A stretch of DNA of 64,000 bases from a virus: positions 20,862-84,861 of IMG/VR virus record IMGVR_UViG_3300033153_005382, one strand, 5' to 3'. The notes under the pieces were generated by a model. That model did no database searches and was not told where the DNA came from. It worked only from the letters and a program-made list of their open reading frames with translations. Shown piece after piece: positions 1-64,000 of this stretch. Each line of letters starts with the position of its first letter. The first letter of the stretch is position 1. Made by a program: the position numbers and the translations under genes.

Positions 1-238
1 CTTCTCCCAACTGATAACGACTTCCTAAATGCGTTTTACTTCCCCATCTCCGTTTCCACATTGCCCACACCTCCGTCGCCTTCAGTTCCTCAGTCATAAA
101 CTCGATGTCAGCTTTGACCTCTTGTATTGTCTTCTCCAGTCGATCCGTGTCTATTCTCATACCTGAATACTCTACTTCAGCTAGCGCTAACGACCCTTCA
201 TGAACTAGCTGATAAGCATCCTTAGTTACAGGTCTCAT
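1..238 (-). CDS. Family A DNA polymerase, polymerase-domain subunit (5' part; runs off the window)
   Basis: Not in the ORF track. Manual translation from ATG at 238 gives MRPVTKDAYQLVHEGSLALAEVEYSGMRIDTDRL...KTHLGSRYQLGE, matching the PolA thumb motifs LxxMExxGxxxD and NLxSxxQL. Confidence 0.75.
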   Translation of the reverse strand, partial: MRPVTKDAYQLVHEGSLALAEVEYSGMRIDTDRLEKTIQEVKADIEFMTEELKATEVWAMWKRRWGSKTHLGSRYQLGE

Positions 239-260
239 ACTAAACCTTTCGAGTTAGACC

Positions 261-482
261 CTATCCTTCCTCATCTTCCTTCTGTATCCTAGACGATCGT
301 AAATACCTCCTAAGTTCGTCGACGAACTTTTGATCGGCGTACCATTCTAACATATCCAATGGCACTTGATCTACCGGTTGACCTTTGAACCTTCCAAACG
401 GTATTGGCTGCTTCCCGAATCGCCTCGACTCCGCTACTGTCATCCTGCTTGACTTTTCCTTGATCTCATACTCACCACACAT
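261..482 (-). CDS. Small protein with PFGxxKG motif (DUF3820 / ExoX C-terminal-like domain)
   Basis: IPFGRFKGQPVDQVPLDMLEW resembles the MPFGKYKG..+.++P..YL.W signature. Confidence 0.55.
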   Translation of the reverse strand: MCGEYEIKEKSSRMTVAESRRFGKQPIPFGRFKGQPVDQVPLDMLEWYADQKFVDELRRYLRSSRIQKEDEEG

Positions 483-1674
483 TGGCCAACTCTTTCTTCT
501 GGACTTCAGCTACTCGATACTCCACTAGAGAATCTAAACCGTTATATAACAACAACTCCCTCAACGGAATCTCACCGATTCTATTCCTTCCGTTCCCTCC
601 TTTTGCAGATAAATATGGCCCTATCCGCTCATCCCAAGACGGAAACCCTAACCTCACATAAGCCTGAAACTTCGCAGACGTTATGCCTTGCCGATTATCC
701 AACACATGTGCTGCTTGCATACAATCATGATCCCAACTTCTAACTCCGTATCCAAACTCGGCTTTCGTCCACCGCTCCTCAAACTTAATGTTCGATCCTA
801 TCTTCCTCACTTCGGACCTCAACAAACTCCCTGTGGCCTCTCTTGCAGGTGACTCCCACGGATATGCTATCGTCCGACGACCGTCGAAACATATTGAACA
901 ACTCACAATCCGTGCATCCTTCCCATCCGGCTTCAATCTATCTGTTTCGTAGTCGAACGCAATCTGTTTACTTCGGTTTCCTTCCAATTGAATGATCTCC
1001 GATGCTGTCTCAGGACACTCGTATATCTCCACTTCCTTCTTCCAATCTGGAACCTCCTCCCATGGACTCCCAACGAGATCAAACGCTTCCTTCAAATGAC
1101 GCAAAAAAATTACAGAGACAACTTTATTCTTCTTCTCCTCCCTCATTATGTACGACGAATGCCAGGTCGGACATACCCAAGCATTCAGTCGTTGTGACGG
1201 TATACGCCACCCGACCCAACGTCCTACTGGTCCTAGATCCCTCGACCAGTCTTCTGTTATCAATGACTTGACTGCCGACCCGCCTAGCAGAACGATCGTC
1301 TCCGGCTTCAACTCCTCAATCGTTCTGTCTAGGTTAGGCCGACAGCATTCGATGTATGTATCAACGATCTCGTTGCTTGGTGGTCTACATATTACAGCAT
1401 TAGTCTTCCAACAATCTTCATCAAGATCCACTCCAATCTTGTCCAACTCGTCTCTGAACCGTTGGCCGGCTTTTCCTACCAATTGCACTCCTTCGTCATC
1501 TTCGATGCTGCCTGGCGCTTCAGCTACGACTAACACTTTTCTTCGTCCTTCTCCAGAGACCGGCATCTTAGGACTGCGACATTTTCTGTACAACCCACAC
1601 TCCCCACACCTAGGTCGACGATTCTTGAATGGACTTTCCTTGAGCACCTCCTCACTGCTGAAAAACCCCTTCAT
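472..1674 (-). CDS. Family 4 uracil-DNA glycosylase fused to a DnaQ-like 3'-5' exonuclease (N-terminal part of a split PolA)
   Basis: UDG4 motifs: CGECGL (Fe-S Cys), AEAPG, GKAG, TNAVICRPP, PTWH. Exo I-III motifs: DYETD, NIKFE, DCMQAAHVLD, YNGLD. Confidence 0.85.
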   Translation of the reverse strand: MKGFFSSEEVLKESPFKNRRPRCGECGLYRKCRSPKMPVSGEGRRKVLVVAEAPGSIEDDEGVQLVGKAGQRFRDELDKIGVDLDEDCWKTNAVICRPPSNEIVDTYIECCRPNLDRTIEELKPETIVLLGGSAVKSLITEDWSRDLGPVGRWVGWRIPSQRLNAWVCPTWHSSYIMREEKKNKVVSVIFLRHLKEAFDLVGSPWEEVPDWKKEVEIYECPETASEIIQLEGNRSKQIAFDYETDRLKPDGKDARIVSCSICFDGRRTIAYPWESPAREATGSLLRSEVRKIGSNIKFEERWTKAEFGYGVRSWDHDCMQAAHVLDNRQGITSAKFQAYVRLGFPSWDERIGPYLSAKGGNGRNRIGEIPLRELLLYNGLDSLVEYRVAEVQKKELANVW

Positions 1675-1677
1675 CTA

Positions 1678-2700
1678 TCAATCCTCCATTTCAGCTGTAC
1701 ATGTCACATACACCCACTCGTCTGTCTTGACTTGAATCCGTCCCGGTGCGATTATACACTCATTAGTCCGCATAACCACATCCTGCAACAATTCAGGATT
1801 AATCCTAAATCCAACCCGATCCCCATCGTAACTAACAGCCCTCGTCTCCTCATAGTACCCCATCGGCCCTTTTCCCGTTATCCGCAATCCTCCTTTCTTC
1901 AATTCTACAATCACTTCATCTCTCTGCAAATCCTCGTTACTGAACACACAGCACTTCTCTACTGCTTCCTTCATTCCATCTGGTAACTCCATCTGCGATC
2001 CGTTGACTTCTAAATGCTTTCCTACATCAGGATACTTACCCATGTACCTCCTGCACGAAATCGTACAGCCAGACTTGGCTTGGAAGTGTACCCAATCCTC
2101 GGTGGTGCTAATCTTACTAAACTCAAACCGAGATAGCATCTTGGCACAAGTCGCCCTGATCAACACATCCTCATCTACCCGAGTCTTTATCCTATATCGA
2201 CAAACCCGATAATCATCAGATGCTTCGATCCATTCTGGGCCGATATGGATACAAGTCAAGAAAAACTTGGTCTGATCGTCGCTAGCACACGACGCAGTAA
2301 AACTGATCGCGTCGTCAAATCCTGATGACAGTATCCGCCACTTCCCGGGTGCCTCTACTTCGCTGACCGGAAGTTCTACCTTGGACATGAACTGCACAAC
2401 AGCTTTCCTTTTAACCTTAGCCTCCTTCTCAAGTCGTCTGATGACTAATCCCTCATCGGTCTGTTCAATCTCAACTTCCTTACCTGGGATCTTCTTCAAG
2501 ATCTTCAACAGCGGTTCCGCAGGGACAGCCCCGGCAATTCCTAATCCTACAGGTGCAACGCAGGCTACTTCCTCGTTGTACGTGAAAACTTTCCCGTCCT
2601 GAAAAACAAAGCAGTCGGACTGTTCCAACATTTCCTGACGAGCCAATCCAGGACTGACCGACTCAAGCTGTTCTATAAATTCTTTCTTCCTGACCTTCAT
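1678..2700 (-). CDS. DNA polymerase sliding clamp (beta-clamp-like)
   Basis: 340 aa. FTASCASDDQTKFFLTCIHI..EASDDYRV parallels DnaN 'a.s.d..r..L.Gv.....atDg.Rl'. Also has GFRINPELL and lies next to the polymerase. Confidence 0.7.
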   Translation of the reverse strand: MKVRKKEFIEQLESVSPGLARQEMLEQSDCFVFQDGKVFTYNEEVACVAPVGLGIAGAVPAEPLLKILKKIPGKEVEIEQTDEGLVIRRLEKEAKVKRKAVVQFMSKVELPVSEVEAPGKWRILSSGFDDAISFTASCASDDQTKFFLTCIHIGPEWIEASDDYRVCRYRIKTRVDEDVLIRATCAKMLSRFEFSKISTTEDWVHFQAKSGCTISCRRYMGKYPDVGKHLEVNGSQMELPDGMKEAVEKCCVFSNEDLQRDEVIVELKKGGLRITGKGPMGYYEETRAVSYDGDRVGFRINPELLQDVVMRTNECIIAPGRIQVKTDEWVYVTCTAEMED

Positions 2701-2879
2701 ACTTCCCTCCGTTCGGTCTTTTGCTTGATTGCATCGAACACTTCCTGCCTATGTACAGGCACTTCCTTGGGAGCTTCGATTCCAATTCTTACCTTGTCTC
2801 CCCGAATTTCGACGACTTGTAAAATAACATCATCGCCGATCATTATTTTCTCACCTTTCAGTCTGCTCAACACTAACAT
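2697..2879 (-). CDS. csrA: Carbon storage regulator CsrA/RsmA (RNA-binding translational regulator)
   Basis: MLVLSRLKGEKIMIGDDVILQVVEIRGDKVRIGIEAPKEVPVHRQEV is a near-canonical CsrA sequence. Confidence 0.95.
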   Translation of the reverse strand: MLVLSRLKGEKIMIGDDVILQVVEIRGDKVRIGIEAPKEVPVHRQEVFDAIKQKTERREV

Positions 2880-3039
2880 TATCCCTCTCCTTTCGTCTTT
2901 TGAACAATTCCCTCATACGTTCCGTTGGTTCTCCATCTTTGGCCAAATACCAATACGACGGCATCAAATCCAAATGCTTCCCGACAACGACATCCGGTGA
3001 CTTTGTCTTACTATTACATCCCGAAAAATACAACCTCAT
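2851..3039 (-). CDS. Hypothetical protein (62 aa) at the end of the dpd cluster
   Basis: ATGA-type overlap with the upstream gene; begins MRLYFSG. Confidence 0.5.
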   Translation of the reverse strand: MRLYFSGCNSKTKSPDVVVGKHLDLMPSYWYLAKDGEPTERMRELFKRRKERDNVSVEQTER

Positions 3040-4025
3040 GCCAACCTATCTCCATTCGCTTCGAACCTTGGCGGATTATCGGTCAAATAATTCGTCAACT
3101 CTTCAAAAAACCTAATGTTATTCCTACACCTCTCCCGATAATCATTTATCACTCCTCCACTGTCCGCATCATCTAACTTACCTGGTTTCACTCCTGCTAT
3201 CTCAAACCATTCCTCCACTGTCCTCAGCCTACTCCGATCAGTCTTTGTTTTCGATCCTACTAACCACGAATAATGGGTCTTCCCTGCGGATTTCGACTTG
3301 ACCTTTGGTTCAACACTTCTGTCTCCGCATAATAATTCTGATTTCGTATCCTTCCGCATCGATGGTGATTCGTCACTAATGCTTACTACGTAAGGCTGAT
3401 ACCTAGGTAATCTGAAATCGAAAGAAAACTTCCCTTGCCGTTTCGGGGGTACATACACCTTGCCATACCCAGCCATCTTGGCCCAAGACGAACTGTCAAC
3501 AGAATGCCACGGATATCTGGAAATCAAAGCAAATGACGTCATGGCAAACCCATGTGTCTTCACTTTAGGCTTTCCATTCTCACATAACATTCCGAACACC
3601 CTATCGCCCCACTTGGGATACACCCTCCAATTCGCCTCCTGGCCTACTCCTCCTATCCCAAGATAATCATACCCCTCCTTCAAATACCGTACCAACCACT
3701 TCTCATCAGTTCCCCAATGGATGACAGGTACAGGATTCAACTTGTACTTATCCTCCATATACTTCTGAACCTTCCATGACATGTCGGGATTGAAAATAAC
3801 GTCTACGGTCACGTAGTAATCCAACTCATCCTTGTGTTTCAGCAAAAACTCGCAATACGTATCAACATAATCCCAAAACTCCTCTGTCCGGTAATACTCA
3901 AACTGGTCTAATCTATTCTCGCTGCCTACTGCAAGCCTCTTTCCTTTCTTCATTACCCGTTCCGTGTACAGAGTATGAGCACCGGAATCCAAAAACGTCT
4001 TCCCTACGTTACATTGGCTCATCAT
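3036..4025 (-). CDS. dpdA: DpdA-like / TGT-fold DNA guanine transglycosylase
   Basis: FLDSGAHT, YVTVDVI, PVPVIHWG, GIGG, KTHGFAMT and SVDSSSW are TGT-family motifs; the gene lies within a folE/queD/queE cluster. Confidence 0.75.
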   Translation of the reverse strand: MMSQCNVGKTFLDSGAHTLYTERVMKKGKRLAVGSENRLDQFEYYRTEEFWDYVDTYCEFLLKHKDELDYYVTVDVIFNPDMSWKVQKYMEDKYKLNPVPVIHWGTDEKWLVRYLKEGYDYLGIGGVGQEANWRVYPKWGDRVFGMLCENGKPKVKTHGFAMTSFALISRYPWHSVDSSSWAKMAGYGKVYVPPKRQGKFSFDFRLPRYQPYVVSISDESPSMRKDTKSELLCGDRSVEPKVKSKSAGKTHYSWLVGSKTKTDRSRLRTVEEWFEIAGVKPGKLDDADSGGVINDYRERCRNNIRFFEELTNYLTDNPPRFEANGDRLA

Positions 4026-5187
4026 ACCAACCTTCCACTAGCCCCATTACAGCCAACTGCCTCTTCCACGTCAAGTCAAACCTATTATGGATCCAAGCTC
4101 TATTCTGTATCGCATCCCTAGTCCATAGATCATCTCGATCCAATGCACAGCAAACTTTCCTAGTGCAATCTTCCACATCCTGACGTTCGTACAAAAACCT
4201 CCGATCCCTCCGAAACGTTAACGGAAACGATCTGAAATATGGATACAACGGATATGCACCAGCCACAGAAGCCTCCAACAACGTAAACGCTACAAAATCC
4301 TGCAAGGCCGTGTTGATCTGTACCCTTGCTGTACACAACTCCGAATAGTACTCCTCCTTAGTACAATTCGTATGTACCTGCAACTGTCCCTTATGCACTT
4401 CCACTGCCTCATCCAACTTCTCTACTAATGCCAAATCATTGGACCTCACTTTCTTTGATCCTGTACACACTACAAACTTTGTATCGGGCCTTTGTTCCAA
4501 AACCTTGGAAACAACCTTGAGAAAGAACAACGGATCTTTTTCCGTATCCCAACGGCTACTATACACAACCTTCTGAAGTCGTTCCATTTCCCATGCCCCT
4601 TCCCGCCATGGCATTCGTTCGTTGACCTCCTCAGTACAGAACGGAAGCCCTACAACGAACACTTTGGATTCCTGGGCAATCCCTCCTTGGACAACCAACT
4701 CTTTTAGCAAGGGATGTCCTACAAAAATGCCATCATAGATCTTACCATACCCCTGCTCGATGGGTCGTATCCAATACTTCATCCCTGCCGTAAAATCAAA
4801 TTCGTCAACTGACTGTGCCCACAACATTGAGTACATCTTAGGATATACTCCAATCTGATCAAACAGATAAGGTAACGCCTCGACACCTGGTGTCCAAAAG
4901 TCCTCAAAATAGATACAATCCTCACTCTTGATCTCGCCCCTATCCGTCAGTTCCAACAACTGCTCGACTTGGGAAAAACTCCACCGTGATCTTCCCACTG
5001 CATCAAGTACAACTCCCTTCTCTATTCCTACTTTCCCATCCCTCACTCCTCCGATCCGTCGGTATTCGATCCCTACCTCACGCCATTTCCGTTCCATCCA
5101 TCCTGTGACAGGATGACTCAACTGCCAAGTATACCTCTCCTTGTACGGTTCTAATGGCACATAATACAACATATCATTACTCCACAT
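4009..5187 (-). CDS. GT-B fold glycosyltransferase (GT4-like)
   Basis: VVYSSRWDTEKDP, EYYSEL..ARVQINTALQDFVAFTLLEASVAGAYPLYP resemble the C-terminal nucleotide-sugar-binding domain of GT-B enzymes. Confidence 0.7.
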   Translation of the reverse strand: MWSNDMLYYVPLEPYKERYTWQLSHPVTGWMERKWREVGIEYRRIGGVRDGKVGIEKGVVLDAVGRSRWSFSQVEQLLELTDRGEIKSEDCIYFEDFWTPGVEALPYLFDQIGVYPKMYSMLWAQSVDEFDFTAGMKYWIRPIEQGYGKIYDGIFVGHPLLKELVVQGGIAQESKVFVVGLPFCTEEVNERMPWREGAWEMERLQKVVYSSRWDTEKDPLFFLKVVSKVLEQRPDTKFVVCTGSKKVRSNDLALVEKLDEAVEVHKGQLQVHTNCTKEEYYSELCTARVQINTALQDFVAFTLLEASVAGAYPLYPYFRSFPLTFRRDRRFLYERQDVEDCTRKVCCALDRDDLWTRDAIQNRAWIHNRFDLTWKRQLAVMGLVEGWYDEPM

Positions 5188-5920
5188 CTACGTCCACATA
5201 GAAATCGGTCCTGTACAACGAATCGTTTTTCATAGTTCTATATTCCCTATCGCTTGATTCCTCGATCCATACGATTTCTGTCTCAGTCTCCTCCTTCCTA
5301 AATCGCTGCCCATTCACTGTAATACTGCTCTCGTCTTCTATAGTCAAAACATAGCCGTGACATGCAGCCTGGCCCAAAATCCTTTTAATTGTCGCCAGAG
5401 TATCCATTCTCAACTTCCGATCATTTCCTGCTCCGTAATAGACAGCCTCTACCCTCAATCTCACACGATCGAACAGCTTACGAAATACATCAGGACTCGC
5501 ACACCCAGGAACAAACAAAGTCCATAACCCCGATCTCGGACCTTCCGCTTCTCGCCCTATGAAACACTTGCCTTTTTTCTCCCATGCTGGCAATCTATCC
5601 TGATCCCTCGTTACCTTCGCTCCATTCTCCCCGTCCTCACTCACTTCAACCCAATCAGCAGTCAACGCCTCTAAAACACAATGCCCTATATCTTCGCACG
5701 AATGGTCAAAACGTGCTCCTTCAAACTTCGACCGAATGAACCTTCTTAGTCTAGACTTGAACTGGAAAAACTCCACCTCCCTATCGCCATGTCCCACTCC
5801 CACTCCCACTTTGACATGGAATACATGGCGATGCCAGCCCCTCAAAAACGAAACCGCTTCGGGGGCTTCCTTCCACCGATGATGTCCAACAAACTGATCC
5901 GTGACCCAAACTTCGATCAT
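5177..5920 (-). CDS. QueD-paralogous T-fold protein (DpdL-like, putative CDG decarboxylase) with an extra C-terminal domain
   Basis: GHHRW..AP..V.FLRGWHRHVF (LxxxHRHxF), DREVEFF, SCE and VSEDGENGA, followed by ~130 additional residues. Confidence 0.65.
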   Translation of the reverse strand: MIEVWVTDQFVGHHRWKEAPEAVSFLRGWHRHVFHVKVGVGVGHGDREVEFFQFKSRLRRFIRSKFEGARFDHSCEDIGHCVLEALTADWVEVSEDGENGAKVTRDQDRLPAWEKKGKCFIGREAEGPRSGLWTLFVPGCASPDVFRKLFDRVRLRVEAVYYGAGNDRKLRMDTLATIKRILGQAACHGYVLTIEDESSITVNGQRFRKEETETEIVWIEESSDREYRTMKNDSLYRTDFYVDVDVE

Positions 5921-5962
5921 AATTCACTCCAATCCAATTAGAAACATTATCCATTATCAGCT

Positions 5963-6874
5963 TTAGCTCCTTATCACCGAAAAGAACTCCTGCCTCGTTA
6001 AGCCAGACTCTTGAAACACCCCTGTAAGACTTGACGTCACCATTCTACAATCTTGCTTCCTTACTCCCCTGCACACAATGCACAAATGCTGTGCTTCCAA
6101 AACACACGCCGATCCTTTTGGATTCAACAATTCATCCAATGCCTTGGTCACTTGCTGACACAACCTTTCCTGTATCTGCAGCCGTCTTGAAAAAACCTCC
6201 AGTACTCTCGCTAGCTTGCTCACTCCGATTACCTTCCCATCTGGTATATACCCTATGTGAGCCCTTCCAACAAACGGTAACATATGATGCTCGCACATAC
6301 TAACAAACTCGATGTCCCTGAGTAGTACCATCTCATCGCAAGCTCCGTCAGTAAACACCTTAACTACATCCTCAGCTGTCTTATTATAACCCTCAAACAA
6401 TTCCTGGTACGACCGGACAACCCTCGCAGGGGTCTCCTTCAAGCCTTCCCGCTCCGGATCTTCCCCTATGTACTGAAGCAGTCTCCTGACATTGTCTTCC
6501 GGTCCCGCTTGACTCTTCATCCGATCCCACGGAAACGACACCCATTCATTGATAGATTCCTTTTGCTTATCCACCAACACGAAGAACGGACGATCCGGAT
6601 GACGTTGCTTAGTCCTTCCACTGTCCAACACATCATCTACCACAACATGGGCCTTCGCCAAATCATCTACAATTTCAAGCCGTGGTCCCTCCTGACTCCA
6701 TCTCTTCTCATTCTGCTTCGCGATCGCAACAGCCTGAGCAGCGTATACTCCCGCTTTCGGCACTGGATATAAGAACAACGTTGAAGTCGGCAAAAACGGG
6801 ACAATGTCTCGATGAAAAATCTCCCCCAACAGAGCGTTGGCTCTTTCGTCTACATCAGTCCAAGACAGCTTCAT
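5963..6874 (-). CDS. folE: GTP cyclohydrolase I with an N-terminal phosphoribosyltransferase domain
   Basis: FolE motifs: GEDPEREGLKETPARV, SMCEHHMLPF, GVSKLAR, RLQIQERL, HLCIVCRGV. The N-terminus has the PRPP-binding loop VVVDDVLDSGRT and ends in WVSFPW. Confidence 0.92.
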   Translation of the reverse strand: MKLSWTDVDERANALLGEIFHRDIVPFLPTSTLFLYPVPKAGVYAAQAVAIAKQNEKRWSQEGPRLEIVDDLAKAHVVVDDVLDSGRTKQRHPDRPFFVLVDKQKESINEWVSFPWDRMKSQAGPEDNVRRLLQYIGEDPEREGLKETPARVVRSYQELFEGYNKTAEDVVKVFTDGACDEMVLLRDIEFVSMCEHHMLPFVGRAHIGYIPDGKVIGVSKLARVLEVFSRRLQIQERLCQQVTKALDELLNPKGSACVLEAQHLCIVCRGVRKQDCRMVTSSLTGVFQESGLTRQEFFSVIRS

Positions 6875-6923
6875 ATTTCTTCTCCATTTAAGTTACAACT
6901 CCTCGTCATTCCCTCTTTATCTC

Positions 6924-7166
6924 CTATCGAGACCCGGACTTAGACCAAGATCGAGACCAAAACCGAGACCCGGACAGAGACCCAGACCAAGACCAAAACT
7001 GAGACTGAGACCAAGACCGAGACCGAGACTGAGACTGAGACTGAGAACAAGAACTAGACCGAGACCAAGACCAAGACCGATACCGAGACTGCCACCGAAC
7101 AAGAGGCAATAAACTACAGAAAGATCTACACTGTCGAAATTCTGGTAAAAATCTCATCTGACTCAT
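6924..7166 (-). CDS. Ser-Xaa repeat minigene (detached array unit 6)
   Basis: MSQMRFLPEF...SRYRSWSWSRSSSCSQSQSQSRSRSWSQ...SGSR*. Same hexamers and same TCTCGATAGGAGATA end as the main array. Confidence 0.55.
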   Translation of the reverse strand: MSQMRFLPEFRQCRSFCSLLPLVRWQSRYRSWSWSRSSSCSQSQSQSRSRSWSQSQFWSWSGSLSGSRFWSRSWSKSGSR

Positions 7167-7840
7167 TCCAATCCAACCACTTTATGTAACTGCACACCTA
7201 GCCGATACCCCATCACCATTGATGCGGCAACGCATAAATCCAGATTGGCCGCGTTCCTATCCTCATCTCCTTCGTCCATCGGCTGTACGAATAGCTCACC
7301 TCGATGCTCTCTCGGCGGTCGGTACACATTCAGCGGGATATAATCCCGATCCACACCCTCCTTGATCGACAACACATACTTCCAAACGATTCGGCCCCAA
7401 AATTCACAATCCCATTCCATCTCGGTCTGCAGGGGTGTCTTTGGGCTGCACACAATCGTCAAATCCATTGTGCTGGTCATTGGTCTTAGATCGGCTGCCC
7501 ACTCACACAAATAAGTGCCGTTAGTCTCTATCTGGATCCTATAGCCCTCAGACCGGAGCCTACGAATCAGCGGCAACACATTCTGCATTAGCGGCTCCCC
7601 GCCCGTTAGCACTACCAACTTCCCCACTCCGCTGTGTCCACTTCGACGGTCCTTTATCCGTCTGGCAATCTCATCCAAATTCAATACAGCACTTAATGAA
7701 TAATCAGTGTCGCACCAAGCGCATTTCAAATTACACCCAGCAAGACGAACAAACACGGACGGCGTTCCTACTAGTGGCCCTTCGCCTTGGATCGAGGGAA
7801 AGATTGAATGCACCGCTAATTCATCATCGTTGTACTTCAT
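7163..7840 (-). CDS. queE: 7-carboxy-7-deazaguanine synthase (radical SAM)
   Basis: IFPSIQGEG, FVRLAGCNLKCAWCDT, LTGGEP, IETNGT, CSPK, QLHK. Confidence 0.95.
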   Translation of the reverse strand: MKYNDDELAVHSIFPSIQGEGPLVGTPSVFVRLAGCNLKCAWCDTDYSLSAVLNLDEIARRIKDRRSGHSGVGKLVVLTGGEPLMQNVLPLIRRLRSEGYRIQIETNGTYLCEWAADLRPMTSTMDLTIVCSPKTPLQTEMEWDCEFWGRIVWKYVLSIKEGVDRDYIPLNVYRPPREHRGELFVQPMDEGDEDRNAANLDLCVAASMVMGYRLGVQLHKVVGLE

Positions 7841-7855
7841 ATCTCTAGCTTCCTC

Positions 7856-7993
7856 CTATCCTATCCTAGACCGATACCGATACCGAGACTGAGACCGAGA
7901 CCAAGACCAAGACCGAGACCCAGACCAAGACCGAGACCAAGACTGAGACCTAGACCGAGACTGACACCGGGATCCTTCAAATAGGTATCTCAT
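7856..7993 (-). CDS. Ser-Xaa repeat minigene, unit 5 (45 aa)
   Basis: Manual translation: MRYLFEGSRCQSRSRSQSWSRSWSGSRSWSWSRSQSRYRYRSRIG*. Preceded by AGGAGATTAGG. Confidence 0.6.
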   Translation of the reverse strand: MRYLFEGSRCQSRSRSQSWSRSWSGSRSWSWSRSQSRYRYRSRIG

Positions 7994-8002
7994 CCTAATC
8001 TC

Positions 8003-8098
8003 CTATCGAGACTGAGACCAAGACCAAAACCAATTCCGAGACCGAGACCAAGACCAAAACCGAGACCAAATTCTAGATCCAACAATGAGATACCTCAT
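8003..8098 (-). CDS. Ser-Xaa repeat minigene, unit 4 (31 aa, diverged leader)
   Basis: Manual translation: MRYLIVGSRIWSRFWSWSRSRNWFWSWSQSR*. Preceded by AGGAGATAAGG. Confidence 0.6.
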   Translation of the reverse strand: MRYLIVGSRIWSRFWSWSRSRNWFWSWSQSR

Positions 8099-8107
8099 CC
8101 TTATCTC

Positions 8108-8317
8108 CTATCGAGACTGAGACTGAGAACAAGACCGAGACCCAGACCGAGACCAAGACCGAGACTGAGACCGAGACCAAAACCAAGACCAAGACCAAGA
8201 CCTAGACCGAGACCAAGACCAAGACCAAGACCAAGACCGAGACCCAGACCAAGACCGAGACCAAGACTGAGACCTAGACCGAGACTGAGACCGGGATCCT
8301 TCAAATAGGTATCTCAT
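8108..8317 (-). CDS. Ser-Xaa repeat minigene, unit 3 (69 aa)
   Basis: MRYLFEGSRSQSRSRSQSWSRSWSG...SQSQSR*, with its own RBS. Confidence 0.6.
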   Translation of the reverse strand: MRYLFEGSRSQSRSRSQSWSRSWSGSRSWSWSWSWSRSRSWSWSWFWSRSQSRSWSRSGSRSCSQSQSR

Positions 8318-8326
8318 CCTTATCTC

Positions 8327-8488
8327 CTATCGAGACCCAGACCCAGACCAAAACCGAGACTGAGACTGAGACCGAGACTGAGACCAAGACCGAGACTGAG
8401 ACCAAGACCGAGACCAAGACCAAGACCGAGACCCAGACCCAGACCAAGACCGAGACCGAGACTGGGATCCTTCAAATAGGTATCTCAT
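8327..8488 (-). CDS. Ser-Xaa repeat minigene, unit 2 (53 aa)
   Basis: Manual translation: MRYLFEGSQSRSRSWSGSGSR...SRFWSGSGSR*, with its own RBS. Confidence 0.6.
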   Translation of the reverse strand: MRYLFEGSQSRSRSWSGSGSRSWSWSRSWSQSRSWSQSRSQSQSRFWSGSGSR

Positions 8489-8497
8489 CCTTATCTC

Positions 8498-8749
8498 CTA
8501 TCGAGACCGAGACCAAGACCGAGACCAAGACCGAGACCAAGACCGAGACCTAGACCGAGACCAAGACCAAGACCAAGACTGAGACCCAAACCAAGACCAA
8601 GACCAAGACCGAGACTGAGACCAAGACTGAGACCTAGACCGAGACCGAGACCTAGACCGAGACCAAGACCGAGACTGACACCAAGACCGAGACCTAGACC
8701 AAAACCAAAACCGAGACTGAGACCAGGATCCTTCAAATAGGCATCTCAT
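8498..8749 (-). CDS. Ser-Xaa repeat minigene, unit 1 (83 aa)
   Basis: MRCLFEGSWSQSRFWFWSRSRSW...SWSRSR*, with its own RBS. Confidence 0.6.
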   Translation of the reverse strand: MRCLFEGSWSQSRFWFWSRSRSWCQSRSWSRSRSRSRSRSQSWSQSRSWSWSWFGSQSWSWSWSRSRSRSWSRSWSRSWSRSR

Positions 8750-8794
8750 CCTAATCTCCTATCGAAACCGAAACCCAGACCGAGACCGAATACA

Positions 8795-9130
8795 TCACTT
8801 CTGCACTCTCGGCAGGTCATGGTCCCATAGGGTCGCATCAGTGATACACCCCCGAGAAATGATGACATCGTTAACAAATGGCTCGACTTCATTGAAGTCA
8901 CCAGTCCGCAGAGCATCGGAAAACCTCCCCGTGTCTGCAATCCAAGCGGTATCACTCAACACAATATCCGTATCCGTGATAGCTTTCACACGTCCGGTGT
9001 AATACATTGTCACCGTTCGGATTAGATAGCATTTCCCAATCTCAAATGAATGGGACATCCCTTCTCGCAACAGCGACTCTCCTTGCAATTCCCGAACCAG
9101 CATAACTACATCTTTCAATTCGATTGACAT
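8795..9130 (-). CDS. Small beta-rich protein, possible Sm/LSm-like fold, heading the repeat array
   Basis: FEIGKCYLIRTVTMYYTGRVKAITDTDIVLSDTAWI loosely fits the Sm1 pattern (GK.V.V....y.G.L...D...vL.Da). AGGAG RBS present. Confidence 0.5.
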   Translation of the reverse strand: MSIELKDVVMLVRELQGESLLREGMSHSFEIGKCYLIRTVTMYYTGRVKAITDTDIVLSDTAWIADTGRFSDALRTGDFNEVEPFVNDVIISRGCITDATLWDHDLPRVQK

Positions 9131-9201
9131 TTTCTACTCTCCTGTTTGTGGTTTACTCGTTAAGAAACACTAACAGCTTGAAACGCACAACTTGCTAGAA
9201 A

Positions 9202-9693
9202 CTAACAATCCGTGTCTTGTCGCTCACTACCTTGATTCGATACAAAATGATACTCGGCCCAGCTATCCTCAGTCTCCAGAATACGCACCTTAGTAACGTC
9301 GCACCCGTCGGTTACTACCTGTGCCCCTACTAACAATTCATGTGCTTTCATGAACAACATCCGAGCCATATTCTCAGCGGTAGGCTTCAACGCACCGGTA
9401 TTGAACAACTTGAACATCGTATCGATCGGCCCTGGTATCTCTCCAATCTTTATCAATTCTTCAATATCCGAATTCGTCAGCAAACACGCATGGTCCCAAT
9501 GATCATCTATCCACTTGCCTACTGTCTCCGACAAAAGGACGAAATCAAGAACCATGCCCGTATCCTCTAACGTTGATCTCGTCACAGTCACTTCGGCTAC
9601 GTAACTGTGACCATGGACCTTTTCGCACTTGCCATTGTAATCCGGCAACCGATGCGCTGCCTCAAACCGAAACCGCTTCGTTACTGTAAACAC
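9202..9693 (-). CDS. queD: 6-carboxy-5,6,7,8-tetrahydropterin synthase
   Basis: FEAAHRL, CEKVHGHSY (CxxxHGH), GMVLDF, WDH, PTAENMA, ETEDSWA. Confidence 0.93.
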   Translation of the reverse strand: MFTVTKRFRFEAAHRLPDYNGKCEKVHGHSYVAEVTVTRSTLEDTGMVLDFVLLSETVGKWIDDHWDHACLLTNSDIEELIKIGEIPGPIDTMFKLFNTGALKPTAENMARMLFMKAHELLVGAQVVTDGCDVTKVRILETEDSWAEYHFVSNQGSERQDTDC

Positions 9694-9717
9694 AGCTGTT
9701 CTCCTGTACCGAGTTGA

Positions 9718-10383
9718 CTACTCCTTCGTGCCTATCAGCTCGATTCTTGATGTAGTTCCTTCTTTCGTTACCTTAGCATATCCGTGCTTTTTCCAATACC
9801 CGACATGTCCCGAAATCCGACTCCTCGACAACCCCGTCATCTCACACAACTCCTGAATTGTCTTCGGTCCGTCGGCTTTTACCATTGCTACGTTGATAGC
9901 AGCAGCCTCAGTTCCGAGACGATTCCCGAACTGATCCACCTCCGCTGCTTTCTTGGCCTTCTTTGCTTTGGCCTTCTTCTTTGACTTCTTAGTCTTGCCC
10001 TCAGCTTCGTCCTCGACAACGGGAGTTTCCTCCTTCTCGGGTTCGTCCTTCTCTGGTTCGTCCTTCTCTGGTTCGTCCTTCTCTGGTTCGTCCTTCTCTG
10101 GTTCGTCTTCCAGAGGATCTTCAGGTACGGAAGTTTCCTCCTTGGACTTGACCAACTCGAACTGTCCTTTCGACTCTCGCAACGACTTCAACAACTTGTT
10201 CAATCGATCTCGTTCATCTTTGTCTTCAACAATGTCCTCGTCGATCTCCAAATCCTTGTAATCGTCCTCCGAAGCCAAAGTCTTGAACTTACGCTCCATC
10301 CGTGCCCGATTCCACTTGCCCGCCGACTTGTACCCAATCCCAATACAAATCGCTACTGCATCACTCTTCGTAATCGTCAACAT
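9718..10383 (-). CDS. Protein with an acidic (DEPEK)n linker and a C-terminal winged-HTH-like domain
   Basis: 15-bp tandem repeat at ~10030-10108. TIQELCEMTGLSRSRISGHV resembles an HTH. Confidence 0.6.
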   Translation of the reverse strand: MLTITKSDAVAICIGIGYKSAGKWNRARMERKFKTLASEDDYKDLEIDEDIVEDKDERDRLNKLLKSLRESKGQFELVKSKEETSVPEDPLEDEPEKDEPEKDEPEKDEPEKDEPEKEETPVVEDEAEGKTKKSKKKAKAKKAKKAAEVDQFGNRLGTEAAAINVAMVKADGPKTIQELCEMTGLSRSRISGHVGYWKKHGYAKVTKEGTTSRIELIGTKE

Positions 10384-10461
10384 CTTCCACCTCTTTCGTT
10401 ACTACTGATTCGTGACAAAATCTGGATGACTTACTCATCCCTTACAAACTATTATAACCCT

Positions 10462-11886
10462 TCAATCGGATCTGGCCTGATTTTTCTTGACATTTTCAAA
10501 ACTTTTTATACATGGGTTGCCTATATCCAAACAACCTGCCGTGATGCACATCCAACGTTCTGAATACTTGCCGTCCCGTCGAACTACCCAATTCAATCCT
10601 GTCATACACTTCTTTTTGAACTCGTCTGATACGTTCAACCCTACCATTCCCGTTACATGAGCCAACTTTGTCTTACGTCCACTGAAATGCTTCCTTCCCA
10701 ACGTCCGTTGCTTGTTCGTGTAAGCAGCCGCATTGGACTGTGTTCCTGTTACTACTAATGCATGCAACTCCTGACTCATACGTCTCAACTCTTTCCACGT
10801 CTTGTCTGTCTGTTCCTTCTCGTCCAAGATGCCCCTCGGTGGTGCTAGAATATCAGCATAGTCAATCAACACAATGTCTGGCACCCACCCTTCCCGTTCC
10901 CATTCATCTATGATGGTCCTAATCCCGTACACACTCAGCGTATCGTTCGGATGACAGGACAGCCGAAACATATCCCTCTGCCAACACAACTTTCGAACAC
11001 GATTGTACACTTCCTTAACGGTCAGCCTCTCCTTTGCTTCCTTCTCCTCCCACTTGACATCTACTCCTCCTTCCTCAGTCATATACAACTCTTTCGGTAC
11101 AGTGAATTTCTTCGGTCTAATGGGACGCCTCGAGAATCTTTCGGCCATCCGAGACATAATCTGATCCCTCGACATGTCTCCTACTTCGAACATGGCAACC
11201 CGTTTCTTTGCTACTAACCCTCTGAACCCAACATCCATGATCCAGAACGACTTGAACGACTTGTCAGGGCCCATGAACCCAACGAAACAATCCCGTCCTA
11301 ACGTCTCTCCGAAAAACCTACCGACGATTCCAGGATAATACACTATCGGCTCTTGTCTAGCCACGTTCAACACTTCCCGCCACGTCTCGAAGTCCTCTGC
11401 CAGTTTGATGGTGGATCCTTGTCCCATCTCCACTTTGTTCAAGCCAATCATCCGTGTGTAGGCTTGCTCTACTTTTCCCCGATCCAAATCCATTTCAGCT
11501 TCTTCCCACTCCCGCCGCAACATCGTAGACGTGAAGAACTCCTTTGCTCTGTCGATTATGTAATCAGACGATACTCCTTCGTTGACTAACATAGTATCGT
11601 TGACACCCTCCAACACTCGTCCTACCAGATTCGCCCTATCCTCGGGCACTCCTTTCTGATCGGCCCAAGTATGAAACATGGCATTCATACGCTTCCCTGG
11701 AGCTTGTCCATACTTGTCTAGAAACTTCAGACACCAACGTGCTAGCAAGTTTGCTTCTTCACTCGGGAACAATCCTTCGGGTCTCCATTGGCTGGCTATC
11801 CGTGACAAAACAATGGTATCTGTAATCATCCCGCCAAGTATCAACTTCGCGTCTGTCGTTGATTTCTTTCTCACTCCCATGGTCAT
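10462..11886 (-). CDS. DnaB-like (SF4) replicative helicase
   Basis: Variant Walker A GPDKSFKS, EVGDMS, Walker B IVLIDYAD, TGTQSN. Confidence 0.8.
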   Translation of the reverse strand: MTMGVRKKSTTDAKLILGGMITDTIVLSRIASQWRPEGLFPSEEANLLARWCLKFLDKYGQAPGKRMNAMFHTWADQKGVPEDRANLVGRVLEGVNDTMLVNEGVSSDYIIDRAKEFFTSTMLRREWEEAEMDLDRGKVEQAYTRMIGLNKVEMGQGSTIKLAEDFETWREVLNVARQEPIVYYPGIVGRFFGETLGRDCFVGFMGPDKSFKSFWIMDVGFRGLVAKKRVAMFEVGDMSRDQIMSRMAERFSRRPIRPKKFTVPKELYMTEEGGVDVKWEEKEAKERLTVKEVYNRVRKLCWQRDMFRLSCHPNDTLSVYGIRTIIDEWEREGWVPDIVLIDYADILAPPRGILDEKEQTDKTWKELRRMSQELHALVVTGTQSNAAAYTNKQRTLGRKHFSGRKTKLAHVTGMVGLNVSDEFKKKCMTGLNWVVRRDGKYSERWMCITAGCLDIGNPCIKSFENVKKNQARSD

Positions 11887-11899
11887 TTCGTCCTTTGCC

Positions 11900-12910
11900 T
11901 CAAAACACCTCCGTGGGACTGACTAGTCCTATTTCGTATCCCAACGCTACTAACGCTGTATCCACGTCAGTCTGCGTGACTGGCTCACCGAAGGCCGACC
12001 AGCCCCTCTCCCCTAACCAATCTTCGACCTGTTCAGCCATACTCTTATTTGTATTACTCCTCCCCTCATCTTCGTCTCGACCTTGCTTGGCTTGTCTGAA
12101 CGCTTCCCAGTTCGTATACAAATCATCGGCCTTTCGTACCCTCGGCACGTATGTCTTTCCGTAATTCTTACCTAACCACTTCAACACCTGACTGATCTCG
12201 GTGGCTGGTACGTTTCTGTCCTTCCGTAAGTTTGACAGCACGATGGTCAGTCGATTCAATGACACTGGTCTCTTTCCATTCCTCGGTGCGACGATGTCTG
12301 CATCATGCTCGATCAGTATCGATCGTAACTCTGCTGCCCTTTGTCTGTCTCCCTCGGCGTTAGCTTTATCTAGTGGGGGAACCGAGGCGGCCGGAGGCCT
12401 GCCTCGCTTTCTTTTTCCTTTATTGTTATTATTTATATTGTTATTAATATGGAATACCGGATTTTCCGGAATTAGTTTACCGGGTTTTACGGAATTAGTA
12501 TCCCCGGATTCTACGGAATTAGAATCTGGGGTTTTACGGAATTGGCCTTCGACATTTTCCTTCTCTTCAAGCAGTATATCTACTAGCTTTTTGTCGTTCA
12601 ACTTGAAGTGTCTCTTCGGTGGCAATCCCTTTCTTTTCGACTTGACGAGTTTCAACTTCGTCAGTTCTCTCAAAACCCTTGTCTGTCTTTCCTGTGTCAA
12701 CTGTATCTCGTCTTCCATCTTTTTGATGGTACAGAAGAACCAACCTTCTTCGTCTGAACCAACTGCCTTCCGATGGTTCAGCAGATACTGCATGACTACT
12801 CCGAGGTCGAGACCTATTGCCTCGATCAGCTTGAACGATACAGGAAACCATCTCCCTGTGAATGACAGATCGGTCAAATCGCGATCGTTGACGGTTCGGG
12901 TGGCACACAT
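11900..12910 (-). CDS. Phage replication initiator-like protein (N-terminal wHTH)
   Basis: GWFFCTIKKMEDEIQLT...L..LKLVKSKRKGLPPKRHF wHTH-like region; internal iterons; Asn-rich linker; lies upstream of the helicase. Confidence 0.65.
   Translation of the reverse strand: MCATRTVNDRDLTDLSFTGRWFPVSFKLIEAIGLDLGVVMQYLLNHRKAVGSDEEGWFFCTIKKMEDEIQLTQERQTRVLRELTKLKLVKSKRKGLPPKRHFKLNDKKLVDILLEEKENVEGQFRKTPDSNSVESGDTNSVKPGKLIPENPVFHINNNINNNNKGKRKRGRPPAASVPPLDKANAEGDRQRAAELRSILIEHDADIVAPRNGKRPVSLNRLTIVLSNLRKDRNVPATEISQVLKWLGKNYGKTYVPRVRKADDLYTNWEAFRQAKQGRDEDEGRSNTNKSMAEQVEDWLGERGWSAFGEPVTQTDVDTALVALGYEIGLVSPTEVF
12410..12545. promoter_or_regulatory. Putative replication origin (four iterons plus an AT-rich tract) inside the initiator gene
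   Basis: Four ~19-bp repeats ending in CGGAATT(A/G)G at ~12457, 12480, 12504 and 12526, next to TATTGTTATTATTTATATTGTTATTAATAT. Confidence 0.65.
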
Positions 12911-12944
12911 ATCAGAGACTCCCTACTTTGTCGATAAGTCCATG

Positions 12945-12984
12945 AAAAACCCGGCCCCTTTTTTGGCACGGGGGCCGGGTTTGT
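12945..12984 (-). terminator. Intrinsic terminator-like hairpin
   Basis: Minus strand AAACCCGGCCCC-loop-GGGGCCGGGTTTTT. Confidence 0.6.
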
Positions 12985-13193
12985 TAGCAAGAGCAGAAAG
13001 CAAAGAAAGCAGAGTGCTCTTGATCGTCGATTTACTGAAACTTAATGTGAATGACACTTCCTGTCTCTACTTTTTTTCTTTCTGTTTCATCTTGCTAACG
13101 GAGCCTTCATCGTGTGCCGTCCGATTCGCGTCCAATGCAATAAGCTCTTCTTCTCCTCCTCTCCGTCCTATTATAGCCCCACACCTCAATGGG

Positions 13194-13568
13194 TCAATAA
13201 GGCTTTTGCTTCTTCAACCTCATCCTTGCCCTTTGCAAGAGAAACCATTGCTTCTCCTCCTCTGCATTCAGAAACGACGGTGGTTCTTTGGGCAATGACT
13301 TGCCTTCTGGCAACGTTCCTTGTATGCTTTCGGTTTTCATTTCCAACCATTTGATACAAGCACTTACGTTGCCTGATATGGCTGCTTGGTACATAGCTTC
13401 CTCTATGTTGTTCTTCTCGATATCGAGGACTTCTTTGGCCCACTCCGAGTCTTTCCTGAGCTCTAGACGAACTTCCCTTACGTCCATTCCTATGATCTCA
13501 GCAGCTTCTGTCCTTGTTGCTCCTCTTATGAGTTCTTCCGTGAACTGTTCACGTTCTTCTGGCGTCAT
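13194..13568 (-). CDS. HTH protein resembling a terminase small subunit
   Basis: GATRTEAAEIIGMD (HTH), RKDSEWAKEV, and AISGNVSACIKWL, a common TerS-like pattern. Confidence 0.45.
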   Translation of the reverse strand: MTPEEREQFTEELIRGATRTEAAEIIGMDVREVRLELRKDSEWAKEVLDIEKNNIEEAMYQAAISGNVSACIKWLEMKTESIQGTLPEGKSLPKEPPSFLNAEEEKQWFLLQRARMRLKKQKPY

Positions 13569-14209
13569 CTTTCTTCCTTTCTATCCACGACTGCTCCCCA
13601 ATAGATCATCCTACCACCCTTGGCTATGTAAAACTTGGTCCTAACGATCCTCAATTCCGCCTCTTCGCAGAACTTTTGAAACCAAGGCAACACGACTTTT
13701 CGCCAGTAGAAGTTCCTCAACTTTCTTCTCTCGACTAATGACAATCCTTTTACTTTCTCTCCCTCGGGTGTTCGGTAGTTTCCGTACCTTGTCAACGGTC
13801 CTAGCTGCCCATCAGTAAAGAACATCACTAATGGATATTCCTTAGTGGCTCCCCTCCAGAATGCATGGAAACTATCGTACGGGTAGGCCTGCGCATCGAA
13901 ATCAGCCACGGAGAAGCCTACACCTTGGTACTTGAAGAACGGCCATATGTCACAGTCGCCTGTCTGTGCGACTGCGTCTGGTAGACGTTCACGGAACACG
14001 TCTGTTTTCTTTTCGTCGATGTCTGCTGCGAATACGTCTCGTTCCTTGTACAGTGCTACAGCCGGATCGCCCTCACCGCAGAACGGGACATACACTGCCC
14101 CTTCTCCTGCCTTGGACAAGAGCATCTTCCGAAGTCCTATCTTTCGGTAAATCTCTGCACTTTGTTTCTTGCCCTTGTCAATCGATATTGTACTTTGTTT
14201 CAGTTTCAT
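13565..14209 (-). CDS. SAM-dependent methyltransferase-like protein (partner of DUF5131)
   Basis: YVPFCGEG (motif I), AADID, GDC, ADFDAQAYP. Confidence 0.55.
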   Translation of the reverse strand: MKLKQSTISIDKGKKQSAEIYRKIGLRKMLLSKAGEGAVYVPFCGEGDPAVALYKERDVFAADIDEKKTDVFRERLPDAVAQTGDCDIWPFFKYQGVGFSVADFDAQAYPYDSFHAFWRGATKEYPLVMFFTDGQLGPLTRYGNYRTPEGEKVKGLSLVERRKLRNFYWRKVVLPWFQKFCEEAELRIVRTKFYIAKGGRMIYWGAVVDRKEER

Positions 14210-14958
14210 TTCACTGTCGGAAACGCCTGGTATCGTTTACCATCTAGCTTGTCCCGCGTATTTGCTCGTCCATGGCCGGAGGCTTGCTTATAGAAAAACG
14301 CAACCTCTGCTTCCCTACATTGTGCCATGACATCTCGTGCCCATTGCGTGTCATCGGGTCTTCCGTCGCTTTCTCCTCCGTAAATCACCCAATCGATTCC
14401 GTCCAACACTCCATTGCTTAAATCCAATGGACCGATTGCAGGTTCGTAACTCACGAACCTACATACAGCGGGCATCTGTCTCAACACATCGATCCGTCCG
14501 ATACACTCCTGGGACTCAACCGTAACGCCCAACCAGACATTCCTCCATGGTCCGTATTTCGTATCGAACCACATGCCATCAGGCATCATCCTGCTCATGT
14601 TCTCCGGTCTCTTCGTTAGCAACTGGAATGTCAGAGCGTCACACTCCCAAATCAAATCCCACATATCTTGTCTCATGTCGTGCAACTCTGGTCGATCTTC
14701 GAATACGTCCATTAGCGACCCAATGAACACAAGCTGTGTCCTACCTTCCTTCTTCGCTTTTCGATTCCACTTCCTAACATTAGCCCATGTCGACTTGGTT
14801 CGCTGTCGTGTTTTGTCGTTGCCCCACAAGTCCAATCCCATTCGGTTCTTGGTTAACGTAACTGCGTAGCAATGCTTACAGCCTGGAGAGATCCTAGTAC
14901 ATCCCATCCATGGATTGAACGTGTTGTCGGTCCAACTGATACCTGTTCCTTCTCCCAT
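14206..14958 (-). CDS. DUF5131 (phage Gp37/Gp68, radical-SAM-like) protein
   Basis: TGISWTDNTFNPWMGCTRISPGCKHCYA, FQLLTKRPE, NVWLGVTVE, SYEP, WVIYGGES, FFYKQ. Confidence 0.9.
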   Translation of the reverse strand: MGEGTGISWTDNTFNPWMGCTRISPGCKHCYAVTLTKNRMGLDLWGNDKTRQRTKSTWANVRKWNRKAKKEGRTQLVFIGSLMDVFEDRPELHDMRQDMWDLIWECDALTFQLLTKRPENMSRMMPDGMWFDTKYGPWRNVWLGVTVESQECIGRIDVLRQMPAVCRFVSYEPAIGPLDLSNGVLDGIDWVIYGGESDGRPDDTQWARDVMAQCREAEVAFFYKQASGHGRANTRDKLDGKRYQAFPTVK

Positions 14959-14988
14959 CCTTAATCCTCCTTTGTCCTGAGATCAACA

Positions 14989-15870
14989 CTACTGACTAAG
15001 ATACCTAGCCCTCAACTCTGCAATCTCCTCCTGATCCGCTTCGGCGGGATCATCGCCTGTTTCCAAATCATACACTTCTGTAACTCCAGGAGCTACGAGC
15101 AGTCTAGAGAACAACTTGTCCGCTCTTCTCCTTGCTACTACTGATCGATCGAAACAAACGATCCGCCTCGGATAGGCGGATATTTCCTTCACCTGTGTAG
15201 GGCTAATCTCAAGACCGCTTATCGCTACGGCTCCCGGACCGGTTGCCCATACGTCCAACGGTCCTTCGTGGACAATAATCGTATGTCTTGCTAAATCCGC
15301 CCCATACAATATGTCTTTATGTGACAACACTTCCTGATTCTTAGCGGCCGACAGATACCTCGGTTGCTTGTCGCCGATTGCCCGTGTAGTCCAACTTACT
15401 GTTGTTCCATTGACAATTATCGGTATGAACAACCGCCAGCTATGAGTCTTGGCTTGTCCTATTCCTTGGACATCCCACCGTAACCTAATCTCCTGCGGAT
15501 CAAATCTCCTATTTTTCAGATACCGCAGATGGGCTTTTTCCAGATGACCTACCCCTTTGGGAATTATAACCCGGGATGGCCTTTCGACCTTTTGCTCATA
15601 GGCTAGCCTACCCTTAGTTAGCTGAAACACGATGTTTTTGACCCCTGCCCAGTTATTATGGGTCAACCTCATCAAAGCCTCACCTAACTTATGCTTTCCA
15701 CATCGCCAACACGTACAAAAACCATCCGCTTCGCGGATGCCTAGGTGCCACGCCGAAGAATAACACCATGGACATTGCACACCTACCCAACCGTATCGTA
15801 CATGCCTATGCGATCCTCCCTCCTTGTACTCGATCCTATGTTCGACAAGATATTCCGTCAATGCGCTCAT
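14989..15870 (-). CDS. DNA primase (Zn ribbon plus TOPRIM)
   Basis: CPWC...CWRC zinc ribbon; HEGPLD, CFD and DDPAE TOPRIM acidic motifs. Confidence 0.8.
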   Translation of the reverse strand: MSALTEYLVEHRIEYKEGGSHRHVRYGWVGVQCPWCYSSAWHLGIREADGFCTCWRCGKHKLGEALMRLTHNNWAGVKNIVFQLTKGRLAYEQKVERPSRVIIPKGVGHLEKAHLRYLKNRRFDPQEIRLRWDVQGIGQAKTHSWRLFIPIIVNGTTVSWTTRAIGDKQPRYLSAAKNQEVLSHKDILYGADLARHTIIVHEGPLDVWATGPGAVAISGLEISPTQVKEISAYPRRIVCFDRSVVARRRADKLFSRLLVAPGVTEVYDLETGDDPAEADQEEIAELRARYLSQ

Positions 15871-15890
15871 CTAGCACCTATTGACTTAAA

Positions 15891-16091
15891 ACAGCCCTGC
15901 CGGGAGTCGAACCCGGAACGATCCTAGCCAGCTAAGCACGGCTCATACGAGCATTCATCGTGACTGGCGCCTTTGTATGTTTTTTTTCAGATCGCGTCTT
16001 GTGTCTCATCGGTCATTTTGTTCTAGCTGGCCTACCGAGAATCTCCAGCTACTACCTTCGCAATGCGTATACCAATTTCGCTACAGAGCTG
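15891..16091 (-). ncRNA. tRNA-shaped RNA of ~200 nt (acceptor stem, D arm and T arm enclosing a large insert)
   Basis: 5' CAGCTCTG pairs with 3' CAGGGCTG. D arm GCG-AAATTGGTATA-CGC; T arm CCGGG-TTCGACT-CCCGG. About 140 nt replace the anticodon and variable arms; no encoded CCA. Confidence 0.6.
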
Positions 16092-16130
16092 CCTTGTGTA
16101 TTCTAGCGGTGGACAGCTTTCTCATGGTGG

Positions 16131-16457
16131 TCATACACTGCCTCGCCTGACCTGGCTAGTAACAGTTGCTTCAACGTTGCCTGTCCTTGTAGGATCAGGA
16201 CAACTCCACATTCCCCTAAGGGGACATTTCTGTTCTACACCGCCTAATACACAAACCTCGATTGCGACGCCGTCGAGGGTGGCCGGATCGTCGAATTCGA
16301 GCCATGCTCGGTTACCTCGAATCGGTTTGCCGTTCGTTGTCATTTCGATGCTAGAACCGGCAAAATACAATCGCTGGCCGAATCCGCACCATTTACTGTC
16401 AAATCCAGCCTCTGCGAGTCACTCAACGAGTTCGTTTTGTAGTTCGATCGTTTCCAT
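16131..16457 (-). pseudogene. Gene with a premature in-frame TGA (likely pseudogene)
   Basis: RBS GGAG and ATG at 16457 give METIELQNELVE*LAEAGFDSKW..., in frame with the 16131..16370 ORF. The TGA is at 16419-16421. Confidence 0.5.
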
Positions 16458-16497
16458 TGCTATTCTCCGTGAGTTAGAGTTTCAGTCGTCCAGTCAT

Positions 16498-17025
16498 TCA
16501 CTCACCTACCGTGTCTCGTAATTCCGCGAAGAAGTCGAGCGTGCCGTGCATCTCGACACCGTCATCCTCGGCTGCCTCGTCGTTGGCACGGCTCGCCGCT
16601 GCCACCAGTTCGTCGTCAGTTGTCGCAGCGGTGATGCCGTATCCCTCTCGCGTTTCGTCCTTGCCGAGACATGTAATCAACCAGTCGCTCGCATCGACCT
16701 GCACGCGAGATGCCGCCTCGGTGATCCATTGCTCGACAATATCCTTGTCGTCGTCGAACTCGTCATCACCTACGGTTTGCTCAACCGTGAACCCGGCCTC
16801 GTGCACTGTTCGTCTGGCATCCTCGACGGTGTCGAACGCGCCGCGAGCGTACGCTGACCAATCGTTGGTCGTGCCGAGCCAGCCGGTAATGAGTTCCTCG
16901 TCACTCTGGTTGGTGCGACCTGGAGTGTAGCAAATCTGCATTACGTGCCAGGTGTCGCCGATGATGCTCCCGTCACTGGCTTTGTCATCGGGTCCAACGT
17001 ACTTGCGTTCAATTAGGTAAAACAC
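16498..17025 (-). CDS. Acidic hypothetical protein in a GC-richer segment
   Basis: GTG at 17025 follows GAGGAG, a better start than the track's 17148. Confidence 0.6.
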   Translation of the reverse strand: MFYLIERKYVGPDDKASDGSIIGDTWHVMQICYTPGRTNQSDEELITGWLGTTNDWSAYARGAFDTVEDARRTVHEAGFTVEQTVGDDEFDDDKDIVEQWITEAASRVQVDASDWLITCLGKDETREGYGITAATTDDELVAAASRANDEAAEDDGVEMHGTLDFFAELRDTVGE

Positions 17026-17053
17026 GGTCGTTCTCCTCAGGTTAGACAGTAGG

Positions 17054-17245
17054 TTACAAGACGAAGTCGTCGTAATCGAAGTCGGCGTCGTACACTCTTT
17101 CGATTTCCGCTCGCAGTAGCTTCGCGGTCGTCGGATCAACCAATTCAATGGCGATCAGCGTCGCCTCAACGTGATTTTGCGTCAGAACTCGCCGGTGCCA
17201 TTTTTCCTTTGCAGCAGTGCAGAGAGCGACGCCATCCTCACTCAA
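17054..17245 (-). CDS. Hypothetical protein (possibly 5'-truncated)
   Basis: ORF track; lies at the edge of the GC-richer segment. Confidence 0.4.
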   Translation of the reverse strand: MSEDGVALCTAAKEKWHRRVLTQNHVEATLIAIELVDPTTAKLLRAEIERVYDADFDYDDFVL

Positions 17246-17348
17246 CTATTATAAAACTTGCACAAGGTCTTGAGCCTTTTCATACACATCACCTCCTTCC
17301 TGATCTTGAGTCTTTCAGAAACAAACCTGTCTTTCCGTCCTATTATAG

Positions 17349-18704
17349 TTATAGCCCCTTGTCCCGTAAACCGGACAGCAGTTTGTCAAGAATATCAAAA
17401 TTATTCTTGACCTTACGTCCGTCCAAAACTGCTGTGAGAATCTCTTGCTTCTTCTGCAGAACCTTACACAACTTCTCCTCTATGGTGTCAGCCGCAACGA
17501 AGTACCTTACCCATACAGTACTTTCTGTTCCTATTCTCCAAGCACGATCCTCTCCCTGCAATGCTAATCCTGGCTGCCACGGCAGCTCGGCGAAACAGAC
17601 GTTCCTGGCTACTTGTAATCCATCCAGTCCTACTCCTGCTGCCCTTAGATTACCAATGAACAACCGTACCTCTGAATCGCTCCGAAACTGCTTAACCGCC
17701 TCAATCCTCTTCTTGCTACTAGTTGATCCATCTATCACAACTGACTTCCCTTTACAATTCCGCCTCAACGAATCAATAGCACCTGCGTGGATAGCAAACA
17801 CTACAAGTTTCTCATCCGACCGTTCCAGAAACTCGTTTATCCACTCGACTACGTATCGCATCTTCAACCTAGCTGCAAGTCTGACCAGATACCCGACCTT
17901 CGTCAATCCTTGTGAACGCTCGGCTTTCCTAGCTCGACCCTTATCCCATTCCTCTAGCCACTCTAGAAAATAACTATTCGCCTTCCGATACTCAGCCGGA
18001 GCCTTCATTGGCAACGGAATAACCGTTCTCACCTTTAGTGGAAACTGATCCAACACGTCGACTTTCCGACGTCTTACCATACACAAATCCATCAACTTGT
18101 CGTGCAATTCCCTTGTGTTCGACGCCCCATCGTACTTCCATCCCCATGGCGTCATCTGCGGATTACAATACCGTTCAATGAACTTCCATCGGCTCCGAAA
18201 CTCTCTTGGCTTCAACATCTTCAAAATCGAGTACATCTCAATGGTCCGATTCTCCATTGGCGTAGCAGACAATCCTAACACATACGGCACCCCTTTGGCC
18301 AAAGCATGACAAGCCATGGTCCGCTTCGCTTTCAAATTTGAAATCTTCTGACACTCGTCAATGATCAAAGTCCGAATTGGCAATTCCGTAAGCACTTTTA
18401 ACCAATGAGTCAAGATGTCGAAATTCACAACTGTAAGATCGACTAGGGGTAAACGCTTCCCTGGCCTCGTTCCCTCCAAAACTTGTGGCTTGACTCCTAA
18501 CACCTTCTCTGCTTCCTTAGCCCATTGACATTTGATCGAGGCTGGACATACAACAACGGCTGGGGAGGCATCGTCCTTGTGCCTCCCCAGCCACCAAAGC
18601 GAACAGTTCGTCTTTCCAAGTCCAGGGTCCCACGCTACGAGAGCTCTTCCCTTGAACTCTTCGATCCTATCTAAATCCTCGACTTGGAAGTCGTACGGTT
18701 TCAT
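17349..18704 (-). CDS. SNF2/HARP-like superfamily 2 helicase
   Basis: DPGLGKT, VCPASIK, IIDECQ, LSATP, KLVVFA, GVGLDG, QGEDRAWRIG. Confidence 0.9.
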   Translation of the reverse strand: MKPYDFQVEDLDRIEEFKGRALVAWDPGLGKTNCSLWWLGRHKDDASPAVVVCPASIKCQWAKEAEKVLGVKPQVLEGTRPGKRLPLVDLTVVNFDILTHWLKVLTELPIRTLIIDECQKISNLKAKRTMACHALAKGVPYVLGLSATPMENRTIEMYSILKMLKPREFRSRWKFIERYCNPQMTPWGWKYDGASNTRELHDKLMDLCMVRRRKVDVLDQFPLKVRTVIPLPMKAPAEYRKANSYFLEWLEEWDKGRARKAERSQGLTKVGYLVRLAARLKMRYVVEWINEFLERSDEKLVVFAIHAGAIDSLRRNCKGKSVVIDGSTSSKKRIEAVKQFRSDSEVRLFIGNLRAAGVGLDGLQVARNVCFAELPWQPGLALQGEDRAWRIGTESTVWVRYFVAADTIEEKLCKVLQKKQEILTAVLDGRKVKNNFDILDKLLSGLRDKGL

Positions 18705-18937
18705 TTAATCTTACTTTCGGTTACTGCCTTGACTTCATCGAAGTGCTTCCTACACACAGTCACTCCGCATCCTCCTTCGACGTCGAACTCAACATACCCC
18801 TTGGCTGAGCACTGCACAGGCTTGCCCGCCCGATCCAATCCGACTTCCCTCTGGCACTTGGCCTTACTCGGCTTTAGGCTCATCAACTTCATAACGTGGT
18901 CTCCTTTTTGGTAGTCCAATACTCTCGATCGTCCCAA
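18701..18937 (-). CDS. Small Cys-containing hypothetical protein
   Basis: ORF track; C..C..C..CRKH pattern; true start may be at MKLMS. Confidence 0.45.
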   Translation of the reverse strand: MGRSRVLDYQKGDHVMKLMSLKPSKAKCQREVGLDRAGKPVQCSAKGYVEFDVEGGCGVTVCRKHFDEVKAVTESKIK

Positions 18938-19077
18938 TGCCTCTCGGTCCGATTCAGTCCCTTACGATCATCCTCTGCCTCTGTCTTTGTATCATATGGG
19001 CCATATGGCCCGTCCTCTTCGTCTCCTACGATCCACCAACTATTTCCCATTCGTCTGACGGTAAATCGCATAATCAA
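18889..19077 (-). CDS. Hypothetical protein
   Basis: Strong RBS AAGGAGG preceded by a TATAATAG box. Confidence 0.6.
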   Translation of the reverse strand: MIMRFTVRRMGNSWWIVGDEEDGPYGPYDTKTEAEDDRKGLNRTERHWDDREYWTTKKETTL

Positions 19078-19114
19078 TCCTCCTTTCTATTATAGCCTAG
19101 ATCCTTGGAACGTT

Positions 19115-19642
19115 CTAATCAACTTCCCACTTCTTCGGCTCACTCTCCCGGTGCTCTTTCAACTCCTTCTGCAAATCCCTCAATATCAAATTCCACTGCT
19201 TCCACTTCCTACTGATCTTCCTCGCTCTCGGAGTCTCGGCCATTGTGGAGAACTTTACCCGACGAGGCTTTTGGGATTTTCCTATTTCGACGATGTCGTG
19301 CATGGGAACACCTACATATCGATGCCACAACTCAGTCACAAACGTGGCGAACACTGGTCCATGCTGATATCCTTGCGTCAGTACATGAGCTACTTCGTGT
19401 AACACAACACACTTCGTCCATGACCACTCTGGCAGAACGATTCTCCAACTACTAGCCCTAGCATCCCAATTTCTCCGACCCTTAACGACTCTCGGAGGAT
19501 TCGAACCTGAACGATAGTCCTCCCAAACCTCTGCGACCAGGGATTTGCATTGCTCCCACGTCAAACGTTCCTCCAACTCCGGAAAGGTCTCACGAACCTT
19601 TTCCTCCCACCTATACACTGCACTCCTTTGACTATCCTTCAT
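19115..19642 (-). CDS. SprT-like zincin metallopeptidase
   Basis: VVLHEVAH...HGPVF; begins with a DSQRSAVYRWE N-terminus. Confidence 0.7.
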   Translation of the reverse strand: MKDSQRSAVYRWEEKVRETFPELEERLTWEQCKSLVAEVWEDYRSGSNPPRVVKGRRNWDARASSWRIVLPEWSWTKCVVLHEVAHVLTQGYQHGPVFATFVTELWHRYVGVPMHDIVEIGKSQKPRRVKFSTMAETPRARKISRKWKQWNLILRDLQKELKEHRESEPKKWEVD

Positions 19643-20139
19643 ATGGCATCTCCTATCTCGTTGAACACATTGTGCCACCGACATAGTGACCACTTCCATT
19701 CCTTAAAACACTTCCTCACGGCTTCCTCTCGGTCCTGCTTTCTTAGCCATGACTTGACAATCTCATCGCTCGTCTCCGTGATGGCGATGATCAATTTCCT
19801 AGCATCGTCAGACAACTCGAACATCAAAGTCCTCAACCGGTCCTGTCCTTGACCTGGATTACCATCCATGGTAGACCCATTGTTCTTGAACCTCTGCGAC
19901 TGCTTGATACACTTCTTACGTCGAATCAACAACCCTCCCCTCACCTGCCAATAGACCCAAGTCGAAAACTTCGTTCCCCGACTTGGATCATAGGTCAAAT
20001 AGGCCCGCGTATACCACTCCATGGCGGTCCCGATACGATCTTCGACTGAGCACTGATCACAACACTGAATCTGCCTAGCTAACTTGAAAATCAAAAGACG
20101 GACATCTTCATACGTTTCTTCCTTTGCTTCGGCAATCAT
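19639..20139 (-). CDS. Sigma-70 region-2-like transcription factor
   Basis: AYLTYDPSRGTKFSTWVYWQVRG matches sigma region 2.3-2.4 (FDP.RG.KFSTYA.WWIR). Confidence 0.7.
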   Translation of the reverse strand: MIAEAKEETYEDVRLLIFKLARQIQCCDQCSVEDRIGTAMEWYTRAYLTYDPSRGTKFSTWVYWQVRGGLLIRRKKCIKQSQRFKNNGSTMDGNPGQGQDRLRTLMFELSDDARKLIIAITETSDEIVKSWLRKQDREEAVRKCFKEWKWSLCRWHNVFNEIGDAI

Positions 20140-20151
20140 GACCGCCTCCTT

Positions 20152-20439
20152 TCAGTCTATGACCCATCCGTCGTTCACTAATGACTCCACATCCTCATAC
20201 TCCCACGTGTCTGCCCTCTGCAAAGCTTCCCTACTAATCGCAAACACATTGATCAAATACACTACCGGATACGCTTCCCTTGCCCCTTTCAGAGCAAAGA
20301 CAATTCCCAGCTTTACCTCACCGTCCCTCGTTCTTTTTACAGGGGCAGCAAGAAGTCCTCCCCAAGACCTCCAACGCTTAACATCCTTCAAGTACAAAAA
20401 CGAACGTTCCCTTCTTGTAAGTCCTGCTACCGCAACCAT
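20152..20439 (-). CDS. Hypothetical protein
   Basis: RBS AAGGAG; C-terminal DGWVID. Confidence 0.55.
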   Translation of the reverse strand: MVAVAGLTRRERSFLYLKDVKRWRSWGGLLAAPVKRTRDGEVKLGIVFALKGAREAYPVVYLINVFAISREALQRADTWEYEDVESLVNDGWVID

Positions 20440-20506
20440 TGCAACACTCCTTTCAATCCAATGTCTAAATTGTCAAACTCCTCTTCCCTGTTCCTACGAT
20501 CGACTT

Positions 20507-20725
20507 CTACTGCTTCATCCCTACCGACAATCCATGACTGTGACCATGGTGGGCATGTGCATGGGCATGTCCCGTCTTATGCTTGACTGTGACCTCTCCA
20601 CCGACAAGCTCTGCCAAGGCCTCAAGCATTTCATCAGCAGACTGATGGTTCTTGCCACTGACAGCATCAGTCTCGATCGTTATCGTACCGTCCTCTAATA
20701 TCTCAAACTTGATCGTATCCATCAA
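20507..20725 (-). CDS. DUF2997-like protein
   Basis: IKFEILEDGTITIETDAVSG..H....LEALAELVG with a His-rich tail; lies near the Ycf46-like ATPase. Confidence 0.55.
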   Translation of the reverse strand: MMDTIKFEILEDGTITIETDAVSGKNHQSADEMLEALAELVGGEVTVKHKTGHAHAHAHHGHSHGLSVGMKQ

Positions 20726-20777
20726 ATCTCTCCTTTCTTGGTTCCAACGAACATCACTCGGGATGGCCGCTGATTGC

Positions 20778-20966
20778 TCAACTCTGTCGACTGCAAGATA
20801 CTGCAGTCCCGTAGGCCTTGATCTTGTCCTCCAAAACGAGATGCCACGGCTTTTTGATTTCCTCGATTACCTGTCTTAACAGCTCACCGAGTTTATCTCT
20901 GAACTCTGGATCGGCCTTGTTGACCATTCCAATAACAGTGCCGGGATACTGTTTCTTGTAATCCAT
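20778..20966 (-). CDS. Hypothetical protein
   Basis: RBS GGAGG. Confidence 0.45.
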   Translation of the reverse strand: MDYKKQYPGTVIGMVNKADPEFRDKLGELLRQVIEEIKKPWHLVLEDKIKAYGTAVSCSRQS

Positions 20967-20977
20967 TTCGTTCCTCC

Positions 20978-21289
20978 TTAGAATCGACGGAGAACACCTC
21001 TCGTCTCAGTCTCGGATTTCCTTGTCCACATATTCATCTTAGCGACCCTATCCAACGCTGCAGACGAATATGCCCGTTTCAACTGGTTCAGCTTCGACTG
21101 CTGCCACTCCTCCAACTTAGCCTCCTGTCTTCTTAGGTCAATCTCAATTCCTTCGTTTTCCCTCGTCAACATTATCCTGTCCGCGTGCTCTGTAAACCCC
21201 CATCCTAAGTTCGTCAGAGCCTTGATCAACAAACCCTTGTGCTGAGCCTGAAACTCAACACTCATTGTCCTCACTTCGTAACACGGCAT
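20978..21289 (-). CDS. DUF1257/Ycf35-like protein
   Basis: LLIKALTNLGW...LNQLKRAYS....VAKM.MW pattern; context with the AAA ATPase and DUF2997. Confidence 0.5.
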   Translation of the reverse strand: MPCYEVRTMSVEFQAQHKGLLIKALTNLGWGFTEHADRIMLTRENEGIEIDLRRQEAKLEEWQQSKLNQLKRAYSSAALDRVAKMNMWTRKSETETRGVLRRF

Positions 21290-21743
21290 TGGATCGATCC
21301 TCCTTCTTGGACTGGTTCTCGTCTTGACTGACTATTTCGGACAGAATTTTCAGTTCAGGCAAAACAGTCTGTCCCAACTCCTCATTCAATCTCACCAACT
21401 CCTTGGCGATTATACCTACAGCATACCTCAACTGTTTCACAGTTCCCATGGCCGTCCCCCCATTGGCTTTGCTTTTTGTCCTGTGCGGCCAATTCCCTTT
21501 GATATAGCCCTCCGACCTCATCGCTACTGCAAACGACGTCAACGCGGACTCGGTTGTCTCCGCTCCGATCTCTTCGTGAATCAGGTCTACGGCTTTGTCC
21601 CTTGTAATATCGCTCTCCTGTATTCGTTTCCAGTTGTTCTCCAGCCAACGACGAATCGCATACGCTTGACTGGCCATAACTTGTTCTCCTGTGTTACGGT
21701 TGCCTGAGTCCTCAAATATAACCCCTAACCCTATGGACATCAA
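21255..21743 (-). CDS. Hypothetical protein
   Basis: ORF track; the likely start is MASQ after AGGAG. Confidence 0.5.
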   Translation of the reverse strand: MMSIGLGVIFEDSGNRNTGEQVMASQAYAIRRWLENNWKRIQESDITRDKAVDLIHEEIGAETTESALTSFAVAMRSEGYIKGNWPHRTKSKANGGTAMGTVKQLRYAVGIIAKELVRLNEELGQTVLPELKILSEIVSQDENQSKKEDRSNAVLRSEDNEC

Positions 21744-21763
21744 TAGCCCTGCCTTACACTACA

Positions 21764-23242
21764 TCAGTTCAACTCCATCTTCCTCGTCCGAGTGTCCTTC
21801 TCGATCCTGAACAATCCAAGCTCCGATGCGGATAGGTACCGGCCATCGCAATCCTTACGAAGCTTTTCGATCCTTTCCCTATCCTGCGTGTACACCGGTA
21901 TGACATACTGAGCAGCTTCGGTCAAACTACAATCAAACTCATATGAGTTATCGCAGCAGTTCTCGATTTCTGCTCCAGTCCAATTCGTATCGTTCGGTAT
22001 GTCTTGGTTCGGATCCAAGTCATACTTCCTAAGGTAATGCTGCCATATCGACTCCCGCTCCTCCTTGGTCGGAAGATCGACAAAGAAAGTACCGCAGCGA
22101 AACCTCCTCCTCAACTCCGGCGGGAGCGAACTAATCGAATTGCACGTCGCGATCCAGAACGACTCCCCTCCAGTCACTGACGTCACTACCTTCAAATTCG
22201 ACCGCATGGCCGTCTCTGACTCCCCAACGAGCGATCCCTTCATCCCATTGAGATCAAACGCAATGGTCGGTACTCCAGCTTGGTTTCCCATCGCCTTCGC
22301 AATCAATGACTTGCCAGTTCCAGGAGGGCCAATCAAAATTATCCCTCGAACCTTGAAGTCCTGCATGTAGGTCAGCAACTGTTGCAGAAACCCCTGCGAC
22401 ACTCCTGACGAATCGCCGCCAGCGGTCGAACTGCCTGCGATCATCTTCTCGATCTCGTCGATGAACACAATCCCTTTTGGTGGTTTCCTTCCGTCGATGA
22501 CCATCTTGCCGAACTGTTTCAAGTTCGCCAGTCCTTGTATGTCATCAAAACTCTCGTTGCCCTGCCAGATCGAAATTCCCTTCTGCTGTTCCACTTGCCG
22601 CCGCTTGGCTTCCCAAACTCCCTCAGCGTCGACACCGTCCTTTAGAATGTTCATTGCAACGATATTCTCAGCCGCTCCGAGCGGCAATCCTCTAACGGCA
22701 TCTACGACCTGAGCCTTGGTCCTATCCTCCATCCGTGCCCTACCTTTGACGACTTCACTGGCCTGCTCGTCAAGCATTCCTACCATGCTGCCCAACGCCT
22801 CATCATCCGGATACTCCTCCTCGAGAATCACTACATCGTTTGCCAAACTGGCTGGCAGTGTCAAGGTCGCCCCTAACAAAACGACCATCCGTTGCGTTGC
22901 CTTATACGGATTCCTCAAATTCCAAATGCCCTGCCGAACAGTCGACTCGTTCAGCCACTCATCCATTCCCAAGACGAACATCACGATCCCTTCGGGCAAC
23001 TCGGGTGCGGCGTCCATCAACATGGCCGTTGGGTTGCCTATGACCTCACTATTCGCATAGGCCATCCCAAGTTCGTTCACACCCCAAATACCCCGAATAC
23101 AATCCCAAGCGACGACCGGCGTGTTGCCATTGACTGCTTCTGTAATCTCCTCGATGGTAGCTGTGGGATCGGGAGTCTCGACTCCTGTCAACGGTACGCC
23201 TGCTCGTCTGGCTCTTCTGAATTGCTCAACCAAACTCATCAC
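21764..23242 (-). CDS. Ycf46-like AAA+ ATPase with permuted motif order
   Basis: WDCIRG, FDDIQGL, FIDEIEK (Walker B), GPPGTGKS (Walker A), GESE, IATCN, LPPELRRRF, FFVDLP, TGAEIE. Confidence 0.85.
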   Translation of the reverse strand: MMSLVEQFRRARRAGVPLTGVETPDPTATIEEITEAVNGNTPVVAWDCIRGIWGVNELGMAYANSEVIGNPTAMLMDAAPELPEGIVMFVLGMDEWLNESTVRQGIWNLRNPYKATQRMVVLLGATLTLPASLANDVVILEEEYPDDEALGSMVGMLDEQASEVVKGRARMEDRTKAQVVDAVRGLPLGAAENIVAMNILKDGVDAEGVWEAKRRQVEQQKGISIWQGNESFDDIQGLANLKQFGKMVIDGRKPPKGIVFIDEIEKMIAGSSTAGGDSSGVSQGFLQQLLTYMQDFKVRGIILIGPPGTGKSLIAKAMGNQAGVPTIAFDLNGMKGSLVGESETAMRSNLKVVTSVTGGESFWIATCNSISSLPPELRRRFRCGTFFVDLPTKEERESIWQHYLRKYDLDPNQDIPNDTNWTGAEIENCCDNSYEFDCSLTEAAQYVIPVYTQDRERIEKLRKDCDGRYLSASELGLFRIEKDTRTRKMELN

Positions 23243-23307
23243 TATTCTCCTTATACTGGTGGAAAGACAAACGGCCCCTTCTCTGCTCCTACCTCACTCT
23301 CCTTGCC

Positions 23308-24180
23308 TCACTCGTCGAAGCTGAACTTCCGCTTCGTTTTCGTTACCAACCTTTCCAATCCTTTGGAAACCTCAGACAGTTCCTTGGTGACCTTGGCCTT
23401 CACATCACTCACCCGCAAGTCAGAAGCATCCTTGCCGTCGAGAATGTCCTGTGCCTTCGTGGCCAACGCTGCCAGTTCCCTGTCCTTCAACACATTCCTC
23501 TTGCTGAACAGATCCAAAAACTCCTTGACCTTCTCGACGGCTCTTGGGTGGAGCTTGCTCTTCGTTCCATCGGGGGATTCCTTAAGCTGACTAAGCAGAT
23601 GCGTAATCAACTTGGACAGTCCGACTTGTAATGCAACAGAGACCTGACCTTCAGCCACCTCCCACTTGGCCTTTGCCTTCTTCAACTCCTTCTCGTACAA
23701 CACTTCACCTAGCGTTGCGTTGTCAGGAGTCTGGAACTCGAGCAACTGCCAATCCAACCCAAACGCTCTTCGAATCCGCTCAACGCTTGGGAACTGCCGT
23801 TCGTCGAACTGTGACCTCAGCCTCTTCTTCGCGTCCTCCTTAATCGCTGGCCAATCCTTCGACAACTGCTTGGCAGCTTCGTCATACTCTTCCTTGGCCT
23901 TCTCCAATATCTCATAGCAATCTTCCAAGCAGTCGACTGGCATCAAGTACGTTCCGTTCTTAAACGGACTCGGCAACGCATACCGTGCCAACTTCTTCCT
24001 CACCGTGGTTCGTATCGATGCCGTCTTGTTGTAATACGGAGACCTGAAAATCTCCTTAGACATTTTCAACGAATCCGCATCAGCATCTACATCGACATCC
24101 GACAAAGATGCCGGTCGAGCCGCATTCGGCGTGTGAAAATTCACATCCAACACCACCGTCGCTTTCTGTAACCTACTCAT
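23308..24180 (-). CDS. DUF3150-like helical protein
   Basis: LARYALPSPFKNGTYLMP...FDERQFPSVERIRRAF; families of this type co-occur with AAA modules in mobile elements. Confidence 0.45.
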   Translation of the reverse strand: MSRLQKATVVLDVNFHTPNAARPASLSDVDVDADADSLKMSKEIFRSPYYNKTASIRTTVRKKLARYALPSPFKNGTYLMPVDCLEDCYEILEKAKEEYDEAAKQLSKDWPAIKEDAKKRLRSQFDERQFPSVERIRRAFGLDWQLLEFQTPDNATLGEVLYEKELKKAKAKWEVAEGQVSVALQVGLSKLITHLLSQLKESPDGTKSKLHPRAVEKVKEFLDLFSKRNVLKDRELAALATKAQDILDGKDASDLRVSDVKAKVTKELSEVSKGLERLVTKTKRKFSFDE

Positions 24181-24344
24181 CTCTTTCTCCTTTTCAATTT
24201 CCTGAACCTAACTAACAATCACCTACCCGTTCCGCTGACTACCACCAATAGGTCTCAAACAGCCTAACTCCTCCAACTCCGTGATCCAACTCCTTTTTGT
24301 TCGCTTTGCTTTGGAAAGACCGACTCTCGTCCTTGCCCCATTGT

Positions 24345-24776
24345 CTAATACAACGGTCTGTGAAAGAACAAACCACACCGACGGCACTCCATCGACACAT
24401 CTCCATAATCCAAAGTACATGTCGACTGATCCTCCCAGTCGTGTCCTTCAGCCCAACACTGTGATGCCGAGTACATCGAATCGACGAACCCTTGATACTC
24501 GACGATCCAAGGCAAACAAGTCAGACACCCGATCACTCGTCCCCACTTTCCTTTGTCGCCCCACGACTCGCAGATCTGATCCCAGTGGTCCTCGATAAAG
24601 CTTTGCACCGTCAGTCCTTCATAAGGCATTCCTTCTACCTCATGGGGCATTCCCGACGTGGCCTCCTCAATCCATTGTCCCATTTGTCTAGTCCAATCAC
24701 TCTTGAACCGTGGAACCTGGACATTCGACTCATCTTGTCCTCGTACTTGAAAGCCCATCGTTCTTTCCTTTCTCAA
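24345..24776 (-). CDS. Hypothetical early protein with a C-terminal Zn-ribbon-like motif
   Basis: CWAEGHDW...CRRCG. Confidence 0.5.
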   Translation of the reverse strand: MRKERTMGFQVRGQDESNVQVPRFKSDWTRQMGQWIEEATSGMPHEVEGMPYEGLTVQSFIEDHWDQICESWGDKGKWGRVIGCLTCLPWIVEYQGFVDSMYSASQCWAEGHDWEDQSTCTLDYGDVSMECRRCGLFFHRPLY

Positions 24777-24988
24777 TACGTGTAGAAGTAGCCACCATGG
24801 TTACAGCCTACCCGACCACACTTGATAACCTTAAAGTCCAACTCAATCTCCTGCAATGACATCTTGAACGTTCCCGTCAAGATGAACACCGTTCTTGTGT
24901 CCACCTTAATGGCCCGATCCAAGCCCACACTTATACGGGGATTCGGAATCCAAAACGCATCGCCGATTTCGAGTTCCCTGAACATCAC
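24773..24988 (-). CDS. Hypothetical early protein
   Basis: RBS AAGGAGG; begins MFRELEIGD.F. Confidence 0.55.
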   Translation of the reverse strand: MMFRELEIGDAFWIPNPRISVGLDRAIKVDTRTVFILTGTFKMSLQEIELDFKVIKCGRVGCNHGGYFYTY

Positions 24989-24997
24989 TGTCCTCCT

Positions 24998-25366
24998 TTA
25001 TTCTGCCCCATCGAATACTCTTCCATGGGCGAAGTCGTCCCACCCGTCGGCAGCGTCCTTCTCCAAACTGACAACTGCCTTTTTGAACATATCGCTGAGC
25101 TCCTTCTCAGACTCAGCTGCATCTGCCAAACTGGCGAGCATTACAAACTCCTTCCAGTTCAAGCAATCACCAACAAAATCCTCCGGGTCGTAGGGCAGTC
25201 TCTCGACCATTCTATCAATCACTACCTTGTCCACTTGACCAACCGCAACAGCATTGATCAACTGGTACAACGAAACATCTGCATCCTCGTCGCCCCTGAA
25301 CCAATCACCTCTCTCCCTACTTGATTGGATCCTGCCTTTCGAGAAATCAAATCTTGGTAATTTCAT
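24998..25366 (-). CDS. Hypothetical early protein
   Basis: RBS GGAGG; acidic. Confidence 0.55.
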   Translation of the reverse strand: MKLPRFDFSKGRIQSSRERGDWFRGDEDADVSLYQLINAVAVGQVDKVVIDRMVERLPYDPEDFVGDCLNWKEFVMLASLADAAESEKELSDMFKKAVVSLEKDAADGWDDFAHGRVFDGAE

Positions 25367-25531
25367 TGATCAACCCTCCTCTTGTGTTACTTGTTCTGAC
25401 GATTAACAACTGCTCAAAATCGTCGAGCAACGGGATACACTGACCCAACTGCTCCCTGTCGAACACCATCGCCTCGTCTTTCATGCCGGGCATGAAACAC
25501 ATATCCTCCTGGCTCCTCTTCCCTTCCTCAA

Positions 25532-26098
25532 CTAGAATTCGCCAACGAAATTGATCTCGTCGACCAGCCTGATTTCAGCTTCTTCCTCGTCCATTCCATA
25601 CCCACCTACCATGCTCATCCAATATTGCATCAACCCATGATAATAATCCTCCCAGGTCAACTCTGGCTTGGGTTTCCCTCCTTTGCTAGGCCATCCGTCA
25701 TACGGCTCTGCCAGATGCTCACAACCGATGTTCGTCAAAGCCCGACAGCAGAGTTCCTGACAATACTCGTCGCCACTCTCACACCTCTTCTTCAGTTCCC
25801 ACAAGCTGCTAATCGGCTTGTACTGAAGAACCTTGAACCGCACCCAAAAGTACGAGTTCTTCCTCACTCCTTCGCTGCCTTTGAACGTGGCCCAATGATC
25901 GCCTTTGTCGACGACTTGGATCCTGAACAACTTCCTGATGTCCTTCTCTAGATCCTCCTCCGAGCGTCCATGCTTATAAAAGTATCCTCTCCGAACTGTC
26001 CACTCCCCTTCCTTCCGGTGGTTCGTGACATGTCCCTTGTCGTCATTGGAACCGAAATTCTCATGCAAGATCGTCCTGATTTCCTTAGCCGTTTTCAT
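25532..26098 (-). CDS. Hypothetical early protein (first convincing ORF after the early promoter)
   Basis: RBS AAGGAG; contains WTVRRGYFY. Confidence 0.6.
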   Translation of the reverse strand: MKTAKEIRTILHENFGSNDDKGHVTNHRKEGEWTVRRGYFYKHGRSEEDLEKDIRKLFRIQVVDKGDHWATFKGSEGVRKNSYFWVRFKVLQYKPISSLWELKKRCESGDEYCQELCCRALTNIGCEHLAEPYDGWPSKGGKPKPELTWEDYYHGLMQYWMSMVGGYGMDEEEAEIRLVDEINFVGEF

Positions 26099-26319
26099 GA
26101 CTCATCTCCTTGGATTGTGCCCGCCTACCCTCGGACGGTTCGTGGAAGATCGACTCTGTCTCACTCTCCTTCAGGGTTTCGAGGTAACTCATTCAGCATG
26201 GGGTACCAATCCCCACAGACCCTTAAGGGCTAGCTCGGGCAGGAGTCGAATTCGACTCCTCACATAACGCCTGGTCCGTCGGGTTCTGAGAGTCTGTGCT
26301 CTGTGCTGTTTCCCAAACC

Positions 26320-26435
26320 TACTGAAGGCTTGCTCCGTGTTCGATAAGGTACGAGCAGAACGTTTACTGGAGGCCTGCTCCGTGTTCAACGTTTGCTGAT
26401 TGACTGAGTCTACTGGAGGCCTGCTCCGTGTTCAA
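26320..26435. repeat. Three 25-bp direct repeats with unique 20- and 21-bp spacers
   Basis: TACTG(G/A)AGGC(C/T)TGCTCCGTGTTC(A/G)A at 26320, 26365 and 26411. Confidence 0.9.
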
Positions 26436-26790
26436 TCTCAGCCGAGAACCCGACCCGCTACTTGCGTCGCGTTAACTAGATCCTGCTAGTAATACGTATC
26501 CGACTTACTCCTGCGGTGGGTCAGGGGACTGGTGGAAATGCATTATCCCGAGCTATTTGGTTGCTTTCCCGGCTGGAAACTGGGCTTATTGACAATGCCA
26601 GTTATTGCGGGGGATCGACTGGGGGCCTGTCCCTTGTGTCTTGGCTGGGCGGGATGTTATTCGCTACTTGTGCCACCGCCTCAGCCCCCGTTTTCCTGGG
26701 GGACCTCGTCTTGGTCGATGCCGTCTGAATTGTGAAAGAACCTGGCCTTGCCCCCTCCCCTGCCTCCCCCCTCCCCTGCCCCGCATCTTA

Positions 26791-26819
26791 ATTATATACC
26801 TATATCCTATGACTGTCAA
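26791..26819 (-). promoter_or_regulatory. Consensus sigma70 promoter (early promoter)
   Basis: Minus strand TTGACA-GTCATAGGATATAGGTA(17 nt)-TATAAT. Confidence 0.85.
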
Positions 26820-26915
26820 TAGGCTTTAACCTGTTGGTATATAAAGATTTACGATACGACTTTTCGTTAATTTCCATGGATTCAGACTGCTTTTAGGGGT
26901 AAACGCATTATAATA

Positions 26916-26949
26916 ACACAAAACCCCACACCTTTGGGGGGTGTGGGGC
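26916..26949 (-). terminator. Intrinsic terminator closing the late/structural run
   Basis: Minus strand GCCCCACACC-loop-GGTGTGGGGTTTTGTGTT. Confidence 0.7.
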
Positions 26950-26988
26950 TATTATTCCCTTGATTTCTGTACTACTAATGTATTTCTA

Positions 26989-27192
26989 TTACCGTGGGTT
27001 CCGGCCCGGTTTCGTTTGTCTATTACTCCTAAATACGTCCACTTCTTCCTTCTCCAACAGTCGCCTGCCTAACACACAAATGGCCGTCAATCTTCCGTCG
27101 GCCAAAAAGTGAAACACCCTTCCATAACTCACTCCGATTCTCTCGGCTGATTCTTTTACAGTCAAATACTCCCGTCCTCCGACCTCTATCAT
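26989..27192 (-). CDS. Excisionase-like HTH DNA-binding protein
   Basis: YLTVKESAERIGVS..RV......GRL; ends in KPGR. Confidence 0.75.
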   Translation of the reverse strand: MIEVGGREYLTVKESAERIGVSYGRVFHFLADGRLTAICVLGRRLLEKEEVDVFRSNRQTKPGRNPR

Positions 27193-27270
27193 TGCCTTGC
27201 CTTATTCAATCGAATCTTGTGGAGTTTCTTCCTTGACAGATTCTTCTTCCTACCAGCCTGTCGATGACCC

Positions 27271-27468
27271 TTAATCCTCCTCTTCCGCTTCACTACGAAC
27301 CCCTTTCAGATTTCCCTCTGCCTTCACAACTGTCGATGGCCGACGTCCAAAACGATACGGCCACAACGGACAGTCCTCTGCACTACACTCACGTACCTCC
27401 TTTACGCTTCCACCGGAACAATCTACACACTTTGCTCGAATGGTTTTTAACGGTGTCTTTATCCTCAT
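27271..27468 (-). CDS. Small Cys-rich conserved phage-type protein
   Basis: TPLKTIRAKCVDCSGG....VREC....CPLWPYRFG. Confidence 0.65.
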   Translation of the reverse strand: MRIKTPLKTIRAKCVDCSGGSVKEVRECSAEDCPLWPYRFGRRPSTVVKAEGNLKGVRSEAEEED

Positions 27469-27730
27469 CTTCTTGCTCCCATTCTATCTTAACATTCCCC
27501 ATATGCTTTCGCCACAACGAATCAAACTTCGTCGCACTTACACAACTACTCCTAGGTACTACTATCTCAGTCATGGCCCCAGTCACGGACGTGTAATATC
27601 CATGCAACATCAATCCCACTGCTCCTACGACCCTGACCGTTGCGTATTCATCCCCTCTGCGAATCCGCAATTCGTTTCCCTCCTCCTCTGATAACCAATC
27701 CCTGATCCTAACTTTGAGCCAACGAAGCAT
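27389..27730 (-). CDS. Hypothetical protein
   Basis: ATG at 27730 after AAGGAG. Confidence 0.4.
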   Translation of the reverse strand: MLRWLKVRIRDWLSEEEGNELRIRRGDEYATVRVVGAVGLMLHGYYTSVTGAMTEIVVPRSSCVSATKFDSLWRKHMGNVKIEWEQEDEDKDTVKNHSSKVCRLFRWKRKGGT

Positions 27731-28385
27731 AACATCTCCTTCCCTCGTTCTCCCCATAGAACCTCTCAATTATAGATGACTCACTCTCCTTGACCCTAGA
27801 CAACAGATCCTTGTTCCACTTCACTTCTACAAAACTGTGAGAACATGGGCCTTCATCTATTACCTGACGCCTAAATCCGACTAGTCCTAACAAGTCCGAT
27901 AGATCACTGCTTATGGTCTCGTACCGTCCTATCCAATCAACCCACTCTCCCTGATCCGGACCAACATATGATTCAATCAACCTAGTATACCACAATGGGT
28001 ACCTCTCCAACATTACAAACACCCAATCGGCAAACGTTCCCTTTTTTGTTTCCCTGAAAACATCTAAAGCAGTAGCCAATGGATGCCACTTCACACACTT
28101 CGTCCTAACCGCAAACTTAGGCGGCTTCATACTAAACCACATCCATACAGACTCGTAATACGATACAGGGTGTCTCACAAACGTCGCTACCATCTTGACA
28201 TCTACCATCCGATGGCGATGCTTATGAGCATACAACCCCCACTTATCCGCACTCCATTGCACTTGAGCTTTATACCACGACTCGGCTTCGATGTTCCAGT
28301 TTGCTAACGATCTATTCAACCACTCCGTCCCTGTCCGCGGGATGTACTGGATCATTAACCCTTTGCTTCTTATGAACCTTGACAA
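27708..28385 (-). CDS. Sulfotransferase-like protein
   Basis: YIPRTGTEW (5'-PAPS loop-like), TFVRHPVSYYES, IGRYE. TTG start after GGAGGAG. Confidence 0.65.
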   Translation of the reverse strand: MSRFIRSKGLMIQYIPRTGTEWLNRSLANWNIEAESWYKAQVQWSADKWGLYAHKHRHRMVDVKMVATFVRHPVSYYESVWMWFSMKPPKFAVRTKCVKWHPLATALDVFRETKKGTFADWVFVMLERYPLWYTRLIESYVGPDQGEWVDWIGRYETISSDLSDLLGLVGFRRQVIDEGPCSHSFVEVKWNKDLLSRVKESESSIIERFYGENEGRRCYASLAQS

Positions 28386-29089
28386 GTTCTCCTCCCTTCG
28401 ACTATAAACTTGAACTTGCTCCAATCTGTCCACGTATTGACAGATAACGGACACTTGGATACGTGTATAGCCTTAATCTCAATCCTACCCTCAATCCACG
28501 TCAACTGTTCCAACGACTCCTTTCTAGCATAGCTCGATACCTGGTTGCCATTATTATACCACCACTCCAGAGCTACAGGATCCATCGCATACACTCCAAC
28601 ATGAATTTTAGCTCCCCGCATCCAAGCTCGGCTAAACCAATGACATCTGCCATATGATTCCGTTACCTTCACAACACTATACCGTGCATAATCCTCGATT
28701 TCTGACGGTCCTACTATTGTATTAACTCCTCCATTTACCGAACAGGCCATCTTAACCTGCTCCGGCTGAATAAACGGCTCATCAACTTGCCAATTGACGA
28801 TCCTCCTCCAGTCCGACAACCCACCTATTTCGTGAAACAGTCCTGCTATTCGACTTGTACCACAATCAAACTCACGATGTTCTGTGGTCTTGACAGTAAT
28901 ACCCTTTTCCTTACACAAATCCACTACCTCATTGTCTCCTGTCACAATCCATACGTTTTTCGTGAACTTGCTTGCCTGACTATGCGTCCATTCTAACAGT
29001 GTCTTTCCTCCTGCCACCAACATGGGTTTTCTTGGCAGCCTCGTGCTTTGATTCCTTACGGGAATTACAACTAGATCAGAAGTACTCAT
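28370..29089 (-). CDS. kdsB: CMP-Kdo synthetase-like cytidylyltransferase
   Basis: VIPVRNQSTRLPRKPM, CGTSRI, NWQVDEPFI, WFSRA, HVGVYA, ESLEQL. Confidence 0.85.
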   Translation of the reverse strand: MSTSDLVVIPVRNQSTRLPRKPMLVAGGKTLLEWTHSQASKFTKNVWIVTGDNEVVDLCKEKGITVKTTEHREFDCGTSRIAGLFHEIGGLSDWRRIVNWQVDEPFIQPEQVKMACSVNGGVNTIVGPSEIEDYARYSVVKVTESYGRCHWFSRAWMRGAKIHVGVYAMDPVALEWWYNNGNQVSSYARKESLEQLTWIEGRIEIKAIHVSKCPLSVNTWTDWSKFKFIVEGRRTCQGS

Positions 29090-29627
29090 ATCGTTCGCAC
29101 AGCTCCTCTTCCCTATGAACTATTTGTTGTCGTAGCCTCCGTACGTCCTTTGCCATAATTACACGCCTCCTCAACCGAGCCGGTATCTCAACCTCCTTCA
29201 TTACGTCTAACACTCCTTCGTTGATTCCCAATGACGAGAAAAACTCATCCACATTCCATGGGAAATCTTCGCACCTAAGACACACTTCAGCTTTGTACTC
29301 CTCCAGTATGTCTACTAACTGCACTTCGCTTTGCATCAAGTAGCTTTGAACAAACTCCATCCACCCTGTCCTTCGCAGTCCCCTAAACTGCTCGACGCAA
29401 CATCCTACACACTGTCTCTTGCCTTTTGTATACTTGTAAACCTCTCTCAGCCAATCAAACGGATGACGAACTAGTCCTACTCGAAACGATTGGCTTCGTC
29501 TTGACGGTGGTCTATGCAAATCCCCTTCCCCTTCTTCCTTCAATCCTGCTGTAAATGCAGCTTTAATAAACCACTCCCCACCTGTTCCAATTGGACAGGC
29601 AAATTCAAACAATCCAAAGTCTATCAT
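29076..29627 (-). CDS. Degenerate sulfotransferase-like protein
   Basis: PIGTGGEW, LVRHPFDWL, LRCEDF. Confidence 0.5.
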   Translation of the reverse strand: MIDFGLFEFACPIGTGGEWFIKAAFTAGLKEEGEGDLHRPPSRRSQSFRVGLVRHPFDWLREVYKYTKGKRQCVGCCVEQFRGLRRTGWMEFVQSYLMQSEVQLVDILEEYKAEVCLRCEDFPWNVDEFFSSLGINEGVLDVMKEVEIPARLRRRVIMAKDVRRLRQQIVHREEELCERYEYF

Positions 29628-29630
29628 ATA

Positions 29631-29921
29631 TCACCCCAACAATACCTCATCATGGTTCATCTGATTCAACTCCTTTACCTCCCTCCTCCTAACCCACGTC
29701 GCAACTAATTCTTTCACCTCCTCACATGGCACATCAACTACTTTCCGATTCGTCTTCCTGTCTATTATAGCCACGGTACCCTCGAAGCTTTCCTTAGCTA
29801 TGAACTTGAACTTCTCACATTCTACGATCAACATCATCATCCTCTCACTTTCTAAACCACCATATATCACCCTTCCTGATGTACTCCAACTTATATCCAT
29901 CTTCCTCAACAAATTCATCAA
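29631..29921 (-). CDS. Hypothetical protein
   Basis: ORF track; the start is probably later than annotated. Confidence 0.4.
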   Translation of the reverse strand: MMNLLRKMDISWSTSGRVIYGGLESERMMMLIVECEKFKFIAKESFEGTVAIIDRKTNRKVVDVPCEEVKELVATWVRRREVKELNQMNHDEVLLG

Positions 29922-30390
29922 CCGGTATTCGAACCTCTGATTCCTTATGCCCTAATCCCAAATAGTCATGTCCGATTGCAAATCCACCTCCTTTCACTTT
30001 TCTTACCCAACATCGCAAATCCTCCTCAACATCCTCAGCTTTATGGCTTCCATCGATGAACACAAAATCCAAAGACCCATCCTCGACTGTCTTGGAAGCC
30101 TTAGTACTTGACTCCCAAATAACCTCATACCGATACCCCGGAAATGCCGACAACCTCCGAATTGCTTCATCATGACATTTCGACATCTTCTCAACGCTGT
30201 AGTTAACAGTGCCTCCTCCGTGTCCTCTCTCCCATATATCAACCAGCATCAATCGAAGTCCGGGGAACTCCTTCAACAACTTCGCTGATGTTCCTGCCTT
30301 CCAAACTCCAATTTCCGCACCTACCAATGGTCCACCTGGGAACTCCCTCTGCAACAACTTGTACAAAGACCGTCGGTACTTTGCCATCAC
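29845..30390 (-). CDS. Class I SAM methyltransferase (Methyltransf_24-like)
   Basis: AEIGVWKAG, VDIW, DFVFIDGSH, GHDY. Confidence 0.85.
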   Translation of the reverse strand: MMAKYRRSLYKLLQREFPGGPLVGAEIGVWKAGTSAKLLKEFPGLRLMLVDIWERGHGGGTVNYSVEKMSKCHDEAIRRLSAFPGYRYEVIWESSTKASKTVEDGSLDFVFIDGSHKAEDVEEDLRCWVRKVKGGGFAIGHDYLGLGHKESEVRIPVDEFVEEDGYKLEYIRKGDIWWFRK

Positions 30391-31166
30391 AATCCCCTCC
30401 TTTGCTTTGGACTCTCGTAAACCCGTTTCGGATGTCTAAGCCTATAAACTCCCAGCAGATCGACCTTGGTAATCAGCCCCTTTTCCCGACAATTCTTTCG
30501 ATACCTCATATCGCATCTACAACTCACAAACGTTCCATCTGGCGTCGGTGTCTGAAACGTCTTATCGTCTGGCAAGTAGCCTTCCGACCTTGCAAAATCT
30601 CCCCTCACTATCTGAACCCCACCGATAGCCTTATTCAATTTCTTGTGAACAAACTCTTCCGGTTTGATGTCGATTGTCTGCGGATATCTGTGTATCTGTT
30701 CTACCCTCGCCGTTCCTATATCCCAATCACGATGTATCATTGTGTTCTCCGGATACACCATTACAGTTCCATCTGGCCAGTCCAACCCTCCCAATGATTC
30801 CAAACACCCTTGGTGAAACACATAATCAACATCGGTAAACCACACTATATCAGCCCGTGTATTCTTCGACGCTATGTTCCTTCCGATAGCCCGCCGTCCT
30901 ACTCGACCGGGACTCAACGTTACTACCTGCAAATCCAACCAACCATGGTGCCGAACAAAGTAGTTCAGTACTGCTCTCGTAGCCCTATCCTCTTCCGGAC
31001 AACACACAATGGTAATTCGTACATCAACCTCCCGCTTAGCAGGATAATACAACACCAACGAACTCAATTGGTACATGAGCAACGAATCGTAATACGGTCG
31101 CTCAATCGACTGACAATGAGACACTATCTCTATCAACATCAAACTCCCTTTCGAACTTGTAGCCAA
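30387..31166 (-). CDS. GT-A fold glycosyltransferase (GT2-like)
   Basis: RAIGRNIA...ADIVWFTDVD (DxD), GGVQ, GY. Confidence 0.7.
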   Translation of the reverse strand: MATSSKGSLMLIEIVSHCQSIERPYYDSLLMYQLSSLVLYYPAKREVDVRITIVCCPEEDRATRAVLNYFVRHHGWLDLQVVTLSPGRVGRRAIGRNIASKNTRADIVWFTDVDYVFHQGCLESLGGLDWPDGTVMVYPENTMIHRDWDIGTARVEQIHRYPQTIDIKPEEFVHKKLNKAIGGVQIVRGDFARSEGYLPDDKTFQTPTPDGTFVSCRCDMRYRKNCREKGLITKVDLLGVYRLRHPKRVYESPKQRRGL

Positions 31167-31800
31167 ACCGATCTACATCCCTTTGGTAATATCTCCCTAC
31201 TATCTCTACCAACTCCTCGTCGTAGTATGACTGATACCTCCTATGCTTTGACGTCCTACTGACAGGAAGCGGCACGTATGTCTTTCCGATCTCATCACAG
31301 AACCTTCTCCAATCCTCCTTCAACGTTTCAAATCGTAATACCTTATCGACGCCCCATTTTAACCAGGCTACCTGTGGGTTCACCTGTGAAAAACTCCGAA
31401 CGTTTCGACTACTTACCGGCTTCACAAACCTACCCGTCGATACTGTCCTTGCAAACAAATCGAAGGTCTTCAAACTTTGACTTGATCCTCGCTTCGGTGA
31501 CCTCCTAGGACGAAACTCCGACAGATAAGCATACAGACTAACCAACCTATCCCATGGATTCCGTACCACTGCCAACTTGATCGACCTATCCCACCACTCC
31601 TGTGATATATACTTCTTTCGATAGTACCCTGCAGCTACGTGCCTCAAATCCGTAAAATCACACCACTCGTCCCAATCCTGTGGCCTCCTTCGCTGGTAAC
31701 CTCCTCCGTTCTTCTTCATCCACTCCGTTATGGACGTTCCTGCTGTCTTCGGTATGTGAATGAATATCACCTGCTTGACCATACTCAACTCCCATAACAA
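31102..31800 (-). CDS. Sulfotransferase family 2 protein
   Basis: FIHIPKTAGTS, VRNPWDRLVSLY, RFETL, YYQRDVDRFGY. Confidence 0.9.
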   Translation of the reverse strand: MLWELSMVKQVIFIHIPKTAGTSITEWMKKNGGGYQRRRPQDWDEWCDFTDLRHVAAGYYRKKYISQEWWDRSIKLAVVRNPWDRLVSLYAYLSEFRPRRSPKRGSSQSLKTFDLFARTVSTGRFVKPVSSRNVRSFSQVNPQVAWLKWGVDKVLRFETLKEDWRRFCDEIGKTYVPLPVSRTSKHRRYQSYYDEELVEIVGRYYQRDVDRFGYKFEREFDVDRDSVSLSVD

Positions 31801-32429
31801 TACTCAAATCGTTCTACGTCCTCCCGATAGAATCTACCTACCTTTCTAACCAAATCATCAGTATAATACATCCAATAATCCCTACCTCGTCTCGACTTGT
31901 TCAACTTCCCCAACTTGGCTTGCGGCAACTCCGACTGCCTACAAAACTGACACCACTCATCCTCCAAATTCTCAAAACGAATCAAGACATCAACTTGCTT
32001 CCGCAGCCATTCTACCTGTGGATTCGCTTGTCCAAACTCCCTACAAGCTCTTCCACTAACTCGTCCTACCCATCTAGAACATCCCGAACATACCTCGGTG
32101 GCAAATTCCTCAAAACTTGTAAGATGTACATTTGACCGTTTCCAATGGCCCCGAAACCTAATCCCTTTCCAATAGGCATACAGACTAACCAACCTATCCC
32201 ATGGATTCCGTACCACTGCCAACTTGATCGACCTATCCCACCACTCCTCGGTGATATGTCCTTTCGATAAATACCACTCTGACGACAAATGGCCTAAGCT
32301 CGTAAACCAACATCCTTTGTCCCACTCCTTCGGTCTGTATTTCTGAAACGTTCCGTTCCTTCGTCCATACGACTCAATGGACGTGCCTGCGCATCGCGGT
32401 ACATGGACAAATATCACCTGTCTTGTCAT
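31785..32429 (-). CDS. Sulfotransferase family 2 protein (paralog)
   Basis: FVHVPRCAGTS, VRNPWDRLVSLY, RFENL, FYREDVERFEY. Confidence 0.9.
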   Translation of the reverse strand: MTRQVIFVHVPRCAGTSIESYGRRNGTFQKYRPKEWDKGCWFTSLGHLSSEWYLSKGHITEEWWDRSIKLAVVRNPWDRLVSLYAYWKGIRFRGHWKRSNVHLTSFEEFATEVCSGCSRWVGRVSGRACREFGQANPQVEWLRKQVDVLIRFENLEDEWCQFCRQSELPQAKLGKLNKSRRGRDYWMYYTDDLVRKVGRFYREDVERFEYCYGS

Positions 32430-32983
32430 GCCGGCCTCAACACCATAATCCGCTTCGTAAAGTATGGCCGTGTCAATCTATTCCTTAACCTACTAGTCTC
32501 CTCGTCATCTACCAACCAATCCCATTCCCTGAATCTAGCTGCTACGTACTCAGGCTTCCTATTGTTCACATGGCCATTGCCTCTCTGTCCAGGCTTTCCC
32601 CAAGTGACTATTAGCCCTTTCTTTGCCAACAAACTAACATTGCGAAAAACCTCATCCTCAAAAGCTTTGGGAATATGCTCCCCAACATCGAGGAACAATC
32701 CCCAATCCTCAGCACTGTACGGAATTGTATCTGACGTCAAATCACAAAACTTGACAAGTCCTCCTGTAATCTCCTCTACGTCTTCGCCTCCGTCCAATCC
32801 TACAACTTTGTACCCCAACTCCTGGAACGCCCTCACATACTGTCCAACGCCGCATCCAATGTCAACAATGGTCTCGTCTATCGGGATCAAATCCGCCAAT
32901 GCCCTTACTAACTCTGCCTTAGGCCTCTTCTTCGTCCTCTTTCCCAAGCTGTTTCTTGAGAACCCTCCCTTTGCTCTCCTCAT
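32426..32983 (-). CDS. Class I SAM methyltransferase
   Basis: VDIGCGVG, GLDG, VGEHIP, PGQRGNGHVN. Confidence 0.85.
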   Translation of the reverse strand: MRRAKGGFSRNSLGKRTKKRPKAELVRALADLIPIDETIVDIGCGVGQYVRAFQELGYKVVGLDGGEDVEEITGGLVKFCDLTSDTIPYSAEDWGLFLDVGEHIPKAFEDEVFRNVSLLAKKGLIVTWGKPGQRGNGHVNNRKPEYVAARFREWDWLVDDEETSRLRNRLTRPYFTKRIMVLRPA

Positions 32984-32986
32984 GGT

Positions 32987-34318
32987 CTACCTCCTATGTC
33001 TAAATATCGGTTCGGGTCCCTTATCTACTAATCCCTTCAACATTCCACACCTAGGCCTAATAAGACGCTGATCCGGCTGGAACGAATCCCAAAGCTCCTG
33101 CAACGTCATTCGACCGAATCTCTTATCGACGGAATACGTAATGAACTGCTCATCGCCTGCTTTCTTCTTGGGATACTTCTCTATCAATTCCTCATAGTCC
33201 TCGAAAAACCAATCCAGTAACTCAACACACGTGAAGTACATAAAGCATCCAAACAATCCTACCAACGGTGTCACCCGGGTCCAGCCATTGCCCTCCCTAG
33301 GCCGAAACCAAAAATAGCCTTTCTTGTAACTAATCAAAGGCATTTGCATCAACCGACCCAACCCTTTCTTTGCATACAACAACTCCATTACCCTGCCTTG
33401 ATCGAATCCAAGAGCCGGATACGTATCCATATCCGTATACAGCACCTCACCATATTCCTTCAACGCTTCCCTAACTAAGTACAACTTATTCCATGACAAC
33501 ACTCCACCCGACACCCTCATTATCGGTTCCGGATGTACCTCCACTATATTCCTAGCTCCCTTATCCTCTAACAGCTGCGTAGCCTCCCTTCCCATGGTAT
33601 AATACACAACCGTCTCCTGTGCAAACTCCGGATTTCTGCGAAACGATTTTCGTAGGTCCTTCAAAATCTTCGGACGGGTCCGTTCAAAATCGCCACCATA
33701 CAACACTCGCACAAACTTCATGGTTAAACCCTCCGACCTCCGAAAAACTAACAATCGCTTGTTCATCCTACTAAACTGTCCAGCTACCGCTCTAGCTTGC
33801 CTTGTCTTCTCCTCACTGAGACACCACCCCAATCGTCCAAACAAATTCGCTACGTATGATGCTTCCCTTCTATTCTTAGCCCTCCAATCAGGCGTCTTCT
33901 CATCTGCCCAAGCAACAACTAACCACTTCCTCGGAATTCTCGCTGTCCCTTTTGCTAGCTCCCACTCTAATTTCCTAGGGACATGCTCTCCTACATTCAA
34001 CATCAATCCCCAATCCGCACATTTATCCCACTTTCCACTTCCTTCAGTCACGTCGAACTGAAAAGTCCTCCCCTCACTAATCTCCTCTATTCCTTCTGAT
34101 CCATCCAATCCGAATATCTTGTATGCATTGGTCTTATGCATACAAGTCTTTACCAGTTTGCCTGGCCCTGCTCCAATATCTACGACACTCGCTCCTTCGG
34201 GAACGATTGTCTTGATCATCTGATACATCAACCGACGTTTCTTCTTACCAACATTCAGTCTTGCATTCAACTGCTGCTCGGCTGTAAAAACGCCAGTATT
34301 GTCTCTCTCCTTATCCAT
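32987..34318 (-). CDS. Methyltransferase fused to a nucleotide-diphospho-sugar transferase-like domain
   Basis: N-half: VDIGAGPG, GLDG, VGEHVP. C-half: WNKLYLVREAL, VLYTDMD (DxD), GDEQ. Confidence 0.7.
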   Translation of the reverse strand: MDKERDNTGVFTAEQQLNARLNVGKKKRRLMYQMIKTIVPEGASVVDIGAGPGKLVKTCMHKTNAYKIFGLDGSEGIEEISEGRTFQFDVTEGSGKWDKCADWGLMLNVGEHVPRKLEWELAKGTARIPRKWLVVAWADEKTPDWRAKNRREASYVANLFGRLGWCLSEEKTRQARAVAGQFSRMNKRLLVFRRSEGLTMKFVRVLYGGDFERTRPKILKDLRKSFRRNPEFAQETVVYYTMGREATQLLEDKGARNIVEVHPEPIMRVSGGVLSWNKLYLVREALKEYGEVLYTDMDTYPALGFDQGRVMELLYAKKGLGRLMQMPLISYKKGYFWFRPREGNGWTRVTPLVGLFGCFMYFTCVELLDWFFEDYEELIEKYPKKKAGDEQFITYSVDKRFGRMTLQELWDSFQPDQRLIRPRCGMLKGLVDKGPEPIFRHRR

Positions 34319-34973
34319 CCCAATTTTCCGGATTGAACACTTTGATAGGAGTAGTCCTTCTCGGAAACTTTCCTTCCGGTGGTGTTCCTCCTACGAAATC
34401 AGCTATCAATTTCCACAACACCAAATCCTTCATACTGAACACATCCAAAACCAACAAACGTTCTGGTTCCCGTGCGAAGTACTCCTGAACTTCGCTAGAA
34501 TGCCTAATAAACCCTTCCCTTAGTTGCTCCTTAGTCGGAGTCTCACTTCCATAATGTCTCTTGTGCAACATGTTACCGCGGCGAGGATCAGCTCTTCCTC
34601 CTGTTCCGATCTTTCCTTTAGCAGACTTCAACCATTGATCTACTGGCCGCAACGTGAGAATAAACTTCGAGTCCTGCCTCTCCTCAGCCAACTGTCTCCA
34701 ATGGAACGACGGCATGTGTCCGCAATACTCGTAAGTCTCATACAACATCAAATCAATACGTCCTGCTTCCATCTTCTCGATGGCGTCATTGATACACAAA
34801 GTACAGCCTCCCGATCCATGAATAGCTTTCAAACCGAACGACTTAAAAGCAACATAAACAGACCTTGTTGCAGTCCTTCCCATTCCTATCTCGAAATAAC
34901 GACACCTCACCTCCTTCAGCAAAACTCCCCGATGCCTTGCACATGCCCACGGTCTGTTATATGGTCTGTTCAT
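34311..34973 (-). CDS. Sulfotransferase (Sulfotransfer_4-like P-loop family)
   Basis: IGMGRTATRS, KFILTLRPVDQWLKS, VQEYF...RLLVLDV, FP. Confidence 0.8.
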   Translation of the reverse strand: MNRPYNRPWACARHRGVLLKEVRCRYFEIGMGRTATRSVYVAFKSFGLKAIHGSGGCTLCINDAIEKMEAGRIDLMLYETYEYCGHMPSFHWRQLAEERQDSKFILTLRPVDQWLKSAKGKIGTGGRADPRRGNMLHKRHYGSETPTKEQLREGFIRHSSEVQEYFAREPERLLVLDVFSMKDLVLWKLIADFVGGTPPEGKFPRRTTPIKVFNPENWDG

Positions 34974-35157
34974 GCTTCAATGCCTCGTAATCGAATGAAT
35001 ACAACTTGCGAAATCGTCCAACTTCTCCTTTCTTTGTACTCGATGGTGCCTCATGTACCATAAATTCTCTCCCAACAAACTCCTCAAACTTCCCCTTAGG
35101 GTTCCTCCGCCTGTCCTAGGGGAGATGCAATAGCAGTACTTTCGGATAACCCATCAT
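34959..35157 (-). pseudogene. Frameshifted, internally deleted sulfotransferase remnant
   Basis: MMGYPKVLLLHLP* is followed, after removing one C from CCCC, by PRTGGGTLR (PAPS loop). A third frame gives RFRKLYSFDYEAL, resembling a sulfotransferase C-terminus. Confidence 0.55.
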
Positions 35158-36104
35158 CAACTTTCTACTAAATCGAGATGTCGATTCTTCACACTATTCC
35201 TCCAATCTGCCATCCCTCCTACGTTGTCCTCCAAACACTGTCTATACACTGGCCACCACAGATTAAATCCCTTTGCAGACTTCTCTGGCCGACAACACGA
35301 ATCGCCATGGTAATGACGGACTACAACATCCTCATCCCTCAGCCCTTTCGGCTGGTATATTGGTGAACAGTTGTATTGCCCTCCGCAGGCCACAGCTATC
35401 TTATCCATATGCATGGACAACATCAGATGCAACACCCGCTCATCCGCAATAAACAACCTGCCACACCTTTTCGTCCACTCATACCACGTTGGCAATACTT
35501 CCGATATGGGCTGTGCTGCCCATACTCCTCCGTTAACCGACGGCCATTTGCTTTTGCTTGCCTTCAGAACATGCTCGGCTGGTACTGAACACTCTAACAA
35601 CTTCCTAATCCTATCGTAAACCATTCCACTGTCCATCGTCCAATCGTTCCATTGCGTAGCACAAAACGACCGATCCTCTGCTATCTCGAACAGTATATCC
35701 AGCTTCCCGTGAATTGTAGTATCCGCATCTAAATACAACAACGTGCCACAATCCAATTCCATCGCCAAATCAATCTTGTCGAGAAACTGTGCATTGCTTC
35801 CTACTCCATCCTTCCGTCTCAACTTGGGATGTCGTTCCTTCGCCTCAATCCCCAGCCGCCTATCCCTAGCTATGAACTCCTTCCCTATGGAAAACGATTC
35901 CGGCCAACAATAGACTTCAACTGTACCTCCCCAACCCGACTCCCTCAACGTCCACAACGAACAAACCAAATATGGCAAATGGGCCGCTCCACTCATCAAA
36001 TACACTACCCGACGATCCTTGCCTCCTTGAAAAACCACCGTGCGTGCCTGTGATTTTTCTTCCTGCGATGGTTCGAGGACTATATTGTCCGAATCCTTAT
36101 TCAT
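35157..36104 (-). CDS. GT8-like glycosyltransferase
   Basis: LLYLDADT, VNGGV, ADE, YN, RHYHG. Confidence 0.75.
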   Translation of the reverse strand: MNKDSDNIVLEPSQEEKSQARTVVFQGGKDRRVVYLMSGAAHLPYLVCSLWTLRESGWGGTVEVYCWPESFSIGKEFIARDRRLGIEAKERHPKLRRKDGVGSNAQFLDKIDLAMELDCGTLLYLDADTTIHGKLDILFEIAEDRSFCATQWNDWTMDSGMVYDRIRKLLECSVPAEHVLKASKSKWPSVNGGVWAAQPISEVLPTWYEWTKRCGRLFIADERVLHLMLSMHMDKIAVACGGQYNCSPIYQPKGLRDEDVVVRHYHGDSCCRPEKSAKGFNLWWPVYRQCLEDNVGGMADWRNSVKNRHLDLVES

Positions 36105-36144
36105 CTGGTTTACCTCCTAGCTAGCCTAGGTATTTTCTAGAAAC

Positions 36145-36933
36145 CTAAGACCACATAGCTTCCTCAGCTTCCTTCCTGATATTAGCTATTGACAACCGCT
36201 GCAACCATCCTCGTCGCCTCATGTTCGGTCTAAGAATAGACAATCCCATCCGTCTCGCACAGTACCACAAGTAACCATCCTGACTCGATACCGGTAATCT
36301 TCCATACCCGCATGTCTTCTCTGCCATCCTAATACACTTTTTCGTAAACTCCGTATTGAAAAACGCACACCAACTAATAATCCTCTTGTGTCCTAATCTA
36401 TCCTTACCTTCTTGCGGTACCATCCTCAACGGTTCCGTTCCTTGAAACTCCGGCAGTCTTCTTTGACATTCCTCTGCCCATTCATCGAGCACTAACATTT
36501 GATTCGGCGGCTTAGTAAATGACCAACAATGTGCTACTATAGCTGGATCATCGACAAACCAATCATCGCTTATCCAACTGTCCATTTCTTTAGCAACGAC
36601 ATCTGTATCCACCTTCAACCAATATGGTGTCTCAACGTGTGCTGCCATGTACACAAATCCGGACAGCATCTTTTCCCGCTGCGGATCCTCCCACCTATCC
36701 CCTGACTGTCCGAAATACGCTATCGGCCATGGTGGCCACCTGAAAAAACGAACATTGTTACGTCCCACAACTTGGGACACATCCGATTCTTTTATCTCAC
36801 CATCATCATAGAACACCAACTTAGGAACACTTGCCAGACTCGGCTTGTTCCTCATCCATGTCGGCCACACGATCGATAGCTGTTTCAGATGCTTCCGATC
36901 GACTCCTATTACTATCGTATACTGCCATTCCAT
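36145..36933 (-). CDS. GT-A fold glycosyltransferase-like protein
   Basis: TPYWLKVDTDVV (DxD), SQDGYLW. Confidence 0.6.
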   Translation of the reverse strand: MEWQYTIVIGVDRKHLKQLSIVWPTWMRNKPSLASVPKLVFYDDGEIKESDVSQVVGRNNVRFFRWPPWPIAYFGQSGDRWEDPQREKMLSGFVYMAAHVETPYWLKVDTDVVAKEMDSWISDDWFVDDPAIVAHCWSFTKPPNQMLVLDEWAEECQRRLPEFQGTEPLRMVPQEGKDRLGHKRIISWCAFFNTEFTKKCIRMAEKTCGYGRLPVSSQDGYLWYCARRMGLSILRPNMRRRGWLQRLSIANIRKEAEEAMWS

Positions 36934-37318
36934 CCCATTCCCCTCCCGATTCTAGCCTAACTATATCATCAAACTCACACTTCCCTCCTTCCTGGTCTGG
37001 CCAATACACTTCAATTAGCTTTCCACTCTCGACTACATTGAACCGATGTTCTATCTTGCTTGGAACGACTAACATATAGCCTGACACAAGATCGGCCATT
37101 GTCCTTGTCCAGCCATTCCACACTTCAACAACGATCTTCCCCTCCTGAACGTAGAACATGTTTGCCCGGTGCTGATGGTAATGCCTAGAACATCTGTAGC
37201 CGGCTTTAACTTCCAAATGACTAACTGCTGCGTTCTCGCTCTCGAATATATGACACACCCTGCCCCACACCTTCTCTTCCCACTCAGTCTTCTTCAAATA
37301 CGGTATCTTCTTACTCAT
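36821..37318 (-). CDS. Cupin (sugar isomerase-like)
   Basis: KVWG, CSRHYH...NMFYVQEG, VPSKIEHRF, IEVY, DIVR. Confidence 0.75.
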   Translation of the reverse strand: MSKKIPYLKKTEWEEKVWGRVCHIFESENAAVSHLEVKAGYRCSRHYHQHRANMFYVQEGKIVVEVWNGWTRTMADLVSGYMLVVPSKIEHRFNVVESGKLIEVYWPDQEGGKCEFDDIVRLESGGEWDGMAVYDSNRSRSEASETAIDRVADMDEEQAESGKCS

Positions 37319-38507
37319 CTTTTTCCTCCCTCTTGCCTTTCTTCCTCTTATACTCCTTCTTCAACTCCGATCGCCTCTCCCTAGGCCACGTTAACCCGCA
37401 ATCCAAACACTTGTCTTCTCCTATAATGCAATCCATCTGCACATGCCACGATTCGCACTTCGGACACCGACACTTCTCGTACCATCCTTTCAAATCAGGG
37501 ACTTTCTCTACCCACCCCACGGCATCGTCTACTGCGGCGTCGAAGTCAACAAATGGAAAGGCCCTCAATCCACTGTACTGACAACAGTTGAATACCTCCA
37601 ATCCAAACCGATCGAACACTCCTGTACTTTGCATCCGAACCAACCACTTGTTCAACACCTCATACTGATGGTTATTCGACTTACATCCTCCTTCTCCTTT
37701 GCCTTGATTGAACGAATACACTTCGCCTGGCTTCATCCGAAAATCCACACCCACTAAATACACACGTCGTGACCCTAAATAATACAACAACCTTAGACCC
37801 AACAACATGGTCGACACTGTCTTTTCCTCTCCTGTCCTTTTTACACCGGAATCCAAATTGCCCCAAGCTGCTCCTTGATCAGTGAAAAACGAATCATCCG
37901 GTCTAAACCAACTATTCCTCTTGAACCTCCAGACATTAGGTACCTCTATCGTACGTCCATGTTCCACAAACGTATTCCCATTATACTTCCTTCTGATCAT
38001 GCCCCGAGTAGACTTACTGACCTTCGGTCTTGGAACGAATTTCATCACCCCGGGGTCAAGCCACACACTATGCGTAAACTTCAACGGAGGATCGGAACAC
38101 ACAAATGCCTGAGGCCTTACACCGAATCCAGCTGCGTTGTTCACTGCCAAGGAAAACGTGCCACGACGATTCAAAAGCTCCACTTTATCTTTACCTGACG
38201 GTCCTCCACATACTAAAAAACTAGGTTGTCCCTTCAGCATTCCCTCCCACGCCTCGGCCTCCATTCCGGATGAACTTGTTACTAACAATGGATCAATCCA
38301 CTTCTCCTTAAAATCCTCATCCGATCTAACTAGCCTATCTACACACTCCCCACACCATGGCAACCTTCCGCTCCTTGTCTTGCCTGCCGTACACTTCCCG
38401 AATTTCCGACACTGGAACCTTTTCTTTTTTGCTTTCCCTATTTCCTCTCCCCGAAAGACGCACTCGTACATTGACAATTTCCTCCTTACCATAGTCGCTG
38501 CGGACAT
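37311..38507 (-). CDS. DUF115/Maf/GT42-like glycosyltransferase with Cys-rich termini
   Basis: LVCGGPS, LAVNNA, CSD, LLYYLGSRRVYLVGVDF, FNC. Confidence 0.65.
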   Translation of the reverse strand: MSAATMVRRKLSMYECVFRGEEIGKAKKKRFQCRKFGKCTAGKTRSGRLPWCGECVDRLVRSDEDFKEKWIDPLLVTSSSGMEAEAWEGMLKGQPSFLVCGGPSGKDKVELLNRRGTFSLAVNNAAGFGVRPQAFVCSDPPLKFTHSVWLDPGVMKFVPRPKVSKSTRGMIRRKYNGNTFVEHGRTIEVPNVWRFKRNSWFRPDDSFFTDQGAAWGNLDSGVKRTGEEKTVSTMLLGLRLLYYLGSRRVYLVGVDFRMKPGEVYSFNQGKGEGGCKSNNHQYEVLNKWLVRMQSTGVFDRFGLEVFNCCQYSGLRAFPFVDFDAAVDDAVGWVEKVPDLKGWYEKCRCPKCESWHVQMDCIIGEDKCLDCGLTWPRERRSELKKEYKRKKGKREEKDE

Positions 38508-38971
38508 CCCATCAATCCGTTCTTCAGCCTCTTCTTACATGGTATCTTGACCATGACCCGAAACCTATTACACATCCCCTCCGGCTGGAACAAACAAAGA
38601 TCTTCCTTTTGATTATAACTCAAGCATTGACGACATAACCTAATTGCAAACCTACGGTCTTCCCTATTATAGACCTCAATATTTTCCCTCTTCCCGCATC
38701 CCTGCGAACGTTTTGTCTTCGACTGTTTCGTCGAGCGTTTCGTTGACTTATCCTTAACAACAGATCCTCCCTTACGTTCTACTGTCATTGATATAGGCTG
38801 TGTCGGTCCCCTTCCCTGCTCGTACAAAACACGAAACCGAACATCGTCTACTACCATCTGACAGAAGTGCGGGAACATCTTACAATCAAAACGAGCACAA
38901 TGGTAAGATCGTCCTCCTCCAAACATTAGACTACATGGACAATCAGGCATCGACACACTCATGGCTTCCAA
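38486..38971 (-). CDS. Cys-rich hypothetical protein
   Basis: ORF track; multiple Cys pairs. Confidence 0.5.
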   Translation of the reverse strand: MEAMSVSMPDCPCSLMFGGGRSYHCARFDCKMFPHFCQMVVDDVRFRVLYEQGRGPTQPISMTVERKGGSVVKDKSTKRSTKQSKTKRSQGCGKRENIEVYNREDRRFAIRLCRQCLSYNQKEDLCLFQPEGMCNRFRVMVKIPCKKRLKNGLMGCPQRLW

Positions 38972-40073
38972 GTTCAGTGATTATGATGTAAAACGAACCC
39001 GCCACCTCGTCATCGCAACAATCGCATCCGACTGATGGATCAGCCCCCTCATAACCACTCAAAGGAAACCTCACCACCAACGGACTGCACGAAGTTACTT
39101 CCTGTTCCTCATAACAATACCCAATACAATAATCTGGCTCCCCGACGCATCCACCACCCGGATCTAACAAATTCGTCAACGTAAACTGTTTTCCTTCTTC
39201 ATGGGGATAGGAACAGCAATCGGACCACTCGCACTTAAACGTCCACGCAGCATCAGAACAAAACAATCCTTGATCTGACTTCCAAACACGGTCGCTGTGA
39301 TCGTAATACAAACAAAAAGTAGCTCCGTCTAAATTAGCCTCACATCCTCCAAACGCATAGACCGTGGCAAGCAATGTCTGTGCTATGCAATAATCCTTCC
39401 CGTTCTCCTCACACATACATTGCTGAGTACAACACTGCACTGGAGGCTCACCGGGAACTCGCTCGCCATAGAAATTTTCGAGCGTGAACGTTTCGAACTC
39501 TACCTTCTGTGCTCCCCCATTACCTACCCCCGCTTTCCTTCCTGTCGAAAATAAAGTCGGATTACAGTAATACAGTATGCTGCCTGGTGGGCTTGGATTC
39601 GGCTTGAACGAAAAGCTTTCATTGTTGATACATATCGTCAATCCCGACTCATCTTCAAGCTGACTAATAACTTCTTCATGGAGCAGACTGTTTGCTCCGC
39701 CCTCCCGCTTGTAAAATCTGATCGTCGTATTGCCTGCGTTCTGTTGTACCTCAACAAAATGGTAATTCTGCTCATCCACAGCATTGCAAATCAACCGTGG
39801 CATGTCGCCTACGTCCAACAACACATCAGCATTCACATGCTGCTCATTGTTTGCAGTTTGTATTGCAGTCAAAGCACACGCATTGGCAGTTCCACTCTCA
39901 TCGAGAGTCGTCCCAGAATAGGACCAAGTCCCAGACTCCTCAGTCCAATCAGAACTTAGATCGGGAGACGGGTCATCGTCAAACTCGTCCGTAAAAACTG
40001 CACACGTTCGACAACAACAACTGGAAGCTGTTCTCCGCCGACTCATTCTAACAAGCTCCCATTTCATCTCCAC
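38943..40073 (-). CDS. Cys-rich putative tail-associated protein
   Basis: About 27 Cys (CCC, CC pairs), a lectin-like beta segment, and a position three genes after the tape measure. Confidence 0.5.
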   Translation of the reverse strand: MEMKWELVRMSRRRTASSCCCRTCAVFTDEFDDDPSPDLSSDWTEESGTWSYSGTTLDESGTANACALTAIQTANNEQHVNADVLLDVGDMPRLICNAVDEQNYHFVEVQQNAGNTTIRFYKREGGANSLLHEEVISQLEDESGLTICINNESFSFKPNPSPPGSILYYCNPTLFSTGRKAGVGNGGAQKVEFETFTLENFYGERVPGEPPVQCCTQQCMCEENGKDYCIAQTLLATVYAFGGCEANLDGATFCLYYDHSDRVWKSDQGLFCSDAAWTFKCEWSDCCSYPHEEGKQFTLTNLLDPGGGCVGEPDYCIGYCYEEQEVTSCSPLVVRFPLSGYEGADPSVGCDCCDDEVAGSFYIIITELGSHECVDA

Positions 40074-40737
40074 GGCAGCAGAGGTCGAATATCACTCCGA
40101 TTACACCGGGATCATTTTCAATCGGCATCATCTTACACATTCCAAACCCTCCAACGTTAGCCTCATGGCCTACCTCATTCCTGTCAGCAACGTATATATA
40201 GTTGTCACAATCGTAATCGTAACCTCCATCTCCGGACGGGTTCCAAACCTTAATGGCAGCTTTGACTTTATCCCCAGAGAACTGTTCGAGATTCTCCATC
40301 AACATAAACTCAACCGTCCCTTGCATTCCTACAATAGGTACGAAACAGTCCCTCTGTTCGTCCCAATACACAATGATCAGATTACCTACCTGGTATCCAG
40401 GCGGCGTCCTGTTGACTCCCCGTTCATCCATGATCCATTCCTTATCATCGTCCGTGATCCACTTCCCCTCACTATTTCGAAACCAACGTAACTTGATCTT
40501 GTACAAGCCGCTGGTAGCACTATCTCCTTCCGCAGCCGTAAGATCACTTACCACTGCTACCGATGTTAACCGATTGAACTCCCCTGCCGAAGACTCAAAC
40601 GATCCGCTATGGAAACCATCACTAAACGTTCCGGGTTTCTTTTGCTCGAACTTGTTGACATGGCGATACACTCTATCCATATCAACGGCTCTCAACGAGT
40701 CTCCCTTCTTCAATCCCTCGGGCAGATAGTCCTTCAT
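40048..40737 (-). CDS. Putative tail protein
   Basis: Position after the tape measure; LKKGDSLRA N-terminus. Confidence 0.45.
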   Translation of the reverse strand: MKDYLPEGLKKGDSLRAVDMDRVYRHVNKFEQKKPGTFSDGFHSGSFESSAGEFNRLTSVAVVSDLTAAEGDSATSGLYKIKLRWFRNSEGKWITDDDKEWIMDERGVNRTPPGYQVGNLIIVYWDEQRDCFVPIVGMQGTVEFMLMENLEQFSGDKVKAAIKVWNPSGDGGYDYDCDNYIYVADRNEVGHEANVGGFGMCKMMPIENDPGVIGVIFDLCCRGDEMGAC

Positions 40738-40738
40738 G

Positions 40739-41701
40739 CTACGGTTCCCATATCTCTGTCAAATTGGTCTGGCTGTACATGTAATTGCCATCCACCAACA
40801 ACTTCCTGTAGCCGTAATCCGGTCGCCAAATATGCTGATGCGTCACCTCAACTCCTGCAGGTGACGTAAAATTCTTCTCCACAAACTTCATCTCTAGCCG
40901 AATCGGATTCTTCCCTGACCGTCCTCTCCGCCACGTAAACTCAGTCGAAGCAGTAAACGACATGAACAAGATCGTATCAACTGGGGCATCGTGAAACAAT
41001 GGCATGCTGCTATCATTTACCTTGCCCAGCTTTCCGCGTAACCTTCCCATTAACGTTCCATCCCAAAAATCAAATGGAATCCTCGGCCAACTGACGCTCC
41101 ACTCAACTGATGTCTCAATCTTCGTGTTCGGTATGCTTTTTTCGGTTACCTCATCAGACTCGCCCGTACAAATCATATCACCGACATCGTTTTCATTACA
41201 TTCATATGGTTCCGCATCATCGGGTAACTCCCACATAGCCTTTCCTGACAACGGACTTTTCAAGAACACACCCGTCGCAGATGAACTGACCGTCAAGAAC
41301 GTAAACGGATTATGCGGATCCTGTTCCTCGTCGTTCTCGGGTGTCGGTCCGTATGATACGACCATCTTCATGTATGGACAATACGTTCCTTCAGGCGCTT
41401 CCGGATCATGTCCAAACGGATCACATGGTAAGCTGTCATCAAAACTAACAAACCGTAGTCTATTAGGTACTAGAGTACCTAACCCCGGAATCACAGGCTG
41501 CTGAGGATAACGCAACGAACTTCCAAACACTACTGGTTCTGGAAACCCGAATACACACCAATCATACAAATCGGATGCCTGTATCAAATACTCTTCTGTG
41601 ATCCGTGCATCCTCATACCCTACCTCCCCTTCGCCGGCCTTCAGTATTCGATACTTCAATCCAGCGCTATTTTCCAAACGCCAACTTCCTGGATCTTCCA
41701 T
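40739..41701 (-). CDS. Putative distal tail/hub protein
   Basis: Immediately downstream of the tape measure; GKVND...F...TILF pattern. Confidence 0.5.
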   Translation of the reverse strand: MEDPGSWRLENSAGLKYRILKAGEGEVGYEDARITEEYLIQASDLYDWCVFGFPEPVVFGSSLRYPQQPVIPGLGTLVPNRLRFVSFDDSLPCDPFGHDPEAPEGTYCPYMKMVVSYGPTPENDEEQDPHNPFTFLTVSSSATGVFLKSPLSGKAMWELPDDAEPYECNENDVGDMICTGESDEVTEKSIPNTKIETSVEWSVSWPRIPFDFWDGTLMGRLRGKLGKVNDSSMPLFHDAPVDTILFMSFTASTEFTWRRGRSGKNPIRLEMKFVEKNFTSPAGVEVTHQHIWRPDYGYRKLLVDGNYMYSQTNLTEIWEP

Positions 41702-41712
41702 TCGAACCTCCC

Positions 41713-43845
41713 CTAGCTTAATCTTGCAATGGGTTCTCTCAAATTGAACTTCTGAAGCTCCCCTCGAATCTCCTTCTGTACTTCTGTCTGATGCTTCAAC
41801 TCTTCGACAGTCTGTGCTGCTGGATCATCCTTCTTCAACATCAAATCCTGCACTTGCTGAGCAAACGTCAAAAACCCAACTTGGCCTGTTCCTATTCCTT
41901 CTTTTTGACCTGCTAATCTACGCAAATTACTAGTGTACGTTTTCTCGCTAATCTCCTTCCCTTCGTACATTTTCTTCAGCATATCGAATTCCTCCTTGAT
42001 ACGTTCCGCATCCGTCGTCCCTAATCTAACAAAACGTTGCTTGGCTAATTCCCACCTCTGTTCCTCTCTCCTCGCCTCCTCTACCTTCTTCTTAACCTCC
42101 TCCAACTTCCGTGCCCACTTCTCATACTCCTTCTCCATATCATAAGTCACACCAGCCTTTCTTCCGAACAATTCTACTGCCCTTCCTACATCATCATACC
42201 CATTCGCTAGGAAAAACACCTCCTGCTTCAATTCCGAAATCTCTGACTTGGCCTTGCCTATGGGCGTCCCTTCAAATGCCTTTGTCAGTGCCTCCCTCAA
42301 TTGCACACCTGTAATCTCACCATACGCACGCAGCGCAATTAACTGTCGTCTGTGATCACGAAAAGTCTCTTCCCACCCCTTCCTTGTAGCCTCCTTCTTC
42401 ATCATCTGCATTTCTTCTTCCGATCCAAACTGCTGCATCAACTGAAGACGGTTCAACTTAGCAATGGCCTTCCCTAAGGGCAACTTCTCAAACCCTTCGC
42501 CTCCTAATTCGATATCAGGTCCTTCCTCAAACAATCCCAACTCTGCATTCTTAACACCCCTAACCCAATTCTCCGTCTCCTTCTGAATCTCTTGGATTAC
42601 TTCGACCCATTCATGGAATACACTCTCCTTAATCCTTTCCAACTTCATCTCACCCATAGCCTGAGCCGCTTCCTTGGCTGCATCGGTCACACTCGCCAAT
42701 CCTTCCTTCACATCGTTAGTACCATCGGCCATCTCCGCAATTACTACTCTAGCATCCCTCACTTCTTCTACTGTATCTCCTAACAAACTATTCATTGCAT
42801 ACAACGATCCTGCTGCAGCTGCGATGCCTATAGCCATTTGTGCCCAACCTTTTGGTCCAGACAGAGCCAGAATTAGTGTCTGAATTGCTACAGTCGTTTT
42901 CCCTAATGCGTTATAAACTCCTACAGCTATTGACAGTATCTTCACTGCTGCCGCAGCAGACATCAACGCAATTCCATACTTCGCAACGTTCACTGCTAAA
43001 TTAACGAAGGTTGTAATCAACTCCTTATTCTCTCCTATCCACACTCGAACATTCTCAGCTATCCGAATAGCGTTAACTTCAAACCGTTTAGCTGCCGGCA
43101 TTAACATATCCCCAATCACCCTAGACGTAATACCCAACACGTCCTTGAACGTGCTCCACAACCCCAACAAACTCGTACTTTGCTTCTCCATCAAATTATG
43201 GAACCTGCCCCCTTCTTCCGACAATTCCCTAAATATATCCTTCAAATCCTCAAAGGACACTCTTCCAGTTGATATCATCTCCTGAGCAGCACTTGTCGTT
43301 ACGTCAAAATGATCTGCTATATCTTGCAACGACAAGATACCCCTTGTCGACAGTTGTCTGAAATCTTGAGTCAATAGCTTTCCTACGCCTCGCACCTGAT
43401 TGAACACTAACGCCAAAAACCCAAACGGTGTAGATGTTCCAGAAGCTGCATTGCCTAGCATTTCCATAGTCTCGATCAAATCCTTGCCACGCTCCCCGAA
43501 CTGAATCAATCCCCTAGCAGCCTGGAGAATTTCAGGCATTTCAAATGGAGTCAACGCGGCGAACTCGGTAAGATCGGCCAAGGTCTTCTTCGTCTCTTCT
43601 GCCGACCCTAACATCGTCTCAAACGCAATTTTCGTCTGCTCGAATTGACCTGCCTTCATCAAGGACGTAATCGTTCCAAAACTTCCGGCCACTACTGCTA
43701 ACGCAGCGCTTAACCGTCCGGATATCATCCCTTCCATCCTGCCCAAAAATTTTCCGGTCTGTCCTTCTACCTGATCAAAGTCACTCCGCAACTTAGATTG
43801 GTCAGCCTGTATGGCAATGAACGCTCTTGCTAATTCTAATCCGAT
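41713..43845 (-). CDS. Tail tape measure protein
   Basis: FETMLGSAE, FAALTPFEMPEI, QLSTRGI, GGRFHNLM..QSTSLLGLWSTFKD tape-measure domain. The frame is open upstream to ATC at 43845 (IGLELARAFIAIQAD). Confidence 0.9.
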   Translation of the reverse strand: MGLELARAFIAIQADQSKLRSDFDQVEGQTGKFLGRMEGMISGRLSAALAVVAGSFGTITSLMKAGQFEQTKIAFETMLGSAEETKKTLADLTEFAALTPFEMPEILQAARGLIQFGERGKDLIETMEMLGNAASGTSTPFGFLALVFNQVRGVGKLLTQDFRQLSTRGILSLQDIADHFDVTTSAAQEMISTGRVSFEDLKDIFRELSEEGGRFHNLMEKQSTSLLGLWSTFKDVLGITSRVIGDMLMPAAKRFEVNAIRIAENVRVWIGENKELITTFVNLAVNVAKYGIALMSAAAAVKILSIAVGVYNALGKTTVAIQTLILALSGPKGWAQMAIGIAAAAGSLYAMNSLLGDTVEEVRDARVVIAEMADGTNDVKEGLASVTDAAKEAAQAMGEMKLERIKESVFHEWVEVIQEIQKETENWVRGVKNAELGLFEEGPDIELGGEGFEKLPLGKAIAKLNRLQLMQQFGSEEEMQMMKKEATRKGWEETFRDHRRQLIALRAYGEITGVQLREALTKAFEGTPIGKAKSEISELKQEVFFLANGYDDVGRAVELFGRKAGVTYDMEKEYEKWARKLEEVKKKVEEARREEQRWELAKQRFVRLGTTDAERIKEEFDMLKKMYEGKEISEKTYTSNLRRLAGQKEGIGTGQVGFLTFAQQVQDLMLKKDDPAAQTVEELKHQTEVQKEIRGELQKFNLREPIARLS

Positions 43846-44878
43846 GACACACCTCCTTCCGAATACTTACTCGAAGGACGTTTCGTTTTTCCTTCTCTGA
43901 TCAATCTAGCCAAAGACTTTCCTTTCGTCTTCAACTCAATCGAACTTCCGTCCCTTGCTCGTCCCTTAACTGACCCATCCTCACCAACTTTCACAACACC
44001 TCCTACTCCTTCTGATCGCACAGTAACGGTCCTTTTTCCAACATCCTCTTTCAGTAACTCCATCTCACATAATCTATGGTGTACCTGATCCTGCGTCATC
44101 TCCCCTACCTCCTCATAACTGTATCCTCCTCCCCCATTCCACGGATTCTCGGTTAAGATCCGAATATGATACGCAGTGACACTGCTTAACAGCCCGCTAG
44201 GTCTTTCTAACTCCTCATCCGTGACATTCCTGACCTCAGCGGGCTTTACCCATTTCCCATCTGAACAGCCGTCAACTTCTCGACTATCCTACTTGCCTCA
44301 ATCAGCTTGGGGTAATCCCACTCACACACATCCTCATAGCTCAACTTGTTCTTCCCGCTCCCTTCCAATGCAAGATAAACAAACCTCGCCATTCCCTCTG
44401 CTGAAGCAGTCACCCACCACTGATCATATCTAACACTTCCTCTCCTAGGAACAGTCCCACTGAGCTTCTTTACCTCCTGCGGTCCTATTATCTTAGTATC
44501 CAATGCCATGGACAAAATCGCCCTAGCCGAAAACTCCTGTTCCGGTCTCAGATCAAATTCTGATTCTATCCAATCCAACAACTTGGGCGTCACTGGAATC
44601 GACGACGCATCGTACACATGTTTTCGAGGCAACGAGGATACGTCCCAACTTGCCACCTCCTCCATTTTCGCTTGCAGTACCTTTGCGCTATCCTGACCGT
44701 TGACCAGCTTCAAGCTGTCTGCAAAGCTCTCAATGTACTGCCTCTTGTACGCCCGAAGAGCTTCACGCTCTAACTCACAGAGATGTCTGACTACGATTGG
44801 CCGAAGCCTTACCTTCTTTTTTCCAACCTCTAAAACATCTCCAGCGCCTAATGCTCTCGCTTCCCTATCACTTCCCAT
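43836..44878 (-). CDS. Tail assembly chaperone pair joined by a -1 programmed frameshift (short form 44246..44878)
   Basis: Slippery G-GGA-AAT at 44258-44252, just before the TAA. The -1 frame stays open and joins the 43836..44099 ORF. Confidence 0.75.
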
Positions 44879-44892
44879 TGTTCTATTCTCCT

Positions 44893-44948
44893 TGAAAAAC
44901 GAAAACCCTGACGGGAGTCGGGACTCGCTCCCGATCCCCGACAGGGCC
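44893..44948 (-). terminator. Terminator-like hairpin after the major tail gene
   Basis: CCCTG..GGGA.TCGGGA / TCCCGA.TCCC..CAGGG followed by TTTTCGTTTTT. Confidence 0.5.
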
Positions 44949-44978
44949 TGATCGAACTCTTCAACTGTTCCTACCTAA

Positions 44979-45392
44979 TTATGGACTCTGCCCCGGCCTA
45001 TAGTACTGTCCATCAGCACCCCAACTGGACGTCCACCCAATAACCTCCTCGGTATCGATATTAACGCTTACCTTGAAGTCCATACACAACGACCGAGGGA
45101 AATTCCAATTCAACGTGTCGTTCATTTCGAGAATCGATGCAGCGTTATCTCCCTCCTCAAACAGGTCCCAAACTTCGTCAGTCGTATCGTACGTCCCGGT
45201 CGTATCGAATGTCGCATCCTTACGACCGGCAGACCTATTCGTATAACCATTGCTATCAGAATCGCCCCACTCGTTGGTATTCGCCAACTTGGGATTCACG
45301 TCCCACGTCTGGAGGCGGGCGACGTACGTTCCATCGACGGTATGCTCACCGTCCCTTCCTGTTAAGGTACTTTCAGAAGACATAAACCTCAC
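44979..45392 (-). CDS. Major tail (tube) protein
   Basis: ~135 aa with TLTGRDG, DSDSNGYT...GRKD; lies upstream of the chaperones and tape measure. Confidence 0.7.
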   Translation of the reverse strand: MRFMSSESTLTGRDGEHTVDGTYVARLQTWDVNPKLANTNEWGDSDSNGYTNRSAGRKDATFDTTGTYDTTDEVWDLFEEGDNAASILEMNDTLNWNFPRSLCMDFKVSVNIDTEEVIGWTSSWGADGQYYRPGQSP

Positions 45393-45411
45393 CTCCTATC
45401 TGTGCCAGTCG

Positions 45412-46161
45412 CTAAGCCGATTGGCTTGACAAACTACTGGAACTCTGACTACTAGACGATTCGGACGACAGGAACGAACTAGCAGAGCTCGTCGAGTAAC
45501 TGCTAGAACTTGTCGATACAGACGATTCAGAGGTACTCTGACTGCTCGAACTACTCAAACTGGAACTGCTCAAACTACTCGACTCACTAGAACTAGAACT
45601 CGATACCTCATCGTCATGTCGAGCCAATATGTAAAGCGAAGCAAGTACGGCAGCCCCGCTTGCCTTCAACGTGATCCGATGGGACGACGCACTTAGATCA
45701 AATCCCGACTCACTTGGAGCGCACTTGACCAATATCCCTTGTCCTGGTAATGCACTTCCATTTGCTACAGTATGGTTCCCTAGTATATTCGTCCCTTCGC
45801 TGGACGCAGCGATTATCTCAAGCCGTCCTGCACTTGTCACAACATTGTCATTCTGTATCCCGATAGCAACGATCTCTTCGTACAGAATTTCCTGTCCTAC
45901 CCCATCGTTACCGGCACCTGCTCCGATGTCAAACCCTTGGAAATCTCGCAAACTGATCGTAACCTGGCCACCGTTCGGTACCGAAATACTCGACACCTCG
46001 AATCCCCTATTGGCCTGATTCGCACTGGCACCTGACGTCAACGTTGGTCGATACTGCATGTCCGGATGACTGACCTTCGTCTCTGAGCCATCCGACAAGG
46101 TATTGACTAGTTCAGCCGTAATCCTTAGATTGATCTTCGGCTGTGATAAGCTTCTTGTCAT
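45412..46161 (-). CDS. Virion-region protein with a C-terminal poly-Ser tail
   Basis: The last ~63 aa are Ser-dominated; the gene lies between the tail terminator and tail tube. Confidence 0.7.
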   Translation of the reverse strand: MTRSLSQPKINLRITAELVNTLSDGSETKVSHPDMQYRPTLTSGASANQANRGFEVSSISVPNGGQVTISLRDFQGFDIGAGAGNDGVGQEILYEEIVAIGIQNDNVVTSAGRLEIIAASSEGTNILGNHTVANGSALPGQGILVKCAPSESGFDLSASSHRITLKASGAAVLASLYILARHDDEVSSSSSSESSSLSSSSLSSSSSQSTSESSVSTSSSSYSTSSASSFLSSESSSSQSSSSLSSQSA

Positions 46162-46171
46162 TATCCCACTC

Positions 46172-46657
46172 CTATACAGCTATTGGAACGTCAATGCGAA
46201 ACAAATACATGATCGTCCACTGGTATGTCTCACCTTCGGTCCACACACCATACTCATTCTGTAACTGAGTTACCAAATGATTGCCATGATCCAACGTCAG
46301 GTCTACTGGTACTCCCCCTGAATGTCCTCCAAAAACCTCCATAATGGCTCCGGCTAGTCCACCAGCTTTCTCCTTCACATTGCCTTCCTTCGTATGAACA
46401 TGGAACACTACCTCGATGTCTCTTATCTCCCGCTTCTTTCCGATCTTCGTACTACTGTGCCTCTGTACAACGTTATAGGTTGGCTCGTCCATTACAACGT
46501 ATGGCCAAGGCTGTCCATCGGGTGCTATCTGATCGTTCAACACAAAGTATGCATCTTCTGATGGATCGCTCCATTCTGCCCGAAACGTAGCATTCAACGA
46601 ACTTGCATCCCAAGCTCGATTGATCGCTTTACAAAAGTCTAACGTTCCTACAGCCAC
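46172..46657 (-). CDS. Tail terminator/completion protein
   Basis: APDGQPWPYVV motif and position. Confidence 0.65.
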   Translation of the reverse strand: MAVGTLDFCKAINRAWDASSLNATFRAEWSDPSEDAYFVLNDQIAPDGQPWPYVVMDEPTYNVVQRHSSTKIGKKREIRDIEVVFHVHTKEGNVKEKAGGLAGAIMEVFGGHSGGVPVDLTLDHGNHLVTQLQNEYGVWTEGETYQWTIMYLFRIDVPIAV

Positions 46658-46676
46658 AACTATTCCTGTGCCTCTC

Positions 46677-47123
46677 TTACGATATTGGTCCTGTTAGAAT
46701 TCTCCTGACTGTTCGTTGATTCTCCCTCAACGTTCTGGTCAAAAATGACCGATTCATTCTAGTCTCTAATATTACACCATAATCTAATGGCGTTCCGATG
46801 TACCCAGTGACGCCGTCCTGGTCTTCCTTGATTACCTTGAACAGAGTCTTCATCAACTGAGTCGTATCAGCCCTCGGGTATTCGCCGGGTGATGATCTTT
46901 CCGTTACGACGATTCCTCCTCTCGCTCCTTGAACCTTGACAACTGGCACTGATACGTTCCTAATCATCTCCTGCAAAACCATGTCGGTGGCCAATGTTAC
47001 CCGTTGCCTCATGGTCATCTTGATCTTACTTGACACCTGATCTATGAACCACTCAATTCTTGCTTTGCGTGCTATGCTTCCTGATGATCTTCGTCTTCTT
47101 GCGGCAACAACAGGGGCCGGCAT
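46677..47123 (-). CDS. Neck protein (HK97 gp10-like)
   Basis: SSPGEYPRADTTQL, GYIGTPLDYGVILE, RSFL. Confidence 0.7.
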   Translation of the reverse strand: MPAPVVAARRRRSSGSIARKARIEWFIDQVSSKIKMTMRQRVTLATDMVLQEMIRNVSVPVVKVQGARGGIVVTERSSPGEYPRADTTQLMKTLFKVIKEDQDGVTGYIGTPLDYGVILETRMNRSFLTRTLRENQRTVRRILTGPIS

Positions 47124-47125
47124 AA

Positions 47126-47722
47126 CTAATCTCCTAGGCTAGCTAGTTTCTCTGCCCATGGTTCTAAATCCTCCTCATACCGTGGTTGACGATAGCCTCC
47201 TATATTCGTCTGATTCAGCAGATACTTGCCTGGCAATTCGTCCACATCATCCATATCCGGTTTCCGTCCCTCGATGATCTTTGCCTCTCCTGCTTCGACA
47301 ATTAACGTCACCTCCCTGATAAGCGACTTCATTTCGTCCCACCCTAACTGTCCTTCCTTGCTTTCAACTCCTTTCAACGTACCATGGACGGAATAGCCCG
47401 CACTCTTGTTGATCGCTTTCCTGATCCGATCAAGTAACCTTTCATCATCCCTAAGCGGATCTACTACTATCCACTTCCGCTTGGCTGGGTTGATATGCAA
47501 CTGCATTCCGGGAATCCTGCCCGGCAGTCCATCAATAATCTTTGCAGATGCTGGGACAACAACGGACTCCCCTTCTTCCTTACTGAAGACCATCTTCGTT
47601 GGTTTCACGGCTGATCTGAGTCGTGTTCGTTCTAATCCTTGGATGATCAAATCCGAATTCCGAGGATGATCCGCTTCGATAGCAAATGGCTTTACGTCTA
47701 CTATAGGTTGACTCTCGCTCAT
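47126..47722 (-). CDS. Hypothetical protein downstream of the capsid gene
   Basis: ATG at 47722 after AGGAG. Confidence 0.55.
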   Translation of the reverse strand: MSESQPIVDVKPFAIEADHPRNSDLIIQGLERTRLRSAVKPTKMVFSKEEGESVVVPASAKIIDGLPGRIPGMQLHINPAKRKWIVVDPLRDDERLLDRIRKAINKSAGYSVHGTLKGVESKEGQLGWDEMKSLIREVTLIVEAGEAKIIEGRKPDMDDVDELPGKYLLNQTNIGGYRQPRYEEDLEPWAEKLASLGD

Positions 47723-47845
47723 AATATTCTGTTCTCCTACATGCTGTTCTCGAATTCTTGATAGACAGACCCGCCACCGACCGGAGAACAGCGAGAGAAC
47801 CGGTGGCGGGCCTTTTCCGGGAGGGATCACCTCCTCCAACATGGA

Positions 47846-49435
47846 CTACGCAGGTGCGGTTGTCGTGATTCCTACGCAAGCGCCTCGTTCTACTTGGCCT
47901 CCATACCTAGCCATGGCAACAATCAACATGCTGTTATTCCGAATCAGCGTATCGCCTTCGGTGGACGTTCTGACAGCAAAGCCCTTACGACGATACATCC
48001 GATACCGCTTCATCAGTGTATAGATGATTTGCTGATTTGTCAGGCTTTCGTTGATCTTGTACGGTCGTTGCATCCAACTGTACGAATCGTAATCCATTCC
48101 ACCGACCCGTCTAGCATCAGCAGTACCGACCGGAATTCCACGGGCCCTACTGTAACTTGTCTCGGTGCCGATGAACACTGCGGAAGACTTAACGGCGGCC
48201 GTGTGTTCATTCTTCGGCACGGAGAATCGTAACGATTCGTAGTTTCCAATCGTCGTAGTCCCACTAAATGCTACTGATGTCGTTCCGGTAGCATTAGTAT
48301 ACCCTTCCGGTTGCGTCGTTCCATTGCCAGTGGCAATGACATCATCGAGATCTTCGAGCAATCGTTCCCCATACTGTTGGGTCATTACTGCTCCGAAGTC
48401 GATTGGTGTATCGCTTAGGAAATCAAGGCCGATACGTACAGCTCCTTCCCAACGATAGATGGTCGTGTCAAACGCAGCGACGAACGAATTCGTATTGAAC
48501 AACGTGATCGCTGAGTCATCGACACCGCCCCAACTTCCAGTCACCGTCTCGATGCTGACTCCTTCGATTCGACGACCCCTGGACAACGGAATCTCGTTGA
48601 CCATCGGATACAGTTCGCCGTTCAGCAATGGCACCTGAATGACTTGCTCATCGAACACAATCGGAGCTGCCTCAAGACCGCCAGACGTGGCATCGTCGAT
48701 CAAAGCCTTGATACCTCGGCCGTTTTCGGAATTGTAGCCCTTTTGACGTCCAACGACGTAATCACGGCTGTTGTCCCATTCCGCCTCCTCGGCTAGATGG
48801 CACAGCAAACTCTTGTCGTGATTATTCATCTGGGCAAACGCAGCATGAGCATTGCCGGCCAGTTTGGGCGTCACCGACATGAGCTGAAACTTGGCCCAGA
48901 CTCCTGAAAGGGCCTTCTCTAGATCGGAAGCCTCGTCCAGGGGCTCACCGAACGCTTTTACTCGTTGCTTTGAATTCTGATGCGGTCGTCCGTGTTTCGT
49001 ACTTTCGGGATACAACAGAGCTGTCTTGGTCGTCGAGTACTGTTCAACAGCAGCTTTGACCCTAGCCTCAACAGTCTCATCATTGCCTTCGACAGTACCA
49101 CCGATCGACGCTATCTTCATGGCCAACCCGGATGACTTGACTTCTTTCACTTCCGTGTCCTCTGACTTCTCATCAGTCTCTTCCTCTTCCTCTTCCTTGG
49201 TCGCAAGTAGATCGATGGCCTTTTCAAGTCCATCGGCAATTCTATCGAATCGCTTGGCAAACTCATTTGCCTCATCCTCATCGTCTTCCTTGCTCAATTC
49301 CGCATGCTTTTCCGCCGTCAACTTGCCTTCCAGCATTGCTGCCACGGCGGCCTTGCGTAGATCGTCATCAGAGTCATTGACATCACAGTCATACTCTTTA
49401 ACGAGCCACGCCCTTAGTGCTTTTGTGATCTTCAT
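47846..49435 (-). CDS. Major capsid protein (HK97 fold) with a long N-terminal scaffold-like region
   Basis: SGGLEAAP, FLSDTPIDF, GNGTTQPEG, RYGG; follows the protease. Confidence 0.85.
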   Translation of the reverse strand: MKITKALRAWLVKEYDCDVNDSDDDLRKAAVAAMLEGKLTAEKHAELSKEDDEDEANEFAKRFDRIADGLEKAIDLLATKEEEEEETDEKSEDTEVKEVKSSGLAMKIASIGGTVEGNDETVEARVKAAVEQYSTTKTALLYPESTKHGRPHQNSKQRVKAFGEPLDEASDLEKALSGVWAKFQLMSVTPKLAGNAHAAFAQMNNHDKSLLCHLAEEAEWDNSRDYVVGRQKGYNSENGRGIKALIDDATSGGLEAAPIVFDEQVIQVPLLNGELYPMVNEIPLSRGRRIEGVSIETVTGSWGGVDDSAITLFNTNSFVAAFDTTIYRWEGAVRIGLDFLSDTPIDFGAVMTQQYGERLLEDLDDVIATGNGTTQPEGYTNATGTTSVAFSGTTTIGNYESLRFSVPKNEHTAAVKSSAVFIGTETSYSRARGIPVGTADARRVGGMDYDSYSWMQRPYKINESLTNQQIIYTLMKRYRMYRRKGFAVRTSTEGDTLIRNNSMLIVAMARYGGQVERGACVGITTTAPA

Positions 49436-49498
49436 TTCTTACCTCTCTTGGTTTGATCACATCGGCTTGGACCGCCGCGGACCGTCCGCTGCGAGTCG

Positions 49499-51142
49499 TC
49501 ATTTCGTTTTCTGTCTCTTCAACTCCCGATACTGTTCAGCCTTCTTACTGGCTTCCTCTCGCTCGTCGAAGTGCTTCAACACTTTTACTAGTCTTGCTCT
49601 TTCTGCTTTCGTAGAATGTGCTACCCATTCCTCCATGGACAACTCCTCTGACTTCTCCTCAACTCCCTCAACTTCCTTCCCTTCCTCATTGACCATGGTC
49701 GATAACACACCCTTCATGTGATAAATCGACTGTCCGATACACGCCTTGCAATCGATCGGTGGGCTCATCTTGTAAGCCTCTTCGGCGTACCCTACGGCTT
49801 TCTTGAGCCGTCCTTCGTTCGATAACGACAACACCCGTCCTTTCTTTTCGCCGTCTGCTTCAGAAGTTTTTTCCTCCTCTTCTTCCTTTTCAGGTTCTTC
49901 AGCCTTGGATGGCTTCTCCTTCCCAGTCATCTTGTAACCGCACTTCTCACACACGCCGTCCTTGATCTGATCACTACCACACTTTGGACATACAGGAGCT
50001 TCTTTTTCTTCTTCCTTTTTCACTTCCTTGTCGGTACTTCTCTCTCCTTCGTCCCGTCCTTCGCTTCCTTCGTCTCCAGTCCCATCGCTGGCTTCTTTTG
50101 ATGGGCTGGCTTCTCCGCCGGCTTTCTGATCATCTCCTCCGGAATCTCCGCCTCCGAATTGGCTGGCAGTGTCTGTATCGGAATCTCCCTTTTCATTGCT
50201 CTCCTCCAATTCCATCTTTACGGGCACTGTAACATCTCGTCCTTCCCGAATAACTCTTCCTACTTCCTTCATTACACTCGACGTGAGCTTTCCGCTCTCG
50301 ACTAATGACAAAATCACCTCATGCGTATCCGTATCAACGTTGGCTGGAACAGACACAAGTGATTCTTCCATGACCTCACACCGCACAATGTCAAAGCCTC
50401 CCGTCAGCTTTCCTTTCGAGTCTTTCACCTTATCAAACTCACGGGCTTTGAAGCCATGACTGAACCTGCCCATTCCATTGTCCACCATTACGGCAGAATC
50501 ATGACTCGTCTCGTTCATGTCGATGATACATGACCACAGATCGAGTGTCTTCTCATTCTGCAACGCAATTCTGAGCATCTTGCCAATTGGCATGGTATTA
50601 ACGTGCTGAAACAGAAGCAGCATCTTCGGATCGACTTCCATTCCCTCGGTTCGAAGTATATCCCCATCCCGATCCTTCCTTGGTGTAGACAGAGTATGCC
50701 TGAACACCATCAACGTACTCTTCGGCAGCTCCACGCCTTGGGGCAGATCGTTGTACAGATCTGTCAGTTTTTCGTGCACTTCACTATCTTCGTTCGAGTA
50801 CACAAGTGTCTGTGCTGCTTTCCTCAACACATCGTCAAACGATGTCATTCCCTTGGCTGCGACCCCATAACAGATCTCAACTCCGGCTTTATCCAACATC
50901 GTCTGAACGTATCTATCAGCAGTCAGGATTCCTCGATTGAACCGAGTCTGCTTTTCCTGCCGCTGTCGTATAGCTACCAACAGTTCCTCATTAGGATCCA
51001 TTGCTTTCTTCTCCTCTCTCCAGATCGAATGACAAATCGCCACGGCTTGCTTTTCATCCTTGGCGGTGCCTTCGTTCAAAACAAAAGGAATACAACGCTC
51101 AACGAACTGATCCTCGGTCTCGCCTTGCTTTGGTTTAGGCAT
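49499..51142 (-). CDS. Prohead maturation protease with N- and C-terminal extensions
   Basis: DRDGDIL, LLFQH..PIGK, FSHGF, EESLVSVPAN (HK97-type protease); C-terminal CPKC..CEKC. Confidence 0.9.
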   Translation of the reverse strand: MPKPKQGETEDQFVERCIPFVLNEGTAKDEKQAVAICHSIWREEKKAMDPNEELLVAIRQRQEKQTRFNRGILTADRYVQTMLDKAGVEICYGVAAKGMTSFDDVLRKAAQTLVYSNEDSEVHEKLTDLYNDLPQGVELPKSTLMVFRHTLSTPRKDRDGDILRTEGMEVDPKMLLLFQHVNTMPIGKMLRIALQNEKTLDLWSCIIDMNETSHDSAVMVDNGMGRFSHGFKAREFDKVKDSKGKLTGGFDIVRCEVMEESLVSVPANVDTDTHEVILSLVESGKLTSSVMKEVGRVIREGRDVTVPVKMELEESNEKGDSDTDTASQFGGGDSGGDDQKAGGEASPSKEASDGTGDEGSEGRDEGERSTDKEVKKEEEKEAPVCPKCGSDQIKDGVCEKCGYKMTGKEKPSKAEEPEKEEEEEKTSEADGEKKGRVLSLSNEGRLKKAVGYAEEAYKMSPPIDCKACIGQSIYHMKGVLSTMVNEEGKEVEGVEEKSEELSMEEWVAHSTKAERARLVKVLKHFDEREEASKKAEQYRELKRQKTK

Positions 51143-51152
51143 TACCGGCCTG

Positions 51153-51626
51153 CTAACTGTTGGCTTCGATTTCCTCTACGACGTCTTCGTGTGCACGAGT
51201 CTTCAACGTCACGTGAAGTCTCTGCAAGAACTTGACATCCTTCTTGTACCCGGCTTTGGATATGTCAATATCGTTCAGCCACCGTACGATATCATGAATA
51301 CTTGGACGTCCGCCCTGGAACCTAGGCGAGTTACCTAGTACCTTTGCCTTGCCTGCATCCAACTTCAGTCGTTTCATGGTCCTGGTAGTCTCCGCCAAAA
51401 GCTGTCCCGCCCTCTGCTGATCAGCATTGACTGCCAATTCCTGTACGGCTCCAAAATTGATCGACACTTTGTAATCCGGATTCTTCATCTGCTTTCTAGC
51501 CTCCGATTCGTTCTGTCTTTCGACAAACGTGACCCTTTCGTTACCTAAAACCAATCCATCGTCTACTTCCTTATTCCTAGCCTGCCTCCTCTGTGACCTC
51601 TCAAACGATTTGACGATTCTGTTCAT
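51153..51626 (-). CDS. Hypothetical protein
   Basis: Translationally coupled to the upstream gene. Confidence 0.55.
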   Translation of the reverse strand: MNRIVKSFERSQRRQARNKEVDDGLVLGNERVTFVERQNESEARKQMKNPDYKVSINFGAVQELAVNADQQRAGQLLAETTRTMKRLKLDAGKAKVLGNSPRFQGGRPSIHDIVRWLNDIDISKAGYKKDVKFLQRLHVTLKTRAHEDVVEEIEANS

Positions 51627-52246
51627 TAGGTCGACCAGCTACTAGACGATAGACTCGACTCACTAGTCGCGGAAACGCTGCTCTGTGACTGGCTCGAAGC
51701 GCTCGATGGGCTACTGGACGATTCGCTAGAACTAGATTCACTACTAGAGCTAGAACTAGTCGACTGACTCGACTGGCTGCTAGAACTAGTCGACTGACTC
51801 GACTGGCTGCTAGAACTCACACTACTAGAACTAGTCGATTGGCTCGACGAACTTTCGGAGCTAGTCGATACACTACTAGAGCTACTATTGCTTGTCGAAC
51901 TCCAAGAACTGGACGAATGACTCGACGAGCTGGACGATACGAATTCCTTGCTAAGCACACAGAAGTTACTGAATGCTCCAGGAAACACCCTATCACCGGT
52001 ATGGAAATGCAACACTTGTGGCAGGCCTGTCGTTCCATCGACATTGGTGTCGATCAACACGGCCTCATACATTTGATTGACAGGCAATGTCGTAGACACA
52101 GTCTCGGTCGTCCCGCCGATTGCGTCATTCGAATAGGATGCTGCTATTGCTGAATCATCTCCTGCCCTTCTCATCCTTGTGATCGTTAGACTTCTGGACG
52201 ACAAATGGGCTCCGCCGGGTCCCAGATACAACGTGACTCGTGCCAT
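51626..52246 (-). CDS. Head-region protein with a ~100-aa poly-Ser tail
   Basis: Small beta-rich N-domain followed by SSSSSSHSSSSWSS...WST. Confidence 0.7.
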   Translation of the reverse strand: MARVTLYLGPGGAHLSSRSLTITRMRRAGDDSAIAASYSNDAIGGTTETVSTTLPVNQMYEAVLIDTNVDGTTGLPQVLHFHTGDRVFPGAFSNFCVLSKEFVSSSSSSHSSSSWSSTSNSSSSSVSTSSESSSSQSTSSSSVSSSSQSSQSTSSSSQSSQSTSSSSSSESSSSESSSSPSSASSQSQSSVSATSESSLSSSSWST

Positions 52247-52261
52247 GTCAACTTCTCCCTC

Positions 52262-52308
52262 AAAACAAAAACCGCGATTGCCTAGTTCTAGCTTTTAGGC
52301 ATCGCGGC
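52262..52308 (-). terminator. Terminator-like hairpin
   Basis: CCGCGATGCCTA-loop-TAGGCAATCGCGG-TTTTTGTTTT. Confidence 0.55.
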
Positions 52309-52395
52309 TCTTATTACCACCTTGTCGCCTAGCTTCTATTCTTTAATATAGATGCTCTAGCTCACTTAGCCTATAGAGCTTTCTGTAACTTTACC

Positions 52396-52602
52396 TCATT
52401 TCCCTGCCTCCGCCCTATCAAAACAATCCGTCGACACCCTACAATGAACAATCCCATCCCGATTACCGCGAACTTCGAGTTTCAGATTGAAATCCTCCCC
52501 GTTGACCATGAAACTGGTGAACAGCTTTTCGAACTTCCGTAAGTTCGTCAAGAACAGCTTCAAATGGACGTCATCCTTTATTAGGCTTCCATAGTCGGTC
52601 AT
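52396..52602 (-). CDS. Hypothetical protein
   Basis: ORF track; part of an overlapping operon chain. Confidence 0.5.
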   Translation of the reverse strand: MTDYGSLIKDDVHLKLFLTNLRKFEKLFTSFMVNGEDFNLKLEVRGNRDGIVHCRVSTDCFDRAEAGK

Positions 52603-52828
52603 TCGGTTTCTCGACTTCGATGTCTAGTTCTGTGGCATTGTAAATCAACACCTCAACATCACATCCTGCCCATTTCGTAATGGCCTTTCGTAACCGACAT
52701 TCCTCATCCTTCTCAAGCTTCCTATATGTCCGACATAGTATCCGATCCCCAGGACTAAATTGTATCTTGGTACAGCTTATGTCGGCTAGCTTGGGCCTTG
52801 GTCGTCTTAATGGAACTGCCATACTCAA
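52571..52828 (-). CDS. Hypothetical protein
   Basis: ORF track; part of an overlapping operon chain. Confidence 0.5.
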   Translation of the reverse strand: MSMAVPLRRPRPKLADISCTKIQFSPGDRILCRTYRKLEKDEECRLRKAITKWAGCDVEVLIYNATELDIEVEKPNDRLWKPNKG

Positions 52829-53103
52829 CCCCTACCTATCGACTCGAAGAAGTCGGGCAACGTAACCTCATCGCCTCCATTGTCGTCATCGTCGTCTTCG
52901 TCCACAGAGACAGTCAAACTAATAGAAACTGCTTCGCCTTTTGCTAAGTTTCTAATCCTCATCCTCACCTCGTCTACAAGCGTACAATTCTTACGCTTCA
53001 ACTGTGAACCGGTTGCCGATAACATAGCCACGATCGGGAACGAAACAAGCGCTCCTAAAACGAAAGCAACGATTACCGCATTGACTACTGCTACTGTATC
53101 CAT
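52825..53103 (-). CDS. Small membrane protein
   Basis: N-terminal hydrophobic helix and acidic tail. Confidence 0.5.
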   Translation of the reverse strand: MDTVAVVNAVIVAFVLGALVSFPIVAMLSATGSQLKRKNCTLVDEVRMRIRNLAKGEAVSISLTVSVDEDDDDDNGGDEVTLPDFFESIGRG

Positions 53104-53107
53104 AATC

Positions 53108-53443
53108 CTACTCCCTCCATTTGATGGTCTCTGTCAACTGTCCTCTCAACATCCGATACAAATCTAGACACCACTGAGCTACTTCCTTAGTTGCTTTCTC
53201 CTCTGATTCCGTATTCCTCCAATCCCCTGTACTGTGCCTCACTGCCATGGTACGCCAAAGAACTATTGATGCCTTCCTGTCAGCATCAATCCTAGGTGGC
53301 GTGCCCCACCGATCCCGATACATACTTACCGTCAACGAAAACCTCGGGGCTAATGCTGCCCCTAACTGAACCATATCCTCAGTACTTTGTACTAACTGCT
53401 CTCCATGAATTCGTTTCCTTTTCTTTCCGTTTCTCTTCGACAT
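53108..53443 (-). CDS. Hypothetical protein
   Basis: RBS GGAGGAG. Confidence 0.45.
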   Translation of the reverse strand: MSKRNGKKRKRIHGEQLVQSTEDMVQLGAALAPRFSLTVSMYRDRWGTPPRIDADRKASIVLWRTMAVRHSTGDWRNTESEEKATKEVAQWCLDLYRMLRGQLTETIKWRE

Positions 53444-53445
53444 AA

Positions 53446-54207
53446 CTACTCCTCCATGGGACCACCGCCAGGATTAGAAACAAACCTATCAGTAGCAGGA
53501 TCATGGTACGGGTTGAACTTCTCGCCTAGTTCGTCTACTTCCTCCCCTAAATTCGACTCTTCCCTTTCGTAATAATCTCGAATAAGCTGTTCGGCTTCGC
53601 TTGCCTGCATCCCGTACTCCATCACTATTGTACACTGACAATTACACCTTTCCTCGGGTGGTAGCCCGAAGTATCCTGGCCATGGAATAAATAAACCTGC
53701 TAACAACCACATTCCATTCTCATCTGCCGGGACTCCGTCTAGTGATGCATGAGAATCCCTTGTCGTAGTTCCTAAAACACTTAGCCACGACGGTCTCATC
53801 GGCACTAACGGTCCCAAATCCTCTATCATCTGATTTATTGAAGCCTTCCTTGCTCCGTTCAACGCATTACCTGCCTCGGTGCGGGCTATGTTCATCGCCC
53901 GTTGTCTTGCGTACTTATCTCCCCCTAAGGACTCTTCCATTTCCTTCGCGATCTTCCTTATCGACCATCCTTCCCCGAGTCCTCTAATCAATGCATTCTC
54001 AGCGTCTCCCTGAGTTGTTTTGGCAATGACATCCCAATACGATTCAACAAATGACTCTGCTAGCTGTTCTGCTATGACCTGCTTCATCCACAACGGTATT
54101 TCAGTCCACAACCGTATCGGAAAGCCTTCCAATCCCTCAAACAACTCTCCAAGAGCATAAACATCCCCTGGATTCTCTATTAGCCATTCTGTTGCTGTTG
54201 TGGGCAT
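53446..54207 (-). CDS. MuF / SPP1 gp7-like minor head protein (C-terminal part)
   Basis: GWSIRKIA, RAMNIARTEAGNALN, TRDSHASLDG, PG..LPPEERCNCQC. Confidence 0.85.
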   Translation of the reverse strand: MPTTATEWLIENPGDVYALGELFEGLEGFPIRLWTEIPLWMKQVIAEQLAESFVESYWDVIAKTTQGDAENALIRGLGEGWSIRKIAKEMEESLGGDKYARQRAMNIARTEAGNALNGARKASINQMIEDLGPLVPMRPSWLSVLGTTTRDSHASLDGVPADENGMWLLAGLFIPWPGYFGLPPEERCNCQCTIVMEYGMQASEAEQLIRDYYEREESNLGEEVDELGEKFNPYHDPATDRFVSNPGGGPMEE

Positions 54208-54377
54208 TACAACTCCTTGGGATCGAATCCTAACATAGCCACAACCTCGGGTGGTGTGTTTTCCAACAACTCGTCATCAGGATCAACATCTTCGAAATTT
54301 GCGGCTCTCCAATCCACAACATCGTCTTCCTCGATGGTCCCGATGAACACATCAGATTCCTGATCGTAAACTTCCAC
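54207..54377 (-). CDS. Very acidic 56-aa protein downstream of TopIB
   Basis: Below the track cutoff. GGAGG RBS and GTG start give MEVYDQESDVFIGTIEEDDVVDWRAANFEDVDPDDELLENTPPEVVAMLGFDPKEL*. Confidence 0.65.
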   Translation of the reverse strand: MEVYDQESDVFIGTIEEDDVVDWRAANFEDVDPDDELLENTPPEVVAMLGFDPKEL

Positions 54378-54383
54378 TTTCTG

Positions 54384-55796
54384 TTACCTCCACACACTGA
54401 ACACGGCTGGATCGATATACGATTGCAATGCGACCGCTGGTGTATTGCCTAACACTTCCGACACCTTCTTCCCTACCTCCTTGACAGCTTTCTTATACTC
54501 CTTCTCGTTCTTGGGTCTGGGCATTTGCTTGATCAGATCAACAGCAGCTGTTGTCCCTTTTGCTGTTCTAAAATCCTTCGTCTTGAATTTTCCACCGTCC
54601 TTAGTCTGACTGTACTTACTCAACTTCACTTCGTTTGTATTGAAAATCTTACCCCTTGCTCCGGCAGCCTTCTTCCTCCGAATCAAATCAGCCTTGATCG
54701 TCTTATCGGTCACTTCTACTTTCCTGCTCACTCCTTTCTTGCCTATATACACCAACGTCACCTTGCCAGCAGTTGAAACTCGTACGTGCCTTCCCTCGAT
54801 GGTACTTGCCCCATACGCTTTCATTTCTGCCTTAGTATCGCCCCGACCACCGGGCCTCATCCCGGTATTTATTATAAGTCTCAGACAGCTTGCTTCTTCC
54901 CTTGTTACTGGATTCTTTGCATCCTTGTTGACCTCGGCTTTGATGGATCTTGCTTTCTTTCTCAATTCGTTTGTCTTAGCAAACTTGGCCTTGGCAGCTT
55001 TTTCCCAATGCTGTTTACTGTACACACTCTGCCATCTTCCTTTCGCGTCCCTTCCTTTGACTAACAACTCCGCTTTGGGATTCCTGGCTACAACTACATT
55101 CCTCCAAGCTGGTGGTATGTTCTTCGGTATATGCTTCGGCAACGGGGCTCCGTCAGCCATTGTCAACTTGCCATCCTTGTCCCGTTTCGTCTTACTCATC
55201 CCAGTTCCTACTCCACTGGAACTTCCTCCTCCTCCGAAACCTCCACCTGTGTCTGGTGCCATCATGGGACCACCGCCAGGATTAGAAACAAACCTACCAG
55301 TAGCAGAATCATGGTACGGGTTGAACTTTTCGGTCAGTCCCTGTACTGCTTTGTCTCTTGGATCGACCCCCACACTTACCATCTGAGCTACTGCAGCTTC
55401 CATCATCTTACCAGCTAGCACTGGCAATAGCCTATCCTTCAATCTATCCGTCCACTCGCCTGGAGAAAACGCTAAGGTAGCCCATGCTTTTGCCTCCTCC
55501 TCTATGCTCTTGGTAGCAACGCTACCTTCCTCCCCTTCCTCCCCGTTACCTCGTGCTAGGCCCTTGCTTTCTGATAGATTACTGCCCAATTCCATTAGAC
55601 CCTCGGTAAGGCATGATACTTGTGCCTTGATCTCCCTTTCGACAACTGCTGTCACATCCTTCTCAGTATCCTCAAACTGTTTGACGTGAATGATCCTAGA
55701 CACATCTTTGCGTATCCTATCCTCCATCGTATCGCGCTTGAGCCTAACGGCCTCGATGGCTGCCCGTCGTAGCTCTGTCAGTACTGTGTTGCTCAA
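54384..55796 (-). CDS. Helical head-protein N-terminus fused to DNA topoisomerase IB
   Basis: IPPAW, GRDAKGRWQSVY, GMRPG, YGAST, GKKG, KDFRT and LGNTPAVALQSYIDP (catalytic Tyr) are bacterial/poxvirus-type TopIB motifs. Confidence 0.88.
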   Translation of the reverse strand: MSNTVLTELRRAAIEAVRLKRDTMEDRIRKDVSRIIHVKQFEDTEKDVTAVVEREIKAQVSCLTEGLMELGSNLSESKGLARGNGEEGEEGSVATKSIEEEAKAWATLAFSPGEWTDRLKDRLLPVLAGKMMEAAVAQMVSVGVDPRDKAVQGLTEKFNPYHDSATGRFVSNPGGGPMMAPDTGGGFGGGGSSSGVGTGMSKTKRDKDGKLTMADGAPLPKHIPKNIPPAWRNVVVARNPKAELLVKGRDAKGRWQSVYSKQHWEKAAKAKFAKTNELRKKARSIKAEVNKDAKNPVTREEASCLRLIINTGMRPGGRGDTKAEMKAYGASTIEGRHVRVSTAGKVTLVYIGKKGVSRKVEVTDKTIKADLIRRKKAAGARGKIFNTNEVKLSKYSQTKDGGKFKTKDFRTAKGTTAAVDLIKQMPRPKNEKEYKKAVKEVGKKVSEVLGNTPAVALQSYIDPAVFSVWR

Positions 55797-56035
55797 TATT
55801 CAACCCCTTCCCGTAATGGCGTGTCGTCTATAACTTCCTCGACGACTCGTCCTCCGTATATTTCAACAGCTTCCCTGGCCATTGTGATATGCGGTTGCGG
55901 ATCTGCTCCGGATGGGCCATCCGGATCCTTCAAATCATTGAGCGATTTCTCTAACCAATCCTCATCTGAACTCCATTCCAATTCCCCTGCCTTGATTATG
56001 GCTGTAGCTCCTCCTATTTCTACTACTGCATACAT
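55793..56035 (-). CDS. Small acidic protein downstream of the portal-peptidase fusion
   Basis: ATG at 56035 after GGAGG; MYAVVEIGG...PSGADPQP. Confidence 0.55.
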   Translation of the reverse strand: MYAVVEIGGATAIIKAGELEWSSDEDWLEKSLNDLKDPDGPSGADPQPHITMAREAVEIYGGRVVEEVIDDTPLREGVEY

Positions 56036-56039
56036 TAAC

Positions 56040-58808
56040 TTAACCTCCGTACGGATCGTGCCCTCTTGCAACATCAAGTACGAACGCAAATGCCGCTGGA
56101 TCCTTCTTTGCAAACATAACCGGATCCTTGACCATGTACTCTAACCCCATAGACAGAATCTCCGTTGCTCCATGACGGTAATACTTGCCCATGTAATTAT
56201 TTATCCATGTGCCCTTCCCTTTAGCTTTGGGGAAATACTTCTCGGAATTGCGATACCTCAACCCCAACGACACTACTCTCTTTCCTCTTGTCTGTTCGGC
56301 CAAAAATCTTCTTGCATTAATCCCGTTTATCGATCTAGCATATTCCAAATGGTGACCCAATTCATGAACCATAGAGGACTTCCCTGATCCCGCCCCTAGA
56401 GACACACCTTTCCCATCCTCATAACAACTTCTACTTGATTTCAAATCCTTTATCTTAACAGATCTTGCGTCTCCTAATGCCTTGTTACTTACAAGACTTT
56501 CAAAATCCTTAAGTCCTTCCTCAACTGCTTTCTTATTCTTGCCTCGATATGAGGCTGTTAATCGTGCCTGTTGATTCTTAGGCAATGCTAGTAGTTTCTT
56601 AGCAGCTTCTCTGCCTTCTTTTTCTCTTTTGTGCATTTTAGCTGCAATTCTCGTTCTTCCTCTCATCAATTGGTCCCATTTCCCTTTCAACGTTTGTACC
56701 TTACGCTTAGATTCAGGAGTAAGCTCTGACAGTTTATCTAGTTCTCCTTTAGCTTTCCTTACCTCCGGGGAACCTACCCACTGTGTTCGTGACAATTCCT
56801 TCCACTTCCCAAAAGCCCTCTCCCTGGCTTTTGGATTCTTGTAATCCCTTTTCGTATTCTCCAACTCACTTGCTAAAGAACTTAGTTCGTTGTTTATCTT
56901 CTCCAATCCCTCGAGGTCTTTGCTTTTTCTCGCGGATATTTCCTTGATCAGTCCCTGCATATCTTCTAACACTTCTTTTCCCCGCTTTGGAACTCCTCCT
57001 GCTGGGCCTGGTCCAACTGGTGGTTTCGGCTTCAGTGGTTTCTTCCCAGGCTTTGGCTTCGGTGGTTTCTTCCAATGGCCTCCACGACCGCTTGGACTTA
57101 CGACGAAATTCCATCCCATACCTCCCCACTCTCCTCCTGTTGGCCTCCCTGCAGGAATCCTAGGCTGTTGTGTCCAATCCTTGACTATGTCCACTACCAT
57201 CTCTGCTATGACCTTGCCACTTACATAATCCATCCTCCGTAACTCAGCTACGGCTTTCTTCAACTCCTCCTCCTCAGACTCTTCCTCCACGGGTGGTTTG
57301 CCGTCGACTGGCTCCGTAGCTTCTTCCGACTTCTCGACTTTGGGACCAGCAATTGTCTTTGCCAGATCAGACGGTATCCCCAACCCCTCAAGCAAGGCCA
57401 TGGCCTGATCATTCTGTATCTTTCCTCCTCCTACTTTTTCCAACAGGGACACAATGCTACCAATCATCCCTTTCTCGATGACTGATTCGTTCCTATCCTC
57501 GTCGGGCCCGTACCCCAACAACGTCCGCAGCTCATTCTGTGATATGTCATTGTTCCGTCGAGCAAACTGCACCATCTGATTCCACTGCTGTACATCCTTA
57601 ACTTCCAATCGCTCCCACCAGACCAACAGATCCTTCTCATCTTCCTCTTCGTTAGCAAGATTCGTCATTAAATTCGACAGCATATCAAGATACGAATTCA
57701 CCCGATCATAGAACTGTCCCTTGATAATGGCTGCCTGTGCATATCCTCCAACTGACACCGTCTCGCCCAATATAAATGGATGAACGCAGAACACCGACAG
57801 AATCGCCTTCTTGACCGACTCCTCGGATTTCTCCCAACCCATCTCGGTGTTCGTCATCGACAAACGTTCTACATTCTCAATCAACCCGTCGATGATAGCT
57901 GGACTTCCGTAATTTGCAATCGATCCCATGGCTTGCTTGATCGCCATATGCACCTGCCGCCGCTGCGATGGACTAAGCCGTTGCCTGATTCCTCCAGGCA
58001 CGTCGGGATGCGGATCCTTTCCTACGGTCACGATGACCGACGGGAATACTCCTTGGTGAAAAAACACCTCCCGGCTTGTCTGAATATGATCATCGATCCT
58101 GATAGTTACTGCCCTAGCATCGGCAGGAGCGAACCCCATTCGAGGATCAGCTGGGTTCGGCAAATGAGCAAATCCTACCTGTGTCCTATCTAACCACTTT
58201 CCATCTTGCTGTGAATCAGGCTTCCCCGGATCAACTACTTTGAATCGACTAAACGGTCCTTGGGTATGATCAGCCTTAATCCAATTCGTCGGCAGGGAAT
58301 AGAACTCCATTTCTCCTTCATCGTTAAAATCCTTGACTACGTAAGCCCAACCAGTCAAACACAGATTCGACAAAAACGAATACGTGAACTGCCACCTTCC
58401 CTGTATTGGATTCGGCTTCTCCAAAGCTATCTTAATCGGATGATCTTCTATGATGTCTACTTCGTCCCCGGAAGCCTTGCTCGACATGAACGATGTCATG
58501 GTCGATTTCGTACTTGAATACGATTTCGGCTTTCCGGTCTTTTTCTTCCTGCCTACTAAAACCTTTTGAGACGCTCCTCGATGGCAAATGGCATTGACTG
58601 CTGAATACAACCAACCGGAAAACAATCCATACCTACTCCGATACCGTTCCTCCTGTTTCCAATCTGTCAACATGCCTGTGATATTCGGTGCAAGTACATC
58701 AGACATGAACCCCGTCTGTCTAGTACTCCTCGCTGCTTTCTCAAATGCAACGATTGATATACTACGACTGTCTTGCAATGCCTTACCGAGGGTCTCAACG
58801 GCTTTCAT
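56040..58808 (-). CDS. Portal protein with a C-terminal extension ending in a HExxH metallopeptidase
   Basis: Portal: LYSAVNAI, LEKPNP, LCLTGWAY, FFHQGVFPS, FCVHPFILG, NELR. C-terminus: QPRIPAGRPTGGEW, VHELGHHLE, YMGKYY, TEILSMGLE. Confidence 0.88.
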   Translation of the reverse strand: MKAVETLGKALQDSRSISIVAFEKAARSTRQTGFMSDVLAPNITGMLTDWKQEERYRSRYGLFSGWLYSAVNAICHRGASQKVLVGRKKKTGKPKSYSSTKSTMTSFMSSKASGDEVDIIEDHPIKIALEKPNPIQGRWQFTYSFLSNLCLTGWAYVVKDFNDEGEMEFYSLPTNWIKADHTQGPFSRFKVVDPGKPDSQQDGKWLDRTQVGFAHLPNPADPRMGFAPADARAVTIRIDDHIQTSREVFFHQGVFPSVIVTVGKDPHPDVPGGIRQRLSPSQRRQVHMAIKQAMGSIANYGSPAIIDGLIENVERLSMTNTEMGWEKSEESVKKAILSVFCVHPFILGETVSVGGYAQAAIIKGQFYDRVNSYLDMLSNLMTNLANEEEDEKDLLVWWERLEVKDVQQWNQMVQFARRNNDISQNELRTLLGYGPDEDRNESVIEKGMIGSIVSLLEKVGGGKIQNDQAMALLEGLGIPSDLAKTIAGPKVEKSEEATEPVDGKPPVEEESEEEELKKAVAELRRMDYVSGKVIAEMVVDIVKDWTQQPRIPAGRPTGGEWGGMGWNFVVSPSGRGGHWKKPPKPKPGKKPLKPKPPVGPGPAGGVPKRGKEVLEDMQGLIKEISARKSKDLEGLEKINNELSSLASELENTKRDYKNPKARERAFGKWKELSRTQWVGSPEVRKAKGELDKLSELTPESKRKVQTLKGKWDQLMRGRTRIAAKMHKREKEGREAAKKLLALPKNQQARLTASYRGKNKKAVEEGLKDFESLVSNKALGDARSVKIKDLKSSRSCYEDGKGVSLGAGSGKSSMVHELGHHLEYARSINGINARRFLAEQTRGKRVVSLGLRYRNSEKYFPKAKGKGTWINNYMGKYYRHGATEILSMGLEYMVKDPVMFAKKDPAAFAFVLDVARGHDPYGG

Positions 58809-58816
58809 GTTTGCAC

Positions 58817-59260
58817 CTACGTGCCTCTCTCGCTACTTCCCTTATCCATTGGGGAATAAGCTGCCTGCCGACTAGCCTGCAACGCTATATCGGCTTCGAC
58901 TTGAGTCCTGATCGATTCGTTGGCTAGTGCCATCTGCGGAACTACTACATCCCGCAATATCCTAAGCTCACTGTTCAATGCATCCTCAACTTCTTCATGG
59001 CTATCGATTAGTCTCTCGGCATTCTTCCTCATATCGACAACCCGATCGATCTGTTCTCTCACCGACTCATCTATCACCTCCGACTTCCGCTTGTACTCCC
59101 GATACGTCTTAATCCACTTCTGTCGTTTCTTCTCGATGGTCCTTTCGGCTTTTCCTAGGGCCTTCAACAGACCAACAGCTTCTTGCTTCCACTTCCTCGC
59201 TTTCCTTTCAGCTTCCGATTCCTTCGGCGTTGACAGTGCCCACAGCCAATTCATACTCAC
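58817..59260 (-). CDS. Coiled-coil hypothetical protein
   Basis: ORF track; helical composition. Confidence 0.5.
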   Translation of the reverse strand: MSMNWLWALSTPKESEAERKARKWKQEAVGLLKALGKAERTIEKKRQKWIKTYREYKRKSEVIDESVREQIDRVVDMRKNAERLIDSHEEVEDALNSELRILRDVVVPQMALANESIRTQVEADIALQASRQAAYSPMDKGSSERGT

Positions 59261-59589
59261 ACCTCCTCATCTGAAGGCGTATCGTCTACCTCCTCATCGG
59301 GTATCCACCTCTTGGGGAAAGCCTGCGGCAGCGGTTCGGGTTCCTTTTCCTCCTCATCAGGTACGACTACTTGTCCTGTCATGAACTCACACAGCTTCTC
59401 GCCCATCAAAGCAATGGCTGTCCAGAAACCCGACTTCGGAAACCTCCACGTCGTCATCCTACTCATCGTTATCTCGCCCTCGTCATCCTTTTTCCAAACG
59501 ACGGCCATCCAATTTCCACTCGCTGATACCTCATCGAATGCTTCGAGAAAATGCTTCCTCGCTTCCTCTTGTTTCTCATGCTCTGTCAT
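59257..59589 (-). CDS. Hypothetical protein
   Basis: RBS GGAG. Confidence 0.55.
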   Translation of the reverse strand: MTEHEKQEEARKHFLEAFDEVSASGNWMAVVWKKDDEGEITMSRMTTWRFPKSGFWTAIALMGEKLCEFMTGQVVVPDEEEKEPEPLPQAFPKRWIPDEEVDDTPSDEEV

Positions 59590-59607
59590 TCTACTATTCT
59601 CCGATTT

Positions 59608-59982
59608 CTACACGCCTAGTACACCGGGACCAACCTCGAACCCGTACTCCTCAGCAAACTCCCTAATTCTCTTTTCCACTCCATCTGCTACTGCAGTGCC
59701 TGCCATCTCCTGAGTGGCATCGTGATAATCTATTCCGCAATCCTCACTGTACTCTAACAGATATTCCCCTTCGTCCTGTCCTGCAATAATCAAACCGGAC
59801 ACATGGACGAACACCTCCCACTTGGCTCCTTCCCTACGTCTGTTTCCATTACAATCCGCCTGTGGCTGACTAGTCCGACTGAACCTGATTGTTTTCTGAA
59901 ACAAACACCCAGTACCGTTTCTCGTCCTCTGACATTTGACCTCGTCGAAGAACTCATCTAGTCTATTACAAACTACTATCAC
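59608..59982 (-). CDS. Hypothetical protein
   Basis: GTG at 59982, immediately after the upstream stop. Confidence 0.5.
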   Translation of the reverse strand: MIVVCNRLDEFFDEVKCQRTRNGTGCLFQKTIRFSRTSQPQADCNGNRRREGAKWEVFVHVSGLIIAGQDEGEYLLEYSEDCGIDYHDATQEMAGTAVADGVEKRIREFAEEYGFEVGPGVLGV

Positions 59983-59984
59983 GA

Positions 59985-60365
59985 TCAGTCCCCTTCGCTT
60001 GTCAGCTCCACACACATGACCTTGTACAGAATCCCATACCCTACACTCGAATCTGGCAATGGATCACCTACCACGTGCAACTCAACTTGATCGGCTTCTG
60101 CTACATCCGTTCCGGACCTCTTCGTTATTATAATCCTGTGCCGTTGTGTTACTCGGGGATTGTCCCGGAAGTAAACCTTCCTAGTGACTCGTTGTCCTTC
60201 CTTCTGATGCTTCGATACCTCATTCGCCCCTGCACTTTGCTCCCAACACGGAACTTCGGTACTTACTACCACTCCTTTTGACTTCCGTCCTCCTGCGCTG
60301 TCTTTCCGATAGCGAGTATTCAAAATACTACATTCATGAGGCATACTGTCGATCAACGATGACAT
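59985..60365 (-). CDS. Head closure / head-tail joining protein
   Basis: PHECSI...DSAGG...VPCWEQ...KVYF (SPP1 gp16-like pattern); ATG coupled to the upstream TAA. Confidence 0.6.
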   Translation of the reverse strand: MSSLIDSMPHECSILNTRYRKDSAGGRKSKGVVVSTEVPCWEQSAGANEVSKHQKEGQRVTRKVYFRDNPRVTQRHRIIITKRSGTDVAEADQVELHVVGDPLPDSSVGYGILYKVMCVELTSEGD

Positions 60366-60712
60366 TACGCTGCTCTCCTGTCTAGCCGTGATAACACAGT
60401 CAAATAACCATGGGTTCCGGCCCCGCCACTGGCCCCTAGTTCTATCTCTACAGCTTCTTCGTTGTCTCCCGCTAGAATCATGCTCGGTGTCCACTGCACT
60501 ACGCCAGCTGCTACTGCCGGGAGTCTAATAACAGTTCCTCCTAACGTGATGGTCAACTCCGTAGGGGCTGCGGGGGCTGCGCTGAAACCGTACAACACTT
60601 GATCAATTACCCAACAATAGTCCGCATCCGGCTTTGGCAGTGTCTTTGAAACTACTGCATTTGTTTCCCTGCCCGTAAATACAAAATTGCCATAAACGTC
60701 GCTTCTTGACAT
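60365..60712 (-). CDS. Hypothetical virion-associated protein
   Basis: RBS AAGGAG; beta-rich. Confidence 0.5.
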   Translation of the reverse strand: MSRSDVYGNFVFTGRETNAVVSKTLPKPDADYCWVIDQVLYGFSAAPAAPTELTITLGGTVIRLPAVAAGVVQWTPSMILAGDNEEAVEIELGASGGAGTHGYLTVLSRLDRRAA

Positions 60713-60724
60713 ATCAATTTCTCC

Positions 60725-61519
60725 TTACGCCATGAACCCTAAATGCGTAAAGGGCTGGAGCCTCATTACACTTTCACCTGATAACTGATAACCACTCCCA
60801 TATAGCTTGGCGGCTAATCCCGCATTCAACGAATAGCTGTAATCTCCCAATCGTTCGCTTGTCTTCGGTCCTAGATAACCTACAGCAGATTTCTGATTCT
60901 GCATAACCCTAGTATGCCAACGAACAGCTTCGTCAAGAGCACTAGCCCATATCGGAGTAGCGTCGATTACATCGTCCGTACCCCGCAACTCGGTGGACGT
61001 ATAGCCCGACACATACGTCACCTTAACAGTTCCTGGCTCCAATGGCCACAACCCTACACTATGCAAAATGCCATCCGTACAAACCGGATTACTACTGCTA
61101 TCCTCAAATTCGTAATTCGGCCAGAAGTCAGTTCCTTCGGTCTTCAATGTCTCACTTGCAAATGATCCTACCTGTGTTCCACTTCTCCCGTCATAATCAA
61201 CGTACAACGACGTGATGCTTCTGATCGGAACGCCGATCAGTTGCAACTGATCACTGGCGATCACTCCTAATCGTCTTTGATATGCTATCGAATCATTAGC
61301 CTCCCAGTACACTTCGCCTGAATAAGCCCCGAAGCTCTGACGAGGATAGAACTCAGTGCGAGTACCTTGTACTGGACTATACCCTAAGAACCGTTTGATT
61401 GCTCCTTCAGTACTAGTAATAGCCAACTCGGCTATTGCTTGCTCAGCGGCGGTAACTGTGTCCGTAATGCCTAACGCAGCTAACAATTCTGCTATCGTTA
61501 TGATATTCGTTACTGCCAT
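60725..61519 (-). CDS. Head-tail adaptor (gp6/gp15-like)
   Basis: ITIAELLAALGI, AIKRFLG, VKVTYVSGY, SERLGDYSYS. Confidence 0.75.
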   Translation of the reverse strand: MAVTNIITIAELLAALGITDTVTAAEQAIAELAITSTEGAIKRFLGYSPVQGTRTEFYPRQSFGAYSGEVYWEANDSIAYQRRLGVIASDQLQLIGVPIRSITSLYVDYDGRSGTQVGSFASETLKTEGTDFWPNYEFEDSSSNPVCTDGILHSVGLWPLEPGTVKVTYVSGYTSTELRGTDDVIDATPIWASALDEAVRWHTRVMQNQKSAVGYLGPKTSERLGDYSYSLNAGLAAKLYGSGYQLSGESVMRLQPFTHLGFMA

Positions 61520-61674
61520 GGTCTAATTCCTTATCACTAACAATCCAACTTCTTAGCTACTCATCCCAAGGCCATGAATCCCACTCACCAAAATCACAAT
61601 CACACGGAACCCACTCCTCTTCTCCCTCATCCTACACCTCGCCATTCAAGTAGGCAGTCGAATCGTCCAATGAA

Positions 61675-61875
61675 TCAAAATACAACGCCAAGTACAACTG
61701 CCCCCATAATAATGCGTCTTGGGCATACTGAAAATACAGCGTCTTCGTAATACGGATCGCAACTGGGCACATTCTCGCACCCTAGGGTCTCGGCATATAC
61801 CTTGTACAACAATCCTGCTACACACACTGCGAGGATGACCAACGTGACTGCTTGGAATACTCTCTTTAGTCTCAT
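61675..61875 (-). CDS. Small membrane protein
   Basis: Two hydrophobic segments. Confidence 0.4.
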   Translation of the reverse strand: MRLKRVFQAVTLVILAVCVAGLLYKVYAETLGCENVPSCDPYYEDAVFSVCPRRIIMGAVVLGVVF

Positions 61876-61902
61876 GACAGTTCTTCTCTTAGAACAAGCT
61901 TA

Positions 61903-63972
61903 CTAATTGCCCCACAAATCTATGACAAACATACCTGTCGTGTAATCAGCGTCAGGCGAACCTGTCTGCCCTACAAGATAGAGATACTGGGTATCAGTCG
62001 GCAGGGCGGTCAGGGTATCCTCCTCGTCGGCCGCCCAGTCGCCGTGATCAAGGAGTTGGGTTTCGGTTAAGCCAGTAATAGCATCGTCCTCTTTACCCGT
62101 GCCCTCGTCGGCTGTGTACAAATCAATATCTTCATCGCCTCCCGCAGGCACTACCAAACAACGAATCGTACCGGCAAAGATCGTACCGTTCTTTGCTTCG
62201 TCAATCCTTGCAATGAAACATGGATCGGTGGTCCCATTAACACCGATAATGTCTCCTGCAGCCGTATGCCGCAACCCATCAACGTTAACTACGATCTGGG
62301 TATGGTACAACCCACTACCGATCGTCACAGTCTCCACACAAACGGTACCGGACCCGTCGATAATCCCGTCGCCTACAACCGTGACATCGTGAATCAAATT
62401 GTTGTGCCCTAAAATCAGATTGTCAGAAACCAGATTGCCCGTCGCTGTGGTCGACGTGTTGTCAATGGCAAAAACACCAGCCTGAGCAGGTCTCGCGTTA
62501 TCGGCTAAGATGTTTCCTTGAATGACATTGCCAACGGACGCTCCGCTGATCCAAATCGTATCATAGTACGAATCACGCAGCGTATTGTTCGTAATCACAT
62601 TGTACGACGCCCCTGCAGAGATCGACAAAGTCTGGACGGGGATAACAGTAGCGAACGACCCGCCCGCTACCATCGAATTCCCTGTGACCACGTTGTAATT
62701 ACAATTCGTATTCGAAATGGTCATCTTCCCGCCATTAATCACATTCCCTACCACTACATTGTTTTGAGTAGCATTCAACTCGATAGAGATATAACCAGTA
62801 TTCGGAAATGCCTCTGTCATACTCATCTCAACATAGTTATTCGCAATCACACAACTGTCCGTCCCGGAAAACTCCACACAATACGCCGACTGATACGAAT
62901 TGATAGCATGGTTATTCGCAATAACATGCCCGTGATCAGCACTTCCGCCATTCGGCCACACTTCTACTGCCCGCCAATGATTGTAGTCAAAATCATTGTT
63001 GATCACTTTACAGCCCGACGAATCTCCAGTCAACAGAACGCCCATGTGCGGAGTATTCTTAATCCAACATCCTTCTACAACACACGATGTCGAATCGATG
63101 ATATACACTCCACTGCCATAGATCTCATACGTTGCAGCATCTGAAACAATTGGAGCATGCGTATACTGGTACGAATTCTTACAATCAGCTAACACCTCGT
63201 CTGATAACTGGGTTGTCAGTTGCTCATTCGCCAAATAAATCGACGTGTGTTTCTGAGAATTGTACTTTGCATGTGCATCAATCGCTGCTACCAACTCACC
63301 TACAGTATCATAACTTCCACTCGTAAAATCGAACTCCAAATTATCGGCTGCTTGTCCCGTACAAACCGTTTTGAGCTTGTTTCCTGCTATGGTCGTTACA
63401 CAATCAGCACCTGTTCCTATATACCTAATACCGACCATTCCAAAAGCATCTCGATAACTGTCCCCGTAAGACATCGCCAACGTCATCATAGCCTGATTGT
63501 TAGCATTGCCATCGATCGTCATGTTGCATATCTTGACCTGATCCGAACTGTTCATGATCTCGAATATGTTATCCATTTCGCCTGCAGAAGTAGCGGAAGG
63601 ATTGTCTACCAACTTGATCACTGTGCCTGGCCCTGCTCCCATGATCACTAAGTTCGACAACCCATCAATCTCGATGGCTGATGATACGAGGTACGTACCT
63701 TCGGGAATGAACACTGCACCGTTACTACCTGCTGCTGTGATAGCCGCCTGAATTCCTACTCCAGTTGCAGCATACGTCATTCCATCGACTATCGTTACTC
63801 CGTTCAAATCATCGAGCCCGTCTATTCCAAATCCACCACCTGTGATATTCCCTCCTAACGTACATGGCCCGAGTGTCGTCGGATTCAACGTCGGCACGTT
63901 TATCGTTGTAGCGTTTATCGTTGTAGCAGTCAGAGTAGTTGCATTGACCGTGGCTGCCTGCAGTGTACTCAC
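61903..63972 (-). CDS. Right-handed parallel beta-helix (pectin lyase-like) protein, putative spike/depolymerase
   Basis: GIQAAITAA, VFIPEGTYLV, GAGPGTVIK, TIDGN, repeated NvI.gN rungs; N-terminal ATTxN pentapeptides. Confidence 0.8.
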   Translation of the reverse strand: MSTLQAATVNATTLTATTINATTINVPTLNPTTLGPCTLGGNITGGGFGIDGLDDLNGVTIVDGMTYAATGVGIQAAITAAGSNGAVFIPEGTYLVSSAIEIDGLSNLVIMGAGPGTVIKLVDNPSATSAGEMDNIFEIMNSSDQVKICNMTIDGNANNQAMMTLAMSYGDSYRDAFGMVGIRYIGTGADCVTTIAGNKLKTVCTGQAADNLEFDFTSGSYDTVGELVAAIDAHAKYNSQKHTSIYLANEQLTTQLSDEVLADCKNSYQYTHAPIVSDAATYEIYGSGVYIIDSTSCVVEGCWIKNTPHMGVLLTGDSSGCKVINNDFDYNHWRAVEVWPNGGSADHGHVIANNHAINSYQSAYCVEFSGTDSCVIANNYVEMSMTEAFPNTGYISIELNATQNNVVVGNVINGGKMTISNTNCNYNVVTGNSMVAGGSFATVIPVQTLSISAGASYNVITNNTLRDSYYDTIWISGASVGNVIQGNILADNARPAQAGVFAIDNTSTTATGNLVSDNLILGHNNLIHDVTVVGDGIIDGSGTVCVETVTIGSGLYHTQIVVNVDGLRHTAAGDIIGVNGTTDPCFIARIDEAKNGTIFAGTIRCLVVPAGGDEDIDLYTADEGTGKEDDAITGLTETQLLDHGDWAADEEDTLTALPTDTQYLYLVGQTGSPDADYTTGMFVIDLWGN

Positions 63973-64000
63973 ACCTTTGATCTTGTTGTTCCTCGCCCGC

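What the first reader, a model, noticed from the sequence alone, without database searches (positions are those of the whole stretch)
21764..23242. AAA+ ATPase with Walker B placed before Walker A (internal segment swap)
Seen order: PKGIVFIDEIEK...GDSSGVS...LLTYMQD, then RGIILIGPPGTGKS...GSLVGESE..., then WIATCN..LPPELRRRF. Established: Ycf46-type and other classical AAA domains run Walker A, GESE, Walker B, GDSG..S..L.W.Q, sensor 1. Here the two blocks are reciprocally swapped in one open frame with every motif intact, and both blocks begin with a similar strand (KGIVFI / RGIILI). Inference: a naturally rewired P-loop topology.
Basis: partly seen in the sequence, partly recalled or inferred. 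Interest (0 to 1): 0.72.

Follow-up and report, generated by a model that had tools for sequence, protein, structure and literature searches.

The report
Phage AAA ATPase, Walker blocks swapped
This phage gene encodes an AAA-type motor ATPase in which the 44-residue piece carrying the Walker B motif is encoded before the ATP-binding P-loop piece instead of after it; a very large phage and prophage family shares this order, so a famously fixed enzyme core has been re-threaded and still looks functional.

Summary
The gene at 21764-23239 (-) encodes a 491-aa Ycf46-like classical AAA ATPase. Its order is linker, Walker B block (res. 254-297), Walker A block (298-357), then sensor-1/Arg-finger/lid (358-470).

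It is not an assembly artefact. B precedes A in all 120 closest database homologues, all 148 further cluster representatives, 80 of 80 viral loci and 75 of 80 bacterial-genome loci. These include the cultured Tunturiibacter phage Tunturi_3 and the complete Nitrospira moscoviensis chromosome.

Normal-order relatives carry the same block after Walker A and sit in the same DUF3150/DUF1257-like gene module. They include Rhodobacter phage RcTiptonus gp60, Planctomycetota proteins and viral contigs.

On a tree built without the moved block, all 49 permuted sequences form one clade (SH-aLRT 82) nested among normal-order ones. This fits a single relocation.

All catalytic residues are invariant or nearly so. 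The AlphaFold model is confident (pLDDT 94.7). Co-evolution places the moved strand between the usual neighbours (beta2, beta4), which indicates the normal 3D fold.

ATPase activity and biological role are untested. My literature searches found no description. This scan has already found the same family on other DNA (at least seven followed-up notes). I class it as a new variant of a known kind.

The parts
21764..23239 (-). Gene for the permuted Ycf46-like AAA ATPase (491 aa plus stop). The likely start is the ATG at 23239; the GTG at 23242 is the mechanical ORF start.
   Evidence: The product is identical to database protein P0001. Pfam AAA PF00004 matches at 66.8 bits in 2 stretches.
22595..23239 (-). 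N-terminal domain (res. 1-215). It is a degenerate AAA-like alpha/beta domain plus lid, D1-like, with no Walker motifs (TPDP stands where a P-loop would be).
   Evidence: Secondary structure of the model. The whole chain aligns to tandem D1-D2 AAA proteins: p97 7lmz_C gives Z 18.6 with 410 residues aligned over model 1-489, and Foldseek gives Rix7/NVL/p97 at E about 1e-12.
22481..22594 (-). Inter-domain linker (res. 216-253) with the classical AAA 'DIxG...K' pre-domain helix. In normal AAA proteins this leads into beta1; here it leads into the Walker B strand.
   Evidence: Alignments; block L profile.
22349..22480 (-). Relocated block B (res. 254-297). It holds strand beta3 with Walker B (VFIDEIEK; D261/E262 at nt 22454-22459), pore loop 2 with the Ycf46-type GDSSGVSQ signature, and helix alpha3 (LLTYMQD).
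   Evidence: D261 is D in 330 of 337 sequences and E262 is E in 337 of 337.
22169..22348 (-). Block A (res. 298-357). It holds beta1, Walker A GPPGTGKS (nt 22307-22330), alpha1, beta2, pore loop 1 (KGSLVGESE) and alpha2.
   Evidence: K310 is K in 337 of 337 and position 311 is S or T in 337 of 337.
21830..22168 (-). Block C (res. 358-470). It holds beta4 with sensor-1 N367 (nt 22139-22141), the second region of homology with R378/R379 (nt 22103-22108), beta5, and the helical lid with WTGAEI.
   Evidence: N367 is N in 337 of 337, R379 is R in 336 of 337 and R378 is R in 314 of 337.
23308..24180 (-). DUF3150-like partner gene (290 aa), directly upstream here.
   Evidence: Pfam DUF3150 matches at E 3.7e-4, below the curated cut-off. 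6 of 17 family members match DUF3150, best 2e-18. The gene lies within 4 kb of the permuted AAA in 72 of 80 viral loci and within 3 kb in 56 of 80 genome loci.
20978..21289 (-). DUF1257 (Ycf35)-like small partner gene (103 aa).
   Evidence: The window's copy has no Pfam hit. 2 of 15 family members match DUF1257, best 1.7e-8. The family is found in 49 of 80 permuted viral loci.
20507..20725 (-). Small gene (72 aa), tentatively DUF2997-like.
   Evidence: Pfam DUF2997 matches at E 0.024, below the cut-off. 0 of 15 members match at 0.01. The family is found in 34 of 80 permuted viral loci.

Best explanation
The gene encodes a member of a large phage and prophage family of Ycf46-like classical AAA ATPases, built from an inactive D1-like domain plus an active D2.

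In an ancestor of this family one contiguous unit was moved, once, from its normal place behind helix alpha2 to a new place between the inter-domain linker and strand beta1. The unit is strand beta3 with Walker B, pore loop 2 and helix alpha3.

The three changed connections are linker to beta3, alpha3 to beta1, and alpha2 to beta4. From the textbook strand order 5-1-4-3-2 (recalled), each reaches a strand only one or two places away from the normal target. All three lie at the N-terminal edge of the parallel sheet, opposite the ATP site and pore loops. The protein can therefore still fold into the ordinary sheet, with Walker A, Walker B, sensor 1 and the arginine fingers in their usual positions.

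It most likely still works as a ring-forming, ATP-driven protein remodeller. It probably acts together with the DUF3150, DUF1257-like and small DUF2997-like proteins encoded beside it.

What is shown: the chain order, its family-wide conservation, homology of the moved block, conservation of the catalytic residues, the shared gene module, and one clade on the tree. What is inferred: the 3D placement (from the model and co-evolution), ATPase activity, the oligomeric state, the biological role, and the duplication-plus-deletion route.
For: (1) Chain order. Profiles of each block give N-L-B-A-C in 120 of 120 closest homologues and B before A in 148 of 148 further 50%-cluster representatives. B also precedes A in 80 of 80 viral loci and 75 of 80 bacterial-genome loci. 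These include Tunturiibacter phage Tunturi_3 gp103 and the complete Nitrospira moscoviensis NSP M-1 chromosome (L191).

(2) Family size. 8915 cluster representatives match at E<=1e-3 and 1172 at E<=1e-30. The best 150 all have E<=8e-100.

(3) Normal-order kin. 119 of 120 homologues of RcTiptonus gp60 have A before B. The moved-block profile hits them after Walker A with median i-Evalue 4.6e-10. Five Planctomycetota proteins (L237-L241) have order N-L-A-B-C and block C E-values of 1e-33 to 1e-36.

(4) Same gene module in both orders. DUF3150-like, DUF1257-like and DUF2997-like genes lie beside normal-order AAA genes in L113, L124, L136, L137, L139 and L158. A DUF3150-like gene alone lies beside L148, L237 and L241.

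(5) Tree on blocks A+C only, 84 rows. The 49 permuted rows form one clade (SH-aLRT 82). The successive sisters are all normal-order: L158 (66), the Planctomycetota group (91) and L148 (85). The earlier 74-row tree agrees, with support 66.

(6) Conservation in 337 unique permuted sequences: E262 337, K310 337, N367 337, G307 337, R379 336, D261 330 and R378 314.

(7) Fold. The AlphaFold model has pLDDT 94.7 and pTM 0.88, with exactly the AAA set of strands and helices. D2 superposes on p97 D2 (6g2v) with Z 16.7, rmsd 2.5 A and 200 residues aligned over model 223-477.

(8) Co-evolution (mean-field DCA, Neff 281, 32,385 pairs). The top coupling is 256-356, joining the start of the Walker B strand to the end of alpha2; these are adjacent in sequence in normal AAA proteins. 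Strand-pair ranks are beta3-beta4 34, beta3-beta2 59 and beta1-beta5 31. All non-neighbour strand pairs rank 350 or worse.

(9) Inteins sit in the P-loop and just after sensor 1 in some members. From recall, inteins typically sit in functional sites.
Against: - No coordinates of the model were available, so I did not see the strand order directly. The sequential structure aligners cannot show where the moved block lies.
- AlphaFold may lean on its knowledge of AAA folds.
- Co-evolution cannot separate contacts within a chain from contacts between chains of a ring. The fourth expected neighbour pair, beta1-beta4, is weak (rank 360), no better than the non-neighbour beta4-beta5 (rank 350).
- The clade support is moderate (82 SH-aLRT on a quick search; 66 on the first tree). 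Several long branches (L158, L148, L161) lie near the key node.
- Pore loop 1 has Leu where the classical AAA unfoldases I recall have an aromatic residue (L in 269 of 337).
- 114 of 337 sequences have Ala instead of Gly before the P-loop lysine.
- No ATPase assay, no expression data and no oligomer evidence exist.
- No duplication intermediate (B-A-B or A-B-A) was seen in any set, so the proposed route is unsupported.
Confidence: 0.85

Rival explanations
1. The order is an assembly or chimera artefact of this metagenomic contig.
For: The window comes from an uncultured virus record. Public read support is thin: one low-depth sediment run, whose small contigs bridge the junctions near 22480 and 22168 but not the one near 22348.
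Against: The same order appears in every close homologue examined, from many independent assemblies. It also appears in a cultured phage genome (Tunturi_3) and in a finished bacterial chromosome (Nitrospira moscoviensis). The sequences are only 36-63% identical to this one, so they are not copies of one error.
Confidence: 0.01
2. The upstream DE motif is not the working Walker B of the P-loop domain. On this view block B is a leftover of another, degenerate domain, and D2 only binds ATP or is inactive.
For: Pfam and PDB sequence searches match the domain only in pieces. D1 is clearly degenerate. No biochemical data exist.
Against: Block B is homologous to the Walker B/pore-loop-2/alpha3 block of normal-order relatives, down to the GDS(S/G)GxS and LTWMQ(D/E) signatures. 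D261 and E262 are kept in 330 and 337 of 337 sequences. The block's strand co-evolves with beta2, beta4 and the end of alpha2 of D2. No other Walker B candidate lies between alpha2 and sensor 1; only a 3-residue link does.
Confidence: 0.06
3. Block B completes the sheet of the neighbouring subunit (a domain-swapped ring) rather than of its own chain.
For: Co-evolution cannot tell intra-chain from inter-chain contacts in homo-oligomers. AAA proteins form rings with intimate interfaces (established knowledge, recalled).
Against: Helix alpha3 ends at residue 294 and beta1 starts at 298. Three residues cannot span to another subunit. The monomer model is compact and confident through the block, with pLDDT 94-97 on strand and helix and 77-87 only in the pore-loop-2 stretch.
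Confidence: 0.04
4. The rewiring arose more than once (recurrent relocation) rather than once.
For: Support for the permuted clade is moderate (66 and 82). Divergent permuted members on long branches (L161, P0337) sit near the base, beside the normal-order L158 and L148.
Against: Both trees need only one change of state, whereas shuffled labels need about 23-27. All permuted members share the same three junctions and block limits.
Confidence: 0.08

Closest known systems
Normal-order Ycf46-like AAA ATPases of phages and bacteria. Examples: Rhodobacter phage RcTiptonus gp60 'AAA-ATPase'; the Pseudomonas phage SM1 protein that UniProt names 'ycf46'; Planctomycetota loci L237-L241; viral loci L158, L148, L113 and L136.
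   Same: Both have a degenerate D1-like domain plus one active classical AAA domain. They share Walker A, GxSE pore loop 1, hhhhDEI(D/E)K Walker B, the GDS(S/G)GxS pore loop 2, the LTWMQ(D/E) helix, ATxN sensor 1, the LPPE..R region and the (W/F)(T/S)GAEI lid. Lengths are about 490-580 aa. The genes lie on roughly 85-105 kb phage contigs and have DUF3150, DUF1257-like and DUF2997-like neighbours in several lineages.
   Different: In these relatives the Walker B block follows Walker A (A-B-C). In the window's family it precedes it (B-A-C).
Type II classical AAA unfoldases with tandem D1-D2 domains (p97/VCP, Cdc48, Rix7, NVL, Drg1/AFG2).
   Same: The overall two-domain fold matches: Z 18.6 with 410 residues aligned to p97, and D2 alone gives Z 16.7 at 2.5 A. 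Foldseek gives E about 1e-12. The best sequence hits in the PDB belong to this group.
   Different: Identity is only 13-22%. There is no N-terminal substrate or adaptor domain. D1 lacks all nucleotide motifs. D2 is re-threaded. Pore loop 1 has Leu instead of an aromatic residue.
Circularly permuted P-loop GTPases (YlqF/YawG, YqeH, RsgA; cpRAS).
   Same: These are natural P-loop NTPases in which the order of nucleotide-binding motifs differs from the norm. From recall, the fold is kept. I saw only the abstracts in the listing (PMC2430557, PMC2848588, PMC2741578).
   Different: Those are circular permutations with new termini (G4-G5-G1-G2-G3) in TRAFAC GTPases. Here the termini are unchanged and an internal block has moved within an ASCE-type AAA core, so this is a non-circular permutation.

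Membership tests
Classical AAA domain (Pfam PF00004) | Score above the curated Pfam threshold | tested here: met
   66.8 bits against a cut-off of 21.2, but in 2 stretches. The best stretch covers only profile positions 1-51 of 131.
Classical AAA domain (Pfam PF00004) | Walker A GxxxxGK[ST], Walker B hhhhDE, sensor-1 Asn, second region of homology with arginine fingers | tested here: met
   GPPGTGKS, VFIDE, ATCN and ELRRRF are present. K310, E262 and N367 are kept in 337 of 337 sequences and R379 in 336 of 337. Assigning these residues to those roles is by alignment to solved AAA proteins and recall.
Classical AAA domain (Pfam PF00004) | Collinear order beta1/Walker A, then beta2, beta3/Walker B, beta4/sensor 1 | tested here: not met
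   Walker B (res. 258-265) precedes Walker A (304-311). Matches to PDB chains and to gp60 are non-collinear.
Classical AAA domain (Pfam PF00004) | Three-dimensional sheet order 5-1-4-3-2 with Walker B next to sensor 1 and the P-loop | tested here: inconclusive
   The model is confident and D2 superposes at 2.5 A over 200 residues. Co-evolution pairs beta3 with beta2 and beta4, and beta1 with beta5. No coordinates were inspected, and the beta1-beta4 signal is weak.
Ycf46-like AAA ATPases | Ycf46-type signatures after Walker B (GDSGxS-like loop, LTWMQE-like helix) and a long N-terminal non-catalytic domain. These signatures are taken from the relatives aligned here, plus recall. | tested here: met
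   GDSSGVSQ and LLTYMQD align with GDSGTSQ and LTWMQE of RcTiptonus gp60. The best viral structure matches are UniProt 'ycf46' phage proteins, E 3.8e-27 to 1.9e-20. JGI names normal-order relatives 'SpoVK/Ycf46/Vps4 family'.
Ycf46-like AAA ATPases | Gene linkage with DUF1257 (Ycf35) and DUF2997. The DUF2997-DUF1257(ycf35)-fed7 cluster in cyanobacteria is listed in a passage of PMC4284462. | tested here: inconclusive
   A DUF1257-like family lies in 49 of 80 permuted loci, but only 2 of 15 members reach Pfam DUF1257. The DUF2997 assignment rests on E 0.024 for the window's copy, and 0 of 15 members match at 0.01.
Circularly permuted P-loop NTPases | Motif order explained by joining the old termini and opening new ones | tested here: not met
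   The N-terminal domain, the linker and the C-terminal lid keep their places. Only internal blocks A and B are exchanged.
Known anti-phage defence ATPases (PADLOC) | Full-length match to a defence-system model | tested here: inconclusive
   Only short P-loop-region matches were found (IetA 2.1e-10 over res. 300-347). The neighbours gave no meaningful hit.

The most novel reading that the evidence does not exclude
This may be the first natural non-circular re-threading of the AAA+/ASCE catalytic core, and it may not be neutral.

The move places the Walker B strand, pore loop 2 and the helix that normally carries the inter-subunit signalling motif directly between the D1-D2 linker and the P-loop strand. 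That would create a new mechanical path from the inactive D1 or linker to the catalytic glutamate and pore loop. The family would then run a classical AAA ring with altered allosteric coupling.

It would also give a ready-made natural template showing that AAA cores can be re-threaded by design.
Probability: 0.25. Interest if true: 0.88.

Novelty: new variant of a known kind. Interest (0 to 1): 0.74.

Why it matters
To my knowledge (recalled), the chain order Walker A, Walker B, sensor 1 is treated as invariant across AAA+ proteins. It is built into every profile used to annotate them.

Here Pfam and PDB searches see the domain only in fragments, and PHROGs files the family as 'unknown function'.

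A widespread, evidently selected family with the Walker B unit encoded first has several consequences:
- It shows that the fold tolerates internal re-threading.
- It offers a natural pair, permuted and normal-order proteins in the same gene module, for testing how connectivity affects folding, ring assembly and ATP-to-pore-loop coupling.
- It warns that collinear profile methods under-annotate such proteins.
- It points to an uncharacterised phage and prophage module (AAA + DUF3150 + DUF1257-like + a small protein) found across Acidobacteriota, Nitrospirota, Planctomycetota, Myxococcota-type MAGs and many uncultured phages.

Tried and rejected
- **Gene neighbourhoods by the look-up of encoding contigs.** As its message advised, I went on with the search for related loci and ORF and profile searches of my own.
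- **Binding of the AAA protein to the DUF3150-like neighbour (complex prediction).** The result was 'no answer', score 0.00 against a mark of 0.32. This is no evidence either way.
- **Sequencing runs.** One DNA holder was found (share 0.21) and no RNA holder was listed. Laid contigs are 151-222 nt long. They bridge the junctions near 22480 (6 differences) and 22168 (0 differences) but not 22348. A 33-nt piece there carries loose ends and probably comes from another organism. The run may be the source sample, so it is not independent.
- **Literature.** I found no paper describing an AAA or AAA+ protein with Walker B before Walker A. The 'permuted' passages in PMC7824862 and PMC10853773 concern DNA methylases. 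Only phrase searches of this library were made, and supplements were not seen.
- **Duplication intermediates (B-A-B, A-B-A, A-B-A-B).** None was found among 388 proteins and 238 loci. The thousands of weaker hits were not listed by the tools and were not examined.
- **Strict Walker A regex.** It missed 55 of 120 homologues. Many family members have GxxGxAKS (Ala before Lys in 114 of 337) rather than lacking a P-loop.
- **Other searches.** PADLOC gave only generic P-loop matches. Rfam on the whole window gave no match at gathering thresholds. NCBIfam gave only short P-loop-region matches, all far below their cut-offs.
- **ORFs 21255-21743 and 20778-20966 inside the cassette.** They have no detectable relative in the 160 loci searched.
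- **Model coordinates.** They were not available to scripts, so strand order could not be read from the model.
Full report
**What is in the window.** One search lists an ORF at 21764..23242 on the minus strand (492 aa from a GTG). An AAGGAG box lies 7 nt upstream of the next codon, an ATG at 23239. The database gene call for the identical protein, P0001, has 491 aa. I therefore number from that ATG.

Translation of sub-ranges gives these parts in order:
- An N-terminal domain, residues 1-215.
- A linker, 216-253, ending ...FDDIQGLANLKQFGKMVIDGRKP.
- Block B, 254-297: PKGIVFIDEIEKMIAGSSTAGGDSSGVSQGFLQQLLTYMQDFKV.
- Block A, 298-357: RGIILIGPPGTGKS...MKGSLVGESE...
- Block C, 358-470: GESFWIATCN..LPPELRRRF...WTGAEI...

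Walker B does precede Walker A. The window is part of an 84,861-bp IMG/VR virus record, about 90% complete. All long ORFs lie on the minus strand, with a GC skew of -0.18 to -0.42.

**The order is non-collinear with normal AAA proteins, and not by chance.** Pfam AAA matches in two stretches, the best covering only profile positions 1-51. phmmer against PDB sequences aligns query 299-353 to residues 321-375 of the VCP-like ATPase 5vc7, query 256-306 to 380-429, and query 374-432 to 437-500.

BLASTP against Rhodobacter phage RcTiptonus gp60, a 569-aa 'AAA-ATPase', gives two crossing HSPs. One has E 7e-20 and a 44-residue gap in the query exactly where gp60 has CVLMLDEIDKGFAG..GDSGTSQRVFGTFLTWMQE. 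The other, E 0.013, ends by aligning query 256-294 to that stretch.

I built a profile of each block from the permuted family only (alignment A2). The block B profile finds its match after Walker A in 119 of 120 gp60 homologues. The median i-Evalue is 4.6e-10 and the worst 6.8e-07.

**It is a family trait, not an artefact.** Block order was as follows in each set examined:
- Closest homologues: N-L-B-A-C in 120 of 120. These come from the 3719 hits among 8000 scored candidates.
- Further representatives of 50%-identity clusters: B before A in 148 of 148. In that search, 8915 proteins had E<=1e-3, 1172 had E<=1e-30, and the best 150 all had E<=8e-100.
- Viral loci: B before A in 80 of 80.
- Bacterial-genome loci: B before A in 75 of 80.

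The sets overlap in part. After removing identical sequences, the proteins and viral loci gave 337 unique permuted sequences.

Members include gp103 of the cultured Tunturiibacter phage Tunturi_3 (33.7% identity over 98% of the query). They also include a gene on the finished chromosome of Nitrospira moscoviensis NSP M-1 (L191). Hosts named on the genome contigs are mostly Acidobacteriota, Nitrospirota, Myxococcales-type and Planctomycetota MAGs.

Public reads add little. One sediment DNA run holds small contigs that bridge the junctions near 22480 and 22168, but not the one near 22348.

**Normal-order relatives and the direction of change.** Of the 120 gp60 homologues, 119 have A before B, and one truncated sequence shows no B. 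Among the 78 viral loci found with the normal-order alignment A4, 69 have A before B. Seven show no B at the 1e-3 threshold; these are weak, intein-split or truncated copies. Two are divergent permuted members, L160 and L161.

Five Planctomycetota proteins (L237-L241) have the order N-L-A-B-C. They match the permuted family's own linker and block C profiles strongly, with block C E-values of 1e-33 to 1e-36, so they are the nearest normal-order kin.

I built trees from blocks A and C only, leaving the moved block out.
- In the 74-row tree the 43 permuted rows form one side of a branch, with support 66.
- In the 84-row tree the 49 permuted rows form one clade with SH-aLRT 82. The successive sister groups are all normal-order: L158 (66), the Planctomycetota group (91) and L148 (85).

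The outgroup was one FtsH-like giant-virus protein, L159. The searches were the 'quick' kind and several rows have long branches, so a single origin is the best reading but is not proven.

**What exactly moved.** Lining up the window protein with the Planctomycetota sister shows one unit relocated. It comprises the strand carrying hhhhDE, pore loop 2 with GDS(S/T)GV(S/T) and the helix LLT(Y/W)(M/L)(Q/N)D. It went from between ...ADAMAP and VFFVGTCN... to between the linker (...P-x-K/R-G) and the strand RG-hhhh-GPPG.

In the model, the new links are short:
- H238-249 to E256-260.
- H280-294 to E298-303, 3 residues.
- H340-356 to E360-366, 3 residues.

From the textbook AAA+ sheet order 5-1-4-3-2 (recalled), each new link reaches a strand only one or two positions from the usual target. 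All three links lie at the N-terminal edge of the parallel sheet, away from the nucleotide site. This is my inference for why the change is tolerated.

A tandem duplication of A-B followed by loss of the first A and the last B would give this order. I found no intermediate, so that route is conjecture.

**Does it still fold and work as an AAA domain?** In the 337 unique permuted sequences, conservation is as follows:

| Residue | Kept in (of 337) |
|---|---|
| E262 | 337 |
| K310 | 337 |
| G307 | 337 |
| N367 | 337 |
| R379 | 336 |
| K265 | 335 |
| D261 | 330 |
| R378 | 314 |
| S/T311 | 337 |

The lid motif WTGAEI is nearly invariant.

AlphaFold2, run on 115 family sequences without templates, gives pLDDT 94.7 and pTM 0.88. 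The stretch holding pore loop 2 (residues 261-280) is lower, at 77-87. The whole chain resembles tandem D1-D2 AAA unfoldases. Foldseek gives Rix7, NVL and p97 at E about 1e-12. VIA-align gives p97 at Z 18.6 with 410 residues aligned. D2 alone fits p97 D2 (6g2v) with Z 16.7, rmsd 2.5 A and 200 residues aligned over model 223-477. That is roughly the domain minus one block, as expected from a sequential aligner.

I could not read coordinates, so I ran a mean-field DCA on the 337 sequences (260 columns, Neff 281).
- The strongest of 32,385 couplings joins residue 256 (start of the Walker B strand) to residue 356 (end of alpha2). These two are 100 residues apart here but adjacent in normal AAA chains.
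- Among the ten strand pairs, the three strongest are beta1-beta5 (rank 31), beta3-beta4 (rank 34) and beta3-beta2 (rank 59). All three are neighbours in the normal sheet.
- The fourth neighbour pair, beta1-beta4, is weak (rank 360). Non-neighbour pairs rank 350 to 1252.
- By my own count, the chance that the top three of ten pairs are all among the four true neighbour pairs is 4 in 120.

This supports the normal sheet, with the caveat that co-evolution does not separate intra-chain from inter-chain contacts.

**Context and likely role.** The neighbours were traced with profiles built by jackhmmer from the window's own neighbours.
- A DUF3150-like gene lies within 4 kb of the permuted AAA in 72 of 80 viral loci and within 3 kb in 56 of 80 genome loci. 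Six of 17 members reach Pfam DUF3150, best 2e-18.
- A DUF1257 (Ycf35)-like gene lies in 49 of 80 viral loci. Two of 15 members reach Pfam DUF1257.
- A small gene, weakly DUF2997-like, lies in 34 of 80 viral loci. The window's copy matches at E 0.024, and 0 of 15 members match at 0.01.

In this window the DUF3150-like gene is upstream (23308-24180) and the two small genes are downstream (20978-21289 and 20507-20725). In most loci all three follow the AAA gene, as in Nitrospira moscoviensis.

The same neighbours accompany normal-order AAA genes in L113, L124, L136, L137, L139 and L158. A DUF3150-like gene alone accompanies L148, L237 and L241. The module therefore predates the rewiring.

Nearby genes in the window look like early or replication functions: a sigma-70 region 2 protein, an SNF2 helicase and a primase.

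By analogy with its fold relatives, I infer a ring-forming, ATP-driven remodeller that works with these partners. Its target and its role in infection are unknown.

**Comparison with what is known, and novelty.** The protein is a Ycf46-like classical AAA ATPase in every motif, but it fails the collinearity that defines the domain's profile. The known permuted P-loop NTPases I could find are circularly permuted GTPases (abstracts in the listing). This case is an internal, non-circular move in an ASCE-type AAA core.

Eight searches of the paper library returned no description of an AAA or AAA+ protein with Walker B first. PHROGs lists the family (phrog_8638) as of unknown function.

This scan has met the same family before on other DNA. 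At least seven followed-up notes reach the same reading. These are unpublished AI notes, and I reached my reading from my own calls before seeing them.

**Verdict.** The finding is real and a family-wide trait. The protein very probably keeps the normal fold, and the arrangement is undescribed in print as far as I could search. It is a new variant of a known kind.

Noticed in passing
Family members P0245, P0385, P0364 (break after query residue ~367); P0353, P0354, P0362 (break at query residue ~308-311); P0347: Several permuted-family proteins of 650-900 aa carry inteins (Intein_splicing, LAGLIDADG or HNH domains). They are inserted in the P-loop or just after the sensor-1 ATCN motif. Normal-order relatives of about 850 aa also carry intein domains.
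   Followed up: partly
window 22313-22315 (residue 309) and the family alignment: The glycine before the P-loop lysine is alanine in 114 of 337 family members and serine in 20 of 337 (GxxGxAKS). From recall, MCM proteins have the same variant. The window's copy has the usual GK.
   Followed up: partly
window 23308-24180 versus loci L004-L083: The DUF3150-like partner gene is upstream of the AAA gene in this phage but downstream in 65 of the 72 viral loci that have it. The module's gene order is therefore not fixed.
   Followed up: partly
L002:7696-8655 (Tunturiibacter phage Tunturi_3 gp96): The gene annotated 'HNH endonuclease' in the Tunturi_3 record matches the window's DUF3150-like protein (tblastn 5e-14 over 254 residues). 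The annotation may be wrong.
   Followed up: no
window 21255-21743 and 20778-20966: Two ORFs (162 and 62 aa) lie inside the AAA/DUF1257-like/DUF2997-like cassette. They have no Pfam or PHROG match and no relative in the 160 related loci searched.
   Followed up: partly
window 1-64000: All long ORFs lie on the minus strand. GC skew is strongly negative throughout (-0.18 to -0.42 in 2-kb windows). No Rfam family reaches its gathering score anywhere in the window.
   Followed up: partly
window 14989-20139: Downstream of the cassette lie a sigma-70 region 2 protein (19639-20139), a weakly SprT-like protein (19115-19699), an SNF2-family helicase (17349-18704) and a primase-like protein (14989-15870). 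This suggests that the AAA module sits in the early or replication region.
   Followed up: partly
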